DNA from: Candidatus Xenobia bacterium
GTDB lineage: Bacteria; Vulcanimicrobiota; Xenobia; Xenobiales; QWHO01
Assembly (NCBI GenBank): GCA_045863235.1
Contig: BTUM01000023.1
Span: forward strand, 1 to 64,000
Direction: 5' to 3'
Length of the DNA stretch: 64,000 nucleotides
Shown here piece by piece: positions 1 to 64,000 of this stretch; the first letter of the stretch is position 1; every line of letters begins with the position of its first letter. The notes under the pieces are model-generated. The model worked only from the letters and a program-made list of their open reading frames with translations. It ran no database searches and was not told the DNA's origin. The position numbers and the translations under genes are program-made.

Positions 1-144
1 CCGAGGCAGGGGCGCCCGAGGCATTCGAGGCGGTGGCTGGCGAGCCGACCGAGGCAGGGGCGCCCGAGGCATTCGAGGCGGGGGCTGGCGAGCTGACCGA
101 GGCAGGGGCCCCCGAGGCATTCGAGGCGAGGGCTGGCGGGCTGG
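1..144 (+). repeat. 48-bp coding tandem repeat, about 3 copies (TEAGAPEAFEAxAGEx)
   Basis: ccgaggcaggggc(g/c)cccgaggcattcgaggcg starts at 1, 49 and 97. Confidence 0.9.
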
Positions 145-1283
145 CCACGACTCTCGAACGGGTCGAGCACTCCAGCCAGCTTGAGGAATTGGAATCTGCG
201 TCCCCCGAGGACGTGTTTGAGGACGAAGAAGGAGACGCCATGATCGCATCGGAGCCGAGAATCGACGATCGTTGGGGCCCACTGGTGGGGGCCGTGCTCA
301 AGTCCGGGACGGCGCAGGAGCTGCTGTTAAGCCTTCCACGCCCTCAAGACACGCGCGAGTCTCTGGAGAAGATGAGCCAGTTGGCCCGTCGTCTGGAGCT
401 GGCCGGCCGTCCCCAGGAGGCGGCCCTGGTGGCGCTCCGTCGCATCGAGATCGAGGACGGTCCTCAGGCACGCCACGAGCTGATGCGGATCCTGCAGCTC
501 TGGAGCCAGAGCATGACCGAGGTCGATCTGATCGAGGAAGTCTCGCGACAGTCCGGCCAGCAGAAGCAGCCTGAGAAAGCGCCTGAGCCAGCCCCCAGGT
601 CGGGGCCTCCGTCCTCCCCCATGCCCAGAGCCGGGATCAAGCCGCCCAGTCGCTTTGAGGTCAAGCCACCCACTCGGGCCGAGGCGAAACCCCCGAGCAT
701 CCAGGAGAAGCCTCTGACCGAGGCCGAGAAAGCTCCGATGGTGGAAGAGAAAGCTCCGGCGGTGGAAGAGAGAGCTCCGGCGGTGGAAGAGCAAGCTCCG
801 GTGGTGGAAGAGAAAGCTCCGACCCTGGAAGAGAAGGCTCCCGTTCCGGAAGCCACGGTCGCTCCCACTCCCACTCCTGCGCCCGCCGCGCAACGCCCGG
901 CTCTCTCGGACGTGGCCCGTCACGCGGATGACAGCCACGATCTTGACGAGCTGCGCGAGCAACTCTTCCAACACCCCACTGACGCCGCTCTGCGGGCCCG
1001 GGCTATCGAGCTGCTGGGGCAGGACCCTTCAGGCCTGGTCCGGTTCTATCGCGAGATCTCGGCCCGCCTGCCCGAAAGCGCTCCCCACCTGCTCAATGTG
1101 GCCCGGGCTTACGTGCACAGCCAGCAAGACCAGCTGGCCGTGCTCAACTTCCAGAAGGCCCTGAAGCTGGAGGCTACCGCCGAGGGCTACCACGAGTTGT
1201 CTCAGGTCTACGTGCGGCTGGGCAAGAACGAGCTCGCCAGCAAGACCGCCGAGAAGGCCCGCGAGCTGGAAGCGGGCGGATAG
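1..1283 (+). CDS. TPR-containing protein with Pro/Ala/Glu-rich repeats (5' partial)
   Basis: Frame open from window start; C-terminal TPR-like helices (LLNVARAYVHSQQDQLAVLNFQKALKLE; GYHELSQVYVRLGKNELA). Confidence 0.65.
   Translation, partial: EAGAPEAFEAVAGEPTEAGAPEAFEAGAGELTEAGAPEAFEARAGGLATTLERVEHSSQLEELESASPEDVFEDEEGDAMIASEPRIDDRWGPLVGAVLKSGTAQELLLSLPRPQDTRESLEKMSQLARRLELAGRPQEAALVALRRIEIEDGPQARHELMRILQLWSQSMTEVDLIEEVSRQSGQQKQPEKAPEPAPRSGPPSSPMPRAGIKPPSRFEVKPPTRAEAKPPSIQEKPLTEAEKAPMVEEKAPAVEERAPAVEEQAPVVEEKAPTLEEKAPVPEATVAPTPTPAPAAQRPALSDVARHADDSHDLDELREQLFQHPTDAALRARAIELLGQDPSGLVRFYREISARLPESAPHLLNVARAYVHSQQDQLAVLNFQKALKLEATAEGYHELSQVYVRLGKNELASKTAEKARELEAGG
726..851 (+). repeat. 21-bp coding tandem repeat, 6 copies (E[KRQ]APxxE)
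   Basis: EKAPMVE EKAPAVE ERAPAVE EQAPVVE EKAPTLE EKAPVPE. Confidence 0.9.
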
Positions 1284-1418
1284 TTTCGTCCTGAAAGCCG
1301 GAGAGTGCCCCCCGTGCTGCCGGAGTGGTCGTGCTCTGGCTCGCTTTCAAAGACTTTTCAGCTCCCCTGGATAGGCTCCTCAGGAAAACCACATGACGAT
1401 TCTGAGGGGAGATTCCAC

Positions 1419-2054
1419 ATGATCAACACCCAGTCAGCTATTTCCGCAAACTACGTCGTCAGCTCCGCAGGCTCGCAGGCCAGGCCCGAGCAGCCAGCCG
1501 AGCTTCCTCGTGAGTCCTTCGAGGGGCCCCGCGCGGGGTTCGAGCCCTGGATCGGCCCGGGCAAGCCCGGTCATCCCGAGCCGGCTATTTGTCCGAAGCC
1601 CGGGATTTCCCCCGGTCCGGACTCCGGTCCCACCGTTGGCATTGAGCCCTGGCTCAGCGGCGAGCCCACCACCGACCCCCAGGTTGGCTCCAAGTTTGCC
1701 GACAAGCTGGTGCGGACCTTCGGCGAGCAGGCTTTGCTCTCCATTGACGATTCCCGCATCCACGGCTGCGAAGGCTACTACTTCAAAGGCTGGGAGAGCG
1801 TCGGCGGGGACGACTTCATCAAGGGCGTCACCCTGGGCCGCCTGGGCGAGGGCTGGGAGATGGTCGACTTTGGCAGCTACGAGCTGAAGTCGGGCAACGT
1901 CGGCCAGCGCCTCACCTTCGACATGGCCAACCGCCAGACCGTGCTCGAGAGCTACTACGAGGAGAATCGCTACGACACCACTCGCTTCAGTGAGATTCTC
2001 CGCCGCGACGAGGACGGCAGCATGCGCCGCGAGACTCCCCCCGCCGGGCTCTAG
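1419..2054 (+). CDS. hypothetical protein, Pro-rich N-terminus
   Basis: ATG at 1419 after GAGGGGAG; host-like codon bias. Confidence 0.6.
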   Translation: MINTQSAISANYVVSSAGSQARPEQPAELPRESFEGPRAGFEPWIGPGKPGHPEPAICPKPGISPGPDSGPTVGIEPWLSGEPTTDPQVGSKFADKLVRTFGEQALLSIDDSRIHGCEGYYFKGWESVGGDDFIKGVTLGRLGEGWEMVDFGSYELKSGNVGQRLTFDMANRQTVLESYYEENRYDTTRFSEILRRDEDGSMRRETPPAGL

Positions 2055-2269
2055 CAGGCCGAGGCATAGCTCCTCCGCCGCCACCCGGCCAGCTGACCCC
2101 GACCCACCCGGGCCGGGGTCAGCTCGCGTCTGTGCAAGAACACACGGTAAACCAGTCGCGCCGCAGCTCAGACCTACCGGCTCGCGCCTGCGAACTGGCG
2201 TTCTCCATTCGTTGCGTCGCGAGATTTTCATAACCCAGCAACCCCCCTGAGCCATCCCGAGAGTATGCT

Positions 2270-4915
2270 GTGGCCACGATGGTCCGGCTTTCCTCGCTGC
2301 TGATCACTCTGGCCTGGTGGGGCTACCGGCGTAGCCGCCTGAGCCTGCTGGTTACAATCGTGATCCTGGCCTCGATCCTGGCCCTGCTGCCCACCCACCG
2401 GTGGGGCGCCCCCCTGAGCGACCTGCTCCCTCCCAGCGACCCCGACCGCATTCGCCTGGAAGAGCTTACCCGCCAGGTCGGCCCCTCGCAAGATCTGGTG
2501 GTGCTGGTGCGCGGGCTGGAAGCGGCCCAGCGCAAAGCTTACATCGACCGACTGGCGCGCCAGCTGCGCCAAGACCCCGAGCGCTACGACCTGGTGCTGG
2601 CCCGGCTCGATCTGGCCTTCTTGCGTCCCACCCTGCTCTACTATCTGGGCCTGACCGAGCTCACCGCCCTGGAGCAGGCCACTCGCAACCTGCGCCCCCT
2701 GGTGACCCATCCCGAGCAGGCCCTCGGCTCGGACGCGCCCCCAAATCCCAATCTCCTCAAGCTGGCCGGCCACTACCTTGGCCAGCTCGAGACCAGCCTC
2801 AAGACCCGCGGACGCTTTCAGTTCCAGTCGCCGATGTGGAGCTTCGCCGACCCGGGCCAGCTCGACCCCCGCGCCTTGCGCCTGTTCCAGGGCCAGCCGG
2901 TGCTGCACTACACCACCCTCGACAGGGGCGAGGTGCACGTGCTGCTGGTGCGTCCTGGCCGGTTGGGACAGGATACGGCTCTGCTCGGGTTGCGCTACGA
3001 GGCCAGCCGCATCGCTCGCCAGATCCCGGGCATCCGAGCCGACGTGACAGGCGTTGCGGCCCTTCTGCGCGAGCAGAGCCGGGGAATGCTGAGCGACCTG
3101 TCCCGGGCCGGAATGCTGGCTCTGGGTGCCCTGCTGGTTCTGTTCGGGCTGGTTTACCGCGATCTCTACCGCCCCCTGGTGGGGGGCTTCGCCAGCTTGC
3201 TGGGAGCGGTCTTCCTGTTCATGCTGCTGGCTCCCAATGCGATGCCGGCGGCCGTGGGCGGCCTGGTGGGCTGGCTGACGGGTCTCTGCTTTGCGCTGCG
3301 CCTGGCCTGCAGCTACTCCGAGCAGCGCCGCAAGGGGAGCTTCCCTCTCAACGCCTGGCGCACCGCCATGCTGGGCCCGGGGAAAGGCTACGTGGGTGCC
3401 GTCGTGACGCTGGGGACGGCCTTCCTTGCCCTGCTCCTGACCGGCTTCCCCGGCGCCATGGAGATCGGTCTGGGGGGCGCCATCGCTTTGCTCGGCTCGT
3501 TGTTGGGCACGCTGGTGCTGCTGCCAGGCTTCCTGGGCCTGTACGACCCGAATCCCACCAACCTTCCCGCCCTCACCGACGAGCGACTGCGCCGGGTCGT
3601 GCACCGGGTGCGCCGCCAGCGCCACGGCGCCACCCTGGCTGCCGGACTGCTCCTGAGCCTGGGAGCCCTGACCGCCCTGACCCAGGGCTCGACCTACCTC
3701 AACGACGATCCGGTGCTGGTGATCGACTCCAGCTTGCCGGCGGCGGCCTCGGTGCTGCAACTCGAGCGCAATGGCCACAGCTGCCTCCACGCCACCGTCC
3801 TGGCCCGCGATGCCGAGCACGCCCGCCAGATCAGCCAGGCCTTCAAGGCTCAGCCGCTGGTCGGCAGGGTGGACTCGCTGGCCAGCCTGCTGCCTCCCGA
3901 AGCCGAGGCCAAGGCCCCGCTGGTGGGCGCCATTCGCCAGAACGTGGCCGGTCTGAAGCTGCCCGCCCCGCGCTCGGAGTGGCCGGCCGAGCAGATGCTC
4001 GACCTGGCGGCGCTGGCTGCGAAGTTCGAAGCCCGGGTACGCCAGCTCTCTCCTCACAACCCCGAGCTGGCCGCCGACATCCTGACCCGCATGGCCGCCC
4101 TCAAAACGACCATTCCCAGGCTGGGCCCCGGTCCGCTGGAGGACGGGCTACTGGCTTTCGAGCAGGCCTGCCGGGCCGACCTCTCCAATCTTTTGACCTT
4201 GCTGAGCCGGCAGACCCCGGTGGCGCCCACGGCCCGCTCTCTCCCCAACGAGCTGCAGGTCCGCGGCATGAGTGAGGCCGGACAGCTGGTCGTGCGCATC
4301 TATCCCAGACAGGCCGGCTATGAGCCCGAAGATGCGGCCGCCTTCGTGGCCAGCCTGAAGTCGGTCGATCCCGAGGTCACCGGGCCGGCGGTGCTGCTGG
4401 CCCGGCTGGGCGAGCAGGCCCGGCGCGTCTCCTCCGCTGCGGCGGGCTTCGTCTGGCTGACCTTGCTGATGGTCCTCATCCTGCGGCTGAGGTCGTTCTG
4501 GAGCGCCCTCGTGGCCATGCTTCCCCCCACTCTGGCCTGGTTCTGGACGGCCGGGTTCCTGGCTCTGTGCCAGGTCCCGCTCAATCTGCTCACCTTCCTC
4601 TTTCCTCCCGTGCTGCTGGGCCTGGGAGCTACCCTGGCGGTGGAGAGCCAGCGTCGTCGCAGCGCCAGGGGAGGCCGCCCCCTGCTCATGGGGGTGCTGG
4701 CTGTGGCGCTGGTGGCGGGCAGCCTGGGCGTCTCGGCCAATCCGGCCCTGGCCAGCCTGGGCCTCGTCCTTTCGGTAAGTCTGCTGGCCAACTGGCTGGC
4801 TGCTGCCTCCCTGCCGCCCTCGCGGGCCCGCGCCCGCTCGCGCGTCAAGCTGGTCCACCGGGTCCGCCCGCCGCGGGTGGCCACTCTGCCTCAGTCCCTG
4901 TCAGCTCGAAGCTAG
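2270..4915 (+). CDS. MMPL/RND-family membrane transporter (HpnN-like architecture)
   Basis: Two TM clusters each after a large soluble loop; LSDLLP, ADVTGVAAL, VDPEVTGPAV, VPLNLLTF segments. Confidence 0.7.
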   Translation: MATMVRLSSLLITLAWWGYRRSRLSLLVTIVILASILALLPTHRWGAPLSDLLPPSDPDRIRLEELTRQVGPSQDLVVLVRGLEAAQRKAYIDRLARQLRQDPERYDLVLARLDLAFLRPTLLYYLGLTELTALEQATRNLRPLVTHPEQALGSDAPPNPNLLKLAGHYLGQLETSLKTRGRFQFQSPMWSFADPGQLDPRALRLFQGQPVLHYTTLDRGEVHVLLVRPGRLGQDTALLGLRYEASRIARQIPGIRADVTGVAALLREQSRGMLSDLSRAGMLALGALLVLFGLVYRDLYRPLVGGFASLLGAVFLFMLLAPNAMPAAVGGLVGWLTGLCFALRLACSYSEQRRKGSFPLNAWRTAMLGPGKGYVGAVVTLGTAFLALLLTGFPGAMEIGLGGAIALLGSLLGTLVLLPGFLGLYDPNPTNLPALTDERLRRVVHRVRRQRHGATLAAGLLLSLGALTALTQGSTYLNDDPVLVIDSSLPAAASVLQLERNGHSCLHATVLARDAEHARQISQAFKAQPLVGRVDSLASLLPPEAEAKAPLVGAIRQNVAGLKLPAPRSEWPAEQMLDLAALAAKFEARVRQLSPHNPELAADILTRMAALKTTIPRLGPGPLEDGLLAFEQACRADLSNLLTLLSRQTPVAPTARSLPNELQVRGMSEAGQLVVRIYPRQAGYEPEDAAAFVASLKSVDPEVTGPAVLLARLGEQARRVSSAAAGFVWLTLLMVLILRLRSFWSALVAMLPPTLAWFWTAGFLALCQVPLNLLTFLFPPVLLGLGATLAVESQRRRSARGGRPLLMGVLAVALVAGSLGVSANPALASLGLVLSVSLLANWLAAASLPPSRARARSRVKLVHRVRPPRVATLPQSLSARS

Positions 4916-5604
4916 CAGTACTCGATCCACGCGCCCTCGCTGTTGCGCAGCTCGTAGGGCTTGAAGTTGGCCTTGTAGTTCATGGAGGGACAGTCGCGCA
5001 CGAACAGTCCCAGGTAGAGGTGCTCGCGCCCGGTCTGACGGCAGAACTCCACTTCCTTGAGCAAGCTGAAAGCCCCCAGGCGCCGCTCCGGAAAGTCGAA
5101 GTGCCAGGCGAACATATAGCTGTAGGCTGACCTGGGGGTGGGGTCGAGCACCCCGAACCCGGCCATGCGCCCCTCCAACCAGTAGGTGAACATGGCCGAA
5201 AAGCCATAGTGGCACTCGAGCAGGAACTGGAAGTAGTTCTCGTTGGGGGGCTGCGAGTTCGGGAAGCGGCGCAGCATGAACTGCAGGTAGAGATCGTAAG
5301 CCTCTTTGGTGTAATGGGGAGGACCGATGCGCACTTCCACGTCCTGGTTGCGTTTCCAGACCTGGCGCTGGGTACGGCTGGGACGGTAGCGCAGCACATC
5401 CAGGCGGATGGGCACGCACTCGGTGCAACCCCGGCAACTGGGCACGTAGAGCGACTGCCCGAAGCGCTGGTAGCCCTGGTCAAAGAAGGGCTCGAGCTCC
5501 TCGGGGGCGATCTCCTCCACGTGCATGGCGGCCGAGTGCCACCACCGGTTGGCCAGGTAGGGGCACGAGCCGCAGTCCACCAGGTTGACGTCCGAGCGCT
5601 TCAC
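4912..5604 (-). CDS. ATE/Bpt-family aminoacyl-tRNA-protein transferase
   Basis: CPYL, GYQRFGQSLYVPSCRGCTECVPIR, LYLGLFVRDCPSMNYKANFKPYE; GTG start overlaps upstream TGA. Confidence 0.85.
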   Translation of the reverse strand: MKRSDVNLVDCGSCPYLANRWWHSAAMHVEEIAPEELEPFFDQGYQRFGQSLYVPSCRGCTECVPIRLDVLRYRPSRTQRQVWKRNQDVEVRIGPPHYTKEAYDLYLQFMLRRFPNSQPPNENYFQFLLECHYGFSAMFTYWLEGRMAGFGVLDPTPRSAYSYMFAWHFDFPERRLGAFSLLKEVEFCRQTGREHLYLGLFVRDCPSMNYKANFKPYELRNSEGAWIEYC

Positions 5605-6398
5605 CTGGCGACCCAGCGTCCCCCTTCGAGGCTGTATTCCTCGGTGTACTGCTCGTTGTCGGCGGGCGAGACCTGGCGCTTGACCTTCCAGGTGCCACCC
5701 TCGTTGACGAAGGTCCACTTCTCGTCGAACTTGTCGTCGCGGTCCAGGTCGAGCTTGGCCCGGTTGACGCCCTGGCCGGGGTTGTCTTGATACAAGTTGA
5801 CCTTGACCGAGCCGGACAGAGCGTCTTTCACCTTGTCGCCGGAGATCTTCTGGCCGGCCTTGTCGAGGATGGCCTGATCGAAGCTGCGCAAGGCTCCGGG
5901 CCCGGCCTGGGTGGCCGTGGCCACGGGGGCGCTTTCCCCCTCCTGCACCCAGCCGTCGTCGGTCAGGGTGAACTCCAGGTCGTAGGTCTTGTCATCGTCG
6001 GAGGAGGAAACCTGGCGCTTGACCGCGCCGTCCTTGTGGGTCCACTTCTCATCCCACTTGTCGTCGCGGTCCAGGTCGAGCTTGGCCCGATTGATGCCGA
6101 CCTTCTTGTCGTCTTGATACAGGTTGACCTTGACGTCCCCGGGAAAGGCGTCTTGCAGCTTGGAGTCATCGATCTGCTGGCCCATCTTGCCGATGATCTT
6201 CGAGTGCAGCGGCGTGAGCGCGTTGCCCACCGGGGCGCTGGTGGAGGTGGCGCTGACCTGGCTGACCTCGGTTTGAGCCGGGGGGACGGAGTCGGGGGTG
6301 CGACTGGCGGTGAGCATGCGCACGCACCCGTAGCAGGCCCCGCCCAGCAACAGGATGCCGCCCGCGATCACGATCCGCATGAAGGTCTTGAATTTCAT
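5601..6398 (-). CDS. membrane-anchored protein with a tandemly duplicated domain
   Basis: N-terminal hydrophobic segment; two copies of VKVNLYQD..G.NRAKLDLDRDDK[WF]DEKWT..VKRQVS. Confidence 0.8.
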   Translation of the reverse strand: MKFKTFMRIVIAGGILLLGGACYGCVRMLTASRTPDSVPPAQTEVSQVSATSTSAPVGNALTPLHSKIIGKMGQQIDDSKLQDAFPGDVKVNLYQDDKKVGINRAKLDLDRDDKWDEKWTHKDGAVKRQVSSSDDDKTYDLEFTLTDDGWVQEGESAPVATATQAGPGALRSFDQAILDKAGQKISGDKVKDALSGSVKVNLYQDNPGQGVNRAKLDLDRDDKFDEKWTFVNEGGTWKVKRQVSPADNEQYTEEYSLEGGRWVAR

Positions 6399-7303
6399 CC
6401 GCCCACCTCACTTGTCATGACTTCACTGCGCGCTTCGCTTGCGCGTGGCATCATCCCCCGGTCGATCGGCACGGTGCAGTTGCAGTAGGCATATCGACAG
6501 GGAGCGGGATGCTCGGCCAGCTCAAAGCTCTCCTCGAGAAAGCTGCCCATCCTCTCGAGCTTGTAGCGCCGGGCCGGGTAGCAGCGAAAGGCCTGGCCCT
6601 GGTCGTCTAAAATGAAGTAGCGGCTGCCCGACCAGCAGGGCCGTCCCTGAAAGTCGAAGGCCAGCTCGCCGGTCAGATTGTGGCCGCCCAGCTTGAGGAT
6701 CTGCTCACGCTCGTGGGGCTCGTAAGCGATCAGGTCGCGGTTCTGCTTCTCGGGCTGGACTTTGAAGGTCAACCCGGCCTGGCGAAAGCGCAGCGCCAGG
6801 CCCTCGAGCTGGCCGAGCCGCTCGCGGGTGGCCACGCTGGTGACGCACAGGTGGGGCCGGGGCAGAGACGGATCGGCCCGCTGCGCCATCAGGTCGGAAA
6901 GCCACAGGGCCTTGTCCAGGAACTCGCCCAGCTCGCTCACATACTCAAGGTGCAGGCTGCACGAGAAGATCCCCAGCCGGCCGCGGCAAGCCTCCACGAA
7001 CTCGGAGAGCCGGGCTCGCGAGGCCGAGAAGTTGGTCACCACCGAGATGCGGTGCCCCAACCCCGCCAGGCCCTCCACAATTTCGTTCAGGGTGGGGTGA
7101 ACGAAGGGCTCGCCGCCCGAGAGCTTGATCTCCCAGCGCCCCGGCAGGCGGGCGAAGGCGGCCAGGAAGCGGGGCGTGTCGCGGCTCCAGCGGCCGCGGT
7201 CCTCCTTGAAGCGCTGGGTGCAGTAGCTGCAGCGGTAGTTGCAGGCGGTGTTGATGTTCCAGCTGATCACCCCCTCGGCGGGGCGCGGCGTGGCCGTCAT
7301 CAC
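6395..7303 (-). CDS. radical SAM protein with Cys-rich C-terminus (twitch/SPASM-like)
   Basis: CNYRCSYC, SGGEPF; C-terminal CWSG..FRC..PCRYAYCNC. Confidence 0.9.
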   Translation of the reverse strand: MMTATPRPAEGVISWNINTACNYRCSYCTQRFKEDRGRWSRDTPRFLAAFARLPGRWEIKLSGGEPFVHPTLNEIVEGLAGLGHRISVVTNFSASRARLSEFVEACRGRLGIFSCSLHLEYVSELGEFLDKALWLSDLMAQRADPSLPRPHLCVTSVATRERLGQLEGLALRFRQAGLTFKVQPEKQNRDLIAYEPHEREQILKLGGHNLTGELAFDFQGRPCWSGSRYFILDDQGQAFRCYPARRYKLERMGSFLEESFELAEHPAPCRYAYCNCTVPIDRGMMPRASEARSEVMTSEVGG

Positions 7304-8154
7304 TCCGGTACCCCTTCGATCATGCCCCGGTTGGCCGGCGTGGTGCAGGGGCAGATGTCGTAGGGGCAGGGAAGGGCAGCCGTCTTGCGCTGCACGGTGC
7401 CGGCCAGCACATTGCCGAGATACCCCTCCTGGTAGCGGCGCGCGGTGCGGCAGCTGAAGGCGTCGCCGTTCTGGAGCACCACGAAGTAGTCGGCCCCCGC
7501 CCAGCAGCGCTTGCCACGGTAGCTGGGGGCCAGATTGGCTTTCGTGGGGTCGGGCAAAAAGCCCAGCAGTGCTTCGACGGCAGTGGTCTCCTCAGGAGAG
7601 TATTCGACCTTGCCTTGGCCTACCTTCATCCACTGGGGAAAAAACTTGAGCCCGTGCTCCTCCACCACCTGGCGGGCCTGGCTGACCGCATCCATTCGGC
7701 CCGGCACCAGCACGGAGTTGACCACCAGCCGGGCCTGGGGATCCATCCACTGGCGAAGCTGCCAGGCTTTGGCGGCGAATTCCTCGGCGCTGGTGTGCTC
7801 CAGGTGCAGACTGGCGCTGACGATCCCCAGCCGGCCTCGGGTGAGCTGCGCGAAGCGCTCCAGAATGCCCAGCGGGGCCGACAGGTTGGTCAGGGTCGAG
7901 ATGCGGTGGGGCGTGCGCTCCACCAGTCCCGGGATGATCCGCTCCATGTAGCCCTTGAAGGCAAACGGCTCCCCCCCGGTCATCTTGATCTCCCAGACCC
8001 CCGGCAGCTCCTGGAAGAACTGCAGGAAGCGCTCCACCTCCTCGGGGGAGGGGTGCCCCACGCGGTGTTTCTTCTTCTGGATGCAGTAGCTGCAGTCATA
8101 GTTGCACACGCCGCACACCTGCCACTCGATGGTGCTCTGGCGCTTCAGCGGCAT
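7300..8154 (-). CDS. radical SAM protein with Cys-rich C-terminus (paralog of 6395..7303)
   Basis: CNYDCSYC, TGGEPF; CWAG..FSC..PCPYDICPC; ATG at 8154 after GGAGG. Confidence 0.9.
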   Translation of the reverse strand: MPLKRQSTIEWQVCGVCNYDCSYCIQKKKHRVGHPSPEEVERFLQFFQELPGVWEIKMTGGEPFAFKGYMERIIPGLVERTPHRISTLTNLSAPLGILERFAQLTRGRLGIVSASLHLEHTSAEEFAAKAWQLRQWMDPQARLVVNSVLVPGRMDAVSQARQVVEEHGLKFFPQWMKVGQGKVEYSPEETTAVEALLGFLPDPTKANLAPSYRGKRCWAGADYFVVLQNGDAFSCRTARRYQEGYLGNVLAGTVQRKTAALPCPYDICPCTTPANRGMIEGVPE

Positions 8155-9206
8155 CCGGTCACCTCCCGGCGGCGCTCCTCGCCGTAGGCGCGGGCAAAGC
8201 GGGCGGCCAGCTTGACGTTCTGGTTGAGCTTGCCGCACTGCTGGCAACCGGAGAAATACTCCCCCCGGCGCAGGCGCGAGCGCAGGGCGTTCCACTCGGG
8301 GCCGTTCCAGAGCTCGGAAAAGCGCCCCAGCTTGCCCACCCGGACCTCGACGTTGCAGCAGTAAAGCACGGTGCCGTCCACCAGCACCCGCGAGTAATAG
8401 TGGCCCATGTAGCAGCCGATGCGGGCGATGTCGGCGGTGCGCTCTCCGCCGGCGGCCAACTGGCCCGCGAAGACCTCCAGGTTGGTGTCCACCCCCAGCT
8501 CACGAGCCCGCTCCACCGCCCGCGGCACCAGCTCGGCCAGAAGCGAGCGCTGCGAGTCGGTGACGCGGACCGCCTCGGTGCCGTCTTTCAGGCTGGCCAG
8601 CTTGAAGTTGACCGAGTGGGCCCGGGTACGGTGGGCCAGCTCCACCATCTCCACCAGCTCATGGGCGTTGTGCCGGCAGATGACCTGCACCTGCTTGTAG
8701 CGGCGTCCCGCTTCGGCAAAGCGCTCCAGCATGGCCAGCAGGCGCTCCCACTCGTCGGTCTGGAAGCTGGGGTGGAAGGCCTGGTAGCTCTCCTTGCTGG
8801 CCCCCTGCACCCCGATCAGGAGCTGATCCACCCCCAGCTCGAGGATGCGCTCGGGGTCGGCGGCGATCAGGTTGGTGATGATGGTCAGGTGCAGCCCGCG
8901 AGCCTTGACGGCCGCGATCATCTGGTGGATGTCGGGATGGGTGAAGGGCTCGCCCATGCCGCTCAGGATGACGGCTTTCAGCCCGCCCAGGCTCCGGATG
9001 TCGTCGAGCAGCTCGATCAGGGCCCCGGCCTCGACCCGGTTGCGCTTCCAGGCGGCGCTGCGCGTTTTGCGCAGGTGGGGGGAGTGGTCCCAGCAGGTCA
9101 CACAGTTCGTGTTGCAGCCGTTGGTGACGTCCAGGTGGACCGACTCGGGCCCGATCAGCACCCGGTCTTCCTGCAGACCCTGCAAGCGCAGGTCTAGGCC
9201 GGGCAT
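8145..9206 (-). CDS. radical SAM/SPASM-twitch protein
   Basis: CNTNCVTC, SGMGEPF; CYMG..DGTVLYCC..FSELWNG..CQQC; ATG at 9206. Confidence 0.9.
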   Translation of the reverse strand: MPGLDLRLQGLQEDRVLIGPESVHLDVTNGCNTNCVTCWDHSPHLRKTRSAAWKRNRVEAGALIELLDDIRSLGGLKAVILSGMGEPFTHPDIHQMIAAVKARGLHLTIITNLIAADPERILELGVDQLLIGVQGASKESYQAFHPSFQTDEWERLLAMLERFAEAGRRYKQVQVICRHNAHELVEMVELAHRTRAHSVNFKLASLKDGTEAVRVTDSQRSLLAELVPRAVERARELGVDTNLEVFAGQLAAGGERTADIARIGCYMGHYYSRVLVDGTVLYCCNVEVRVGKLGRFSELWNGPEWNALRSRLRRGEYFSGCQQCGKLNQNVKLAARFARAYGEERRREVTGCR

Positions 9207-10828
9207 GCGGTCTCTTGAGCCCGGCGCAACACCTCCGCGTTGCCGGCCAGCTTGGATTGGGCCGAGCCTACCTCCTGGGCTTCGGAGATGCGGGCCACCA
9301 CCTGGTAGAGATCCTGACCCCGCGCGCGAGCGCTGCTCAGGCAATCGGCCAGGCGCTCGGCCAGCTCCTCGGCCCGCAGCTCACGCTCCGCGCCCAGCAC
9401 CCGCACCAGGGTGGCGGCCGCGTTCCAGTTGTCGAAGGCGGCCAGCTCCGGCAGGATGCGCTTGAGGGCGCGGGCGCGCTCGCTGCCGGTGGCCCGCTCG
9501 AGCTTGCGGCAGAAGGCCTGGGCCAGGCGCAAACCGGCCTCGGTGGGCAGGTGGTGGCGCTGCATCAGCTCGAGCAGGCTGCAGGCGGGACGCGCCAGCT
9601 TGGCTTCGCTCTCGCCCAGGGCGTGCACCAGCCGGGCCACGTCGTCGAGCTCCAGCCCGCGCCTGGTGGCGCGCTGCAGCAGGCTGTCGGTGAGAGCGTC
9701 CTCGGCCGCCTCGACCCGGCGCGGGGGCAGCACCAGCTTGAGCAGGGCCGCGGCCATGTCCCGGGCGTGATTGCGCGGCACCAGGTGGCGGGCCGCCAGC
9801 GAGGCCCGCTGGCGTTTCTCGGGGTCAAGATAGGGCTCCAGGGCGTCTTGCAGGGCGGCCGGGGTCAGGTCGGCCAGCAGGCTGCCGGCCCCCGCCTCCA
9901 CCGCCCGACGGGCTCGCTCCGCCTGCTGATCGGCGATCTTGGGCTGGGGCAGAAACACGGCCGGCAGGCCGGCCAGCCACAGCTCGGCGCAGGTGTTGTA
10001 GCCTGCGGCCGTGAGGGCCAGGTCGCAGCCGGGCAGGTAGACCGCGCTGCCCCAGTCGCGCAGCCAGGTGACGTGGGAAGCGTGGATGCTGCGCCCGCGA
10101 TAGAGCGGACCGGCCGCCACCACCAGGTGAAAGCGGGGATAGCTCGCCAGCTCGTCGCAAAGCCAGGTCAGGGTGGCCTCGGCCTGCTCGTCCCCGCCGC
10201 CCCCGGCCGAGCAGTAGAGAGCCAGCTTGCCCTCGGGGATGCCCAGCCTCTGGCGCGCCTGCTCGCGGGGCAGCATTTCGTGGGGCTCGCGCACCGCCAC
10301 CGGACCGAAGAAGCGCGTCCGGCTCTTGACGCCCTCGGGCAGGGGTAGCTTCGTGCCCGGCGGCTCGGGCACCAGGATGGCGTCATAGAGCGGCAGCATG
10401 GCCGCAAAATCAGGCTTCTGGGCGAACTCCGGTTTGACCGGCCGGTAGATGAAGGCCCGCTGGCGGCAAAGGTCCAGGGCCGAGAGCAGCTCGCCGAAGG
10501 AGCCCCGGGGGAAGGTGTCCACCACCAGCAGATCGGGGCGGATCAAGCCCAGCGAATGCCACACCCACTGCTTGGCCAGGGCCAGGTAGGTCAGCTTGTC
10601 GATGCCGGTCTCGCCCACCACGGTCTTGGAGGGCAGCTTGAAGCTGGCGAACCTCTCCTGGAACAACAGCCCGTCCGCTTCGCTGGAGGTCAGGAAGTAG
10701 ATCTCGGCCCGGGCTCCGGAGAAGGCGGCGTAGCGGCGCACCCAGCGGTTGACGGCCACCAGCCGGGCCAGGTGGCCCACTCCCGCCCCGTTGACGGCGT
10801 AGTTGACGATGCGCAGGGTGTGGGACAT
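9194..10828 (-). CDS. GT-B glycosyltransferase (MurG/GT28/SpsG-like) with helical C-terminal extension
   Basis: NGAGVGHLAR, DLLVVDTFPRG, SAGGGG, AAGYNT, DQQAERA motifs. Confidence 0.8.
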   Translation of the reverse strand: MSHTLRIVNYAVNGAGVGHLARLVAVNRWVRRYAAFSGARAEIYFLTSSEADGLLFQERFASFKLPSKTVVGETGIDKLTYLALAKQWVWHSLGLIRPDLLVVDTFPRGSFGELLSALDLCRQRAFIYRPVKPEFAQKPDFAAMLPLYDAILVPEPPGTKLPLPEGVKSRTRFFGPVAVREPHEMLPREQARQRLGIPEGKLALYCSAGGGGDEQAEATLTWLCDELASYPRFHLVVAAGPLYRGRSIHASHVTWLRDWGSAVYLPGCDLALTAAGYNTCAELWLAGLPAVFLPQPKIADQQAERARRAVEAGAGSLLADLTPAALQDALEPYLDPEKRQRASLAARHLVPRNHARDMAAALLKLVLPPRRVEAAEDALTDSLLQRATRRGLELDDVARLVHALGESEAKLARPACSLLELMQRHHLPTEAGLRLAQAFCRKLERATGSERARALKRILPELAAFDNWNAAATLVRVLGAERELRAEELAERLADCLSSARARGQDLYQVVARISEAQEVGSAQSKLAGNAEVLRRAQETACPA

Positions 10829-12117
10829 CAGGACGCGTCGTAGTAGCTGGTCGAGCTGCTGGAGCTGACGCTGGCCGCCGCCGCCTCCGAGTCGTCGCGT
10901 CGCCGGCGTTCGTAGCGGTAGCCGGGATGGCGCTGGTAGTACTGCTGCACCTCAGGCATGAAATTTCCGTCGATCTGGCCGTCGGTGACCAGATCCCACC
11001 ACAGGAAGTTCTCGGCCAGGCTGCCCCGGTCGTAGTCGTCGAAGACGTAGATGGTCTCCACCGTGTTGCCGTAGCGGTCGAGCCGCTTTCGGACCTTTTC
11101 GCGCCGGTGGGCAAAACGACTCTGGAAGGCGGCCTCGGGAAAGCGCACGTAGGCGTTCTTGGGGCGGCTGTATTTCCAGTAGTCTTTCTGGAGCTTCTCC
11201 TTCTCCTTGTTCAGGTCGTTGAGCAGGGCCGTGAGCACCAGCTCGTTGGCGCGCTCGAGGTAGCGCACCTGCTCTTGCAGACCGGCCCAGCGCTTGGCCA
11301 TGGTCTCCAGCTCGGGATGGCGCTCGAGCCGCGTGGCCAGGGCCCCTTCGGGGCAGTCGGCCAGGAACTGGCCCAGGCTCTTGCGGGCCTCGTCCAGGTG
11401 CAGGGCCTCCAGGTTGGCCAGGCGGTAGGTGGCGTCGTTGTACTCGGTCTCCAGCTTGACTCCGGCATCCCATTCGCGCTGCAGCTCCTGCAGGCGCGGG
11501 TCGAGGTCGGCCAGGGCCCGAGAGTTCTCCAGATACTCCTCGCGCAGCTCCTTGAAGGACTTCTTGTCGGGGAAGAGCTCCATCACCTCGTCGCCGGCCT
11601 TCCAGTCGAGGTAGTAGGAGACCCGCCAGAAGCCCACCTTGTAGTCGGAGGTGCCGTAGCCCACCTCGATGAGGTGCTCGAAGCGCTTGTTGGTGCGGCA
11701 CTTCTCCACCAGCGGAGAGAGGGCCTTGCGATGCTCGTTGATACGCTGCATGGCCAGGGTCAGCTCGCCCGAGTCGGGGTGGCGTAGCCGCTCGCGATCC
11801 AGGAAGCGGTCGTCGGCTTCGATCTGGGCGACTCGTTCCTGCAATTTCCGCCGATCCTGGTGCATGGCCTCGATCAAACCGGCATTGAGGGGTTGAAAGC
11901 CCGTGATGGCGCGGGCCCGATCCAGCGCCTCGGGGGTGAAGGCGGTCAGGATCGTGCTCACCAGCTCCTTTTCGGCCTGGTCGCGCCGAGCCGTCAGATC
12001 GGTCTTGCGCTCGAAGTGCTGGCGGGCTTTCTGCTGCACCTCCAGCAGCTCTTGCTCGATCTCGGCGTTGCGCTGCTGGGCGGCCCGCTGGAAATCGGCG
12101 ACGGAGTAGGTGCTCAT
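10828..12117 (-). CDS. coiled-coil hypothetical protein
   Basis: Charged heptad-rich sequence; overlaps both neighbours; strong codon bias. Confidence 0.8.
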   Translation of the reverse strand: MSTYSVADFQRAAQQRNAEIEQELLEVQQKARQHFERKTDLTARRDQAEKELVSTILTAFTPEALDRARAITGFQPLNAGLIEAMHQDRRKLQERVAQIEADDRFLDRERLRHPDSGELTLAMQRINEHRKALSPLVEKCRTNKRFEHLIEVGYGTSDYKVGFWRVSYYLDWKAGDEVMELFPDKKSFKELREEYLENSRALADLDPRLQELQREWDAGVKLETEYNDATYRLANLEALHLDEARKSLGQFLADCPEGALATRLERHPELETMAKRWAGLQEQVRYLERANELVLTALLNDLNKEKEKLQKDYWKYSRPKNAYVRFPEAAFQSRFAHRREKVRKRLDRYGNTVETIYVFDDYDRGSLAENFLWWDLVTDGQIDGNFMPEVQQYYQRHPGYRYERRRRDDSEAAAASVSSSSSTSYYDAS

Positions 12118-12443
12118 CGGCGCTTGCCGACCTCCTCCAGAAAGCGCCTGGCGGCCAGCTCGAGATCGGCCTCATCGGGAGCGTCCACCTCGTCCACGAG
12201 CAGCACGAAGGCCTGGCCGCTCTCGGCCTGCTCCTCCAGGGCGGCCACCACATCGGCGGACAACTCCGCACGGTCGCCGGCGGCTGAGGTCAAGAACTCG
12301 TAGCCCACCCGGCGCGCCGGGTCGAACCCGTCCAGCCGGATGATCCTGCCGGCCACCTCATAGGGGTGATTCTCGGCGATCTGGTAGCCGGCGCTCTCGA
12401 AGTGCCGCTTGAGGAGGGCGCTGCCTTTTTGCTCGTCCAACAT
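12114..12443 (-). CDS. small hypothetical protein, possible restriction-endonuclease-like fold
   Basis: ATG at 12443; IRLDGFDPARRVGYEF resembles a PD-(D/E)XK/Vsr-like core. Confidence 0.55.
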   Translation of the reverse strand: MLDEQKGSALLKRHFESAGYQIAENHPYEVAGRIIRLDGFDPARRVGYEFLTSAAGDRAELSADVVAALEEQAESGQAFVLLVDEVDAPDEADLELAARRFLEEVGKRR

Positions 12444-12481
12444 CGGACGAACGGCCTTCGAGGGGGGCGGGGGAGGGCCCT

Positions 12482-12763
12482 TTAGGAGCGCGGCGGGAAA
12501 CCCCTTTACACGGTTTTTCGGCTGCGCGACGCCCGACATATTGTGCTAGAAGTCCGGGCGCCTGCAACATCTTGTGGTGGCGGAGGCGGGGGTAGGGGCC
12601 CCCGAGAGCGTAGCTCCTCTCGACACCGCATCGGGTTTGCGTCCGGACTTCTAGGAGCGCAGCCGGAAACCCCCTTGACACAGTTTTCCGGCTGCGCGAC
12701 GCCCAACATATTGTGCTAGAAGTCCGGCCGCCTACCACATGGGGGTTGCGGCCGGACTTCTAG
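12482..12763. repeat. composite palindromic repeat (REP/BIME-like): two ~80-bp direct copies with CTAGAAGTCCGG/CCGGACTTCTAG inverted repeats
   Basis: Direct copies start ~12482 and ~12651; IR pairs 12546-12557/12643-12654 and 12716-12731/12748-12763. Confidence 0.85.
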
Positions 12764-13392
12764 CCGCCCGAGGCCAGACCCGACTGCAGCGCCTGGGACG
12801 CCTTGAGCAGCTCGGTGGTCGACAACCCGTGCTTCTTGGCAAAGTCGGCGATCTTGCGGGCCGTCCGGATCTGCTCGGTGGTGGACTTGCCAGGAGGCCC
12901 CGCCAGCCTGCGCTCGGGCTCGAGCGCGAGCGTTTGAGCCAGCCCGTCCTTGAGCATGGGGCCATAGAGCTTGAGCAGGTCGGCTCCGGGGGTCTCCTTG
13001 CCCTGGAACAGCTTCTGCAGGGGCACGAAGGCCTTCCGCATCCGCTCCGGGTTGGGGGCGTGGGACACCTCGTTGATGCCCACCGCGAACTCCACCATCA
13101 GGTTCAGCACCTGGTCGGCCTTCAGCTGGTAGCGCGGGCTGAGGGCGGTGATGTCATCGAGCACCTGACCCACCGGAGCGGGCAATTGCTCACCCGGGCC
13201 CAGCACCCTGGTCTTGTAGGGCTCGAGCGCCACAAAGGCCTTCTCGGCCTTGTTGGTCAGCGCATCCCGGTCGGCCTGGCTCAGGCCCAGAGTGGCCGCC
13301 TGGGCGGCGATGCGGTCGGTCGCCTCCTCGGCGCGGGCACCGAGCATGAGACCAAAAAGGAGAATGAGTGCAATGGCAGATCGGATAACCAT
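12760..13392 (-). CDS. secreted hypothetical protein
   Basis: Signal-peptide-like MVIRSAIALILLFGLMLGARA. Confidence 0.7.
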   Translation of the reverse strand: MVIRSAIALILLFGLMLGARAEEATDRIAAQAATLGLSQADRDALTNKAEKAFVALEPYKTRVLGPGEQLPAPVGQVLDDITALSPRYQLKADQVLNLMVEFAVGINEVSHAPNPERMRKAFVPLQKLFQGKETPGADLLKLYGPMLKDGLAQTLALEPERRLAGPPGKSTTEQIRTARKIADFAKKHGLSTTELLKASQALQSGLASGG

Positions 13393-13437
13393 AGTCAAAT
13401 CAGGTTAGCTCTCGGAAGGCGAATCCCTGCCCCTGCG

Positions 13438-15765
13438 CTACCAGAGCCCGGCCCGGCGCCCCTGGTCGAAGGCCATCGGGGCTCCGGGCGCGAGCGCAAA
13501 AGCGGCCGCGAAGGCGGGCATGTTGCGGGCTGCGTTGTTGACCCGGAACTCGTTGGCCGGGTGCTGAGAGTCCGGGTCACGCTCGCGCAGCGAGCCGTCG
13601 CGACGGGACATGCTGGTGGCGAAGTTCAGGAAGAAGCGCTGCTCGGGTGTGAGTCCCTCTTTCAGGGTGCGGTCCTGGTTGCGCTGCAAGAAGGCCTCGT
13701 AGGCCACCGACAGGCCGGTCAGGTCGGCCGAGGACTCGTTGAGGAACGAGGCGCGGTTGCGCTCGCCGAAGGCCGGTTCGAACTGGAGCAGCTGGCGCTC
13801 GACGCCCTGCAGCTTCATCTCGAATACCTGGCGGTCCTGAGGGGGCAGCCAGTCGCGCTGGGCGCCGCTGCCGTCGTGGCGGGTGCCAGAGTTCTCGAAG
13901 CCATGGCCCACTTCGTGTCCCATGGTATAGCCGAGCACCCCGTAGAGCTCGGCCGGCTCGGGGGACCCATCCAGCCGGGGGTCGAGCAGGTAGGCGCCGG
14001 TCACGACGACCGCGTTGGTCTTGGGCATGTGGTAGGCGTTCACCAGGTCGGTGCGCCCCCAGCCATACAGAGAAGGGTCGCAATTGAAGACTTTGCTCGC
14101 GTGCAGGCCCTTGATCCGCATCACGTTCTCGAGATGGCGGTCGGGCTGGATCGCGACCGCCAGGGGCTCGAAGCCTGCTGAGGGAGCCCCCACCTCCAAT
14201 CGCATGCTCTCCAGCTTGTCCAGCGCCGCCTGGCGGGCTTCCGGGGTATACCAGGTGGCGTTGCGAATGCGCTCTCGGAAGACGTTGCGCACGTCATCGA
14301 AGACCTGCTCGGCCAGCTTGCGCTTCTCGGGAGTCACCGCCTTCTCGGCGAAGCGCTGCTGCAGCAGGGTCTGGAGATAGCCTTTCGTCTGGCTTTCGGC
14401 CGACTGGTCAAAGTAGAGCTGCAGGCGCCGATTGGACCTGTCGTGCGCCTCGCTGAGCTCGGAAGTGAGGTCGGAAGCCAGGTTGCTGACCACCGAGTAG
14501 CGCAGGAACTGCTTGAGGTCTTCCAGCGGCAGCTGGCGCAGCCGCTCGGAGAGCGATTCGAGGTGCCGGGGAGCGGTCATCAGCACGTCCGTGGGAGTCT
14601 GGTAGGCCGACCAGCCCAGCTGCGGATCGAGCTCCTGCACCCTCTGGAGGCGCACGTCGTGGCTGCGCGTATTGGGGTCGTACTGGAAGGTGCAGTCGGC
14701 CCCGGCCAGTTGGAAGGCCGCCTGGGAGGCGCGCTGGGCGTTCTTGGCGGCCGTCTCGGGCGAGTCGCCGGCTGCCTCGAGCAGCCCGGCGGCGTAGCTT
14801 GCGAACTTGCGGTCGTGGATGGCCCGGTTGAGATCGCTGCCCGGGCGGTCGCGGTTGGGCATCAGGCTGAAGCGGAGCGAGCCGTCTTGCATGGGGTAGA
14901 GGTCGGGCGTGAGCAGGGTGGGGATGCCCTGCCGGTGGAGCATGGATAGGACCGGGCCCAGCTGGCTGTGGTCCTGCATGGCTTCGACCTGCTCGAGCAG
15001 CGGCCTGACCTGGCTGAGGCCGAGCTGGTCGCGCAGCTTCAGGTCGGAGGCCGCCCGGTGGAAGTCTTGCACTTTCTGCTCGGGACTGCCCGGCCGGGGC
15101 TTGGGAGCTGTGAGCATCTCGCTGAAAACAGCGTCGGAGAGCGCTCGAGCCTGCTTGCTGCTGACTTCGTAGCGGTGACCTTCGCTAAAGCCGAGCAGGC
15201 TGCGCCAGAACCTGTTGACCCGACCGTTGGCGTACTCGAAGAAGTTGTGGCCAGGATCCTCTTTGCCCAGCTTCTGGCGCACGGCCGGGCCGGGCTCCTC
15301 GCGAGCCGGCACCATGGAGAGCAGGCTGGTCTGATAAGACTGCGCCGCCAGCGGGTCCTCCAGCGTCACCAACCGCAGCACGTTGCCGGCCGGCTGGCTC
15401 TGAGGCTCGCTGAGGCCGGCGATGGCACTCAGGTAGAGGTGGCCCACCTCGGCCCGGGGCTTGAGGTCGCTCTGGGCCTGCATGGCTTTCACCGCCACCT
15501 CGGCCAGGGCCACCGAGAGAGGACCGCTCACCCCCTGGCTGATGGCCTGCAGGGTGGCGCTCCGGGCAGCCCGGGCCGCCAAGGTCTGGCTGTTGGGGAG
15601 GGCCAGGGCCACCCTGGCCAGCACCTGCTGCTTGGGAGCGCCTCCGGAGGCCAGGCTCTGCAGTTGAGCCACATCCTCGGGCAGCACCGTGGGCGTCGGA
15701 GGCGCTGCCAGCCGGGGTGGAGAGGGAGATTTTCCAACCGGATCAGGGCCCAGGGGGGTCAGCAC
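13438..15765 (-). CDS. M13 (neprilysin/PepO) family metallopeptidase with N-terminal extension
   Basis: VNAYH, GHEVGHGF (HExxH), NESSADLTG, HPANEFRVN. Confidence 0.85.
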   Translation of the reverse strand: MLTPLGPDPVGKSPSPPRLAAPPTPTVLPEDVAQLQSLASGGAPKQQVLARVALALPNSQTLAARAARSATLQAISQGVSGPLSVALAEVAVKAMQAQSDLKPRAEVGHLYLSAIAGLSEPQSQPAGNVLRLVTLEDPLAAQSYQTSLLSMVPAREEPGPAVRQKLGKEDPGHNFFEYANGRVNRFWRSLLGFSEGHRYEVSSKQARALSDAVFSEMLTAPKPRPGSPEQKVQDFHRAASDLKLRDQLGLSQVRPLLEQVEAMQDHSQLGPVLSMLHRQGIPTLLTPDLYPMQDGSLRFSLMPNRDRPGSDLNRAIHDRKFASYAAGLLEAAGDSPETAAKNAQRASQAAFQLAGADCTFQYDPNTRSHDVRLQRVQELDPQLGWSAYQTPTDVLMTAPRHLESLSERLRQLPLEDLKQFLRYSVVSNLASDLTSELSEAHDRSNRRLQLYFDQSAESQTKGYLQTLLQQRFAEKAVTPEKRKLAEQVFDDVRNVFRERIRNATWYTPEARQAALDKLESMRLEVGAPSAGFEPLAVAIQPDRHLENVMRIKGLHASKVFNCDPSLYGWGRTDLVNAYHMPKTNAVVVTGAYLLDPRLDGSPEPAELYGVLGYTMGHEVGHGFENSGTRHDGSGAQRDWLPPQDRQVFEMKLQGVERQLLQFEPAFGERNRASFLNESSADLTGLSVAYEAFLQRNQDRTLKEGLTPEQRFFLNFATSMSRRDGSLRERDPDSQHPANEFRVNNAARNMPAFAAAFALAPGAPMAFDQGRRAGLW

Positions 15766-15798
15766 CCTCCCAAGGTTCTGCTCCGGTCGCCTGAATCC

Positions 15799-16803
15799 CT
15801 ACGGTGCGGGGGCCGGCTGCTCGCGTTCGAGGAGATAGAGGACCGAGTGCTGGCTGTCCTGGTTGTCGAGCCAGTGCCAGACCAGCTTGTCGCCGGCGTC
15901 GGAGAGGCGCGGGTTGGTGTTCAGCCCGCCATCCTCCACGGTGACCTGCTGCACGTCCCCGCCCTGCTTGAGGAAGATGTTCACGCGCGAAACCGAGTCG
16001 TCGGCCCGATCGAAGTTGGTCCAGGCGATGACGCTCGCGTCGGCCGACATGCTGGCCCAGGTCTCGTCGGCCAGCCGCTGTCCGGACACGATCTCGACCT
16101 GGTTGCCGTAGTCGAGGTTGGAGAAGTAGATGTCTTCGTCCCCCTTGGCGTTGTCGGTCCAGACCAGCTTGCAACCATCCGGGGTGACCTGAGGGGTGAC
16201 CTGGTCCGACTCGGTGCTGACGACCGGCTTGATGACGCCGTGCTGATCGCGCATCCAGATGTCCGAGTTGCCCGCCGCGAACTCGCGCCAGAAGATGCGG
16301 CTGCCGTCGCCGCTCAGGATGGGAAACTCCTGACTGGTGCCTTCGGCCCCCTCGGTGACCCGTTCCACCTCGCCGTCTTTCCAGCGCTCGATGCGGCACG
16401 GCCCGTAGCTACCGGTCTGGTCGTTGTCCCAGACCACCACCTGGCCGTCTCGCGAGATGCGCGGGGAGAGCTCGTTTCCCTTGGGATCGCAACCAATCTC
16501 CGTCTTCTCGCCGTCTTTCCACATGACCACGTCCCAGCTGCCCTCGCCCCGAGGATCGGGGTTGGAGTAGCGGGTCCAGACCACGGTGCGGCCGTCATAG
16601 GACACGTCCGGATGCATGTCGGCCCGATCGTCCTTGCTCAGACAATCCACCCGACCATCCTGCCAGCGCATCACCTCGAGCTGGCCGTCCACCATCTGGT
16701 TCCAAACCACCGTGGAGCCGTCTCCCGAGATACGCGCCGAGCCGATATGTCCCTCAGCGACTTTGATTAAGCGGCCAGAATGGCCGGGATGCACAACATT
16801 CAT
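15799..16803 (-). CDS. TolB-like/PD40 beta-propeller repeat protein
   Basis: Repeated [PA]xISxDGxxVVW units. Confidence 0.75.
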   Translation of the reverse strand: MNVVHPGHSGRLIKVAEGHIGSARISGDGSTVVWNQMVDGQLEVMRWQDGRVDCLSKDDRADMHPDVSYDGRTVVWTRYSNPDPRGEGSWDVVMWKDGEKTEIGCDPKGNELSPRISRDGQVVVWDNDQTGSYGPCRIERWKDGEVERVTEGAEGTSQEFPILSGDGSRIFWREFAAGNSDIWMRDQHGVIKPVVSTESDQVTPQVTPDGCKLVWTDNAKGDEDIYFSNLDYGNQVEIVSGQRLADETWASMSADASVIAWTNFDRADDSVSRVNIFLKQGGDVQQVTVEDGGLNTNPRLSDAGDKLVWHWLDNQDSQHSVLYLLEREQPAPAP

Positions 16804-16908
16804 AGGATTTCCTCCCCCAGTTCAACCAGGCGCCCTCATCATAGGCAGGTCGACCAGGGGGTATGTTACGGGAAGGTGAACAGATGGACAGGCGTGCAGG
16901 GTGACTGA

Positions 16909-17460
16909 ATGAAATTCAAAGCAATTGTCTGGTTGGCCGTTTTTGTGGTTGCTTGCGGTCCCGGCGAGCAGGTCCAGGTGCAGCGCTATCTGGCCCGGAC
17001 CGACCGCTCGGTGGAAGAGTTCGTGCGCCTGTTTCGTCAGCTCGACGAGCTGGGCGGCAGGCTGCGAGAAGAGCGCGGTGGCTCTCCCTTGACCCGGGCC
17101 CGAGCCGCAGCGCTGGCCTCTTCGCTCGGGCCTCGCCTCAAACAGCTGCGCACAGACCTGGATGTCGCGGCGCAGGGCGTGCGCCACCTGACCCCCCCTC
17201 GCAGCGCCCGGAGGTATTCCGAGATTCTCTGCCAGGGGTTCGCGCACGCCACCAGGGCTCTGCAGTCGGGCGATGAGCTGCTGAGCGAGGTCGGCAGGGG
17301 CGAGCAGGTCAGCCTGACCCATGTGGCCGGCCTCCTGGGCGAGCTGATTCGCTCGCTGGAGCAGACCGGCACGTGCGCCCGCGAAGCCGAGCTCGAGCGC
17401 ATGCGGTTGATCGACGAGTTCCAGCTCCAGACCGGTCCCGATGGACTGGTGCTGGAATAG
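16909..17460 (+). CDS. putative lipoprotein
   Basis: MKFKAIVWLAVFVVAC lipobox-like N-terminus. Confidence 0.55.
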   Translation: MKFKAIVWLAVFVVACGPGEQVQVQRYLARTDRSVEEFVRLFRQLDELGGRLREERGGSPLTRARAAALASSLGPRLKQLRTDLDVAAQGVRHLTPPRSARRYSEILCQGFAHATRALQSGDELLSEVGRGEQVSLTHVAGLLGELIRSLEQTGTCAREAELERMRLIDEFQLQTGPDGLVLE

Positions 17461-17717
17461 CCCCGTCGCTCGCCGTTCATTTTTCGGAAAGAATTCGGCA
17501 ATCGAGCGTTCACCAACCGGAAGCACCCGGTTCACATGCGTGCCGTAGGCTTGGAGTATCGCCCTCCCGGCGTTACCGTTCTCACCGGGCGGTATACCGC
17601 CTGCTCAGCCCGGTAACGCTCCCAGGCCGGTAAGCGCGCGGGGCCGGTCGGCCGGCTCCACCACGGTCAGCCCGGTGACAGCAGGATGAACCTGGCGCCG
17701 GCCCAGAAAGCTGGGCG

Positions 17718-18689
17718 ATGGAGTCGGCCACGCGCAGCTCTTGGAAGACGGTCCCCATGCCCGTAACCCGCCAGCCACTGCCCTGGCGCCGCGAGTTCTC
17801 GCCCGAGGAGATGGCCGCGGTGGCTCGCGGCCTGATCCCCCAGGAAATGGAGGACAAGTGGTTCATCTTCCTCGAGGGCGATGTCCTGAGTTTCCACCGC
17901 AGCTGGACCGGACTTTGCTGCTACGAGGTTCGGATCGAAGGCGGGCGGGTCAGCGAGGCCTGGTTCAACCCCGAGGTCGACCACACCGTGGAGCAGCATG
18001 CCGATATGCTCGGCTTTCTCGTCGAGCGGCTGCTGCTCGACCGTCCCATCCCCTTTCCCCGCTCGCTGATGGAGGGAGATCGGTCCGGAGCCGTCCTGCA
18101 CCACCTGGTGGGTTATGCCGAGTCGTCTGCCGCGCGCGAGCCGCTCGACCCGGAGAAGGCCGGCATCGAGCTGAGCCGGGGCAAGCTCGAGTCCTCCGGC
18201 TGCGAGTTCCTGGCCTACGGCTGCAAAGCCAACGGCGACATGAAGGGAGGCCCCTCGGCGCCCATCCTGCTGGCCGCCGGGCCCGAGGTGCAGGAGAGCC
18301 TGCGCGAGCGACTGGCGAAGACCTCGCGTGCACTGGGAGAGGTGGTCCTGACGCCCCCCTTCGGGATGGGCTCGGCCGGGGTGCTGGGCATCTTTCACGT
18401 GGTGGCATTTGCCAAAGACCTCCAGGGCGGCTGGATCAGCGAACCCGACCCGCTGGCCGCGGGCGTGCGCAAGACGCTGCAGATGTGCCACGAGCTGCGG
18501 GCCCATTCGCTGGCCCTGGCCGCGCTGAGCGTGACCAAGCCCAACGTTGGGGCCGAGAAGGCAGCCGGGTTCATGGTGGGAGCGGCCCGCGAATACCAGC
18601 GCAACCATCCCGAGTGGCCGCTGCGGATCGTGTTCTGCCTGCCCGACCACAACGTCTACCAGGCCTTCCTGCGCCGTCTGCGCGGCTGA
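17718..18689 (+). CDS. two-domain protein with a C-terminal degenerate macro domain
   Basis: N-term GLIPQEMEDKWFIF..FHRSWTG; C-term macro-like ILLAAGPEVQE..GEVVLT..IFHVV..SLALAALS..RIVFCL. Confidence 0.6.
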   Translation: MESATRSSWKTVPMPVTRQPLPWRREFSPEEMAAVARGLIPQEMEDKWFIFLEGDVLSFHRSWTGLCCYEVRIEGGRVSEAWFNPEVDHTVEQHADMLGFLVERLLLDRPIPFPRSLMEGDRSGAVLHHLVGYAESSAAREPLDPEKAGIELSRGKLESSGCEFLAYGCKANGDMKGGPSAPILLAAGPEVQESLRERLAKTSRALGEVVLTPPFGMGSAGVLGIFHVVAFAKDLQGGWISEPDPLAAGVRKTLQMCHELRAHSLALAALSVTKPNVGAEKAAGFMVGAAREYQRNHPEWPLRIVFCLPDHNVYQAFLRRLRG

Positions 18690-18731
18690 CGAGAGCAGGC
18701 TTTCAGACCCCTTTGAGGCGCGGGTGTTTGC

Positions 18732-19550
18732 ATGAGAGCGATGATCGCACCCACTGCCAGCAGCGGGCTCACCCCTCCGTGGGTGCGTCACTCCGGTCGC
18801 AAGGCCTACCTGCCCGGCCAGGAGCCGGTGGACCTCTGCCGCCTGAGCGACCAGAGCCCACCCCCTGAATCTGGCCCCAAACCCTGGCAGCGAAACGCTC
18901 TGCTCGGGCTGGTGGCGCTGGGGGGCTGCCTGTATCTTGGCGGAGTGGCTGCCGAGGCCATGTTCCCCATCAAGCCCGAGCCGGCCCAGGTGACCCTGGC
19001 CGAGCGCCAGGCCCACAGCGCCGCGTGTCAGGCCCAGATGGGCCAGCTCTCCAGCAACAGCGAGCAGGTCGAGCGCCTCGCGCGCCTCGCGGGCAGGCTC
19101 GAGCCGTTCCAGAGCCAGCCGACCGAGTTCACCCTGGTGGACAACCAGAAGGTCAACGCCTACTCCTGCGGGCTGGGCAAGATCATGATCGAAGAGCGCC
19201 TGGCCACCCTGCTCACTGACGACGAGTTGCTCTACGTGATGGCCCACGAACAGGGCCACAACGAGCTGCAGCACGCCGAGGAAACCATCTCTTACCTCGA
19301 GCAGGGCAAGTGGCGCTTGAACGTGCCCATTCTCAACATCGACCCCCGGGCCGGCTACTACGCCTTTGCCCGCGGGCACGAGCTGCAAGCCGATTGCTAC
19401 GCCTCCCGCGTGGCCGCCTCTCTGGGCATTCCGCCCGAGGTGGGAGCCCGGGCCCTGCACAAGACCTCCGAGGCCGCCGGCAGCCTGGGAGGCGGCAACA
19501 CCCATCCGGGTCAGAGCGCGCGCGAGGACAACCTCAAGACCTGTTCTTGA
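18732..19550 (+). CDS. M48 family metallopeptidase
   Basis: VNAYS, VMAHEQGH, ELQADCYA, THP. Confidence 0.85.
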   Translation: MRAMIAPTASSGLTPPWVRHSGRKAYLPGQEPVDLCRLSDQSPPPESGPKPWQRNALLGLVALGGCLYLGGVAAEAMFPIKPEPAQVTLAERQAHSAACQAQMGQLSSNSEQVERLARLAGRLEPFQSQPTEFTLVDNQKVNAYSCGLGKIMIEERLATLLTDDELLYVMAHEQGHNELQHAEETISYLEQGKWRLNVPILNIDPRAGYYAFARGHELQADCYASRVAASLGIPPEVGARALHKTSEAAGSLGGGNTHPGQSAREDNLKTCS

Positions 19551-19589
19551 CGGGTAGGAAACCATGACAGACGTCGAACGGGCCGCCCC

Positions 19590-20885
19590 GTGACCGATCT
19601 CCTGGCAGCCCGCTCCCAGATGGCCATGTCGCTGGCTTTCCACATTGTCTTTGCGGTCGTTGGCATGGCCATGCCGCTCTTGATGCTGATGGCGGAAGGG
19701 CTCTGGTTAAAAACGGGCGATCGGCTCTACCGCACCCTGGCCGAGCGCTGGGCCAAAGGGGCGGCCATCATGTTCGCGGTGGGCGCCGTGTCGGGCACCG
19801 CCCTGTCGTTTGAGCTGGGACTCTTGTGGCCGAAGTTCATGGAGCACGCCGGCCCCATCATCGGGATGCCGTTCTCGCTCGAGGGGCTCGCCTTCTTCCT
19901 GGAAGCCACCTTCCTGGGCCTCTACTTTTACGGCTGGGACCGCATCTCGCGCACGGCCCACTTCCTGTGCGGCGTGGCCGTGCTGGTCAGTGGCACCGCC
20001 TCGGGCATCCTGGTGGTCTGCGCCAACGCCTGGATGAACCACCCCACCGGATTCGACCTGGTGAACGGCCTGCCCACCAACATCGACCCGCTGGCGGCCA
20101 TGATGAATCCAGGCTCGTTCTCCCAGGCCCTCCACATGACCATCGCCGCCTTCCAGTCGGTCGGCTTCGCGGTGGCCGGCATCCACGCTTTCATGCTGCT
20201 CAAAGAGCCGGGCAATCGCTTTCACCACATCGCTTTGAACATTGCCCTGCTGGTGGGAGGGGTATCGGCCCTGATCCAACCCTTCAGCGGTGACATCTCG
20301 GCCCGCCTGTGCGCGCGCACCCAGCCCATCAAGCTGGCCGCCATGGAGTCGCACTTCGTCACCGAGCGAGGGGCCCCGCTGATCATCGGGGGCTGGCCCG
20401 ACACGAAGACGGGCACGGTGAGTTACGCCATCGAGATCCCCTACGGCCTGAGCCTGCTGGCATTCCACGACCCCTACGCCGAGGTGAAGGGACTCAACGA
20501 TTTCCCGCGCGACGAGTGGCCCCCCGTGCCCATCGTGCACGTGGCGTTCCAGGTGATGGTGGGCCTGGGCACCGCCATGGCCGCGCTGGCCGTCTTCTGC
20601 GCCTACCGGGTGTGGCGCAAGAAGGGCTTGCCCCTGCGGCTCATCGTCTTGTCAGGGCCGATGGGCCTGGTTGCGCTGGAGGCCGGCTGGGTGGTCACCG
20701 AGGTGGGCCGCCAGCCCTGGATCGTCTACGGCTGGATGCGCACCGCCGAGGCGGTCACGCCCGTTCCCTACCTGATCGTCCCCTTCACGACCTTCAGCCT
20801 GGTTTACCTGGGCCTGGCCCTGACCACCCTCTCCCTGCTGCGCGCCCACGTCCTTCGCAGCCCGCACGAGGACGAGCTGGCGTGA
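19590..20885 (+). CDS. cydA: cytochrome bd ubiquinol oxidase subunit I
   Basis: FHIVF, FAVGAVSGTALSFE, QPIKLAAME, GWVVTEVGRQPW. Confidence 0.95.
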   Translation: MTDLLAARSQMAMSLAFHIVFAVVGMAMPLLMLMAEGLWLKTGDRLYRTLAERWAKGAAIMFAVGAVSGTALSFELGLLWPKFMEHAGPIIGMPFSLEGLAFFLEATFLGLYFYGWDRISRTAHFLCGVAVLVSGTASGILVVCANAWMNHPTGFDLVNGLPTNIDPLAAMMNPGSFSQALHMTIAAFQSVGFAVAGIHAFMLLKEPGNRFHHIALNIALLVGGVSALIQPFSGDISARLCARTQPIKLAAMESHFVTERGAPLIIGGWPDTKTGTVSYAIEIPYGLSLLAFHDPYAEVKGLNDFPRDEWPPVPIVHVAFQVMVGLGTAMAALAVFCAYRVWRKKGLPLRLIVLSGPMGLVALEAGWVVTEVGRQPWIVYGWMRTAEAVTPVPYLIVPFTTFSLVYLGLALTTLSLLRAHVLRSPHEDELA

Positions 20886-21859
20886 TCGACGAGCCGACCA
20901 TCCTGGCCGCCGTGCTCATGATCGCGCTGGTGATCTATGCCCTCACCGGGGGGGCCGACTTTGGCGGCGGGGTCTGGGAGCTCTTCAGCTTCGGCCCCCG
21001 CAAAGCCGCCCAACGCGAGGTCATCGCGGGCGCCCTGGCCCCCATCTGGGAGGCCAACAATGTCTGGTTGGTGCTGGTCGTGGTCATGCTGTTCGTGGCC
21101 TTCCCCAGGGCTTTCGCGGTGCTCTCCATCGCTCTCCACATCCCGCTGACGCTGGCCCTGCTGGGCATCGTCTTCCGCGGCAGCTCCTTCACCTTCCGCC
21201 ACTACGATCCCACGGGCGAGGCCGACCGGCGCACCCGCCGCTGGGGCCTGCAGTTTGCCGTGGCCAGCGTGCTGACGCCCGTCATGCTGGGCGTGTGCGT
21301 GGGGACCGTGGTCTGCGGCCGCGCCGTTACCGAGCAGGGAGAGCCGGGCAGCTTTCTTCACTCCTGGCTGCACCCGTTTCCCGCCTGCATGGGCCTGTTC
21401 ACCCTGGCCCTGTTCGCCTACCTGGCGGCCACCTACCTGACCCTGGAGACCGAGGACCGCGAGCTGCAGGATGATTTTCGCGCCCGCGCTCTGGTGGCCG
21501 CCGGCGCCTGTTGCCTGCTGGCCTTTGTCGGGCGCACGCTGGCTCCCCGGCTGCCCGTACCACTCGAGCTGCCGGTCTCGCTCGAGATCGTGACCGGCCT
21601 GGTGGGCGTGGGCGCGGTGGCCTGCCTGCTGCAGCGGCGCTTCTGGCTGGCGCGAGCCCTGGCCGCCCTGCAGGTCGTCTCGGTCCTGTGGACCTGGGGA
21701 GTGGCCCAGTTCCCCTACCTGGTGCCGCCGGCCCTGACCTTCCACGGCACCGCGGCCCCCACCGCCGTGCTTCAGACCATGATCGGCGCGCTGGCGGTGG
21801 GAGCTTTCTTGCTCGTGCCCTCTTTCGTCTATCTCTACCGCGTCTTCAAGCGCCGTTAG
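20882..21859 (+). CDS. cydB: cytochrome bd ubiquinol oxidase subunit II
   Basis: GADFGGG, PIWEANNVWL; GTGA overlap with cydA. Confidence 0.93.
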   Translation: MIDEPTILAAVLMIALVIYALTGGADFGGGVWELFSFGPRKAAQREVIAGALAPIWEANNVWLVLVVVMLFVAFPRAFAVLSIALHIPLTLALLGIVFRGSSFTFRHYDPTGEADRRTRRWGLQFAVASVLTPVMLGVCVGTVVCGRAVTEQGEPGSFLHSWLHPFPACMGLFTLALFAYLAATYLTLETEDRELQDDFRARALVAAGACCLLAFVGRTLAPRLPVPLELPVSLEIVTGLVGVGAVACLLQRRFWLARALAALQVVSVLWTWGVAQFPYLVPPALTFHGTAAPTAVLQTMIGALAVGAFLLVPSFVYLYRVFKRR

Positions 21860-21879
21860 AGCGGCAGATTTTCGCTCGA

Positions 21880-22275
21880 CTAGTCAGACGCCCAGTGGAC
21901 CCGAATCGGGTAGAGGCGCAAGATTGCGTCGGAGGTAATCAATTCCAGGCCCTCTACGATGGCTTGGGCAACCAGCAATCGGTCGAAGGGGTCTTGATGA
22001 TGGTCGGCCAGGTCGGCGACCAGGCAAGCGTGCTCGAACTTGACGGGAAGCGGTGTCAGAGCATTGGTTGTCAGACTGTCCTGGACCATTTCCAGTGGGT
22101 GTCTGGGCAGCTCTAACTTGCCGAGTCGCCACTTGATGGTAATTTCCCAGGCAGCGACCGCCGACAAAAAGATTTTGGCGCGTGGAGAGCCCAAGATGAC
22201 TCTCGTCTTCGGGCCCAGCTGTGAAGAGTTGGATCTGGCCCAAAGCCAGGCATGCGTGTCAAGCAGATAGCTCAT
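21880..22275 (-). CDS. vapC: PIN-domain (VapC-family) toxin
   Basis: LLDTHAWLW, WEITIK, HQDPFDRLLVAQA, ITSD. Confidence 0.92.
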   Translation of the reverse strand: MSYLLDTHAWLWARSNSSQLGPKTRVILGSPRAKIFLSAVAAWEITIKWRLGKLELPRHPLEMVQDSLTTNALTPLPVKFEHACLVADLADHHQDPFDRLLVAQAIVEGLELITSDAILRLYPIRVHWASD

Positions 22276-22505
22276 TCCGTGAAATGGCGTAGAATTTCGG
22301 GAGGCAGAGGGTCGTTGAAATCATCCGCGATCCATATCTTGCCCTCATCTTGTCCCCACTGACGCTCAGACGGGTTCGGCTCGACCGGAACCAGTCGGGC
22401 GACCGGGGTTCCCCCACGCTTGATCAGCAGCGACTCACCGGCCTCGACGCGCTTCAACAACCGGGACAGGTGGGTCTTGGCCTCGTGTACAGTCACTTCT
22501 TCCAC
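22272..22505 (-). CDS. Phd/YefM-family antitoxin
   Basis: VHEAKTHLSRLLKRVEAGE..PVARLVP. Confidence 0.92.
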   Translation of the reverse strand: MEEVTVHEAKTHLSRLLKRVEAGESLLIKRGGTPVARLVPVEPNPSERQWGQDEGKIWIADDFNDPLPPEILRHFTE

Positions 22506-22509
22506 GAGG

Positions 22510-22541
22510 TTAGTCTAATGACTAAGTTGGAAATCGGTCAA
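22510..22541 (-). promoter_or_regulatory. probable leaderless promoter of the TA operon with overlapping palindromic operator
   Basis: TTGACC-N18-TAGACT ending 6 nt before the GTG; TTAGTC-N4-GACTAA palindrome at 22510-22525. Confidence 0.55.
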
Positions 22542-22608
22542 GCAGCCCGGGGGTGCTGGTCGATCTCGAACTTCCCGCTTATCTGGCTACCCGGCCGGCC
22601 GGACTTCT

Positions 22609-24111
22609 CTAGTGGATGCGGCGCGAGAGCCCGCGCCAGTAAGGCTCGCGCAGCTCGAACTTCTTGAGCTTGCCGGTGGCCGTGCGGGGGAGGGCCTCCA
22701 CGAATTCGTAGCGCGTGGGCACCTTGAAGTGGGCCAGCTGAGAGCGCAGGAAGTCGCGCAGCTCGGGGGCCTCCACCGCCGAGCGCCGCACCACCACGGC
22801 CAGGGGCGTCTCGCCCCACTCCTCCGAGGGGACGCCGATCACGGCCGCTTCCTGCACCGCAGGGTGCCGGTAGAGGACCTCCTCCACCTCGATGGAGGAG
22901 ATGTTCTCCCCGCCCGAGATGATCACGTCCTTGGCGCGATCGACGAGCTGGATCGAGCCCTCGCCGTCCCAGGTTCCCAGATCGCCCGTCATGAAGTAGC
23001 CGTGCTGCATGACCCGGGCCGTCTCCTCGGGCTGGTTCCAGTAGCCCGCGAAGACCATGTTGCCGCGCACCGCCACCTCTCCCACCGTGGCATCGTCGCG
23101 CGGCACGGGCTTTCCGTCCCCGTCCAGCACGGCCAGCTCGGCTCCCAGCGCGTCGCAGCCGGCCCGGGCGCGCACCCCGTAGGACGAGCCGGGGCGGTCG
23201 GAGATGGTGATGATGGGCGAGGTCTCGGTCAGCCCGTAGATCTGCAGGAACTTCCAGCCCAGCTCCGTCTCCATCCGCTCGATCAGCGAGGCGGGTGGAG
23301 GCGCGCCGGCGCACACCACGCGCAGCGAGCCGCCGGTCAGGCCCGAGTCCACCAGCCGCCCCAGCACGATGGGCGCCATGCAGGCCAGCGTCACGCCCTC
23401 CTCAAGCACGGCGGGGAAGACCAGCTCGGGCGTAGGAGCGCGCACGATCACCTGGCGCACTCCCATCCCCGTCAGCGCGTAGACCCCGCCCCAGCCGTTG
23501 CAGTGAAACATCGGCAGGGTGTGGAGGTAGACGTCCTCGGGCTGCACATGCAGGTGGGTGAGGAAGTTGTAGGCGTTCACTGTGAAGTTGCGGTGGGTCA
23601 GCATCACCCCCTTGGGGCGGGCAGTGGTGCCGGAGGTGTAGTTCAGGCTGACCAGGTCGTTCTCGTCGCGGGCGGGCTCCTCGAAGGCGCTGCCGGGCAG
23701 CTCTTCCAGCGCCAGCCAGCCGGCCGGCGCTCGTCCTCCGAAGGCGACCCGCACCTCGGTGTGCACCAGGGCGGTGTACTCGGCGTCGGCCAGGCAGACC
23801 CGCGCCCCGGCGTGCTCGAGGCAGTAGCCGATCTCGTCGGGGGTGAGCCGGTAGTTGAGCGGAACCAGCACCGCCCCCAGCAAAGCGGTGGCGTAGAACG
23901 ACTCCAGGAACACGTGCGAGTTGGGGCTCACGATCCCCACCCGGTCCCCGGGGCGCACGCCCAGAGCGTGCAGCTTCTCGGCCAGGCCCCGACAGCGTTC
24001 GGCGAATTGGGCGTAAGTGAAGCGTTTGGGCCCATCCACCACGCCCTCGCGCCCGCCGTAGAGGTGCGTCGCCCGCCGCAGGAACGAGCTGACCAGCATG
24101 GGGACGATCAC
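22609..24111 (-). CDS. acyl-CoA synthetase / AMP-binding enzyme
   Basis: YTSGTTARPKG, YGLTET, TGDLG, DRAKDVIISGGENI, TGKLKK. Confidence 0.92.
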   Translation of the reverse strand: MIVPMLVSSFLRRATHLYGGREGVVDGPKRFTYAQFAERCRGLAEKLHALGVRPGDRVGIVSPNSHVFLESFYATALLGAVLVPLNYRLTPDEIGYCLEHAGARVCLADAEYTALVHTEVRVAFGGRAPAGWLALEELPGSAFEEPARDENDLVSLNYTSGTTARPKGVMLTHRNFTVNAYNFLTHLHVQPEDVYLHTLPMFHCNGWGGVYALTGMGVRQVIVRAPTPELVFPAVLEEGVTLACMAPIVLGRLVDSGLTGGSLRVVCAGAPPPASLIERMETELGWKFLQIYGLTETSPIITISDRPGSSYGVRARAGCDALGAELAVLDGDGKPVPRDDATVGEVAVRGNMVFAGYWNQPEETARVMQHGYFMTGDLGTWDGEGSIQLVDRAKDVIISGGENISSIEVEEVLYRHPAVQEAAVIGVPSEEWGETPLAVVVRRSAVEAPELRDFLRSQLAHFKVPTRYEFVEALPRTATGKLKKFELREPYWRGLSRRIH

Positions 24112-24113
24112 GG

Positions 24114-24569
24114 TTACTCTCTGAAGCTCTTGAAGAAGCGCTCGAAGTCCGCTGCGCCCACGGTTTTCATGACGAAGATGCGGTCCTCGTCCGGGGCCGG
24201 CAGCACGCGCATGCGCACCGCCAGGCCGTCTCGGTTCGTTCCCTTGATGTCGACGGCATCGTCCGGGCCCGGCTTTTGGGCGGGATTCTTCAGGTTGCGC
24301 ATCGCCCCGGTGACAAAGACTTCCATCGCCTTTTCTTCGTCGGCATCAGTCAGCTCGGAATAGCCGGGGATGATGCTGTAGCCCGCGATGTACTGGGTGT
24401 CGCCCTCCGACCAGGCCCACCCGAAGTGTTTGCCCTCGCCGCCCGGCAGGGCTTTCGGGGTGCCCGGGAATTCCACCGAGAAACTCTCGTCGGGCGCGGT
24501 AAAGAGGGGCCAGGTCTGGGCCTGGGCGAGGGTGGCCAGCAGCAGGAGCAAGGCTATCAGTCGTTTCAT
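24114..24569 (-). CDS. secreted hypothetical protein
   Basis: Signal peptide MKRLIALLLLLATLAQA; FSVEFPGTP. Confidence 0.7.
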   Translation of the reverse strand: MKRLIALLLLLATLAQAQTWPLFTAPDESFSVEFPGTPKALPGGEGKHFGWAWSEGDTQYIAGYSIIPGYSELTDADEEKAMEVFVTGAMRNLKNPAQKPGPDDAVDIKGTNRDGLAVRMRVLPAPDEDRIFVMKTVGAADFERFFKSFRE

Positions 24570-24602
24570 GGGCTGGAGGTTCCTGGTCGAGAGCGGGTTG
24601 TC

Positions 24603-25025
24603 CTATCTCTTCTTCAGGGTCCTCCAGCCGCGTGCGGTGCGTTCGAGCTCATGGCCTTCGAGTCGCTGCTGGAATCGCTGGCGGGCCTCCTGCCAGACCC
24701 CTTCGTCCTGCAGTGGTCGCCCGTCGGCCAGGGCGTCCCAGAGATACAGGCCATCGGCGTGAAGCACCTCGTGGCTGGTGAATCCCATCGGCTCGAGCGG
24801 CGGGAGGTTGCGGTAGGGCTCGAGCAGTCGCTCGATTCGCTGTCCGCGCGTGAGCCCCTCGAACTCGTCCGAGACCACGACCAGGTCGATGTCGCTGTCT
24901 CGCATGTGGGTGCCACGCGCCCGCGAGCCCACCACCACCACGGCCAGGGCCTTCACGGGAAGCCGGCTCAGGTAGTCTCGGAGCTGAGCCTCGACTTCAC
25001 CCACTCCATCACGCGTGCGCAGCAT
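24603..25025 (-). CDS. minimal nucleotidyltransferase (MNT) domain protein
   Basis: GSRARG..DSDIDLVVVS motif; start 25025 or 25004. Confidence 0.85.
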   Translation of the reverse strand: MLRTRDGVGEVEAQLRDYLSRLPVKALAVVVVGSRARGTHMRDSDIDLVVVSDEFEGLTRGQRIERLLEPYRNLPPLEPMGFTSHEVLHADGLYLWDALADGRPLQDEGVWQEARQRFQQRLEGHELERTARGWRTLKKR

Positions 25026-25096
25026 CCTTGCAGCTCCTCCACCATCGGCCGGTCGTAGAACGTCTCGGGCGGTCCGCCCACTCCGTTGGGATAGCA
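24968..25096 (-). pseudogene. 3' remnant of a HEPN-domain gene
   Basis: Hand translation CYPNGVGGPPETFYDRPMVEELQGCCARVMEWVKSRLSSETT* resembles a HEPN C-terminus; in-frame TGA directly upstream; overlaps MNT start. Confidence 0.6.
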
Positions 25097-25134
25097 TCAT
25101 CCACCTGTCTCGTTTCGCGGCGTGCCGAGGTTCT

Positions 25135-25743
25135 CTACTCCGATGGCTTTTCTGATGCCCAGCGCCAAGCTATCCAACTTGCTTCGACGTTGCTTTCTTT
25201 GTCCCAAGCAAGGCGACATGTAGAAAGCTCCGCCTCCTTAATCCACTCGTAAGGCCGGACATGCACCCGGGCTACAGAGAAAGCAAGAACTTCCAGCGTC
25301 CTGGCGACCGCTCCCGCCCTTGGAGTCACTTGGTCAAAGCGCAGAATACAGACTGGCCAAGCAGGCAGGTCCACGAGATCGGAAATGCTGAGTGCGTCCC
25401 GCGTTCCGAGATACTCAAGTCGAACGAGTTGCGCGTCGTGCAAGTACCCCGTGGCTTGCAGAAAAGTCTCGCAATCCTCCGTCGTGCGGACCATTCTCAA
25501 GCCAGGATCGACCGCTGCCAGAATTTGCAGACCCTCAGCCTCGGAGGAGGCTCTATCAAGTGTCCTGCTCCCCGACGCTACTTCTGAGGCGAGGTCCAGG
25601 AGCTGGACAGCCGTTGCCGTCGTCGCCTTAAGTTCGTTCGCGAGGTCACGAGCCCAGCGGAGCAAGCTCTCCGCTGGCATCTGGTTGGTACGCACCAGGG
25701 TGCAGAATCGACAGATCTTCTCGGCTGCATCGGACTCGGTCAT
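25135..25743 (-). CDS. hypothetical protein, atypical composition
   Basis: 202-aa ORF, visibly lower GC than flanks; ATGA overlap with upstream ORF. Confidence 0.6.
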   Translation of the reverse strand: MTESDAAEKICRFCTLVRTNQMPAESLLRWARDLANELKATTATAVQLLDLASEVASGSRTLDRASSEAEGLQILAAVDPGLRMVRTTEDCETFLQATGYLHDAQLVRLEYLGTRDALSISDLVDLPAWPVCILRFDQVTPRAGAVARTLEVLAFSVARVHVRPYEWIKEAELSTCRLAWDKESNVEASWIAWRWASEKPSE

Positions 25744-26051
25744 GGCGGAAACGCTCCTGCCTCAGGCGCGGGGGTAGGCCGTCCCCGTAGGCCGTCCAGA
25801 ACGGCCCTGAACCCATACCGTGACAGGTTGTCTGGAAGATGCTGCTCCAGGATCTCAAGTGTCGCAAAGCCCGTAACGAACATGTTCTCTGCGCGTTCGC
25901 GACAGTCCGCGCTCATCGAGGCGTGGTGCGCGGTAAAGAACTCCAGGAACTGTCTCTTTACCTCGTCTATATCGGGCGGACAATCACTCTGGACGATTTC
26001 AGGGCCGCAGAAGAGGCGATTCCATTCGGCCATGACTTCATCGAACTCCAT
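25740..26051 (-). CDS. hypothetical protein
   Basis: GGAGG RBS then ATG at 26051 (MEFDEVMAEWNRLF...). Confidence 0.6.
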   Translation of the reverse strand: MEFDEVMAEWNRLFCGPEIVQSDCPPDIDEVKRQFLEFFTAHHASMSADCRERAENMFVTGFATLEILEQHLPDNLSRYGFRAVLDGLRGRPTPAPEAGAFPP

Positions 26052-26259
26052 AATGGGATCCTCCAAGCCTAGAATCCATGGTCGAGCGGACCAGGGCCCG
26101 GGAGCCGGTTCGGGTGCCTTACCCGGTCGACACCCGGAGGGCATGTATCGGCGTGGTTGTGACGTTCTAGGGCCGGTATTGAAATGGATTGGAGGGGCCG
26201 TTTTCGTGCAAGAAAAATGCCGACCCGCCTGGTAACAAAAAGCGCACCAGGGTGCGATT

Positions 26260-26351
26260 TGGCGGGAATGGGAGCGAGTCGAACACTCCTGCAGTGTTAG
26301 CTGCACAACGGTTTTGAAGACCGCGGAAGCCACCGGGCCCCATCCACTCCC
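26260..26351 (-). tRNA. selC: tRNA-Sec (anticodon UCA)
   Basis: 8-bp acceptor stem GGGAGTGG/CCATTCCC, G discriminator plus CCA, anticodon loop CTTCAAA, long variable arm TGCAG..CTGCA, TTCGACT loop; 92 nt. Confidence 0.93.
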
Positions 26352-26429
26352 GCCCAGAGCTTCTCGCCTCGGGCCCAATCCCCTCCGAAGACAGGAATCG
26401 CTGCTCGAAGCAACGTAACACAGCCGCTT

Positions 26430-27767
26430 ATGGGAAAGCTGTTTGGAACCGACGGAATCCGGGGCATCGCCAACTCTGAGCTCACGCCCGAGCTGCTCTT
26501 CAAGATCGGGCGGGCCCACGCCCACTCGCTCAAGGCCCACAGGCCGCGGCCCCGCATCGTGGTCGGGCGCGACACGCGCATCAGCGGCGACCTGCTCGAG
26601 GCGGCCTATACCGCCGGGGCCTGCGCCTCGGGGGCGGACGTGGTCAGCGTGGGAGTGCTGCCCACTCCCGGAGTGGCCGTGCTCATCCCCCTCTTGCAGG
26701 GCGACTCGGGAGCGGTGCTGTCGGCCAGCCACAACCCGGTGCAGGACAACGGCATCAAGCTCCTCTCCCGGGATGGCTACAAGCTCGAGGACGCGGTCGA
26801 GGCCGAGATCGAGCGGCTCATTGACGAGGCCGACCAGCTTCCCCGGCCCACCGGGGCCGAGGTGGGAAGACGGCTCGAGGAGAGCAGGGCCGAGGACCTG
26901 TACCTGGACCACCTGACGAAGGCCGCCCGGGGGCGCCTGGAAGGCCTCAAGGTGGTGCTCGACTGTGCCCACGGCGCAGCCTACCATGTGGCCCCGCGCC
27001 TCTTCCGCGAGCTGGGGGCCCAGGTCGAAGTCATCGCGGCCAGCCCGGACGGCACCAACATCAATGTCAAGTGCGGCTCCACCCACCTGGAAGGGCTGCA
27101 GGCCGAGGTGGTGGCCCGGAAAGCGCGCCTCGGGCTGGCCTTCGACGGAGATGCCGACCGCTGTCTGGCGGTGGACGAGCAGGGCACGGTGGTGGACGGC
27201 GATCAGATGATGGCCCTCTTCGCCAACTGGCTCAAGACTCAGGGGCGGCTGCGCCACGACCTGGTGGTGGCCACCGTGATGAGCAACGTGGGTCTGGAGA
27301 TCGCCCTGCGCGAGAAGGGAATCCGCCTGCTCAGAACGCGCGTGGGCGACCGCTACGTGCTCGAGGAGATGAAGGCGAGGAACGCCGTGCTGGGCGGCGA
27401 GCAGTCGGGTCACCTGATCATGCTCGAGCACGGCACCACCGGCGACGGCACTCTGGCAGCCCTGATGCTGGCCACTCTGGTGCACGAGAGCGGTCAGCCG
27501 CTCAGCGCCCTGGCGGCCGGCATGCCGCGGCTGCCTCAAAAGCTGGTCAACGTGCGCGCCCGTCACAAGGACAAGCTGGACTCAGACGAGGAGATTGGCG
27601 CGGCCATTACCCGCCTGGAGGGCCGCCTGGCCGAGCGGGGGCGCATCCTGGTCCGTTGCAGCGGCACCGAGCCGCTGGTTCGGGTGATGGCCGAGGGGCC
27701 CGACCTGGCCGAGCTCGACGACGTGGTGGGCGAGCTCTCGCGCCTGATCGAGCAACGCCTGGGCTAA
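26430..27767 (+). CDS. glmM: phosphoglucosamine mutase
   Basis: LFGTDGIRG, SASHNP, DGDADR, GGEQSGH, SGTEPLVRVM. Confidence 0.95.
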   Translation: MGKLFGTDGIRGIANSELTPELLFKIGRAHAHSLKAHRPRPRIVVGRDTRISGDLLEAAYTAGACASGADVVSVGVLPTPGVAVLIPLLQGDSGAVLSASHNPVQDNGIKLLSRDGYKLEDAVEAEIERLIDEADQLPRPTGAEVGRRLEESRAEDLYLDHLTKAARGRLEGLKVVLDCAHGAAYHVAPRLFRELGAQVEVIAASPDGTNINVKCGSTHLEGLQAEVVARKARLGLAFDGDADRCLAVDEQGTVVDGDQMMALFANWLKTQGRLRHDLVVATVMSNVGLEIALREKGIRLLRTRVGDRYVLEEMKARNAVLGGEQSGHLIMLEHGTTGDGTLAALMLATLVHESGQPLSALAAGMPRLPQKLVNVRARHKDKLDSDEEIGAAITRLEGRLAERGRILVRCSGTEPLVRVMAEGPDLAELDDVVGELSRLIEQRLG

Positions 27768-27899
27768 TGTGCTCGCACTTTGGTTTCGGGCTAGCACAAT
27801 CTGACGAACGCGCTGGAACGCAGTTCCGGCGCGTTGTAAAGTGCAAGACCAAAGGCCTTGCACTTTAATGTGCTCTCCTATCAACAGAGCGCCACGAAG

Positions 27900-28232
27900 T
27901 CAGCCGTGCTCCCAACTCCGCATCTTGACGGGCGTCACCTCGATGTAGACCACGCCCTCGGCCAGAGCTCCATCGCGTCCGGAAGCCCGGCGCACGCGCT
28001 CGAGCTCATCGCCTGACTCCACCAGCCGGGCCGTGCCCTGGATAAAGACCACCAGGTGGGGCTTCTCGGCCCGGCCGTTGTCCACGTACAAGCTGACGCG
28101 CGGGTTGCGCAGGAGATTGCGCACCTTGCGCGTGGCCCGGCGGCAGCCCAGGTAGAGCTTGCCCTCGAAGGGGAAGTAGCCCATCGGCACCGAGTGGGGA
28201 AAGCCGTCCTCGTCCAGGGTCGTCAGCACCAT
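27900..28232 (-). CDS. pyridoxamine 5'-phosphate oxidase-like (split-barrel) protein; true start may be up to 28292
   Basis: LTTLDEDGFPHSVPM, KVRNLLRNPRVSL. Confidence 0.8.
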   Translation of the reverse strand: MVLTTLDEDGFPHSVPMGYFPFEGKLYLGCRRATRKVRNLLRNPRVSLYVDNGRAEKPHLVVFIQGTARLVESGDELERVRRASGRDGALAEGVVYIEVTPVKMRSWEHG

Positions 28233-28295
28233 CCAGCCGGGACGGCGCTCCAGGATGTCCAGCCCCTCCTCGGGGCTCAGGTGACGGATCAGGGG

Positions 28296-28763
28296 TTACT
28301 TGGGAGCCAGCATCCGCGCCAGGCCCAGGCAGAGCATGGCGCCCGCGGCGGCTCCAGGTAGCACCAGCAGCCAGCCGCCGTAGCTGAAGCCCACGACGGC
28401 TCCCAGCACCCCCAGCGCGGGAGTGATGTACTTTGCGATCATGTCGGTGTTTTTGACTTGTTTCTCAAAACACTCGGGGTGGTAGACGCGTTCGATGCCA
28501 GCGTTCACGGTGACCTTGCCGTTCGATTTGATGAGGGTCTTGCCGCAGATGCGGCACTCCATCACCTTGTTGGCCTCGCCGCAGGGGATGCAGAACAGGG
28601 GCTTTTGGAACTTGAGCGCGGCCAGCTCGAAGATGTCTTCCTGATTCATTTTTGTGTTGCACTTGGAGCAAGCGAACGGGAACGGCTCGTTGCAGTTCTT
28701 GCAGAAGGCGTCGATGGTGGGGTCGACGCTCTTCGTGCAGTTCCGGCACGGATAAACGGGCAT
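28296..28763 (-). CDS. multi-zinc-finger membrane protein
   Basis: Five CxxC plus one HxxC; two C-terminal hydrophobic helices. Confidence 0.75.
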   Translation of the reverse strand: MPVYPCRNCTKSVDPTIDAFCKNCNEPFPFACSKCNTKMNQEDIFELAALKFQKPLFCIPCGEANKVMECRICGKTLIKSNGKVTVNAGIERVYHPECFEKQVKNTDMIAKYITPALGVLGAVVGFSYGGWLLVLPGAAAGAMLCLGLARMLAPK

Positions 28764-28780
28764 GCCTTGCCTCCTAAAAC

Positions 28781-29122
28781 CTAAATGCTGTATGCCGGCT
28801 CGATGATGGCGGACATGGAGCCCTTGCAGCGCGGAAGTCGCGGGTCGGCTCCATACCCGTGAATGCGCGCCGCTTCCAACTCAGCCCGCTCACGATGGGT
28901 CGTGAAGACGATCACCCGCCCCGTGGTGTCGACTTCCTTCGCCATCAGGAAGCAGAGCTCGATGTCGTGGCCGAAAAGGCGATGCAGCATCTCGATGACG
29001 TATTCGTAGGTATGATCGTCGTCGTCGAGCAAGACGACGTTCCACGGTTCGAGCAGCTTGGGAACGCGCTCGACCGCTTCGATCTCCTCTCTTTCAAGCA
29101 CCGGAACGCTTTCGCCAGCCAT
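28781..29122 (-). CDS. clpS: Clp protease adaptor ClpS
   Basis: WNVVLLDDDDHTYEYVIEML..EVDTTGRVIV. Confidence 0.88.
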   Translation of the reverse strand: MAGESVPVLEREEIEAVERVPKLLEPWNVVLLDDDDHTYEYVIEMLHRLFGHDIELCFLMAKEVDTTGRVIVFTTHRERAELEAARIHGYGADPRLPRCKGSMSAIIEPAYSI

Positions 29123-29210
29123 GACCCTCCGAGAACCTCCTGGCCCGGCCGAGCAAGCCCGGACCATTATTTCGCCTCGGTACCAAAACCCAGACCAGTT
29201 AGAGTTCTCG

Positions 29211-31808
29211 CTAGGCCTGGTGGTACTCCTCCAGATGCACCGGAATCGAGTCGACTTCCCAGATCTCCTCGGCGTACTCGCGCACGGCCCGGTCGGAGGA
29301 GAAGTACCCCGTGCGGGCCACGTTGCGGATGGCCTTGCGGGTCCATTCGGCCTTCTCGGTGAAGGCCCGCTCGACGCGCTCCTGACAGGTCACATAGGCG
29401 GCGAAGTCGGCCAGCACCATGAAGCGGTCGGCTCCCAGCAACTCGGCCAGCAGGGGGTTGAAAACCCCCGGCTCGCTGGGAGAGAAGCGGTTGCGGGCGA
29501 TCATGTCGAGCACCTGGCGCAGGTTGGGGTCGGACTCATAGTAGGTATAGGGCTTATAGCCCCGGGCCTTCAGGTCGACCACCTCCTCGGCCTTGAGACC
29601 GAACAGGAAGAAGTTCTGGTCGCCCACCCGCTGGCGGATCTCCACGTTGGCTCCGTCCAGCGTACCGATGGTGAGAGCTCCGTTGAGGGCGAACTTCATG
29701 TTGCCGGTGCCCGAGGCCTCGTAGCCGGCCGTGGAGATCTGCTCGGACAGGTCGGCGCCCGGGATGATCTGCTCGGCCAGCGACACGCTGTAGTTCTCCA
29801 GGAACACCACCTTGAGCCGGTCGCGCACCACCGGGTCGGCGTTGATCACCGAGCCGATCGAGTTGATCAGCTTGATCACCAGCTTGGCCATGGCGTAACC
29901 AGGCGCGGACTTGCCGGCGAAGACGAAAGTTCGAGGAACGAAGGGAGCGTCCGGATTGCGCTTGATGCGGTTGTAGAGGTAGACGATGTGCAGCGCGTTG
30001 AGGTGCTGGCGTTTGTACTCGTGGAACCGCTTGATCTGCACGTCGAACATCGAATCGGTGGAAACCTCGATGCCAGTGCGGTTCTTGATGACGCTGGCCA
30101 GCCGCGCTTTGTTCTGCAGCTTGATGGCCGCAAACCGCTTCTGGAAGGCGGCGTCGTCGGCTTTGCTTTCGAGCGCCTTGAGCTTGTCCAGGTCGGTCAC
30201 CCAGCCGGGGCCGCACACCTCGTCGAGCAGTGCCGCCAGGGGCGGGTTGGACTGCTTGATCCAGCGCCGCGGGGTTACCCCGTTGGTCTTGTTGTTGAAG
30301 CGCTCGGGATAGAGCTCGGCGAACTCAGGCAGCACCCGGCTGCCGAGCAGCTTGGTGTGCAGTTCGGCCACGCCGTTCACCGAGTAAGAGCCGACCACGG
30401 CCAGATGGGCCATGCGGATCATGCGCGGCTGCTCCTCCACCAGCGACAGCTTGCGCAGCAGGTCGTCGCGGCCCGGGTTGCGGCGGCGCACCTCGTCCAA
30501 AAAGCGCGAGTTGATCTCGTAGATCAGCTCCAGGTGGCGCGGCAGCAGGCGCTCGAGGAAGGAGACCGGCCACTTCTCCAGGGCTTCCGGCAAGAGGGTA
30601 TGGTTGGTGTAGGCGAAGCTGCGCCAGGTGATGTCCCAGGCCTCGTTCCAGGTCAGGCGGTGGATGTCGAGCAAGAGGCGCATCATTTCGGGGATGGCCA
30701 GGGTGGGGTGGGTGTCGTTGAGCTGCATGGTGACCTTGTTGGGGAAGTCCTTGAAGGTCTTGTTCGTCTTGAGGTAGCGGCGCACGATGTCTTGCACGGT
30801 GGCGCTCACGAAGAAGTACTGCTGCTTGAGGCGCAACTCCTTGCCCTGCATCGAGTTGTCGTTGGGATACAAGACCTTGGAGATGTTCTCGGACAGTGTC
30901 TTGGCCTGCACTGCCACCTCGTAGTCACCCTGGTCGAACTCGCTGAAGTCGAGCTCTTGCTGGGCTCGAGCCCGCCACAGGCGCAGGTTGTTCACGGTGT
31001 TGTTGCCGTAGCCGGCGATGGGCGTGTCGTAGGGCACGGCCAGCACGTCGTTGCTGTCCACCCAGCGGATGCGGAAATTGCCGTCCACGTCCAGGTAGGC
31101 CTCGGTGCGGCCGCCGAACTGCACCCGGACGGCATATTCCGGCCGGGTGATCTCCCAGGGGTTGCCCAGGCGCAGCCAGTTGTCCGGACTCTCTACCTGG
31201 TAACCGCCCTGGATCTTCTGCTCGAAGATGCCGAATTCGTAACGGATGCCGTAGCCCATTCCGGGAATGGCCAGGCTGGCCATGGAATCGAGGTAGCAGG
31301 CGGCCAGGCGTCCCAGACCCCCATTGCCGAGGCCCGCATCGGGCTCCTGGTCGAGCGCTTCAGCCAGATCCACGTCCAGCTCTTTGAAGACCTCGCGGCA
31401 TTCGTCGTAGATTCCCAGATTGATCATGTTGTTGGCCAGCGAGCGACCCAGCAGGAACTCGGCCGAGAGGTAATAGACTCGCTTGGCGTCCTTGGCATAA
31501 TAGGCTTTCTGGGTCTCAATCCAGCGGCGCACCAGCCGGTCGCGCACGGTGGTGGCGATGGCCTTGAAGCGGTCGAGCGCCGTCCAGGTGCTGGTGTCCT
31601 TGGCCTGCAGATAGGCCAGGTTGTCCAGCAAGGCCCGCTTGAGTACTGGCACCGTCATTCCCGTGCGGTCGTCCTCGATGAGGATCTCGGTCACCGGGGT
31701 CTCGCGCTGCTCCGGCTTGGAGTTGGCTGCTGCAGGAGCTTTGCGGGCGGGAGCCGCTGGCTTCTTGGGAACGGATTTTCCTGATTCGGTGGGAGGTTTG
31801 CGGGCCAT
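29211..31808 (-). CDS. glgP: glycogen/starch phosphorylase
   Basis: GLGNGGLGRLAAC, QLNDTHP, EASGTGNMK, GTLDGAN; ATG at 31808. Confidence 0.96.
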   Translation of the reverse strand: MARKPPTESGKSVPKKPAAPARKAPAAANSKPEQRETPVTEILIEDDRTGMTVPVLKRALLDNLAYLQAKDTSTWTALDRFKAIATTVRDRLVRRWIETQKAYYAKDAKRVYYLSAEFLLGRSLANNMINLGIYDECREVFKELDVDLAEALDQEPDAGLGNGGLGRLAACYLDSMASLAIPGMGYGIRYEFGIFEQKIQGGYQVESPDNWLRLGNPWEITRPEYAVRVQFGGRTEAYLDVDGNFRIRWVDSNDVLAVPYDTPIAGYGNNTVNNLRLWRARAQQELDFSEFDQGDYEVAVQAKTLSENISKVLYPNDNSMQGKELRLKQQYFFVSATVQDIVRRYLKTNKTFKDFPNKVTMQLNDTHPTLAIPEMMRLLLDIHRLTWNEAWDITWRSFAYTNHTLLPEALEKWPVSFLERLLPRHLELIYEINSRFLDEVRRRNPGRDDLLRKLSLVEEQPRMIRMAHLAVVGSYSVNGVAELHTKLLGSRVLPEFAELYPERFNNKTNGVTPRRWIKQSNPPLAALLDEVCGPGWVTDLDKLKALESKADDAAFQKRFAAIKLQNKARLASVIKNRTGIEVSTDSMFDVQIKRFHEYKRQHLNALHIVYLYNRIKRNPDAPFVPRTFVFAGKSAPGYAMAKLVIKLINSIGSVINADPVVRDRLKVVFLENYSVSLAEQIIPGADLSEQISTAGYEASGTGNMKFALNGALTIGTLDGANVEIRQRVGDQNFFLFGLKAEEVVDLKARGYKPYTYYESDPNLRQVLDMIARNRFSPSEPGVFNPLLAELLGADRFMVLADFAAYVTCQERVERAFTEKAEWTRKAIRNVARTGYFSSDRAVREYAEEIWEVDSIPVHLEEYHQA

Positions 31809-31891
31809 AGGGTTCTCCTTCGGGCTGGCGGCCGCCTTTGGGCCGCGGGCTGCCATGGCCATTCCGAATGGAGGCCTGCGGTTCCTGCGCG

Positions 31892-32572
31892 TCAGCTCCC
31901 CGAGAGAAGGTCGGGCCTTCGTTCGGCTGTGCGGGCCAGAGCCTGCTCCCGCCGCCACTTTTCGATGGCGGCATGGTTGCCGGACAAGAGCACGGGGGGC
32001 ACGGCCATTCCCCGGAAGGTGGCCGGGCGGGAGTAGTGGGGGTGGTCGAGCAGTCCCTCGGCAAACGAGTCCTGGCGCACCGATTCGGCGTCGATGGCCC
32101 CCGGCTGCACCCGGATCAGGGCGTCGGACAGCACCATGGCGGCCAGCTCGCCGCCGCTGAGGACGTAGTCGCCGATGGAGACCTCCTCGTCCACCAGGGC
32201 CTCGCGGTAGCGCTCATCCAGTCCTTCGTAATGGCCGCACACCAGCAGGAGGCGGCTCTCGCGGGCCAGTCGGAAGACGGCCGCCTGGTCCAGCCTCGGC
32301 CCCTGGGGGGACATCAGGAGCACGCGCGGGCGCTCGGGGGCTAAGGCGGCGATGGCCTCGGTGGCCCGAAAGAGAGGCTCGGCCAGCAGCACCATCCCGG
32401 GCCCGCCCCCGTAGGGGGTGTCATCGACCTGGCGGTGGCGCCCCACGCCCCACTGGCGGAGGTTGTGCAGATGCACGGCCACCAGACCGGCCTGCTGGGC
32501 ACGGGCCGGGATGCTGGCGAACAGGGGCGCGAAGGTCTCCGGGAACAGGGTGAGGATGTCGAGGCGCAGCAA
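31892..32572 (-). CDS. trmD: tRNA (guanine-37-N1)-methyltransferase
   Basis: [33 protein letters not shown] start. Confidence 0.95.
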
Positions 32573-32576
32573 CCGG

Positions 32577-33149
32577 TCAGTCCTCGATGACCGGCACGGT
32601 GACCACCATGCGACCCCCGGCGAGATCCACCTCGTGGACATACTCGTCCACGGCGGGAATATAGATCTCCCCGGATGCGGTGCCCACCGCGTAGAGGTCG
32701 TGGGCGGGGGTCACCAGCACCTCGCGCAGCGTGCCCAGTCGCTGGCCCTGGCGGTCGAAGACCTCCAGGCCTTCAAGCTGGAAATGCCAGTACTCGCCCT
32801 CTTCCAGCTCCACCAGCTCGTCTTGAGGCACGGCCAGCAGGAAATTGCGCAGCCAGCCAGCCTGGTCCATGGAGTTCACTCCGGCCAGCTTGACCAGCAT
32901 CCGGCCGTGATGGGCCCGTGACGATTCCAGGGGCAGCACCCACACCTGCGAGGGAGCTTCCCGGGCCGCCCCGCGGGCGGGGGGGACGAGATGCACCTCC
33001 TCGGTTTGCTCGAAGCGCTCGGGGAAGTCGGTCAGCACCTCCACCGACAGCTCGCCTCGAACCCCGTGAGGCTTGAGCACCTTGCCGATGGCCACCAGCC
33101 CGTCGGCCGGGTGGGGCGAGGGCCCCCCCGACCAGCGCGCCAGGGTCAC
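32577..33149 (-). CDS. rimM: 16S rRNA processing protein RimM
   Basis: [30 protein letters not shown]; gene order. Confidence 0.92.
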
Positions 33150-33523
33150 GGGTTGTGGCGGATGGCCACCACGGTCCAGTCTTTCAGAACCAGCTCGCAA
33201 TTGAGCACCTGGCGCAGGTTGTCGCCCACCTTCACGGTGGCCGTTCCTTGATAGGTCGTGAGCGGGATCTCGGCCCCGTCCTTGACCTGCTCGGCTTCCT
33301 TCATGCGCCACTCGAGCTCGCTCTTCATGCGCGTGAGGCGGGCCTTCTCGGCGGCCACCCAGGGAGCGTCGGCGGCCTCGCCCTGGATCTGGTTGAGCCG
33401 TTCGAGATTGTCCTGGACCTGGGCCATGGAGCCCTGAACCTCCCCGCGCAGCTGGTTGCGGAACTGGTCGGTCATGATGACCTTGACCTGGATCGGGTGG
33501 GTGATGGTGACCTGGTCGCTCAC
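33146..33523 (-). CDS. ylqD: YlqD-family protein
   Basis: IQVKVIMTDQFR..VKVGDN..VVAIR; lies between khpA and rimM. Confidence 0.75.
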   Translation of the reverse strand: MSDQVTITHPIQVKVIMTDQFRNQLRGEVQGSMAQVQDNLERLNQIQGEAADAPWVAAEKARLTRMKSELEWRMKEAEQVKDGAEIPLTTYQGTATVKVGDNLRQVLNCELVLKDWTVVAIRHNP

Positions 33524-33747
33524 AGGATCTCCACCATGACTCGCTTGCCTTCGCGCAGCCCGGCGGCTTTCACGAGCGTGCGGATGGCCTGGGCGATTTT
33601 GCCCTGCTTGCCGATGACCTTACCCATGTCATCGGGCGCGACGCGCAACTCGAGAATGATCGAGCGCTCGCCCTCCACCAGGCTGACTTCCACCTCTTCG
33701 GGGGCGTCCACCAGCTGCTGGGCCAGGTAATGCAGTAGCTCTTTCAT
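33520..33747 (-). CDS. khpA: KH-domain RNA-binding protein
   Basis: DDMGKVIGKQGKIAQAIRTL. Confidence 0.92.
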   Translation of the reverse strand: MKELLHYLAQQLVDAPEEVEVSLVEGERSIILELRVAPDDMGKVIGKQGKIAQAIRTLVKAAGLREGKRVMVEIL

Positions 33748-33768
33748 GAGCTGATCCTCCCCTTATTT

Positions 33769-34089
33769 TTATGCGTTGGCGGGTTCGGGCTCGGGAGCCG
33801 GGGCCTTGGGCTTGGGGGGAGGGTAGACCGGATCGGCGCCGGCGAAATTCTTCCAGATGCCGGCCTTGACCAGCAGCAGCTTGACCGATTCGGAGGGCTG
33901 AGCACCCTTCTTGAGCCAGTCCAGCACGCGATCTTCCTTGAACATCACGGTGGGGGGCTCGGTGCGGGGGTTATAGTGCCCCAGAATCTCGATGAAACGG
34001 CCATCGCGCGGGCTACGCCCGTCGGCCGCCACCAGGCGGTAGGTGGGCTGCTTCTTCTTGCCGCAGCGGGTTAAACGAAGTCTGACCAT
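33769..34089 (-). CDS. rpsP: 30S ribosomal protein S16
   Basis: MVRLRLTRCGKKKQPTYRLVAADGRSPRDGRFIEILGHYNP. Confidence 0.97.
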   Translation of the reverse strand: MVRLRLTRCGKKKQPTYRLVAADGRSPRDGRFIEILGHYNPRTEPPTVMFKEDRVLDWLKKGAQPSESVKLLLVKAGIWKNFAGADPVYPPPKPKAPAPEPEPANA

Positions 34090-34146
34090 GACGTGTTGTT
34101 GTCCTCTCTTTGATGTGGATTCTCTCGGGTTGGGGTCTGCCAGGAG

Positions 34147-34255
34147 CCCGGCCGCAAACCCGTCGTGGACGCGGAGGAGCTACGCTCTCGGGGGCCCCTG
34201 CCCCCGCTCCCACGTCCGCCACGGGCGGTCGAGATCCTGGCCCAATATGTTGACT
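34147..34255. repeat. inverted copy of the central module of the 12482-12763 repeat
   Basis: gaggagctacgctctcgggggcccct is the reverse complement of aggggcccccgagagcgtagctcctc at ~12594. Confidence 0.8.
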
Positions 34256-34265
34256 GGCAAGGCCT

Positions 34266-35612
34266 CTAAAATGGCAGCTTGAAAGGAAAACCTCCCTTGC
34301 CACGCTTGGGAGGTTTGGAGAAAGTCTTCATGATCTTCTTGATCATCTCGAACTTTTTCAAAAGCTGGTTGATGTCCGAGACTTCCACGCCGGAGCCGCG
34401 GGCCACCCGGCGCTTGCGCGAGGCGTTGAGCACGTCCGGGTTGCGCCGCTCCCTGGGAGTCATAGACAAGATGATCGCCTCGATACGCTTCATCTCGCCT
34501 TCTCCCTGCTCCATGGCACCCGCCGGCAGGTTCTTCAGTTGACCGCCCAGGCCTGGCACCAGTTTGAGCAGATCGCCCATGGGGCCCATCTTTTTCATCT
34601 GGCGCATCTGCTCGAGGAAGTCCTCCAGATTGAAGGAGGCGTCGCGCAGCTTCTTCTCGAGCTTCTCGGCGGTATCCTCATCCATGGCCGCCTCGGCCTT
34701 CTCGATCAGGCTCAGCACGTCGCCCATCCCGAGAATGCGTCCGGCCATGCGGTCGGGGTGGAAGGGCTCCAGCGCTCCCAGTTTTTCGCCCACACCGATG
34801 AACTTGATGGGGCTGCCGGTAACCTGCCGCACGCTGAGAGCCGCGCCGCCGCGGGCGTCGCCGTCGAGCTTGGTCAGCACGATGCCGGTCACGCCCAGTT
34901 GCTCGGTGAAGGTCTTGGCGATGTTGACGGCGTCCTGGCCGGTCATGGCGTCGACCACCAGCAGCTTCTCCTGAGGCTGCACCGCATCGTGGGTTGCCCG
35001 CAACTCGGCCATCAGCTCCTCGTCGATGTGCAGGCGGCCGGCGGTATCGACCAGGACCACGTCATGGGCGTGCTGGCGGGCATACTTCAGGGCTTCGCTG
35101 GCGATCTCCACCGGGTTGGCTCCGCTGCCCATTTCGAAAACCGAGATGTCCAGCTGCTTGCCCAGCACCTGCAGCTGTTGAATGGCGGCCGGGCGGTAAA
35201 CGTCGGTGGCCACCAGCAGGGGCCGGTGGCCCTGGTTCTTCAAGTGCAGACCCAGCTTGCCGGTGGTGGTGGTCTTGCCGGCGCCGTGCAGGCCCATCAT
35301 CAAGATGACCGTGGGGGGCGTGGTGGCCATGTTGAGCCGGGCAGTCTCGCCGCCCATCAGCTCCACCAGTCCGTCGCGCACGTGCTTGACCACCAGCTGG
35401 CCGGGCGTGAGGCTCTTCCAGAGCTCTTCGCCCACGGCTTTCTTCTTGATGCCGTCCACGAACTCTTTGACCACGGGCAGGCTGACGTCCGCCTCGAGCA
35501 AAGCGCGGCGCACCTCTCGAAGAGCTTCCATCACGTCTTCTTCGGTGAGCTTGCCGCGGTTGCGCAGGCGCTTGAGAACGCTGCCGATTTTATCGCTGAG
35601 TGATTCGAACAT
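34266..35612 (-). CDS. ffh: signal recognition particle protein
   Basis: MFESLSDK, GAGKTT, DTAGR, TKLDGDARGG, SMTPRER. Confidence 0.97.
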   Translation of the reverse strand: MFESLSDKIGSVLKRLRNRGKLTEEDVMEALREVRRALLEADVSLPVVKEFVDGIKKKAVGEELWKSLTPGQLVVKHVRDGLVELMGGETARLNMATTPPTVILMMGLHGAGKTTTTGKLGLHLKNQGHRPLLVATDVYRPAAIQQLQVLGKQLDISVFEMGSGANPVEIASEALKYARQHAHDVVLVDTAGRLHIDEELMAELRATHDAVQPQEKLLVVDAMTGQDAVNIAKTFTEQLGVTGIVLTKLDGDARGGAALSVRQVTGSPIKFIGVGEKLGALEPFHPDRMAGRILGMGDVLSLIEKAEAAMDEDTAEKLEKKLRDASFNLEDFLEQMRQMKKMGPMGDLLKLVPGLGGQLKNLPAGAMEQGEGEMKRIEAIILSMTPRERRNPDVLNASRKRRVARGSGVEVSDINQLLKKFEMIKKIMKTFSKPPKRGKGGFPFKLPF

Positions 35613-35672
35613 GGCTAGGATTGACTGACACGGCCTTTCGGCCGCGCCTGGGCTGGCCCAGAATACCGAAAG

Positions 35673-35701
35673 AGTATAGACATCGCGCTCCGGCGTGTCA
35701 A
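35673..35701 (-). promoter_or_regulatory. sigma70-type promoter for ffh
   Basis: TTGACA-N17-TATACT on the minus strand. Confidence 0.75.
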
Positions 35702-36594
35702 CGGGTGAAAGCCCGGTAAACCCTGCTGGAGACACCTTTCCAGGTGGCTACGCCTGTCTCGCGGTCGGGAAACTCGCCCAGCAAGACCAGGATATAGTCT
35801 CCTCGCGGGGTGGAAACGATGCCTGCATCGTGCAGCAGGCCCGTCAACTCGCCAGTCTTGTGGGCCACGCGCGTGCCGGGGGGAAGCCCGGCGGGGATCA
35901 GCTCGTTTTTCGTCTGCTGCTCGAGCACCGCCCGCATGGCCTGGCTACCGGGCAACTTGTTGTCGGAGATCAGGGCGAGCAGCCGGACCATGTCCCGGGT
36001 GGAGGTGAGGTTGTCGCGCCCCTCGTCAATGGCAGAGAAGTCGAAGATGGTGCGCTGGACGGTCGTGTCCTCCAGGCCAAGCTCTTGCATGGCCCGCTGG
36101 ATCGAATCCATTCCCAGCCGTTCCAGAAGCATGTCGGTTGCCACGTTGTCGCTCTTGACGATCATCAGTCGCCCCAGGTCGGCCAGCTTCCAGCGCGTGC
36201 CGGCCGGGCCCTGGCCGATCTCCCCCGAGCCTCCGACTCGAAAGCGCTCCTCGAAAGTCATCTCCTCGTCCAGGGAGAGCTGGCCGGCCTCGGCCCGGCG
36301 GTACAGCTCCACCAGAATCGGCAGCTTCACCAGGCTGGCTGCTTCATAAGGTCGTTGCTCGCCGAGCCAGAGTCCCTTCCCAGAGCCAGGCTGTTGAAAT
36401 CCCACCGCCACTCCGGGTGAGGGCTGGCCGATGGCTTTTTTGACTGCGTCGGTTCGGTCCTCGAAACGAGGCGAAGGCTTGACGGAGGCGGTGGGAGAAG
36501 GCGAGGGTCTTGGCGCTGGCGCGGGGGCTGGGGAAGGAGCATTCGAGCAGCCGACCAGGAGAATCGCCCCCCATAACCAGAAAGCCCGACGCAT
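35698..36594 (-). CDS. class A beta-lactamase-like serine hydrolase lipoprotein
   Basis: Lipobox LLVGC; SLVK (SxxK), SDN, HKTG. Confidence 0.85.
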   Translation of the reverse strand: MRRAFWLWGAILLVGCSNAPSPAPAPAPRPSPSPTASVKPSPRFEDRTDAVKKAIGQPSPGVAVGFQQPGSGKGLWLGEQRPYEAASLVKLPILVELYRRAEAGQLSLDEEMTFEERFRVGGSGEIGQGPAGTRWKLADLGRLMIVKSDNVATDMLLERLGMDSIQRAMQELGLEDTTVQRTIFDFSAIDEGRDNLTSTRDMVRLLALISDNKLPGSQAMRAVLEQQTKNELIPAGLPPGTRVAHKTGELTGLLHDAGIVSTPRGDYILVLLGEFPDRETGVATWKGVSSRVYRAFTR

Positions 36595-36689
36595 GCGAGC
36601 GCACCTGCGACCTGGCCGCCCCCCCTTCCTTCTGGCCGGGCCTTTGAGTATAATGCTCCCCGTCAAAGTTTAAGACAAAGCAGAGACCC

Positions 36690-38363
36690 ATGTACAGAGA
36701 AATACTCATCAGCATCGACGAGCGGGAGGGCCGTGGCGCCGTCCTGGAAGACGGCTCGGTGGTGGAAATCCTGATCGCCCGGGAAGAGCGGCAGGTCGGC
36801 AGCATCTACAAAGCTCGGGTAGCCAACGTGCTGCCCGGGATGAACGCCGCGTTCGTTGACATCGGGGTCGAGCGCAACGCCTTCCTGTGCGCCGACGACG
36901 CGGTGGCCCACCTGGGCGAAGAGGCCGATGAGAGCATGAAGAACATCTCCATCGCCGACGTGCTCAAAGTCAATCAAGAGACGCTGGTGCAGGTGGTCAA
37001 GGAGGCGGTGGGCACCAAAGGAGCCCGGGTGACCACCTACGTCACCCTGCCGGGCCGCTACGTGGTCTTGATCCCGTCGGCCCAGTACGTGGGCATCTCG
37101 CGGCGGGTGGAGAGCGATGCCGAGCGAAACCGCCTGCGGGTGCTGGCCGACAAGCTGCGCCCTGAGGGAATGGGCCTCATCGTGCGCACGGCCGCCTCGG
37201 GCCGCACCGAGGAAGAGCTGCAACGCGACGTCGACTTCCTGGTCCGCTCCTGGAACAAGGTTCAGGGGGTAGCCCGCCGCCGCAGGGCTCCCGCCCTGGT
37301 GCATCAGGAGTTGGCCCTGGTGGACAAGATCCTGCGCGACGTGTTCACCGCCGACGTGCACCGCTTGATCATCGACAATCCTTCGCACTTTGCCAAAATT
37401 CGCGAGAAGCTCGAGCAGACGGCGCCCAACCTGGTCAACCGGGTGCACCTTTACACCGACACCAGGCCATTGTTCGAGTTCCACTCCGTCGAGAGCGAGA
37501 TCGACAAAGCCCTGAAGCGCAAGGTCTGGCTCGATTCGGGCGGTTACCTGATCGTGGAGCGCACCGAGGCCCTCTGGGTCATCGACGTGAACACCGGCAA
37601 GTTTACCGGCAAGACCAGCCTGGCCGACACCATCTTGAAGACCAATCTCGAGGCCTGTCGCGAGATTTGCCGGCAGCTCCGGTTGCGCGACATGGGGGGC
37701 ATCATCATCGTCGACTTCATCGACATGGATGCCCAGCAGGATCGCCGCAAAGTGCTCGAGACCCTCACCGAGGACCTCAAGAAGGATCGCACCCGCACCC
37801 ACCTCGTGGGCATGACCGAGCTGGGTCTGGTGCAGCTCACCCGCAAGCGCGAGGGCAAGGATCTCGACTCGGTGATGCGCGAGTCGTGCAGCTACTGCTC
37901 GGGCCGGGGGAGGGTGCTCTCGGTGGAGACGGTGGCCCTGCGGGCTCGCCGCGAGCTGTTGCGCCAGGCCCAGCAGAGTCGCAACGAGGCGATGCTGGTG
38001 ACGGTTCACCCACGGGTGGGCGTGTCGCTGGTGGGCTATGACGGCGAGGAGATCGAAGGCCTGGAGCGGGATACCGGCAAATCGGTCTACGTGCGGGTCG
38101 ATCGCGACTTCCACCTCGAGCACTTCGAGATTGCCTCGGGCCGCTCCGACGACCTGAAGCAGAAGCTGGTGCCCCTGACTCAGGGCCGCAAGGCGAGGGT
38201 CCGGCTGGAAGACAACTTTGGCGTCAATCTCCAGAGCGCCCTGGCGGTCATCGAGGGCAACCTGATCGAGGTGGTCAGCGGGGGAGACAAGCTCGGCAAG
38301 CAGGTGGAGGTGCGCGTCACGTCCAGCGGGCGGGCCTTCTATCGGGCTGAAGTGGTCGCCTGA
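36690..38363 (+). CDS. rng: ribonuclease E/G family protein
   Basis: GSIYKARVANVLPGMNAAFVDIG, IDVNTG, GGIIIVDFIDM, CSYCSGRG. Confidence 0.92.
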   Translation: MYREILISIDEREGRGAVLEDGSVVEILIAREERQVGSIYKARVANVLPGMNAAFVDIGVERNAFLCADDAVAHLGEEADESMKNISIADVLKVNQETLVQVVKEAVGTKGARVTTYVTLPGRYVVLIPSAQYVGISRRVESDAERNRLRVLADKLRPEGMGLIVRTAASGRTEEELQRDVDFLVRSWNKVQGVARRRRAPALVHQELALVDKILRDVFTADVHRLIIDNPSHFAKIREKLEQTAPNLVNRVHLYTDTRPLFEFHSVESEIDKALKRKVWLDSGGYLIVERTEALWVIDVNTGKFTGKTSLADTILKTNLEACREICRQLRLRDMGGIIIVDFIDMDAQQDRRKVLETLTEDLKKDRTRTHLVGMTELGLVQLTRKREGKDLDSVMRESCSYCSGRGRVLSVETVALRARRELLRQAQQSRNEAMLVTVHPRVGVSLVGYDGEEIEGLERDTGKSVYVRVDRDFHLEHFEIASGRSDDLKQKLVPLTQGRKARVRLEDNFGVNLQSALAVIEGNLIEVVSGGDKLGKQVEVRVTSSGRAFYRAEVVA

Positions 38364-38488
38364 CCGGCCAAAAGAGGAGTTCTTTCAAACCGGGAGCGAA
38401 CTGCTTCTTTTGCGCCTATGCTAGCGGGAGAAGGTAGAGCAAGCGGAAGGAACGGGGCCTGGTCTGGCCTCGATTCGCCCATCGTTTC

Positions 38489-39397
38489 GTGAAATTGAGA
38501 TTCTGGGGCGTACGCGGGTCTTGTCCTGTTGCCCGCCCCCATGTGCGTCTGTTCGGCGGGAATACCGCTTGCGTCCAACTGACTTCGGGCGGTCACCAGT
38601 TGATCATCGACGCCGGTACGGGCATTCGTCGGTTGGGTCAGCAGCTCGTGCAGACCGCCAACGGGGGAAGCAACCATCTCACCTTATTGATCAGCCATCA
38701 CCACTGGGACCACATTCAGGGTTTTCCCCACTTCGCTCCGGCCAATGACGAGCGCTTCACCGTCCACCTCTACAGCCTGCGCCGGCCCGATGCAGGCCTG
38801 CGTGAGCTCTTGAGCGGCCAGCAAGAGCTTCCCTTCAGCTCGATCCCCCTCGATTCGCTTCGTTCGCGCCTGGAGTTCTCCGAGCTCGAGGACAACGACC
38901 TGCTCGAGGTGGGACCCTTCAAAGTGCGCAACTACCGCCTCAATCATCCGGGGATCACGTGCGGCTACCGCGTCGAAGCCGATGGCGGGGTGGTCGCCTA
39001 CATCTCCGACGTGGCCCCCTCGCGCGATATGCTTCTGGCCGAGGGCCTGCCTGACCGCCGGGAGAGCTACTGGTTGCGCGAGCTGTATGAGAACCAGCTC
39101 AAGCTGGCCAACCAGGCCGACCTTGTCATCTACGACACCTTTTTTACGCCTGAATGGTACTACCAGCGCAAGCACTGGGGCCACTCGACCCTGGAGGACG
39201 GGGTGGAAGTCTGTCGTTACGCCTCGGCCCGCCACCTCTTCATGTTTCACCACAACCCCGAGCGCACCGACCAGGAGCTGGCCTGTCTGGTGTTGCGCCA
39301 CCAGCGCGAGCTGGAAGAAGAGGAATTCCGTCTCCATGTCGCCCGCGAGGGGGATGTCTATCTGGTGGAGGACGGCGAGGTCAGGCTTTGCGAGTAA
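38489..39397 (+). CDS. MBL-fold metallo-hydrolase
   Basis: FWGVRGS, GGNTAC, SHHHWDHIQG, WGHS, FHHNP. Confidence 0.88.
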   Translation: MKLRFWGVRGSCPVARPHVRLFGGNTACVQLTSGGHQLIIDAGTGIRRLGQQLVQTANGGSNHLTLLISHHHWDHIQGFPHFAPANDERFTVHLYSLRRPDAGLRELLSGQQELPFSSIPLDSLRSRLEFSELEDNDLLEVGPFKVRNYRLNHPGITCGYRVEADGGVVAYISDVAPSRDMLLAEGLPDRRESYWLRELYENQLKLANQADLVIYDTFFTPEWYYQRKHWGHSTLEDGVEVCRYASARHLFMFHHNPERTDQELACLVLRHQRELEEEEFRLHVAREGDVYLVEDGEVRLCE

Positions 39398-40224
39398 CTT
39401 TCTGGGGGGTGCGCGGCTCCATCACCACCCCCGAGCCCGAATACTCCCGCTACGGGGGCAACACGCCCTGCGTGGCCGTGCTGCTCAGTGACGGCTCGGA
39501 CATCATTCTGGATGCCGGAATGGGCTTTCGCTGGATGACCATGGATCTTCTTTCCCAGGGCCCCAAGAGCACTCCGGTCACGCTGCTCCTGACCCATTGT
39601 CACTGGGACCACATCCAGGGAATCCCCTTCTCCCCGCTGATGTACGTGCCCGGCTACCGGGTCTGCATCTACGGCCGAGGCAGCCTGGGCCACAGCTTGC
39701 AGGAAAATCTGCTGCACCAGATGGAGCCTGCCTACTGCCCGGTGCCGAACTTTGTGATCCGCGAGGATGTGGGAGCTCACGTCGAGATCAGCGAGCTGGG
39801 CGACGGGGCAGTGCGCATCGGCCCTGCCCGGGTGATGGCCCGCTCGCTGCCTCGTGGAAGGCGGGACCTGTGCACGGGCTATCGCATCGAGGAGGGAGGG
39901 AGAGTGCTGGCCTATCTATCGGATGTGGAGTATCCGGAGGGTCCGGCCGCCTGCCCGGAGGCGCTGGAGCTCGCTCGCGACGCCGACCTGGTCATTCACG
40001 ATGCTCAGTATCTTCCTGCCGAGGCCGAGACGCGCACTGGGTGGGGCCACTCCACTGCGCATGACGCCATGACTCTGGCTCGCCTGAGCGGCGCGCGGAG
40101 GGTTGCCCTTTATCACCATGATCCGGCGCGCACCGACCACGAGCTCGACGTCCTCGTGGCCGGCCTCGAGTCGGCCCAGGTCCAGGTTTTCGCTGCTCGG
40201 GAAGGCCTCCAGATTGAGCTCTGA
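39388..40224 (+). CDS. MBL-fold metallo-hydrolase (paralog)
   Basis: FWGVRGS, GGNTPC, THCHWDHIQG, WGHS, YHHDP; TTG start. Confidence 0.88.
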   Translation: MRVTFWGVRGSITTPEPEYSRYGGNTPCVAVLLSDGSDIILDAGMGFRWMTMDLLSQGPKSTPVTLLLTHCHWDHIQGIPFSPLMYVPGYRVCIYGRGSLGHSLQENLLHQMEPAYCPVPNFVIREDVGAHVEISELGDGAVRIGPARVMARSLPRGRRDLCTGYRIEEGGRVLAYLSDVEYPEGPAACPEALELARDADLVIHDAQYLPAEAETRTGWGHSTAHDAMTLARLSGARRVALYHHDPARTDHELDVLVAGLESAQVQVFAAREGLQIEL

Positions 40225-40257
40225 AGGAGTTTTCTAGACGGTTTCTAACCCTTGGCC

Positions 40258-40731
40258 ATGGTCCGATTGTGGGGAGCGATTATCCTTTGCCTGCTGACAG
40301 GTTGCAGCGCTCCCACCGCCCGCCCGACCGACGGCCCCGCCGAGGTGCCCCCACCCGATCTGAGTAGCCGCCCATTCGGTCTGGCCCACACCTTCCTCGA
40401 GCTGGTCCAGAAGGATCAATTCAAGCAAGCCTACCCATATTTCTCCGATTCTGCCCGAGTGCGGGTGAGCGAGATCACCTTCGAAACCGAGCTGCGCAGC
40501 TTCCGCACGAGCCACAGCCAGGAGTTGGCCCAGGCCCGGGTCCTCACCGAGGTGATTCGCGGAGAGAAGGCGCGCGTCACGCTGGGCCGCCAGACCGAGG
40601 ACCCCGACACCGTCTGGACGCTCTTGTTTGCCCGCAAGGGCGGCAAATGGGTGATCGTATCCGCCGGTGGCGGCCCCTTCGGCCCTCACGAGCTCAGTGA
40701 GGAAGAGCGCTCGATCAGCTGGGAGCTGTAA
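40258..40731 (+). CDS. putative lipoprotein
   Basis: LLTGC lipobox. Confidence 0.65.
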   Translation: MVRLWGAIILCLLTGCSAPTARPTDGPAEVPPPDLSSRPFGLAHTFLELVQKDQFKQAYPYFSDSARVRVSEITFETELRSFRTSHSQELAQARVLTEVIRGEKARVTLGRQTEDPDTVWTLLFARKGGKWVIVSAGGGPFGPHELSEEERSISWEL

Positions 40732-41146
40732 GGCTCAGGTAGGGGGCCAACCGCTGACGGATCTCATCGGGAACGGGAACTGGCTTGAAATCGCTCCGGG
40801 TCACGCAGGCCAGCACGACCTGTCCGTCAGCCACCAGGTCGTTCTCGCGCAGCCGAAACACCTCGAAGCCCAGCGTCAGTGACTTCTCGCCGAAACGAGC
40901 CACGAAGGCTGAGACCTGGATGCGATCCTCCAGCAGAAGGGGCTTGCGAAAGTTGAAGTGGATCTGCACGCGCGGAAGCCAGATGTCCAGTCGGTCGAAG
41001 ACTTCCGAGTAGGGAAGGCCGACGGCCCGAAACATCTCCATCTCAGCGACCTCGATGAAGCGCAGGAACTGCCCGTAATAGATGATGCCGGCTCGATCGG
41101 TATCTGACCAGCGGACCTGCTCGGTGACCGTGAAACGGCCGCTCAA
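40715..41146 (-). CDS. hotdog-fold acyl-CoA thioesterase (YbgC/FcbC family)
   Basis: VRWSDTDRAGIIYY. Confidence 0.85.
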   Translation of the reverse strand: MSGRFTVTEQVRWSDTDRAGIIYYGQFLRFIEVAEMEMFRAVGLPYSEVFDRLDIWLPRVQIHFNFRKPLLLEDRIQVSAFVARFGEKSLTLGFEVFRLRENDLVADGQVVLACVTRSDFKPVPVPDEIRQRLAPYLSLTAPS

Positions 41147-41514
41147 GAGGGGGATTCGACCGTCATGGGAACGGGGGGCTCAAACTCGGTTTTGGGATCG
41201 CCTTGCGCCGTGCCTGTCTCGGATTCTTCGACAGGTTTGGGCTGCTCGGCCGGCTCCACGGGCTCGACCGGCTCGACCGGCTCGACCGGCCTGGTGGGAG
41301 GCGTGTTTGCTGGCGCCGGCGCACTCTCGCGCAGTTGTCTGGTCTGGCTGTGCACCTCGGCGACCAGGGGCTCGGACAGGCTCTGCATGGCTTTGCGGAA
41401 GGAGGACATGGCCTCGCCCACGGCCCGACCCATCTCGGGCAGGCGCTGGGGACCGAAGATCATCAGCGCCACCACGAACAGAAGGACCATCTCGCCGCTG
41501 CCGATGTTAAACAT
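41143..41514 (-). CDS. TatA/TatB family translocase subunit
   Basis: MFNIGSGEMVLLFVVALMIFGPQRLPEMGR. Confidence 0.88.
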   Translation of the reverse strand: MFNIGSGEMVLLFVVALMIFGPQRLPEMGRAVGEAMSSFRKAMQSLSEPLVAEVHSQTRQLRESAPAPANTPPTRPVEPVEPVEPVEPAEQPKPVEESETGTAQGDPKTEFEPPVPMTVESPS

Positions 41515-41556
41515 GGTGACCTGAATGGGTTCCGGTCACAGGGCCAGGATCCTCCC

Positions 41557-41766
41557 TCAAACGCGCCGGCTCAGCTCGTCCAGGGCCCGCTCGGCGCTGA
41601 GGCATTGCGAGTAGGCCTGGTCGAGCCTGGCTCGGGGGAAGGGCATGTCGAACCCCTCGAGCTCGAGGCCGTCAAGTTGTTGCACCGCCCGACGAAGGTC
41701 GGCCAGGCACTCTTGCAGCGCGTCCCGCGAGGATTGCAGTAATAGTTTGAGACTTTTGTCGGACAT
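41557..41766 (-). CDS. small helical hypothetical protein
   Basis: ORF MSDKSLKLLLQ... upstream of the tat gene. Confidence 0.45.
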   Translation of the reverse strand: MSDKSLKLLLQSSRDALQECLADLRRAVQQLDGLELEGFDMPFPRARLDQAYSQCLSAERALDELSRRV

Positions 41767-41878
41767 GGCCCGGGGGCGTTTCTGGAAGGATTTCATCCGC
41801 TCCTGTCGTCGCTGAATTGGGCCCTGAACCACCCAGGGAAGAGGAACTCTGCTCGGACTGTCGTAAAAACGCCCCCCT

Positions 41879-43516
41879 ATGAGTCAATCCACTGCTACGA
41901 CGGCCACGGCAAGCCCGGAGGCCGGGGAAGAACCCACCGTGAAGCCCAGAGTCCTGGTCAGCGACCCGCTCCCCTCCGAGGCCCTCGTCGCCCTGCGGGG
42001 CCTGGCCGAGATCGACCAGGTTCAAGGGTTGACCCCCCAGCAGCTGGCCGACAAGGTCCGTCCCTATCAGGCTCTCATCGTGCGCAGCGCTTCGCGCGTA
42101 ACTCGCGAGGTGATCGAAGCGGCCGAGAACCTGCAGGTGATCGGCCGGGCCGGAGTGGGCGTCGACAACATCGATGTGGAAGCCGCCACCCAGCGCGGCA
42201 TCCTGGTGGTCAACTCGCCCGGAGGGAATACCATCTCGGCTGCCGAGCACACGATGGCCCTGTTGCTGGCCGCCGCGCGGATGATTCCCCAGGCTCATGC
42301 CTCGTTGACGGCCGGGCAGTGGGACCGCAAGACCTTCACCGGCCTGGAGCTCTACCAGAAGACGCTGGGAGTGGTCGGGCTGGGCCGCATCGGACGCGAG
42401 GTGGCTACCCGGGCGGCCGCGTTCGCCATGCGGGTGGTGGCGTTCGATCCCTTCCTGTCGGCCGACTACGCTCGCGACCGGGGCATCGAGGCGCTGCCGC
42501 TGGATGAGCTGCTGGCCCTGAGCGACTACGTCACCATTCACGTGCCCCTTTCGCAAGAGACGCGCAACTTGCTTTCGGCCGAGCGGCTGGGCAGGATGAA
42601 GAAGGGGGCGGTGCTGGTCAACTGCGCCCGGGGCGGGATCGTGGACGAGGCGGCTCTCTATGAGGCTCTCAAGTCAGGCCAGCTGGCAGCCGCCGGCCTG
42701 GACGTCTTCGCCAGCGAGCCCCCCGAGGGCTCGCCTCTGCTCGGTTTGAAGAACATTGTGGTCACTCCCCACCTGGCTGCCTCCACCCACGAGGCCCAGA
42801 ATCGCGTGGCCATCGACGTGGCCGAGCAGATCGCCGAGGTGTTCCGGGGCAATCCGCCTCGCACGGCGGTCAATATCCCCTACCTGCGCCCGGAGGTGAT
42901 GAGCGCCCTCCGGCCGTTCCTGCAGCTGGCCGAGCAGATGGGCAAGCTGGCCGCCTCCCTGGCCCAGGGACCGGTCCGCCGGGTGCGGTTGCAGTACCGG
43001 GGCGGCCTGGCCGACTCCGAGGTCAACTACCTGACCAAAGCTGCCCTGCGGGGGATTCTCTCGGTGTCGCACTGCGAGGTGGTCAACTTTGTCAACGCCA
43101 TCCTGGTGGCCAACGAGCGCGGGATCGAGGTGGCGGAGACCACCAGCCGCACCAGCGCCACCTACAGCAACCTGATCGAGCTCGAGGTGGACTCGGAGAA
43201 GGGGACCCGGCGCCTGGCCGGGGCCGTCTTCGACGAGCAGGCGCGGGTGATCGAGCTCGATCACTACGGGATCAGCCTGGTGCCCGAGGGGATCAAGCTG
43301 ATCACATGGCAAGACGACACTCCCGGAGTGGTGGGCAAGGTGGGCACTTTGCTCGGCGATGCTGATGTCAACATCGCCGAGATGCAGGTCGGCCGTAGCA
43401 CCCGACGGGGCCGGGCGGTCATGGTGATGGCTCTGGACGAGCGGCCAGAGGACGGGGTCGTGGAGCGCATCCGAGCCCTGCAGGGGATCGAGGATGCCCG
43501 TCTGGTCGTGCTCTGA
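41879..43516 (+). CDS. serA: D-3-phosphoglycerate dehydrogenase
   Basis: RAGVGVDNID, GLGRIG, NCARGG, TPHL, C-terminal ACT domain. Confidence 0.95.
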   Translation: MSQSTATTATASPEAGEEPTVKPRVLVSDPLPSEALVALRGLAEIDQVQGLTPQQLADKVRPYQALIVRSASRVTREVIEAAENLQVIGRAGVGVDNIDVEAATQRGILVVNSPGGNTISAAEHTMALLLAAARMIPQAHASLTAGQWDRKTFTGLELYQKTLGVVGLGRIGREVATRAAAFAMRVVAFDPFLSADYARDRGIEALPLDELLALSDYVTIHVPLSQETRNLLSAERLGRMKKGAVLVNCARGGIVDEAALYEALKSGQLAAAGLDVFASEPPEGSPLLGLKNIVVTPHLAASTHEAQNRVAIDVAEQIAEVFRGNPPRTAVNIPYLRPEVMSALRPFLQLAEQMGKLAASLAQGPVRRVRLQYRGGLADSEVNYLTKAALRGILSVSHCEVVNFVNAILVANERGIEVAETTSRTSATYSNLIELEVDSEKGTRRLAGAVFDEQARVIELDHYGISLVPEGIKLITWQDDTPGVVGKVGTLLGDADVNIAEMQVGRSTRRGRAVMVMALDERPEDGVVERIRALQGIEDARLVVL

Positions 43517-43585
43517 GCTTTGTCGGGCAGGAGTTTGGGGGGCAGGAAGAGTATCTGACGTGTTCCCAAGCAAAGAGAGGCGTTT

Positions 43586-44104
43586 ATGGCAGAACTGAAG
43601 GCAAAACTTGATTATCAGCGGATCGCTGAGGCGATCAACGTGATTTTGACGGACATTTACGGCGAGTACGTCGCCATGGGCTCTCCCACCAAGCTCGGGG
43701 GCCTGCGTTTCCTGGACGTGGAGAGCTCCAAGACCTTCGCCTTCGAGAAGACCCGCGCGGTACCCGAGGAGGAGGGCAACTACCTGATCGTGTCTGCGCC
43801 GGTCAAGGACGACGCCGAGGTGCTCGAGGCGACCCTCAAGAAGGGCCCCCACGGCAAGGCGCTCAAGGAGTTTGCCGTCCGCTCGTCGAGCGACGCCGGC
43901 AAGGGCGGCAAGAAGTTCGTCGAGGTGGCGTATTTCTTGCCCACCGGCAGCTGGCTCAGCGACAAGACCGTGGCCGACTATGCCAAGAAGCACAGTCTCA
44001 TCAACGGCAACGACGTGGTGACCTGGATCCTGCGCGATCAGGTGCTTCCTCTCGCGCGCGAGGTCATGGCCAACTTCGTCGCGGTGATTCGTAACGAGAA
44101 GTAA
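43586..44104 (+). CDS. hypothetical protein
   Basis: GAGG RBS; strong codon bias. Confidence 0.75.
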   Translation: MAELKAKLDYQRIAEAINVILTDIYGEYVAMGSPTKLGGLRFLDVESSKTFAFEKTRAVPEEEGNYLIVSAPVKDDAEVLEATLKKGPHGKALKEFAVRSSSDAGKGGKKFVEVAYFLPTGSWLSDKTVADYAKKHSLINGNDVVTWILRDQVLPLAREVMANFVAVIRNEK

Positions 44105-44128
44105 GCTTCCCAGACGGGGCCGGTCGAG

Positions 44129-44731
44129 TCAGCGCATGATATCGTGCTCGGGAAAGTCCGGGCGGAACCCGGCCGCAAGGTCGGGTCGTTCTTTCTTGAC
44201 ATAATCCCACAAGAGCTTCTGCAGCCGACGACGGGCCCGGTTGAGGCGCGAGCGCACCGTGCCCACGGGTGTCTCCAGGATGTCGGCGATCTCCTGGTAC
44301 GAGAAACCCTCCACATCGCACAAGAGCAGGGGGGCTCGAAACTCGTCAGGCAGCATGTCGATGGCCGCCTTCACCTCTTCGGTCCAGTTGTGATCGAAGA
44401 AGGCCTTCTCGGGGTTGCCCTCCATCTGCAAGTCGGGGTCGTGCAGCTTGTCGTAGAGGTACCACTCCTCGGTATCGTCGAGTGAGTCCACCTGCTGCTT
44501 GGATCGGGCCTGCCAGCGATTGACGTGCAGGTTGTGCATGATGCGAAAGAGCCAGGCCTTGCAGTTGGTGCCTTCCTGATACTTGTCGAAGAAGCGCACC
44601 GCCCGCAGGTAGGTCTCTTGCAGCAGGTCCTCGGCATCGCGTTCTTGTCCGGTGAGGCGGCGTGCATAGCGAAAGAGCGCATCCATATGCACCAGGGCTT
44701 CTTTCTCGAAAGCGGCCGGGGAAACGGGCAT
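44129..44731 (-). CDS. ECF RNA polymerase sigma factor (SigR/SigH-like)
   Basis: DAEDLLQETYLRA, AWLFRI, SYQEIADILETPVGTVRSRLNRAR. Confidence 0.92.
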   Translation of the reverse strand: MPVSPAAFEKEALVHMDALFRYARRLTGQERDAEDLLQETYLRAVRFFDKYQEGTNCKAWLFRIMHNLHVNRWQARSKQQVDSLDDTEEWYLYDKLHDPDLQMEGNPEKAFFDHNWTEEVKAAIDMLPDEFRAPLLLCDVEGFSYQEIADILETPVGTVRSRLNRARRRLQKLLWDYVKKERPDLAAGFRPDFPEHDIMR

Positions 44732-44819
44732 AAATCCGCCGGCAGTTTTCCGATGAGAGGATGAATCCTGCTATCCTGCGACGGCGCGACCAGCTTGCTG
44801 ACGAAATTCCCGCCGAGCT

Positions 44820-45824
44820 TCAGGTGAAGAAAGACTGACGCAGCTTCTCCACCAGGTGACGGACGGGCGCGGAGACCTGGGTGGCTTTGATCGGCTCGAA
44901 GGCGACCGGCTCGAGCCAGGCCTCCAGGGTCGCCCGCACCGAGGACGCCAGAGCGCGGGGATCGTAGCCCCCTTCCAGCAACCCGACCAGCCTGCCGCGC
45001 GTGCGGCCGCGCCGCGACCAGCGCTCGAGGCGGGCGGCCATCTGGCGGAATCCCTCGGTACTGACCGCCATTCCCCCGAGCGGGTCGCGCTGGTGGGCGT
45101 CATAGCCGGCTGACAGCAAGATCAGGTCGGGGTCGGTGCGCTCGAGCAAGGGATCGAGCAACTGCTCCATTGCCCACAGATACTCGGCATCCGCGCATCC
45201 GGCCGGCAGGGGCAGGTTGTAGATCGAGCCCTCGCCGGGCCCGTCGCCCCGCTCGGTGGGGTGGCCGGTGCCGGGGTAGAACGGGGACTGGTGGAACGAC
45301 ATGAAGACTGTGCCGGGGTGGCGGTAGAGGCAGTCTTGCGTGCCATTGCCGTGGTGCACGTCCCAGTCGAAGATGAGCACTCGCTCAACTCCAGCGTGGT
45401 GCGCCGCCAGCGCGATGTTGGAGTAGAGACAAAAGCCCATCGCCCGGTCGGGTGTGGCGTGGTGGCCAGGCGGGCGCAGCAACGCAAAGCCTCGATCGAG
45501 CTCCCCCACGGCCACCCGCCGGGCCAACTCGATGGCAGAGCCGGCGGCGCGCCGGGCGACCTCGGCCGAGGCGGGTGAGCAGAAAGTGTCCCCGTCCAGC
45601 CAGCCGCCGCCCCGAGCCGACACGGCTTCCAGGCGTTCGACCAGCGAAGGGGTGTGGAGCGCGGTCAGCTCCTCGTCGCTGGCCAGCCGGCTGGCGACCT
45701 TCTCGAGCGGGAGGGGAGAAGAGGCCAGCTCGGCCGCAATGGCCTTCAGTCGCCCGGGATTCTCCACATGGGCGCCCGTGTCGTGACGAAGAAAATCGTC
45801 CTCTTGCACCAGGCCGAATCGCAT
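44820..45824 (-). CDS. histone deacetylase-family amidohydrolase
   Basis: RPPGHHA, GFC, DWDVHHGNGTQ, SAGYD, LEGGY. Confidence 0.93.
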   Translation of the reverse strand: MRFGLVQEDDFLRHDTGAHVENPGRLKAIAAELASSPLPLEKVASRLASDEELTALHTPSLVERLEAVSARGGGWLDGDTFCSPASAEVARRAAGSAIELARRVAVGELDRGFALLRPPGHHATPDRAMGFCLYSNIALAAHHAGVERVLIFDWDVHHGNGTQDCLYRHPGTVFMSFHQSPFYPGTGHPTERGDGPGEGSIYNLPLPAGCADAEYLWAMEQLLDPLLERTDPDLILLSAGYDAHQRDPLGGMAVSTEGFRQMAARLERWSRRGRTRGRLVGLLEGGYDPRALASSVRATLEAWLEPVAFEPIKATQVSAPVRHLVEKLRQSFFT

Positions 45825-45859
45825 CTCGGGCCCTTTGCCGGGGGGCTGTCGCTCCCCTC

Positions 45860-46051
45860 TCAGGCGGCGTAGTTGGAGACCAGGCTGACCAGGAAGTCCT
45901 CGAAGTGTGGCTGTGCGGGCTCCGCCCGCACGGATCGGGCCTGCTTGAGCTCGGGACGCACGGCTTCGGGGCGGGTGGGCTCGGTTTTCGGGCCGGCTTC
46001 GCCCCGGGAGATCCGCTCGGCCACTTTGATGAGGAGTCTTTGTTTGATCAT
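45860..46051 (-). CDS. small hypothetical protein
   Basis: 63-aa ORF co-oriented with the deacetylase gene. Confidence 0.4.
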   Translation of the reverse strand: MIKQRLLIKVAERISRGEAGPKTEPTRPEAVRPELKQARSVRAEPAQPHFEDFLVSLVSNYAA

Positions 46052-46167
46052 CGCACTGGGAAGAACCGTGGACGGACCGGGAAAGTTGTTTCGTTTTTGT
46101 TACGTGTTTTGGATCACAGCGTTAACATGGCAAGCTGGATTAAGGTGGTCGTGGAGGAGATGCAACA

Positions 46168-46290
46168 ATGCACACACACGGAGTTCCACTTCCCTGGCGC
46201 GCATCGCCGCGACGCTGGAGGGTCTATCTGGCCGGCGCCCTGGTGGCTGCCGGCGGGGCGCTGACGCAGCTCCTTCTCGGCCTCTCCTGA
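46168..46290 (+). CDS. 40-aa hydrophobic small protein (not in ORF track)
   Basis: GGAGG at 46153; MHTHGVPLPWRASPRRWRVYLAGALVAAGGALTQLLLGLS*; terminator follows. Confidence 0.5.
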   Translation: MHTHGVPLPWRASPRRWRVYLAGALVAAGGALTQLLLGLS

Positions 46291-46322
46291 CGCAGCAAAC
46301 CTACGTCGGAGTTTAACATAGC

Positions 46323-46357
46323 TGAGCCGGAGGCGGCCGCCTCCGGCTCACATTTTT
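46323..46357 (+). terminator. intrinsic terminator
   Basis: Perfect 28-bp palindrome tgagccggaggcggccgcctccggctca followed by CATTTTT. Confidence 0.65.
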
Positions 46358-46557
46358 CCGCCACCGCTGCTCAAAGCTGCCGCGCGACTGGCTCGCATAG
46401 ACAAAAATTGCGCTCCCCAACGCAGTCCTTGAGCTTTCCGGCTGCGCCACGCCGGACTTTCAGCATCCTGCGCTCAACAGATTGTGCAGCAGGCTGATGC
46501 CGGTCTTGCATCAGCCTTCTAGGAGCCTGGCGCGGATGCGGTGAAGATTCTCCCCGG

Positions 46558-47637
46558 ATGTTCTTCGTGATCCCGGTCGGCGATGTGAACCGCTCCGAGC
46601 GCACACCCTGGGTGAACCATGCCCTGATCATAGCCAACATCGCGGTTTTCGTCTGGATGTACCTGCTGGCCACCGACACCGAGGCGATCATCAAGCAGTA
46701 TGCCTTCGTGCCCGCCCACCCCGAGGCCCTGACCTCCATCACCTCGATGTTCATGCACGGGGGGCCGGCCCACCTGATCGGCAACATGCTGTTTCTGTAC
46801 ATCTTCGGAGACAACGTGGAGGAGACGCTGGGTCATCTCGGGTACCTGGTCTTTTACGTGGTCGGTGGACTGTTTGCCGACTTCGTGCACGCTCACGTCA
46901 TCTCCGAGTCCATGCGCTCGATTCCCACGCTGGGCGCCTCCGGGGCCATCTCGGCCGTCATGGGAGCCTATGTGCTCCTTTTCCCGCGGGCCTCAATCAC
47001 TTACTGGGGGCTCTTCTTCGTCAAGACCTTCACCTTCAGCCTTTCGAGCTGGATCGCCGTGGGCTGGTGGTTCTTGATGCAACTTCTGTCGCACGATAGC
47101 ACCGGGCTCACCGGGGTCGCCTACGGTGCCCACATCGGCGGATTCATCTTCGGGGCCAGCGCCGCCGGGCTGCTCTTGATCGCAGGGGTGATCAGCACCA
47201 ACTGGGTCCACAGCGCCCGCGAGCGACGCTCCGAGCCGGTTTCCCACCAGGGCGAGGTGCTCGTCCCCTCGGCCACCCGAGGCGGCTACGTGCGATCGAC
47301 CGGAGCCTGTCCGGCATGCGCCCGCCCGTTGCAGCCTCCGGTGGAGGACGAGCGCCCTCCCCTGGATCGCTGCCTGACCTGCGGCGGCATCTGGCTCGAC
47401 CCCGGCGAAGCGGAGCAGGTCCTGAGCCTGCAACCCATGCCTGCCCACCTGGCGCGCCCACCGGCTCGCTTCGCCGATGCCGCCAGCATCCCCATCGGCA
47501 AGCGAGGCTGTCCACGCTGTCGCACGCCCCTCGACGTCACCGAGATCCTGGGCGTCTGGATGGAAGCCTGTCCCGGCTGCCGGGGCATCTGGGCCGACCG
47601 GTTCAAGCTCGGGGAACTCTCGCAACGCCTCCGATAA
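46558..47637 (+). CDS. rhomboid intramembrane serine protease fused to two zf-TFIIB-like zinc ribbons
   Basis: HLIGNM, GASG, AHIGG; CPAC..CLTCGGIWLD and CPRC..CPGCRGIW. Confidence 0.88.
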   Translation: MFFVIPVGDVNRSERTPWVNHALIIANIAVFVWMYLLATDTEAIIKQYAFVPAHPEALTSITSMFMHGGPAHLIGNMLFLYIFGDNVEETLGHLGYLVFYVVGGLFADFVHAHVISESMRSIPTLGASGAISAVMGAYVLLFPRASITYWGLFFVKTFTFSLSSWIAVGWWFLMQLLSHDSTGLTGVAYGAHIGGFIFGASAAGLLLIAGVISTNWVHSARERRSEPVSHQGEVLVPSATRGGYVRSTGACPACARPLQPPVEDERPPLDRCLTCGGIWLDPGEAEQVLSLQPMPAHLARPPARFADAASIPIGKRGCPRCRTPLDVTEILGVWMEACPGCRGIWADRFKLGELSQRLR

Positions 47638-47706
47638 AGGAGCCGCCCTTCGGGCGTGGAAAGCCCACCAGGAGCGGGGAAGCGTGAGCAACCCCGTGGA
47701 GACTCG

Positions 47707-48156
47707 ATGGACGACCACTCGGAGAGCCGATATCTTTCGATCTTGGAGGGGGTCATCGAGGAGTTGGGCCAGGTGGAGCGCGATTTTGCCTCGAGCAACA
47801 GCGGGATCCGAGCGATCACCGAGCTGATCGAGGAGATGTCGGGCGACACGGCTCGCTTCGCGCTCGATGACCCGGTGGTCCAGAAGGGCCACCGCGCGCT
47901 TCAACGCGTGGTGCAAAATCTGGAGGGGCAGCGGAACCGGCTCGGTCGAACCAGGCCGCCCGCCCTCTGGGAAGCCTTTCACGGTCTCTTGCTGCGGTCT
48001 TTGGACCTTCAGCATCAGGGCTACCTCGAGATGGCTCGCCTTTTCGAGGACCGCCAGCTGAGCCACTTGCGTGATGGTCAGCACCTGGTGCGGAAGGGGC
48101 TCGGGCTCTTGCAGGCCGGTCGGCGCAGGGAATCCTCCGCTTCGGTCGGCGGTTGA
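47707..48156 (+). CDS. helical hypothetical protein
   Basis: GGAG RBS then ATG at 47707. Confidence 0.55.
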   Translation: MDDHSESRYLSILEGVIEELGQVERDFASSNSGIRAITELIEEMSGDTARFALDDPVVQKGHRALQRVVQNLEGQRNRLGRTRPPALWEAFHGLLLRSLDLQHQGYLEMARLFEDRQLSHLRDGQHLVRKGLGLLQAGRRRESSASVGG

Positions 48157-48237
48157 GCCCAGACCCAGGATACCGAATCCGGTAGGCCCCGGAACGGGAA
48201 TCCGACCTCCTCGCCAGAGGTCAAGATAGGTGATGAG

Positions 48238-49650
48238 ATGGCGGAAACTCTAAGGTTAGGCGGTCGCCTGACGCTGCAGGTTCACGACCTGGCAGCCGGA
48301 GGCGAGGCGGTGGGACGAGTCGACAACTTTGTCGTCTTCGTTCCCTATGGCACGCCCGGCGACGAGCTTGAAGTCGAGATCACCGAACTGCGCAAGAATT
48401 TCGCGCGGGCCCGCATCTCCAAGATCCTCAAGCCATCCATCCGCCGCGTCGAGCCGCCATGCAGCATCTACTTCCAGTGCGGTGGGTGCCAGTTGCAGCA
48501 CATCGACTACGATTCGCAGCTGCACTTCAAGACCAAGACTGTCAAGGACTCTCTGCGCCACCTGGCCGGGCTCGGTGAGGTCAAGGTTCATCCCTGCAAG
48601 CGGATGGACGACCCCTGGTACTACCGCAACAAGGTGCAGGCGGTGGTCGCCGCCAAGCCCTTCCTCAAGGGCGAGTTGGAGAAGATGGCCAAGTTCCGCC
48701 CTTACATCGGGCTCTACGCGGCCGGCTCACACCGCGTCGTCAAGATGGACGAGTGCCTGATTCAAGACAAGGTGAACAACAAGGTGCTGCAGGCCACTCG
48801 CGAGATTCTCGAGCGGCTGCAATGGCCAGTCTATGATGAGCGCGATGGATCGGGCCTCATCCGCTACCTGGTGGCGCGCAGCTCGCGCAGCACGGGCGAG
48901 GCCATCCTGGTGGTGGTGGCGGCCCAGCCCCGTCTGCCCCAGGTGCAAGAGTTCCTCAATTTCCTCAAGCGGCGGGTTCCGAAGCTCAGAGGCGTGCTCC
49001 TCAACCTCAACCCCCACCAGACCAACGTCGTGCTCGGCAATCGCACCCAGTTGCTCTGGGGTCAAGACCATCTCGTCGAGGAGGTGCAGGGGCTCAAGTT
49101 CCATATCTCGCCCACCTCGTTCTTCCAGGTCAACACCCAGGGGTTGAGCGTGCTCTACGACGTGCTCGACGACTACGCCGACCTCAAGGGCCGCGAGTCG
49201 GTGCTCGACCTGTACTGCGGGGTGGGCTCGCTGGCCCTGTTCCTGGCCCGGAAAGCCCGCCGGGTGGTGGGAGTGGACGTCTCCCAGCCGGCCATCGAGG
49301 ACGCGGTGGTCAACTCCGATCTCAACGAGGTGGTCAACGCCACCTTCCAGGCGGGGCCGGTGGAACGCCTCCTGCCCCAGATGTACCGTGACGGAATGCG
49401 CTTTCAGGTGGCCATCGTGGACCCGCCCCGAAAGGGTTGCGATATCGATACTTTGAAGACTCTGGCCAAGATGCGCATCCCCAAGCTGATTTACGTCTCG
49501 TGCAATCCTTCCACGCTGGCCCGCGACCTGGGCATCCTGGCCGACCTGGGCTACCGCACGCACGAAATCCAGCCGCTGGACATGTTTCCCCAGACCCATC
49601 ACGTCGAATGCGTGGCCCGGCTCACCGAGGTGGGCCTGAAAGGCAAGTAA
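48238..49650 (+). CDS. rlmD: 23S rRNA (uracil-1939-C5)-methyltransferase
   Basis: TRAM N-terminus, CGGCQLQH, SFFQVN, DLYCGVG, DPPRKG, YVSCNP, DMFPQTHHVE. Confidence 0.9.
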   Translation: MAETLRLGGRLTLQVHDLAAGGEAVGRVDNFVVFVPYGTPGDELEVEITELRKNFARARISKILKPSIRRVEPPCSIYFQCGGCQLQHIDYDSQLHFKTKTVKDSLRHLAGLGEVKVHPCKRMDDPWYYRNKVQAVVAAKPFLKGELEKMAKFRPYIGLYAAGSHRVVKMDECLIQDKVNNKVLQATREILERLQWPVYDERDGSGLIRYLVARSSRSTGEAILVVVAAQPRLPQVQEFLNFLKRRVPKLRGVLLNLNPHQTNVVLGNRTQLLWGQDHLVEEVQGLKFHISPTSFFQVNTQGLSVLYDVLDDYADLKGRESVLDLYCGVGSLALFLARKARRVVGVDVSQPAIEDAVVNSDLNEVVNATFQAGPVERLLPQMYRDGMRFQVAIVDPPRKGCDIDTLKTLAKMRIPKLIYVSCNPSTLARDLGILADLGYRTHEIQPLDMFPQTHHVECVARLTEVGLKGK

Positions 49651-49654
49651 GCTC

Positions 49655-51988
49655 GTGGGGCTCCACCTCTCCGAGGCCAGCGAGCAGCTGGCCAAGAAAG
49701 CCGCGCAGCTCTCGCTCGACTGGCGCCACTACTACCTCAGCTGCGAGCACTACTTTGCCGCCGCCGTGGCCGTGGACGCCTCCTGCCGCAACTGGCTGGC
49801 CTCCAAGGGGCTCGACTCCGCCTCTCTGGAGAAGGAGATCCTGGAGCTGTTGCCCCTGGGCGACGACAAGGTCCCCAGTTGGAACGGCCAGCAGTCGCCC
49901 CGCCTGCGGCGCCTGCTGGGCAAGCCCGCTCAGGAGGTGGCCGAGAGCTGCCGGGCCATGCGCGTAGAGCCCAAGCACATTGTGGCCGCCATCCTGAGCG
50001 ATCCCAAGTGCATCCCCTCGCGCATCCTGGTGGAGCGCGGGATCGACCTGCGCAAAGCGGGGGGCGAGCTGTTGGGTGGCGTGTTCCCTTCGGTCAGCTC
50101 GGGGGGCGGCAACGGTGAGCCCGGCGAGCGCGTCTCCTCCTCGGGCGAGGGCAAGAAGAAAGAGAAAAAGGAGAAGATGCTGGCCAAGTACTCGCGTGAC
50201 CTGGTGGCCCGGGCGCGCGAGGGAAAGATCGACCCCGTGGTGGGGCGAAACGACGAGATCCGCCGCGTGCTCACCATCCTGGCCCGCAAGACCAAGTCCA
50301 ACCCGGTGCTCACGGGCGAAGCCGGGGTGGGCAAGACGGCCGTTGTGCTGGGCCTGGCCCAGCGCATCGCCGAGGGCAAGGTGCCCGACCAGCTCAAGGA
50401 CCGTCGCCTGCTCGAGCTCAACCTCACCGCCATGCTCGCGGGCGCCAAGCACCGGGGTGAGTTCGAGGAGCGCCTCCAGGGCGTGATGGAGGAGGTGCTC
50501 GAGGATCCGCGCATCGTGCTCTTCATCGACGAGCTCCACCAGCTGGTGGGAGCGGGCGACTCGCGGGGGGGCATGGATGCCTCCAACATCCTCAAGCCGG
50601 CCCTGGCGCGGGGCGACTTTCCGCTGATCGGGGCTACCACCACCGACGAGTACCGTAAGTCCATCGAGCTCGATCCGGCCCTGGAGCGGCGTTTCCAGCC
50701 GGTGCTCGTGGGCGAGCCCTCGGAAGAGGACGCCTTCACCATCCTCAAGGGCCTGAGCAAGAATTACGAGAGCCACCACGGGGTCAAGTTCCCCGAGGAG
50801 GCCCTGCTGGCGGCCGTCAAGCTGTCGGTGCGCTTCCTGCCCGACCGCAACCTGCCCGACAAGGCCATCGACCTGATCGACGAGTCGGCCGCCCGCATCA
50901 AGAATCGCTCGGGCGTGTTCGAGGGCCAGGCCGGGCAGGTCAAGTTCGAGGTCACCCCGGACGTGATTGCCGAGGTGGTCTCCGACTGGACCGGCATCCC
51001 CGTCAATCGCATGACGGCGGAGGAGTCCGAGCGCCTGCTGGAGATGGAGACGCTCTTGCAGCAGCGGGTGGTGGGCCAGGATCACGCCTGCCTGGCGGTG
51101 GCCCAGACCATCCGGGTGGTGCGCATGGGCCTGGTCTCGCCCACCCGCCCGGGGGGCGTGTTCTTCTTTCTGGGGCCAAGCGGCGTGGGCAAGACGGAGC
51201 TGGCCAAAGGGCTGGCCGAGTTCTTGTTCGGCAGCGAAAAAGAGATGGTGCGTTTTGACATGTCCGAGTTCCATGACAAGCACTCCATCTCGCGTCTGAT
51301 CGGCTCGCCCCCGGGCTACGTGGGCCACGACGAGGAGGGACAGCTGACCGGGGCGGTGCGCACCAAGCCCTATTCGGTGGTGCTGCTCGACGAGGTGGAA
51401 AAGGCCCACCCCGAGGTCTTCGACCTGTTCTTGCAGGTCTTCGACGACGGCCGCCTGACCGATTCCAAGGGCCGCACCGTCAACTTCACCAACACCATCA
51501 TCGTCATGACCTCCAATCTGGGCTCGCGCGACGCCGCCGCGGCCGGCGAGCGGGTGGGCGTGGCAGGCCAGCTCGAGAGCCTGCCGCCCTCTTACCAGAA
51601 GGCTCTGCGCGGCCACTTCCGGCCCGAGTTCCTCAACCGCATCGACGAGATCGTGCTCTTCCGGGCCCTGGAGAAGAGCGACCTGACCAGCATCGTGACC
51701 ATGCAGCTCGAGTCCTTGAGAAAGCAGGCCCGCGCCCAGAGCGGGTTGGAGCTCTCCTACACCCCCGAGGCGGTGGAGTTCATCATCGAAAAGGGCTACC
51801 AGCCCGAGTTTGGAGCTCGCCCCATCGCTCGGGCCATCGACCACCACCTCAAGCGCCCGCTGGCCTCGGAGCTGCTGCGGCGCAAGTATCCTCCCTCCAC
51901 CGAGCTGGAGGTGGTGCGCGACGGCGACGAGCTCTCGTTTGTGACCCGGAGCCGCGAGGAGATCGGGGGCACGCTCGGTGCGGATTAA
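49655..51988 (+). CDS. Clp/Hsp100 double-AAA+ ATPase without a middle domain
   Basis: GEAGVGKT, FIDELH, RFLPDRNLPDKAIDLIDE, GPSGVGKTELAK, LLDEVEKAH, GARP. Confidence 0.9.
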   Translation: MGLHLSEASEQLAKKAAQLSLDWRHYYLSCEHYFAAAVAVDASCRNWLASKGLDSASLEKEILELLPLGDDKVPSWNGQQSPRLRRLLGKPAQEVAESCRAMRVEPKHIVAAILSDPKCIPSRILVERGIDLRKAGGELLGGVFPSVSSGGGNGEPGERVSSSGEGKKKEKKEKMLAKYSRDLVARAREGKIDPVVGRNDEIRRVLTILARKTKSNPVLTGEAGVGKTAVVLGLAQRIAEGKVPDQLKDRRLLELNLTAMLAGAKHRGEFEERLQGVMEEVLEDPRIVLFIDELHQLVGAGDSRGGMDASNILKPALARGDFPLIGATTTDEYRKSIELDPALERRFQPVLVGEPSEEDAFTILKGLSKNYESHHGVKFPEEALLAAVKLSVRFLPDRNLPDKAIDLIDESAARIKNRSGVFEGQAGQVKFEVTPDVIAEVVSDWTGIPVNRMTAEESERLLEMETLLQQRVVGQDHACLAVAQTIRVVRMGLVSPTRPGGVFFFLGPSGVGKTELAKGLAEFLFGSEKEMVRFDMSEFHDKHSISRLIGSPPGYVGHDEEGQLTGAVRTKPYSVVLLDEVEKAHPEVFDLFLQVFDDGRLTDSKGRTVNFTNTIIVMTSNLGSRDAAAAGERVGVAGQLESLPPSYQKALRGHFRPEFLNRIDEIVLFRALEKSDLTSIVTMQLESLRKQARAQSGLELSYTPEAVEFIIEKGYQPEFGARPIARAIDHHLKRPLASELLRRKYPPSTELEVVRDGDELSFVTRSREEIGGTLGAD

Positions 51989-52262
51989 GCTCGAAGTGCT
52001 CTCGGGTCCGCTCGACGGGCACGTCTTCCAGTTCAACCACTCGGTGGAGGTGGGGCGCGAGGCCAAGGTGCAGATCGCCACCGACAACTTCATCTCGCGT
52101 CGCCACGCCCTGATCGACCTGCAAGACCCGCACGTCTACCTCGAGGACCTGCGCTCCACCAACGGCACCTTCGTGGACGGCGAGCGCTTGAACGGACGCT
52201 GCGAGCTGGCTAACGGCAAGGTGTTCAAGTGCGGCCGCACCTGGCTCGAGATCAGCTGGTAA
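51978..52262 (+). CDS. stand-alone FHA domain protein
   Basis: VGR..ISRRHA..DLRSTNGTFVDG. Confidence 0.9.
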   Translation: MRIKLEVLSGPLDGHVFQFNHSVEVGREAKVQIATDNFISRRHALIDLQDPHVYLEDLRSTNGTFVDGERLNGRCELANGKVFKCGRTWLEISW

Positions 52263-52303
52263 CCTGCAGGGGCGGCGGCCCGATCGGCGAAGGGCCGGCG
52301 CCT

Positions 52304-52975
52304 ATGTTGGCAAGATACGCACTTCTCCTGATGTTTACCGCTCTTCTGGCCCTGCCCGGCCTGTCCGACGACATCTCCGGACCGCTGCGCAAGACTCTCA
52401 CCGAAGAGTCGTGGGGCTCGATCTACTATGTTCCCACCGAGCTGAAAGACTACGATTACTCCCGGAACGTCATGGATGGCACGCGGGTGGTCGAGAGCGC
52501 GCTGGGCAAAGTGGTCATCAAGGACGCCGGCATCGGGAGCTTCGAGATCACTTACCCCGACACTACCCTGACCGTGGACAGCAGCAAGGATGGCGTGCGG
52601 GTCAAGTTTCGCAACCAGACCTACGAGTTTCTCAAATCCGGCCACACCATGACCTTCAAGCTGCCTGACGACGAGATCCGCTACGCCCACACCGAGACCG
52701 AGTTCGTCATCAATGGCAAGAAGGGCACCACCAAGATCGTCGAGCGAGACGGCAACTACCACATGGAGAGCCCGGTGGGCGTGTTCTCCTACGTGCCCGA
52801 CCCCGACGGCGGATTCAAGGTGCGCGGGGCCCCCGCCGTCAAGCACACCTACCTGATGCGCGGAGCCATCTTTCAGGATGCCGGCGTGGGCGTCTTGATC
52901 GACTTTCGCAAGTTCGATCCCGAGAGCCCCATCTTCCGCTTCATGGAGTGGATCCCGATTTTCGAGTATCGCTGA
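52304..52975 (+). CDS. secreted beta-rich hypothetical protein
   Basis: Signal peptide MLARYALLLMFTALLALPGLS. Confidence 0.7.
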   Translation: MLARYALLLMFTALLALPGLSDDISGPLRKTLTEESWGSIYYVPTELKDYDYSRNVMDGTRVVESALGKVVIKDAGIGSFEITYPDTTLTVDSSKDGVRVKFRNQTYEFLKSGHTMTFKLPDDEIRYAHTETEFVINGKKGTTKIVERDGNYHMESPVGVFSYVPDPDGGFKVRGAPAVKHTYLMRGAIFQDAGVGVLIDFRKFDPESPIFRFMEWIPIFEYR

Positions 52976-52980
52976 GCATA

Positions 52981-53009
52981 TTGACAGAACGCCACCCGGG
53001 CCGTAAGAT
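52981..53009 (+). promoter_or_regulatory. sigma70-type promoter for the tRNA
   Basis: TTGACA-N17-TAAGAT just upstream of the tRNA. Confidence 0.75.
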
Positions 53010-53022
53010 CGTGTCCTGTCCT

Positions 53023-53097
53023 GGCGGGGTAGCTCAGTGGCAGAGCAGGGGACTCATAAGCCCTTGGTCGGCAGTTCAAATCTGCCTCCCGCCACCA
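53023..53097 (+). tRNA. tRNA with CAT anticodon, most likely elongator tRNA-Met
   Basis: GGCGGGG/TCCCGCC acceptor stem, CTCATAA loop, TTCAAAT, CCA end; G1 paired so not initiator. Confidence 0.88.
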
Positions 53098-53100
53098 CCC

Positions 53101-53130
53101 AAAAGGCCCGTTTGATGCGGGCTTTTTTTT
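53101..53130. terminator. bidirectional intrinsic terminator
   Basis: aaaaggcccg-tttgatg-cgggc followed by a T run. Confidence 0.8.
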
Positions 53131-53172
53131 GTCGGTTCAGAACCTCGGCTCGGGAATGGGGGACGAGAGAAG

Positions 53173-53673
53173 CTAGTTCCAGTCCTCGTCCAACTGGTAC
53201 CAGTCCGCGTCCAGCGCAGTATAGCGCATCTCGTTTCCCTGGTCAGGTGGGGGAGTGCCGTAGCCCGGCGCGTAGATGAAAGAGCGCCGGCCCCAGCCGC
53301 CCAGGCTGAACTGCGCTTCCACCAGCTTTCGGTTGCGGTAGCGGGCGGTGATCCAGAGCACGCTCACCCGGCTCTTGCCCACCGCGGTGGCGATGCGCTC
53401 GAAGTCGCGCCGGGCGACCTGGTCGAAGGGGCGCGCCTTTCCCTGGAACAGACCGCAGGTCGACTCGTGGCTGCTCTGCATGAAGCGCCCGCCCGGGTAT
53501 TCGAAACACTCGCACCAGTCCTGGTCGCGGAAGACGGTCACCTGCAGCGTCTCCAGCTCGCTCACCACGGCCCTGAGGCGGGCCGTCTGGGCCAGCGGGT
53601 GCTGGAAACGATAGTATTCCGCACCTCCCCAGGCCATGGCGACGACCAGCAGGACCAGCAGCCGGGGTCTCAC
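53173..53673 (-). CDS. hypothetical protein with N-terminal hydrophobic segment
   Basis: GTGA overlap with upstream gene; MRPRLLVLLVVAMAW. Confidence 0.65.
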   Translation of the reverse strand: MRPRLLVLLVVAMAWGGAEYYRFQHPLAQTARLRAVVSELETLQVTVFRDQDWCECFEYPGGRFMQSSHESTCGLFQGKARPFDQVARRDFERIATAVGKSRVSVLWITARYRNRKLVEAQFSLGGWGRRSFIYAPGYGTPPPDQGNEMRYTALDADWYQLDEDWN

Positions 53674-56117
53674 TCGGAGGCTTTCTTCACCCGCACGCCG
53701 CCCACGATGACGGCATCGGCCTGCTCTTCCACCCCGCCGAGCTGCTCGGGGCGGGTCTGGGCCAGGATTTTGTATGCTTCGCCCTGATGGCGGGCCAGCG
53801 CGGTCAGATGCTTCTTGAGTACGGGGCGAGGGTCGCCGGGAGCGGCCAGGTCGCGCTGCAGCGCGTCCAGTACGGGCGGGGCCAGTTTGTCGTCGCGGTA
53901 GGCCCGAGCGGCCGCGTCCAGGGCCTGTACGATGGGTGCGGCCATGGTCTTGCCCGAGGCCTCGTCGAGCTGACCGACCAGCGTGGTGAGGGTGGCTGCC
54001 AGCCAGCCGGGGTCATGGGTGGCCGTGGCGGCCAGGCCATCCACCAGCACCTTGTTGAGGGCCTGTTGCTGTCGCGGCGTGGCCAGTTTCACTCCATGCA
54101 GGCTCTGGCAGGCCTTGAGCACGCCTGAGGCCGGCTCGGGACGGAGGTCGGCCTGCCGGCCCACCTCCTGCCAGCACAGTCGGCCGAGCGTCAGAGCGTC
54201 CACCGGGTCGCTGGTCAGGTAGCCAGCCGACTTCTGGGTCAGCTGGCCCAGCTTCTGGGGCACCGAGGGGCTGGCCGGGTCGGCCAGCTCGAAGATCTTG
54301 TAGATGGCTGATTTCACTTCGCCGGGATAGCCGGTGCGGTGGGCCGCGATGCCGGCGGCCAGGGCCATCTGAGGCTGCAGCGCACCGCTCGAGCTGTGGG
54401 CCAGGCGCTCGGCGGCCACCCGGGCGAATGCCGAGGCAGCGATGTCGCTGGAGCCGGTCTTGAGCACCGAGCGAGCGAAGGCCGCGGCATCGGTGAAGCT
54501 CTGCTCGGACAGGACCTTGAAGGCGGTCAGCAACAGGGGCCTCTGCTGGTCTTCCGGCAGGGCGGCGCAGGTGCTTTTGAGGATGGCCACCACATCCGGG
54601 TATCGATTCTTGAGCGTCTCGAGGGCCGTGAGCGCCACGTCGTTCTGGTCGACGGGGTTGGTCAGGTTGGCCTGCAGCCGATTGGCGACATAGGCCACCC
54701 GGTCGCCCCGGATGCCCGGCTTGAAGCCGGGCAGGGCATAGCGCAGGAAGATGTCGGCACCTTTGGACGGGTCTCGGTACTCCAGCGCGGCCAGATCGCG
54801 AGCCAGCGCCAGCCCGTCCTGCTCGTCGGGGGTCTGGGCCAGCTGTTGCCAGTGGTCCAGGCAGGCCGCCACCGCCTGCACGCGCACGGTCTTGTCGCCC
54901 ACCTTCTGCAGCAGGCCATCCAGCCCGCAAACCAGCTCGACCAGGGGCCAGGCCGCTGCCAGGGCGGTCAGCACCGGCTTGGGCTCGGCTCCCGCCTTGA
55001 CCAGCTCTTCGAGTCCGAGCGCCAGCGGGGCCGCGCGCTGATCCGATTGCATGGCCCCGAGCAGGGCAGCCAGCTTGTCGGCAGAGGCTACCTGGGCAGC
55101 CACCTGGAAGTGGGTCAGCTTGTCGTTCTTGGCCTGCAGCATGGCTCCTCGCGCCAGCTGTCCGCCGCTCAACCCCAGCTGCTGGCCCAGGGCCAGGAAA
55201 CTGTTCAGGCGCGGATCACGCTCGCTCAACCCGGCGACCAGCTCGGTGGCCAGTTCCAGGGGGGGCTCGCTGGTCTTGGCCAGGAAGCCTTCCACGACCT
55301 GGCTGCGCTCGGCCTGTTGCTCGGCCCCGCGCAGGCAGAGCTGCACCAGCCGTCCCTTGCTCTGCGAATCGGGAGCCGCCGCCAGGAGCCGGTCCGTCCA
55401 GTCGCGCCATTCCTGGGGCAGGGGGGCCAGCAGGCTGGTTCTGTGAGTGGCGCAATCGTCCGGCCCTAGCCCCGAGGCGGCCGCAGCCGCGATGGCCAGC
55501 TCGCTCTTGCCGGAAGCGATGGCATCCAGACCTGGCTTGAGGGCGCCCGGGGGCAGCGAGGTCAAGAGCTGCGAGCCCAGCTCCTGGGCCAGCAGGCGCT
55601 GACCTGCCTGGCGGGGCCCGCTGCTCAGGGTCTCCAGCCGTCCGGCAAAGGTGGCCAGGGCGCGCGCCTCGCGTGGGCGCTCGGCGCTCAAGAGCTGCAG
55701 GCACTCGCCTCCTCCGCCGGCCTGGGCCAGCGTGGCCGCCAGAGGATCGAAGGCCAGCGCCTGCAGGGCGGCCTTTCCAGCCGGAGCCGAGGGGCTCTCC
55801 TTCTGGTCCGTGACACTGGCCTCCCAGACCGCCATGGCCAGGCCGGCCAGGGGGGCCACTTTGCCCGTGGCGAGCGCCGCCGACCGCTCTCCGATGGTGA
55901 CCAGGGCGGCTCGCAGCATGGGCAGTTGCTTGTCTTCGGGGGCGGCGGCCACCATCTCCCTGGCCATTTGCACCGAGCTTTGCAGGGAGGGCTCCTGAGC
56001 CAGCATCTCCAGGCCTTGCTGACCGGCCTCGATGCGCTTTCGCTGGCGGTGAAACAGGTGGAACTGGTCGACCCGCGAGACGCTCTCGCGCGCAACGGTG
56101 GATGCGTCGATTCTCAT
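53670..56117 (-). CDS. large Ala/Leu-rich helical hypothetical protein
   Basis: 815-aa ORF with host codon bias; ends GGVEEQADAVIVGGVRVKKASE. Confidence 0.75.
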   Translation of the reverse strand: MRIDASTVARESVSRVDQFHLFHRQRKRIEAGQQGLEMLAQEPSLQSSVQMAREMVAAAPEDKQLPMLRAALVTIGERSAALATGKVAPLAGLAMAVWEASVTDQKESPSAPAGKAALQALAFDPLAATLAQAGGGGECLQLLSAERPREARALATFAGRLETLSSGPRQAGQRLLAQELGSQLLTSLPPGALKPGLDAIASGKSELAIAAAAASGLGPDDCATHRTSLLAPLPQEWRDWTDRLLAAAPDSQSKGRLVQLCLRGAEQQAERSQVVEGFLAKTSEPPLELATELVAGLSERDPRLNSFLALGQQLGLSGGQLARGAMLQAKNDKLTHFQVAAQVASADKLAALLGAMQSDQRAAPLALGLEELVKAGAEPKPVLTALAAAWPLVELVCGLDGLLQKVGDKTVRVQAVAACLDHWQQLAQTPDEQDGLALARDLAALEYRDPSKGADIFLRYALPGFKPGIRGDRVAYVANRLQANLTNPVDQNDVALTALETLKNRYPDVVAILKSTCAALPEDQQRPLLLTAFKVLSEQSFTDAAAFARSVLKTGSSDIAASAFARVAAERLAHSSSGALQPQMALAAGIAAHRTGYPGEVKSAIYKIFELADPASPSVPQKLGQLTQKSAGYLTSDPVDALTLGRLCWQEVGRQADLRPEPASGVLKACQSLHGVKLATPRQQQALNKVLVDGLAATATHDPGWLAATLTTLVGQLDEASGKTMAAPIVQALDAAARAYRDDKLAPPVLDALQRDLAAPGDPRPVLKKHLTALARHQGEAYKILAQTRPEQLGGVEEQADAVIVGGVRVKKASE

Positions 56118-56171
56118 ACCCTGTCAGTTTAGCGGCAAGAGCTGAAAGAAAGACAAAAAGCCCCCGACCAT

Positions 56172-56232
56172 GAGCGCAGCCGGAAAACCGTGTCACGGGT
56201 TTCCGGCTGCGCGACGCTCAACAGGTTGAGCG
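56172..56232. repeat. copy of the hairpin module of the 12482-12763 repeat
   Basis: gagcgcagccggaaa..tttccggctgcgcgacgc matches ~12655-12702. Confidence 0.85.
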
Positions 56233-56260
56233 TGGTCCCATCACCTGGGGAGCGGTGCGA

Positions 56261-58801
56261 TCAGCACTCCGAGTGGCCGCACGAGTAGCAACTCTGGCAG
56301 CCCTCGATGCTGAGGAAGGTGGTGTTCCCGCAGGAAGGGCACAGATCGGCCATCCCCTCGCTCTCGGGCGTGGCTTCCACCTGCTCTTTCACCTTCACCC
56401 GGTAAGCCGGGGTCGCGATGTCGAGCTCTTCGGCCGCGCCCAGATACTGCTCTTCCAGGGCCTGGGCCAGGGCGTCGGGCAGCGAGCGCACCCGGTCCTT
56501 GCCGAACCCCATCGAGCGCGGGCCGCCGATGCCGCGCAGCTGGTTGACGATCTCCGAGACCCGCTCGCGGGGCGAGAGGGGCGAGTTGACCCGCAGCACC
56601 AGCGAGCCGAGCCGTCCCAGGGCCTCGGCCATCGCCTTGATGTCCGAGCCGCCCTTGCCGATCTCGATGAACAGCTCGAAAGGCGAGCCATCGGCATCGT
56701 CGTTCATCGTGATGTGGGCGGTGCCCGAAGGGGTGGCCTTGCTCATGGTCACGCCGTAGCGCTTGTAGGGGCGCGGGCGCACCTTGGGCTGCTCGGCCAG
56801 CGGCACCGGCTTGGGAGCCGGGGCGGGCTCGGGGGCCTCCTCCTTCAGGCTCAGCACCTGCTCGTCGCGCGACTTGTCGCGGTAGATGGTGCCGCCCTTG
56901 CAGCCGAGCCGGTACATCAGCTCGTACAGCTTGCGAGTGTCCTCCACCGTGTAGTTGTTGGGCACGTTGCAGGTCTTGGAGATGGCCGAGTCGACCCAGC
57001 GCTGGGTGGCGGCCTGAACCCGAACGTGCTCTTCCGGGGTCAGCTCCATGGCGTTGACGAAGTAATCCGGCAAAGGCTGGCCGGGATTCTGGCGCTGCCA
57101 CTCCTCGAGCACGGCCACCTTCTCCTCGTGCATGCCCAGCCGGCTCTTGCGGAAGTAGCTCCAGAAGTAGAAGGGCTCGATGCCGGTGGAGGTGCCTACC
57201 ATGGTGCCGGTGGTGCCGGTGGGGGCCTGGGTGAGCAGGGTCACGTTGCGGACCCCCTTCTCCTTGATCGCCTGGCGCACGTCCTCGGGCATCCCCTGCA
57301 TGAAGCCGCTCTGCAGGAACTTGTCGGCCTCGAACCACTTGAACGAGCCCTTCTCGGCGGCATAGTCGGCCGAGGCCAGGTAGGCCTCGCGGGCGATGAA
57401 GCGATAGAGCTCCTCGATGAACTCCTCCGACTCGGCCGAGCCGTAGCGGATGCCCAGGCGGATCAGCATCTCGGCCAGGCCGATGGTGCCCATGCCCACG
57501 CGTCGCTCTTGCTTTTGCTGCTGCTCGTTCTGCTCGAAGAAGTAGGGGGTGGCGTCGATCACGTTGTCCAGGAAGCGGGCCGCGTAGCGCACCGTCTTGC
57601 CCAGGTCCTCCCAGTTGACCTCGCCGTTCCTGGCGAACTTGGAGAGGTTGACGTGGCCCAGGTTGCACACCGCCCAGGCGGGGAGGGGCTGCTCGCCGCA
57701 GGGATTGGTGCAGATCAGGTCGCCCTGCGGGTAGTACCAGGAGTTGGACATCTTGTTGGCCCGGTCCACGAAGAAGATGCCCGGCTCGGCCGAGGCCCAG
57801 GCGCTCTCGATGATCTGGTTCCAGATCTCGCGGGCCTTGACGGTCTTGTGCGCCACCACCTGGCCGCCCAGGGCCTTCCAGGCCTGCAGGTTGCCGGTCC
57901 ACTGGTCGGCGTAGCGCTTGTCGGAGGTGTCCGGGAAGACCAGAGTCCAGTCGGAGTCGTTCTCCACCGCCTGCATGAAGTCGTCGGTGATGCCCACCGA
58001 GATGTTGGCGTTGGTGATGTTGTCCTTCTCGCGCTTGGAGTTGATGAAGTCGAGCACGTCCGGGTGCCAGACGTTCAAGATCAGCATCAGCGCGCCGCGG
58101 CGCGAGCCACCCTGCTCGATCTTGCCGGTTACGAAGCTGTAGAGCGCGCCCCACGATACCGAGCCCGAGGAGCGGCCATTGACGCCCTTGACATAGGCAT
58201 ACTTGGGACGCAGCGTGGAGAGGTTGATGCCTACGCCGCCGCCGCGGCTCATGATCTCGGACATCTGGGCCAGCGTCTCGAAGATCCCGCCGCGCGAGTC
58301 CTGCGGGCTGGGGATGACGTAGCAGTTGTAGTAGGTCAGGTTCTGGTCGGTGCCGCAGCCGGTCAGGATGCGTCCACCCGGGACGAACTTCCAGCCGTCG
58401 AGCAGCCAGCGGAAGTTCTGGCTCCACTCGTCCTGCTTGTCGACCGTCTCGACGCTGGCGGCCCCGCGGGCCACCCGGTCCATCATCTCCTCGACCCGGG
58501 TCTCGAGCGGCTTGTCCACGTGCTCGACGGCGCGCTCCACCTGTGCTCCGTCGCGCAGCTCCACCTGCACGGTGGCGCCGTTCATGGAAACCACCTTGCC
58601 GATCTCGCGCTGGCCCGAGGCCGAGTCGACCAGCACCACCACCGTGTCGCCCACGGCCAGGGTACGCTTGCTGGCGTCCTTGAGGGCATAACGATCCAGG
58701 AAGATCTTCTCTCCCAGGGGGGACAGCTGATTGGACTCGGGGATCGACTCGAACTCCACCGTTTTGACGACTCCATTACCGCTTACAGTTGAAACAGCCA
58801 C
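56261..58801 (-). CDS. nrdJ: class II (adenosylcobalamin-dependent) ribonucleotide reductase
   Basis: PGGRIL, NCYV, GGGVG, TNPCGEQPL..CNLG, APTGT, GCKGGTIYRD, C-terminal CPSC/CYSC; no beta subunit nearby. Confidence 0.92.
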   Translation of the reverse strand: MAVSTVSGNGVVKTVEFESIPESNQLSPLGEKIFLDRYALKDASKRTLAVGDTVVVLVDSASGQREIGKVVSMNGATVQVELRDGAQVERAVEHVDKPLETRVEEMMDRVARGAASVETVDKQDEWSQNFRWLLDGWKFVPGGRILTGCGTDQNLTYYNCYVIPSPQDSRGGIFETLAQMSEIMSRGGGVGINLSTLRPKYAYVKGVNGRSSGSVSWGALYSFVTGKIEQGGSRRGALMLILNVWHPDVLDFINSKREKDNITNANISVGITDDFMQAVENDSDWTLVFPDTSDKRYADQWTGNLQAWKALGGQVVAHKTVKAREIWNQIIESAWASAEPGIFFVDRANKMSNSWYYPQGDLICTNPCGEQPLPAWAVCNLGHVNLSKFARNGEVNWEDLGKTVRYAARFLDNVIDATPYFFEQNEQQQKQERRVGMGTIGLAEMLIRLGIRYGSAESEEFIEELYRFIAREAYLASADYAAEKGSFKWFEADKFLQSGFMQGMPEDVRQAIKEKGVRNVTLLTQAPTGTTGTMVGTSTGIEPFYFWSYFRKSRLGMHEEKVAVLEEWQRQNPGQPLPDYFVNAMELTPEEHVRVQAATQRWVDSAISKTCNVPNNYTVEDTRKLYELMYRLGCKGGTIYRDKSRDEQVLSLKEEAPEPAPAPKPVPLAEQPKVRPRPYKRYGVTMSKATPSGTAHITMNDDADGSPFELFIEIGKGGSDIKAMAEALGRLGSLVLRVNSPLSPRERVSEIVNQLRGIGGPRSMGFGKDRVRSLPDALAQALEEQYLGAAEELDIATPAYRVKVKEQVEATPESEGMADLCPSCGNTTFLSIEGCQSCYSCGHSEC

Positions 58802-58933
58802 GACACACGCCTCTTTCTTTGAACTCGTCCTCGAGGGCTCATCCCGAGGCGGCGCGCGACGCCCGGAAGAACTTGAGGAAAATTTTTCAGTAAGGGCATG
58901 TTACCCGGATTGAGGAAAATTCCTCCTGCTCAA

Positions 58934-58980
58934 CCACTAGATCTTGGGGTCGATTTTTTGATGACCCCAAGATGTTGTGT
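58934..58980. promoter_or_regulatory. tandem NrdR boxes upstream of nrdJ
   Basis: ccactagatcttgggg (58934) and ccccaagatgttgtgt (58965) fit acaCwAtATaTwGtgt; starts 31 bp apart. Confidence 0.8.
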
Positions 58981-59178
58981 TCGAGCATGGCTGGCTGCCT
59001 CCTACGATCCCCAGCATCAGGCAGCGGTTTTTTCACGTTGCTGGGGATTGCATGTTGATGACGCCGGGCGAACAGGGGAGAAGATGGGGAGAAAGATGGG
59101 ATAAACACGGACCGGAGCACGACCGCCGCGACGATCGGGAAAGGATTCCAGGCTCGGTGGCCGGAAAAATCGAGCGCC

Positions 59179-59697
59179 GTGCGAGAAGCTACCCACCGCC
59201 TGCTGCGGCTCGACTTAAAGCGCAACACCGCCCCCCTGCGCTGGTCCTCACTGATCAGCCTGGGCCTGCTCTTCCTACCGGCGGTACTCTTCGGTCTGGG
59301 CCTCGTGGCCGCATATCGGCAGGGTTTTGCGCTACCCTGGCAGTTCTACGCCCTGGCTCTGTGCGGCCTGGTGGCTACCCTGGGCGGCGTGGGCGACTGG
59401 TGGTTTCACAAAGTCTACGTCACCGTCGGCCCGCACGAGCACCAGAGCCATCTCTGGGCCCTGGGTGGGGGTAGCCTGGTCTTCGCCCTGATGGCCGCAG
59501 CCAGCCTCAGCTCCCGCCCGGGAGCCTACCTGGTGCCCATCCAGGTCGCCCTGCTGGCCACCGTCACCCTGATCTGCTATGACGAGTTCCAGTTCCACGC
59601 CAGGCGTTGTCGTCCGTTCGAGACCGCCCTGCACCGCATGCTGGTCTTCGGCAACGGGGCGGCGCTGCTGTGCTGGATGCACTGGCTCTTCGCATGA
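59179..59697 (+). CDS. membrane hypothetical protein with His-bearing helices
   Basis: About five hydrophobic segments; DWWFH, EHQSH, YDEFQFH, ETALH. Confidence 0.7.
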   Translation: MREATHRLLRLDLKRNTAPLRWSSLISLGLLFLPAVLFGLGLVAAYRQGFALPWQFYALALCGLVATLGGVGDWWFHKVYVTVGPHEHQSHLWALGGGSLVFALMAAASLSSRPGAYLVPIQVALLATVTLICYDEFQFHARRCRPFETALHRMLVFGNGAALLCWMHWLFA

Positions 59698-60197
59698 AGC
59701 GAGCCCGCCGGCTGCTTGCCGAGGCGGCCCGGCTGTATGACGACCCCGACCTTCCCCTGGAGCGAGCGGCCCGGACCACCCGTGACTTTGCCTCGGGGGC
59801 CGAGTGGATGCGCCTGGCGCTGGAGTGCTTGCGGGGCGAGCCACCCCAGGGCCGCGGGGCTTTCCAGGCGCTGGGCCTGCTCAAATATGGCGCCTGCGCA
59901 CTGGCCTTCGCGGCTTGCTGGCGTCTGGCCCCGCTTCTCGCCCCGCTGGCTTTCTACGCCGTGGAGGCCCAGATGGTCTTTCTGTTCCCGCTGGTGCTGG
60001 ACGGCCACCCGGCGCCCTGGCGAGAGAGCCTGCGACTGACCCGGCGGGCCGGGGGCACTCTCCAGGTCATGCGCACCGTGATCCGCCTGGCTTTTACCAT
60101 GCTCCTGGGCGGGTTCGCCGATGGACGCTTCGTGCGCGCCTGGTGTCTGGGTTGTCTGGCTGTGGTGCTGTGGTATGAGGAGGTTCGCCGTGCTTGA
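59694..60197 (+). CDS. membrane hypothetical protein
   Basis: ATGA overlap; hydrophobic segments. Confidence 0.65.
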   Translation: MKRARRLLAEAARLYDDPDLPLERAARTTRDFASGAEWMRLALECLRGEPPQGRGAFQALGLLKYGACALAFAACWRLAPLLAPLAFYAVEAQMVFLFPLVLDGHPAPWRESLRLTRRAGGTLQVMRTVIRLAFTMLLGGFADGRFVRAWCLGCLAVVLWYEEVRRA

Positions 60198-60864
60198 GCT
60201 GGCCGCCCGGGGTCGCCTGACCCGGCGCGAGGTGGATCTGCCCCTGGGCGGGCCAGCTCGTCTGCTCTACGTGAGCGACCTGCACCTCACGCCCTGGCAC
60301 GCCCACGTGGTCGACCAGGTGCTCGAGCAGGCCCGTCAGTGCCAGCCCGACCTGGTGGTGCTGGGGGGCGACCTGGCCGACCTCCCCTCGGGGCTGGCCG
60401 AGCTCGAGAGGCTCGTCGCACACCTGCCTGCTCCGGTGCTGGCTGTGCCCGGGAACCACGATCGCCACCTGGGGCTGGGGCGGGTACGCACGGCCCTGGA
60501 GCGGGCCGGCGGGACCTGGCTCGAGCAATCCTGCTCCTTCCGGGGCGTGACCCTGGACGGGGTCTGCCGCTCCGAGGTCGAGCCCGGTTCGATTCTCTGT
60601 GCCCACGAGCCGGACGTTTTCGAGGCTGCGGCCAGGGCGGGTTACGCCCTGGTGCTGGCCGGCCATCTGCACGGCAGCCAGTTCGTACTGGGTCAGAGAG
60701 CCGGCCTGCTCTACCCGGGAGCCTGGTTCTACCGCTGGAACGGAGACCGCTTCCAACGCGGACAATGCACCATGCTGGTCAGCCGGGGGGTGAACGATAC
60801 CCTGCCCATTCGCTGGAACTGCCCGAGGGAGGTGCTGCTATGTCGCTTGCTACCCAGATCCTGA
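60175..60864 (+). CDS. calcineurin-like metallophosphoesterase
   Basis: SDLH, GGDLAD, GNHD, AHEP, AGHLHG. Confidence 0.88.
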   Translation: MRRFAVLELAARGRLTRREVDLPLGGPARLLYVSDLHLTPWHAHVVDQVLEQARQCQPDLVVLGGDLADLPSGLAELERLVAHLPAPVLAVPGNHDRHLGLGRVRTALERAGGTWLEQSCSFRGVTLDGVCRSEVEPGSILCAHEPDVFEAAARAGYALVLAGHLHGSQFVLGQRAGLLYPGAWFYRWNGDRFQRGQCTMLVSRGVNDTLPIRWNCPREVLLCRLLPRS

Positions 60865-61181
60865 TCTGGATCCTGTTCTTCGCCACCACCGTCTACGGCC
60901 ACGCCGGCTTCAAGCAGGCCTTCCACTCGGGGGCCACCACTGTCTGGCAGTGCCTCTTCTCAGTGTGGGGGATCACGGCCACGCTGGCCTGGTGTGCCTC
61001 GGCCCTGCTCTGGATCGCTATCTTGTCTCGCAGCACGCTGATCGCCGCCCACACCTCTTCTGCTCTGAGCCAGGTCCTGGTGGCCGCCACCGCGATGCTC
61101 TGGTTTGGCGAGCGGGTCAGCACGGCCCAGGGGATCGGGGTGGTGCTGGTGGTGACCGGAGTCTACCTGGTGAACCGGTAG
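60840..61181 (+). CDS. small DMT/SMR (EamA-like) membrane protein
   Basis: Four TM segments; WFGERVSTAQGIGVVLVVTGVYL. Confidence 0.75.
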   Translation: MSLATQILIWILFFATTVYGHAGFKQAFHSGATTVWQCLFSVWGITATLAWCASALLWIAILSRSTLIAAHTSSALSQVLVAATAMLWFGERVSTAQGIGVVLVVTGVYLVNR

Positions 61182-61194
61182 CGACCCTGGCATT

Positions 61195-61223
61195 AAAAAA
61201 ATCCGCCCCCGCGGGGCGGATTT
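61195..61223. terminator. intrinsic terminator between convergent genes
   Basis: A run then aaatccgcccc-cgc-ggggcggattt hairpin. Confidence 0.75.
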
Positions 61224-61245
61224 CGTTCGTTCAGGCCGGTCTGAG

Positions 61246-61755
61246 CTACTTCGTATAGGCCGGCAGGCTGTAGTACGGGCGGAAGAGCTTGAGCTCGAAG
61301 ACCTGCTCGAAATTCCCCCTGCTCGACAGGAGGTCCTGGAGATGGAAATCCCGGCCCTGGCCGCGGCATTGGAAGCGGTAGATGGCGGGCTCGGCGGCGG
61401 CGAGCAACCCGGTCACTTCTTGCTTGGTGAGCTCCTGGCCCGGAATCTGGGCGCTGTAGCTGGCGTGGATCTGGGCCAGCACCTCCTGCATCACCTTGCG
61501 GGTGACGATCTTGTCAGGCTTCCAGCCGTCATTGGGCGTGATCTCGACCAGAGTGAGCCTTTCGATGGCCGATTGCGGCGTGAAGTGCCGTTCCTCGTCG
61601 TCGGGACCGATCCCATCCAGGTCGTAGAGCTCGGTGGCCAGCATCAAAGCGAATTCTGCCTGGGTGCACATGTCCTTCTTGAGCTTGCCGGGCTGGGCCC
61701 AGGATTGGGCGGTCAGCAGGGCCGCTATTGTCAGAATCATCACCAGGCGCTTCAT
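61246..61755 (-). CDS. secreted hypothetical protein
   Basis: Signal peptide MKRLVMILTIAALLTAQSWA. Confidence 0.7.
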   Translation of the reverse strand: MKRLVMILTIAALLTAQSWAQPGKLKKDMCTQAEFALMLATELYDLDGIGPDDEERHFTPQSAIERLTLVEITPNDGWKPDKIVTRKVMQEVLAQIHASYSAQIPGQELTKQEVTGLLAAAEPAIYRFQCRGQGRDFHLQDLLSSRGNFEQVFELKLFRPYYSLPAYTK

Positions 61756-61935
61756 TGCTTGCTTGACTCCTTTTCCATCTTTTGGCCGGATAAACGTTCA
61801 AGGCCATCGGAGAAAGATCCTGGTCGCCCCCCTGCAAACCTCAAACCCCAGACTTGAGGCGCGCTTCAGGAATTGGCGCGGCACCATGCCACAGAACGTC
61901 GTTCCGGCGCGTTCGTCCGATTGTGGGCGAGTCAA

Positions 61936-63330
61936 TTAGCCGACGGGCTCTTCCACCCGATCGGCTTTGACCACCCGCAGGCGGTCGATGCGAAGACCGT
62001 CGAGGGCTTCTACGCGGAACTTATGCCCGTTCACGCGCACCTCGTCGCCCACCTCGGGCTTGCGCCCGAGCAGGCTGAAGACCACGCCGCCGATGGTGTC
62101 GTTGTGCTCGTCCTCGATCTCGGTGCCGATGAAGTCGGCCACGTCCTCGGTGAGGAGCAGGCCCGAGATGAGCACCGAGCCGTCCGGCTGGGGCACGATG
62201 TCAGCGGGCACGGAGGTCTCCGACTCCTGCTCTTCCACTTCGCCCACGATGCGCTCGAGCAGGTCGCCCAGGGTCACCATTCCCGCCGTCCCTCCGTACT
62301 CGTCCAGCACGATCAGCAATCGGGTCCGGTCGGTCTTCATCCTGGCCATCAACTTGGCTACCGGTTGGCTGCCGGGAACGCTGGCCACCGGGCGCATGTA
62401 CTGCACTACGGGAGTGTCCAGCTTGTCGGCCGCCAGGGTGACCAGCTCGCGGATGACCACCACTCCCAGAATGTCGTCCAGGTCCTTGCCGTAGACCGGA
62501 TAGCGATCGTGCACCTCGGTCTTGGCCAGCTCCAGGAGCTCTCGCATGGTGGCGTTGGCGTTGATGCAGGCCATCTCGGTGCGGGGCACCATGATCTGGG
62601 TGGCCACCAGGTCGAAGAACGAGAACACCTTGCCAATCATCTCGTTCTCCATCTGGTCGGCCTCGCCGGCTCGCTGGCGCTCCATCAGGATGTGGCGGAT
62701 CTCCTCTTCCGAGTAGACCCCGTCCCCACCGTGGTGGCTCGAGGCTCGCAGGCCCAGCCGCCCGAGCACCACGTCGGTCATCCACGAGAGCAACTTGATG
62801 CACAGGGAGAAGGTCCGGAGGAAGATTTCGGTGGGCGCGGCCGTCAACAGGGCGGCCCGCTCGGCGTGCTGGATGGCCCACATCTTGGGGACCTGCTCGC
62901 CGATGACGATGTGCAGCGTGGTCACCAGGGCAAAGGTGATGGTCAGGCTGATGACGTGAGAGGCGGCCGTGGACCAGCTATCCAGGAAGCCAAGAAAGGG
63001 CTTGATCAGGCTGGCTACGGCCGGCTCGCCGATCCAGCCGAGGGCCAGGCTGGCCATCGTGATGCCTAGCTGAGCCGCGGCCACAAAGTCGTTGAGCTGA
63101 TCCTGGCCGCGCTTGACGGCGCGCGATCCTCGCACGCCCTGGCGGACCATCTCGTCGACGCGGGTCTTGCGCAGGCCGACCAGGGCAAACTCGGTGGCCA
63201 CGAAGAATCCATTGATGAGGACGAGCGCAGCCACAGCCACCAGTTTGATGGCGATGCTGGTGGCCGTTTCCCCCTCCCCGTGAGCGTGTGCCTGGGCCAG
63301 CAGAATGAAACTACTTAGCGGGTCGTCCAT
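61936..63330 (-). CDS. hemolysin-family/CNNM protein (DUF21-CBS-CorC)
   Basis: NGFFVATEFAL, QLGITMASL, GEQVPK, MVPRTEM, DEYGGTAGMVTLGD. Confidence 0.92.
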   Translation of the reverse strand: MDDPLSSFILLAQAHAHGEGETATSIAIKLVAVAALVLINGFFVATEFALVGLRKTRVDEMVRQGVRGSRAVKRGQDQLNDFVAAAQLGITMASLALGWIGEPAVASLIKPFLGFLDSWSTAASHVISLTITFALVTTLHIVIGEQVPKMWAIQHAERAALLTAAPTEIFLRTFSLCIKLLSWMTDVVLGRLGLRASSHHGGDGVYSEEEIRHILMERQRAGEADQMENEMIGKVFSFFDLVATQIMVPRTEMACINANATMRELLELAKTEVHDRYPVYGKDLDDILGVVVIRELVTLAADKLDTPVVQYMRPVASVPGSQPVAKLMARMKTDRTRLLIVLDEYGGTAGMVTLGDLLERIVGEVEEQESETSVPADIVPQPDGSVLISGLLLTEDVADFIGTEIEDEHNDTIGGVVFSLLGRKPEVGDEVRVNGHKFRVEALDGLRIDRLRVVKADRVEEPVG

Positions 63331-63500
63331 ATTTCAGTGCCGCCCGCGACCTTCAGTGACGACCGAGACGGTCGACGAATCGTCGCGAGACGGCGCAAAG
63401 GATCCTCCTGACCTTCAAACAAATCTAGGCCTAGCATATTCGACCCCTTCCCGGGCTGTCAACCAGGATGCCAGGATTCCTTCCCCGAACCGCACCGACC

Positions 63501-64000
63501 ATGCTGGCTACTCGCGCTGAGCTGCGCACCCTTTCACTGGACGACATCGAGCGCGCCGTCTCGATCTGGTCCGTCGCCTTCAATTACACGCCGGAGGATC
63601 GCGAGCTGCGCAAGCAGTTCGCCTACCTCCACCCCGAGTGGTTGCGAGGGGTGTTCCAGCAGCGCAAGCTCCTGGCCGTGCTGCGACTCTACCCCTTCCG
63701 AGCTTACCTGGCCGGCCGTGGGGTCGAGCTGGGCGGCATCGCGAGCGTGGCCACGGCTCCCGAGGCTCGCCGCCGAGGGCTGGCCGAGAGCCTGCTGCGG
63801 GGCGCTCTGGAGGAGATGCGCGAGCGGGGCATCCCCTGGAGCGGCCTGTGGCCCTTCTCGGCCCCCTTCTATGCCCGCTACGGCTACGCCACCTGCCATC
63901 ACAACCACGTCTTGCGCCTGCAAACCCGCGATTTGCCGGCGGCTCGCAGCAGCATGATCAGTCTGGAGCGCTTGCCGCTCGAGGTCACCCCCTCGATGCA
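63501..64000 (+). CDS. Eis-like GNAT acetyltransferase (3' partial)
   Basis: Hand translation from ATG 63501: GGIASVATAPEARRRGLA..LWPFSAPFYARYGY. Confidence 0.85.
   Translation, partial: MLATRAELRTLSLDDIERAVSIWSVAFNYTPEDRELRKQFAYLHPEWLRGVFQQRKLLAVLRLYPFRAYLAGRGVELGGIASVATAPEARRRGLAESLLRGALEEMRERGIPWSGLWPFSAPFYARYGYATCHHNHVLRLQTRDLPAARSSMISLERLPLEVTPSM

Follow-up and report, generated by a model that had tools for sequence, protein, structure and literature searches.

A conserved seven-gene cassette, in which a GT-B glycosyltransferase is encoded beside a protein with an almost invariant C-terminal serine, was recognised in the 64,000-nucleotide window, the whole stretch of DNA that was analysed. 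The reading towards which we lean, with moderate confidence, is that the glycosyltransferase (g3) glycosylates the C-terminal serine of the coiled-coil protein g2, and that radical SAM enzymes tailor the sugar. What is apparently new is the gene system, which from its sequences matches, generic domains aside, no curated family and no description found; the literature search yielded no account of the cassette and covered largely papers outside subscription, without supplements.

The putative operon comprises eight open minus-strand frames with a GC3 of 0.88-0.92 in an open-reading-frame check. The eight genes and the overlap at every junction described by the first-pass annotation were both reproduced (7/7 junctions; 4, 1, 13, 10, 4, 4 and 4 bp), and its labels hold, the domains found being radical SAM in three proteins, SPASM/twitch in g4, GT28_C in g3 and ATE_N/ATE_C in g8. 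The features are as follows.

12114..12443, minus strand: g1, 109 aa, Vsr/DUF559-like (PD-(D/E)xK-type) fold by resemblance of predicted models, accessory
10828..12117, minus strand: g2, 429 aa, orphan elongated helical coiled-coil protein, proposed acceptor, core gene
10831..10839, minus strand: C-terminal D427-A428-S429-COOH tag of g2, proposed modification site
11590..11661, minus strand: g2's conserved aromatic loop at residues about 153-176, lying between the long helices
9194..10828, minus strand: g3, 544 aa, GT-B glycosyltransferase with a MurG/GT1-like donor domain
8145..9206, minus strand: g4, 353 aa, radical SAM enzyme that bears a twitch domain
7300..8154, minus strand: g5, 284 aa, radical SAM enzyme of an unnamed family
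6395..7303, minus strand: g6, 302 aa, radical SAM enzyme, paralog of g5
5601..6398, minus strand: g7, 265 aa, N-terminal membrane helix and two beta domains, core gene
4912..5604, minus strand: g8, 230 aa, ATE/Bpt aminoacyl-tRNA-protein transferase, overlapping g7

For g1, g4, g5 and g8 the chosen start is not the most upstream possible one; the starts of g1, g4 and g5 are backed by homolog alignments, and that of g8 is based on the overlap with g7 and on an ATE_N domain starting at residue 13. Across homolog loci, the median gaps at the six g1-g7 junctions run from -4 to +6 nt, with script-picked starts that may favour tight gaps. In four RNA-labelled runs, contigs cover 23-30 of 30 bins at a flat, low depth at which the operon equals its flanks, a pattern that speaks for neither expression nor co-transcription. 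No sigma-70-like promoter was found, terminator-like sites occur at chance level (6 observed against 4.9), and Rfam gave 0 matches in 4000-14000.

Of 42 genome loci with good flanks, drawn from several phyla, 29 carry g1-g7 in the same order, so that the neighbourhood comparison proposed earlier returned strong synteny and not scattered homologs; the earlier view of an undescribed pathway is supported, the gene set being conserved and apparently not yet described, with no curated NCBIfam or PADLOC model naming g1-g7. The system as first drawn has nevertheless to lose its eighth gene. The g8 product belongs to the ATE/Bpt family (NF002346, 174.6 bits against a cut-off of 170), but no more than 3 of 66 loci, which are closely related to one another, have such a gene behind g7, and g8 is thus not part of the system. 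Judged from gene order, g1-g7 are one travelling block and g8 is a local passenger. Of the glycoconjugate suggested at first, radical-modified and possibly aminoacylated, the former attribute remains the best reading, whereas the latter is not supported, given this rarity and a second ATE/Bpt copy elsewhere in the host genome.

The cassette is distributed patchily across phyla, including Myxococcota, Acidobacteriota, Planctomycetota, Spirochaetota, Armatimonadota and others. One g2 homolog is named from Polyangium aurulentum, a cultured species. In the reduced forms of the cassette, g2, g7 and usually g3 are retained, and g1 and radical SAM genes are lost; among these forms are g2-g3-g7-g4, g2-g3-g7 and TerB-like-g3-g2, and the number of radical SAM enzymes per form is zero, one or three. 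A genome-wide search did not find g4 in 4 of 5 genomes whose locus has no radical SAM gene, and g5/g6 were not found in 5/5 genomes with the g2-g3-g7-g4 form, the latter by a search run without a positive control on genomes of unstated completeness. By this distribution, the core is g2, g7 and usually g3, while the radical SAM genes and g1 are dispensable add-ons. Neither this dispensability nor the likely acceptor, the C-terminal serine of g2, had figured in the first-pass annotation.

The model of g2 is an elongated helical rod (predicted structure, pLDDT 91.9) with no membrane helix and no signal peptide, ending in a disordered, acidic tail (residues 413-429, pLDDT below 50); its aromatic loop is possibly a tip that touches the membrane or a partner. 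Among 116 complete g2 homologs, 112 end in D-x-S and 2 in E-x-S, and after de-duplication 97 of 98 tails end in serine, 96 of them in D/E-x-S. Elsewhere, serine is the last residue of 312 of 3318 host genes (9%) and D/E-x-S the ending of 27 of 3318, while each of the other cassette proteins ends in serine in 1-15 of 43-76 de-duplicated sequences. Since the terminal serine is written with both TCN and AGY codons, and the g2-g3 gap ranges from -4 to +751 nt, the tail is not an artefact of gene overlap.

A reverse anchor on g3 (E below 1e-40) returned 35 non-self genomes, 34 of them checkable, and in all 34 a serine-ending gene adjoins g3, 33 of these genes being g2 homologs. The one other neighbour encodes an unrelated 196-aa protein with a D-V-S end, followed by g3 and glycosyltransferase/radical SAM genes; this candidate acceptor was found in 1 of 201 genomes of its order and not in the 200 others. 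The sole g2 homolog without a terminal serine (L155, ending in E-E-A) has no adjoining glycosyltransferase, lies on a 6-kb metagenome contig and falls into one clade (support 100) with four homologs that are g3-linked and end in serine. Patescibacteria-type g2 proteins (n=2) keep the terminal serine without g3, with a substitute enzyme that is weakly GT2-like (E 0.011) and whose second copy has no Pfam hit. A search of 146 genomes of that class recovered such g2-like proteins in 2, with no further relatives in the protein database, and the corresponding g7-like query recovered its own genome only, among 401 of the phylum. The tail is also retained in loci without a radical SAM gene (g2-g3-g7 and TerB-like-g3-g2), which points to the glycosyltransferase and not to the radical SAM enzymes. 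In these comparisons, the almost invariant terminal serine of g2 is associated with a glycosyltransferase being present; as kin are not independent, the contrasts sum to one loss (L155), one replacement and one unrelated acceptor.

The g3 protein is a member of the GT-B enzymes (PF04101, GT28_C, 30.5 bits against a cut-off of 22), and its profile finds MurG and UGTs (E about 2e-9). Its invariant motifs G-x-G-x-G-H19, G276-x-N278, E282 and D300-x-Q302 are of the MurG/UGT donor-site type, and the basic residues R22, K64 and R129 are invariant in the acceptor half. MurG itself was rejected as an assignment (TIGR01133, 35.6 bits against 250). An alternative that we consider unlikely, though the strongest of the rivals, is that the product of g3 and the radical SAM enzymes is a glycoside, either a small molecule or lipid-linked, or that g3 is an NDP-sugar hydrolase, as is PseG with its GT-B fold, the D-x-S tail then being a docking tag on a scaffold. 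It draws, as does the favoured reading, on relatives of g5/g6 that are fused to GT2 in 5/26 cases and also to GT28_C in 3/26 (mostly long hits), as well as to TagF-like domains, partners typical of glycan synthesis; the GT28 parts of these fusions are matched by the g3 profile. The solved glycosyltransferases closest to g3 include small-molecule UGTs (YjiC, OleI-type), and the helical C-terminal extension of g3 is longer where g5/g6 are present, consistent with a multi-enzyme assembly. However, the final residue of g3-linked homologs is never alanine or threonine, and a reactive hydroxyl or carboxylate therefore fits better than a docking motif; the persistence of the tag in loci devoid of radical SAM genes tells against docking as well.

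The g4 enzyme carries C31/35/38 and the invariant auxiliary cysteines C265, C283, C284, C321 and C324, and belongs to the SPASM/twitch proteins (PF13186, 30.1 bits against a cut-off of 21.5). The g5 and g6 enzymes, 37% identical, have the CxxxCxxC motif (C17/21/24 in g5) and five invariant C-terminal cysteines (217, 235, 263, 268 and 270 in g5), with no SPASM Pfam hit; g6 is paired with g5 in full-length loci, and the two are fused in one locus (L153). The best solved matches of g4-g6 are weak and mixed, comprising PqqE, BlsE, BtrN and viperins. The earlier statement that no named pathway fits the gene set was borne out, all known radical SAM pathway models falling below cut-off: viperin (NF038283, 30.7, 30.4 and 48.7 bits for g4, g5 and g6 against 180), the STM4011 radical SAM cluster (NF038073, 58.0 for g5 and 44.4 for g6 against 200), PqqE and MftC (g4, 45.8 against 381 and 41.3 against 265), BlsE (30.4 against 400), and Moa, Nir/Ahb, Que and the tungsten-cofactor maturase (at best 85.4 against 380, TIGR04317, the others far below).

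A route in the manner of mycofactocin or PQQ, in which the radical SAM enzymes act on the terminal residues of g2, g3 glycosylates the product and a small cofactor is released, is very unlikely. Such a route would suit the constant C-terminal motif of a protein encoded in the same cassette, and among solved proteins the g4 profile matches PqqE best (E 4e-10). Against it stand the tails kept in forms without radical SAM genes, the low PqqE and MftC scores given above, and a cassette with no conserved peptidase, RRE/PqqD or short precursor among homolog-locus frames of at least 70 aa; a PqqD match, with E 0.05 only, was given by 2 members among 48 g1 homologs.

For g2, Foldseek gave no match at E up to 0.001, the best structural match (Z 8.7, rmsd 5.1, 153 aligned) lies inside the helical-bundle background, 1 of 44 members hits the PspA Pfam model (E 0.0035), and an Atlas search matched only unnamed clusters. 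The g7 protein has one N-terminal hydrophobic helix, a Pro/Thr/Ala-rich linker and two orphan beta domains of ~95 aa, 51% identical over 96 aa and present in one to three copies among homologs; its best fold match (Z 6.0) is at background level, and that of the domain to the add-on domain of GtfA/GtfB/TarM (Z 5.1-5.5) is below significance. The g2 and g7 fold searches thus gave nothing above background, an absence of match that does not show new folds. In g1, D38, E49, D57 and D84 are invariant, and the protein resembles Vsr/DUF559-like Atlas models (TM 0.59-0.63 over 94-101 residues, predicted models on both sides), making it a putative nuclease; no conserved Lys or His follows D38 and E49, and 48 homologs gave no Pfam nuclease hit except one DUF4365 (E 0.21). 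Searching solved sequences with the g1 and g7 profiles brought up nothing of use.

Two further readings are highly improbable. In the first, g2 would be a membrane-inserting Trojan-horse toxin in the manner of siderophore microcins, its serine carrying an uptake tag and g7 serving as immunity or display partner. The long helical rod with its aromatic loop, the patchy spread and the precedent of microcin E492, modified at its C-terminal serine (PMC7680869), would accord with this; the cassette nevertheless has no exporter and g2 no signal peptide, g2 changes slowly and is colinear across homologs, not hypervariable, and its fold match to XaxB, a pore former, falls short of significance (E 0.02, TM 0.14). 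In the second, an antiphage module of viperin-like g5/g6 making a modified nucleotide and g1 cutting nucleic acid, PADLOC pVip scores of up to 54.6 bits for g5/g6, solved viperins at E about 1e-7 and the predicted g1 fold are outweighed by matches confined to the generic N-terminal part, the sub-threshold NCBIfam viperin scores, the dispensability of g1, g5 and g6, the absence of PADLOC hits for g1, g2, g3 and g7, and recurrent flanking genes that are kinases and housekeeping enzymes (30 proteins scanned); the stress/defence module considered earlier is still a weak idea.

Among known systems, GtfA/GtfB, EarP and TibC are GT-B enzymes encoded beside a single protein acceptor, of which they modify internal residues, and we know of no radical SAM partners for them; g3 likewise lies beside a proposed protein acceptor, and differs by the C-terminal residue and the radical SAM enzymes. 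Mycobacteriophage virion glycosylation (Freeman et al. 2023) reportedly concerns phage structural proteins, and is not known to involve radical SAM tailoring; here, by contrast, the 28 pattern matches in viral contigs included no relative of g2, and the radical SAM matches in such contigs were only remote (20-33% identity). The substrates of BtrN and BlsE are free small molecules of antibiotic pathways. BtrN is described as a twitch radical SAM sugar enzyme (PMC10337720), and g4 shares with it the SAM cluster and a four-Cys-capable twitch region (E 5e-8), BlsE matching too; the similarity of g4 to these enzymes is remote only, as the BlsE score shows. The lasso peptides pseudomycoidin and paeninodin (PsmK/PsmN, PadeK) offer a co-encoded ribosomal product with a modified C-terminal serine, here proposed for g2; there (PMC6993621), phosphorylation of a short peptide comes first, an enzyme resembling nucleotidyltransferases is required, and the modification ends in hexose(s). 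In contrast, the present system has a 429-aa substrate, a GT-B enzyme and three radical SAM enzymes, with no kinase, cyclase or RRE. In the siderophore microcin MccE492 (MceC/D/I/J; PMC7680869), MceC glycosylates enterobactin and MceIJ ligate it; the C-terminal serine as attachment point, here a proposed one, and a glycosyltransferase in the cluster are shared, whereas MceIJ, exporter and leader are lacking here and no siderophore link was seen. A RiPP of either kind (lasso, class IIb microcin) was rejected, as leader precursor, cyclase/kinase, MceIJ and exporter are absent from the conserved gene set.

Under the favoured reading, glycosylation of the g2 serine, g3 would first recognise the flexible D/E/Y-x-S-COOH tail and transfer a sugar from a housekeeping NDP-sugar, no gene for sugar-nucleotide synthesis being encoded in the cassette, to the side-chain hydroxyl or terminal carboxylate of Ser429. 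The twitch enzyme g4, joined by the g5/g6 pair in the full form, would rework the sugar by radical chemistry, before or after transfer, through oxidation, epimerisation, deoxygenation or a C-C change. As the cassette encodes no peptidase or exporter, the mark probably stays on full-length g2. In the weakest step, modified g2 would be a cytoplasmic rod at the membrane, with an anchored and probably outward-facing g7. An envelope-related role is a weak guess from PspA (2 genomes) and a TerB-like gene (4 loci). As a link to PSP envelope-stress operons, on which the main text of one paper uses neither 'radical' nor 'glycosyl' (PMC11237479), PspA heads both Patescibacteria-type variants; single queries for PspA and for the TerB-like protein brought up no match around the full cassette or elsewhere in the host.

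A wider reading is offered only tentatively: the D/E/Y-x-S-COOH ending may be a portable three-residue tag served by a new GT-B family, on differing acceptors and with zero, one or three radical SAM enzymes that remodel a protein-borne glycan in place, within an unrecognised envelope system of g2 rod and g7 anchor. Modification at a C-terminal serine is not without precedent, and the chemistry put forward here is inferred. The proposal points three so far uncharacterised radical SAM enzymes, together with a glycosyltransferase family, to a concrete, testable substrate in one terminal residue, and the natural forms with no, one and three radical SAM enzymes provide a ready stepwise reconstitution. 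If true, the proposal would add a new post-translational modification across many phyla, a short tag at the C-terminus that could serve to glycosylate proteins site-specifically, and, on the wider reading, radical chemistry performed on the glycan of a full-size protein.

The overlaps that the first-pass annotation had assigned to every junction of the eight minus-strand genes at window 4912..12443 (g1 to g8) were recovered exactly at all seven, and every frame is open with a coding-like GC3 of 0.88-0.92. Co-transcription of g1-g8 is likely; contigs from four RNA-labelled runs cover the flanks just as they cover the operon. The enzymatic labels of that annotation also held, with Pfam radical SAM domains on g4-g6, a SPASM/twitch domain on g4, GT28_C on g3 and ATE, an aminoacyl-tRNA-protein transferase domain, on g8. 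No Pfam family exceeded the cut-off for g1, g2 or g7, and g8 alone among g1-g8 passed a curated NCBIfam cut-off.

An alignment search with g2, the coiled-coil rod, furnished 63 loci from genomes and 57 from metagenomes. Requiring at least 700 nt upstream of g2 and 7,500 nt downstream of it left 42 and 15, respectively, one metagenome locus being left out below the g2 threshold. The co-occurrence of the glycosyltransferase, the radical SAMs, the coiled-coil protein and g7, which the first-pass annotation had named as its check, was confirmed, the window order g1-g7 being identical in 29 of the 42 genome loci. The remainder comprise one locus without g1, five g2-g3-g7-g4, one rearranged g2-g3-g7-g4, five g2-g3-g7 and one g2-g7, while the metagenome loci comprise ten full cassettes, two without g1 and three shorter. 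Carriers are labelled Myxococcota, Acidobacteriota, Planctomycetota, Spirochaetota, Ozemobacteraceae, Armatimonadota, Kapabacteria-type Bacteroidota and Actinomycetes, together with one Saccharibacteria-labelled genome. The cassette has a patchy distribution. At E <1e-40, g3 was matched in 6 of 401 host-phylum genomes (counting G000; unpublished genomes enter only this denominator), and in 24/351 and 6/301 genomes from two further phyla, counts that take in the centre genomes. The recurrent flanking genes (30 scanned) are lineage-specific kinases and housekeeping enzymes.

Membership of g8, which the first reading had counted into the system, was not sustained. It follows g7 in only 3 of the 66 loci having at least 1 kb downstream, all three copies being at least 92% identical to that of the window; since the host also possesses a second ATE gene (45% identical to g8), and G068, a cassette-bearing genome, carries its ATE genes on other contigs, g8 is a passenger. 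The surroundings of the cassette are as follows.

Window 2270-4915, plus strand: 881-aa MMPL-family protein convergent with g8, stop codons overlapping; kept beside g8 in same-genus genomes only
Window about 12482-12769: repeat element upstream of g1
Window 12494-12570 and 12664-12740: direct repeat of 77 nt in two copies that carry internal inverted arms, immediately upstream of g1
Window 12760-13398, minus strand: orphan protein of about 207 aa with an N-terminal hydrophobic stretch
Window 13438-15765, minus strand: M13 peptidase
Window about 17557-17654: another family of short dispersed repeats, present in many copies in same-genus genomes

The orphan protein and the peptidase precede the cassette in close kin only. 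By blastn the 77-nt repeat is scattered over 37 host contigs (46 hits, of which 32 are 60 nt or longer); it matches nothing in Rfam and is missing from the corresponding site in the genomes G046 and G106; the element is REP- or MITE-like, and the cassette promoter region may contain it.

The core of the cassette consists of g2 and g7, present in 42/42 genome loci, and g3, present in 41/42. A genome-wide search did not find g4 in four of the five genomes with the g2-g3-g7 form, and g5/g6 were not found in any of the five genomes with g2-g3-g7-g4, by a search that had no positive control and gave no genome completeness. A distant form unites a TerB-like gene with g3 and g2 (L034, L035, L290, L291); searches of two genomes that carry this form found no g7. 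Two Patescibacteria-type genomes of about 1 Mb harbor an operon of PspA, a weakly GT2-like protein, a g2-like and a g7-like gene.

L099, 7814-11424, and L256 (G538:C8): PspA-headed variant, g2 copies 33% identical

A toxin-antitoxin-like pair, made up of a 90-aa gene and a weak PIN-domain gene, interrupts the cassette between g2 and g3 in L086, L088 and L142. In G054, a same-genus genome (97% complete), g1 and the start of g2 lie at a contig end (L165 4243-4708, G054:C162) and a search for orthologs of g3 and g7 found neither, which is read as a cassette unassembled or decayed.

The hallmark of g2 is its C-terminal end, D427-A428-S429-COOH in the window. Stop codons are present in 116 homologs; of these, 112 end in D-x-S, two in E-x-S, one in R-S-S and one in E-E-A, behind a linker free in length and sequence. 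After de-duplication on the last 12 residues, serine is terminal in 97 of 98, against 8/66 for g1, 15/76 for g3, 6/60 for g4, 4/53 for g5, 9/43 for g6, 1/57 for g7 and 312/3318 host genes; all six serine codons are used, and the g2-g3 distance varies from -4 to +751 nt. Both exceptions are loci without g3. In L099 a substitute enzyme replaces g3, and the terminal serine is kept with loss of the acidic residue; in L155 the locus has no glycosyltransferase and the serine is lost, within a 100-support FastTree clade alongside four g3-linked, Ser-ending homologs. A search anchored on g3, which removes the g2 bias (at least five of its genomes are also in the g2-anchored set), gave 35 non-self genomes, and a Ser-ending gene adjoins g3 in all 34 with readable neighbours: 23 g2 with D-x-S, ten g2 with Y-x-S and one unrelated protein with D-V-S, found in 1/201 genomes.

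L292 (G1106), 5106-11810: 196-aa orphan (D-V-S), g3-like glycosyltransferase, 1235-aa GT-B/GT4/radical SAM-SPASM fusion and another radical SAM

This locus may be a second system that employs the tag. Related loci do not count as separate observations, which leaves three informative events: a single loss, a single replacement and a single unrelated acceptor. D/E-x-S ends were also seen in 7 of 43 distinct g6 tails (homologs in L037-L156) versus a host baseline of 0.8%, and these may form one clade.

Since forms without any radical SAM keep the tail, the glycosyltransferase is taken as the enzyme reading it. We lean towards a scheme in which g3 would transfer a sugar to Ser429 of g2, and g4, then g5/g6, would tailor it. 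The predicted structure of g2 (pLDDT 91.9) consists of long helices plus an aromatic loop, and residues 413-429 form a disordered tail; there is no membrane helix, and structure searches gave no significant fold match. The g3 protein is a GT-B enzyme: MurG and UDP-glycosyltransferases are matched by its profile, and His19, the donor-site motifs and basic residues of the acceptor half are invariant. It measures mostly 530-580 aa in forms that have g5/g6 and mostly 420-500 aa in those that do not. That g2 is instead a scaffold for enzymes making a small-molecule or lipid glycoside is unlikely, and is the best-placed rival to glycosylation of g2 itself.

In g4 the SAM-cluster and twitch cysteines are invariant; its solved-protein matches are PqqE and BlsE, and its twitch region leads to BtrN, a twitch radical SAM dehydrogenase according to PMC10337720. 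The paralogs g5 and g6 (37% identical) belong to an unnamed family, of which 260 representatives lie at E 1e-30 or below. Of 150 listed representatives, 26, picked mainly for length, were scanned for fusions: five are fused to GT2, three of these also to GT28_C, one to a TagF-like domain and three to B12-binding domains, and the g3 profile matches all three GT28 parts. Six members (P0070, P0073, P0075, P0081, P0084, P0104) are giant multi-domain enzymes in which domains of the g5/g6 radical SAM type are coupled to GT28, GT2 or B12-binding radical SAM domains. A mycofactocin-like pathway is very improbable beside a tail that persists in loci lacking radical SAMs.

C-terminal serine modification reportedly occurs in mycobacteriophage virions (Freeman 2023, cited in PMC12582341). 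Pseudomycoidin and microcin E492 are likewise modified at a C-terminal serine, according to PMC6993621 and PMC7680869, respectively. The target residue in all three resembles that of the cassette, but the cassette falls outside these systems when their membership is tested. No conserved gene of the cassette encodes a peptidase or an exporter, and g2 therefore probably retains the mark; a Trojan-horse toxin, despite the shared residue, is very improbable. Equally so is a viperin-like defence, for which PADLOC returned partial matches only, on the radical SAM cores. The nuclease-like label of g1 stood in part: a Vsr/DUF559-like fold is predicted, but a full catalytic set is not obvious.

The g7 protein combines one membrane helix with two orphan beta domains, the hydrophobicity threshold being reached by 48 of 68 homologs, some with truncated start picks. 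An envelope role, the weakest step of the scheme, is suggested by neighbours that are PspA or TerB-like, by the aromatic loop and by the membrane anchor of g7; full cassette loci have no PspA match nearby. In the main text of the PSP survey PMC11237479 the words 'radical' and 'glycosyl' are absent. A literature search found no description of the cassette, which is a real, multi-phylum and apparently undescribed seven-gene system, and it offers a specific, cheaply testable substrate hypothesis.
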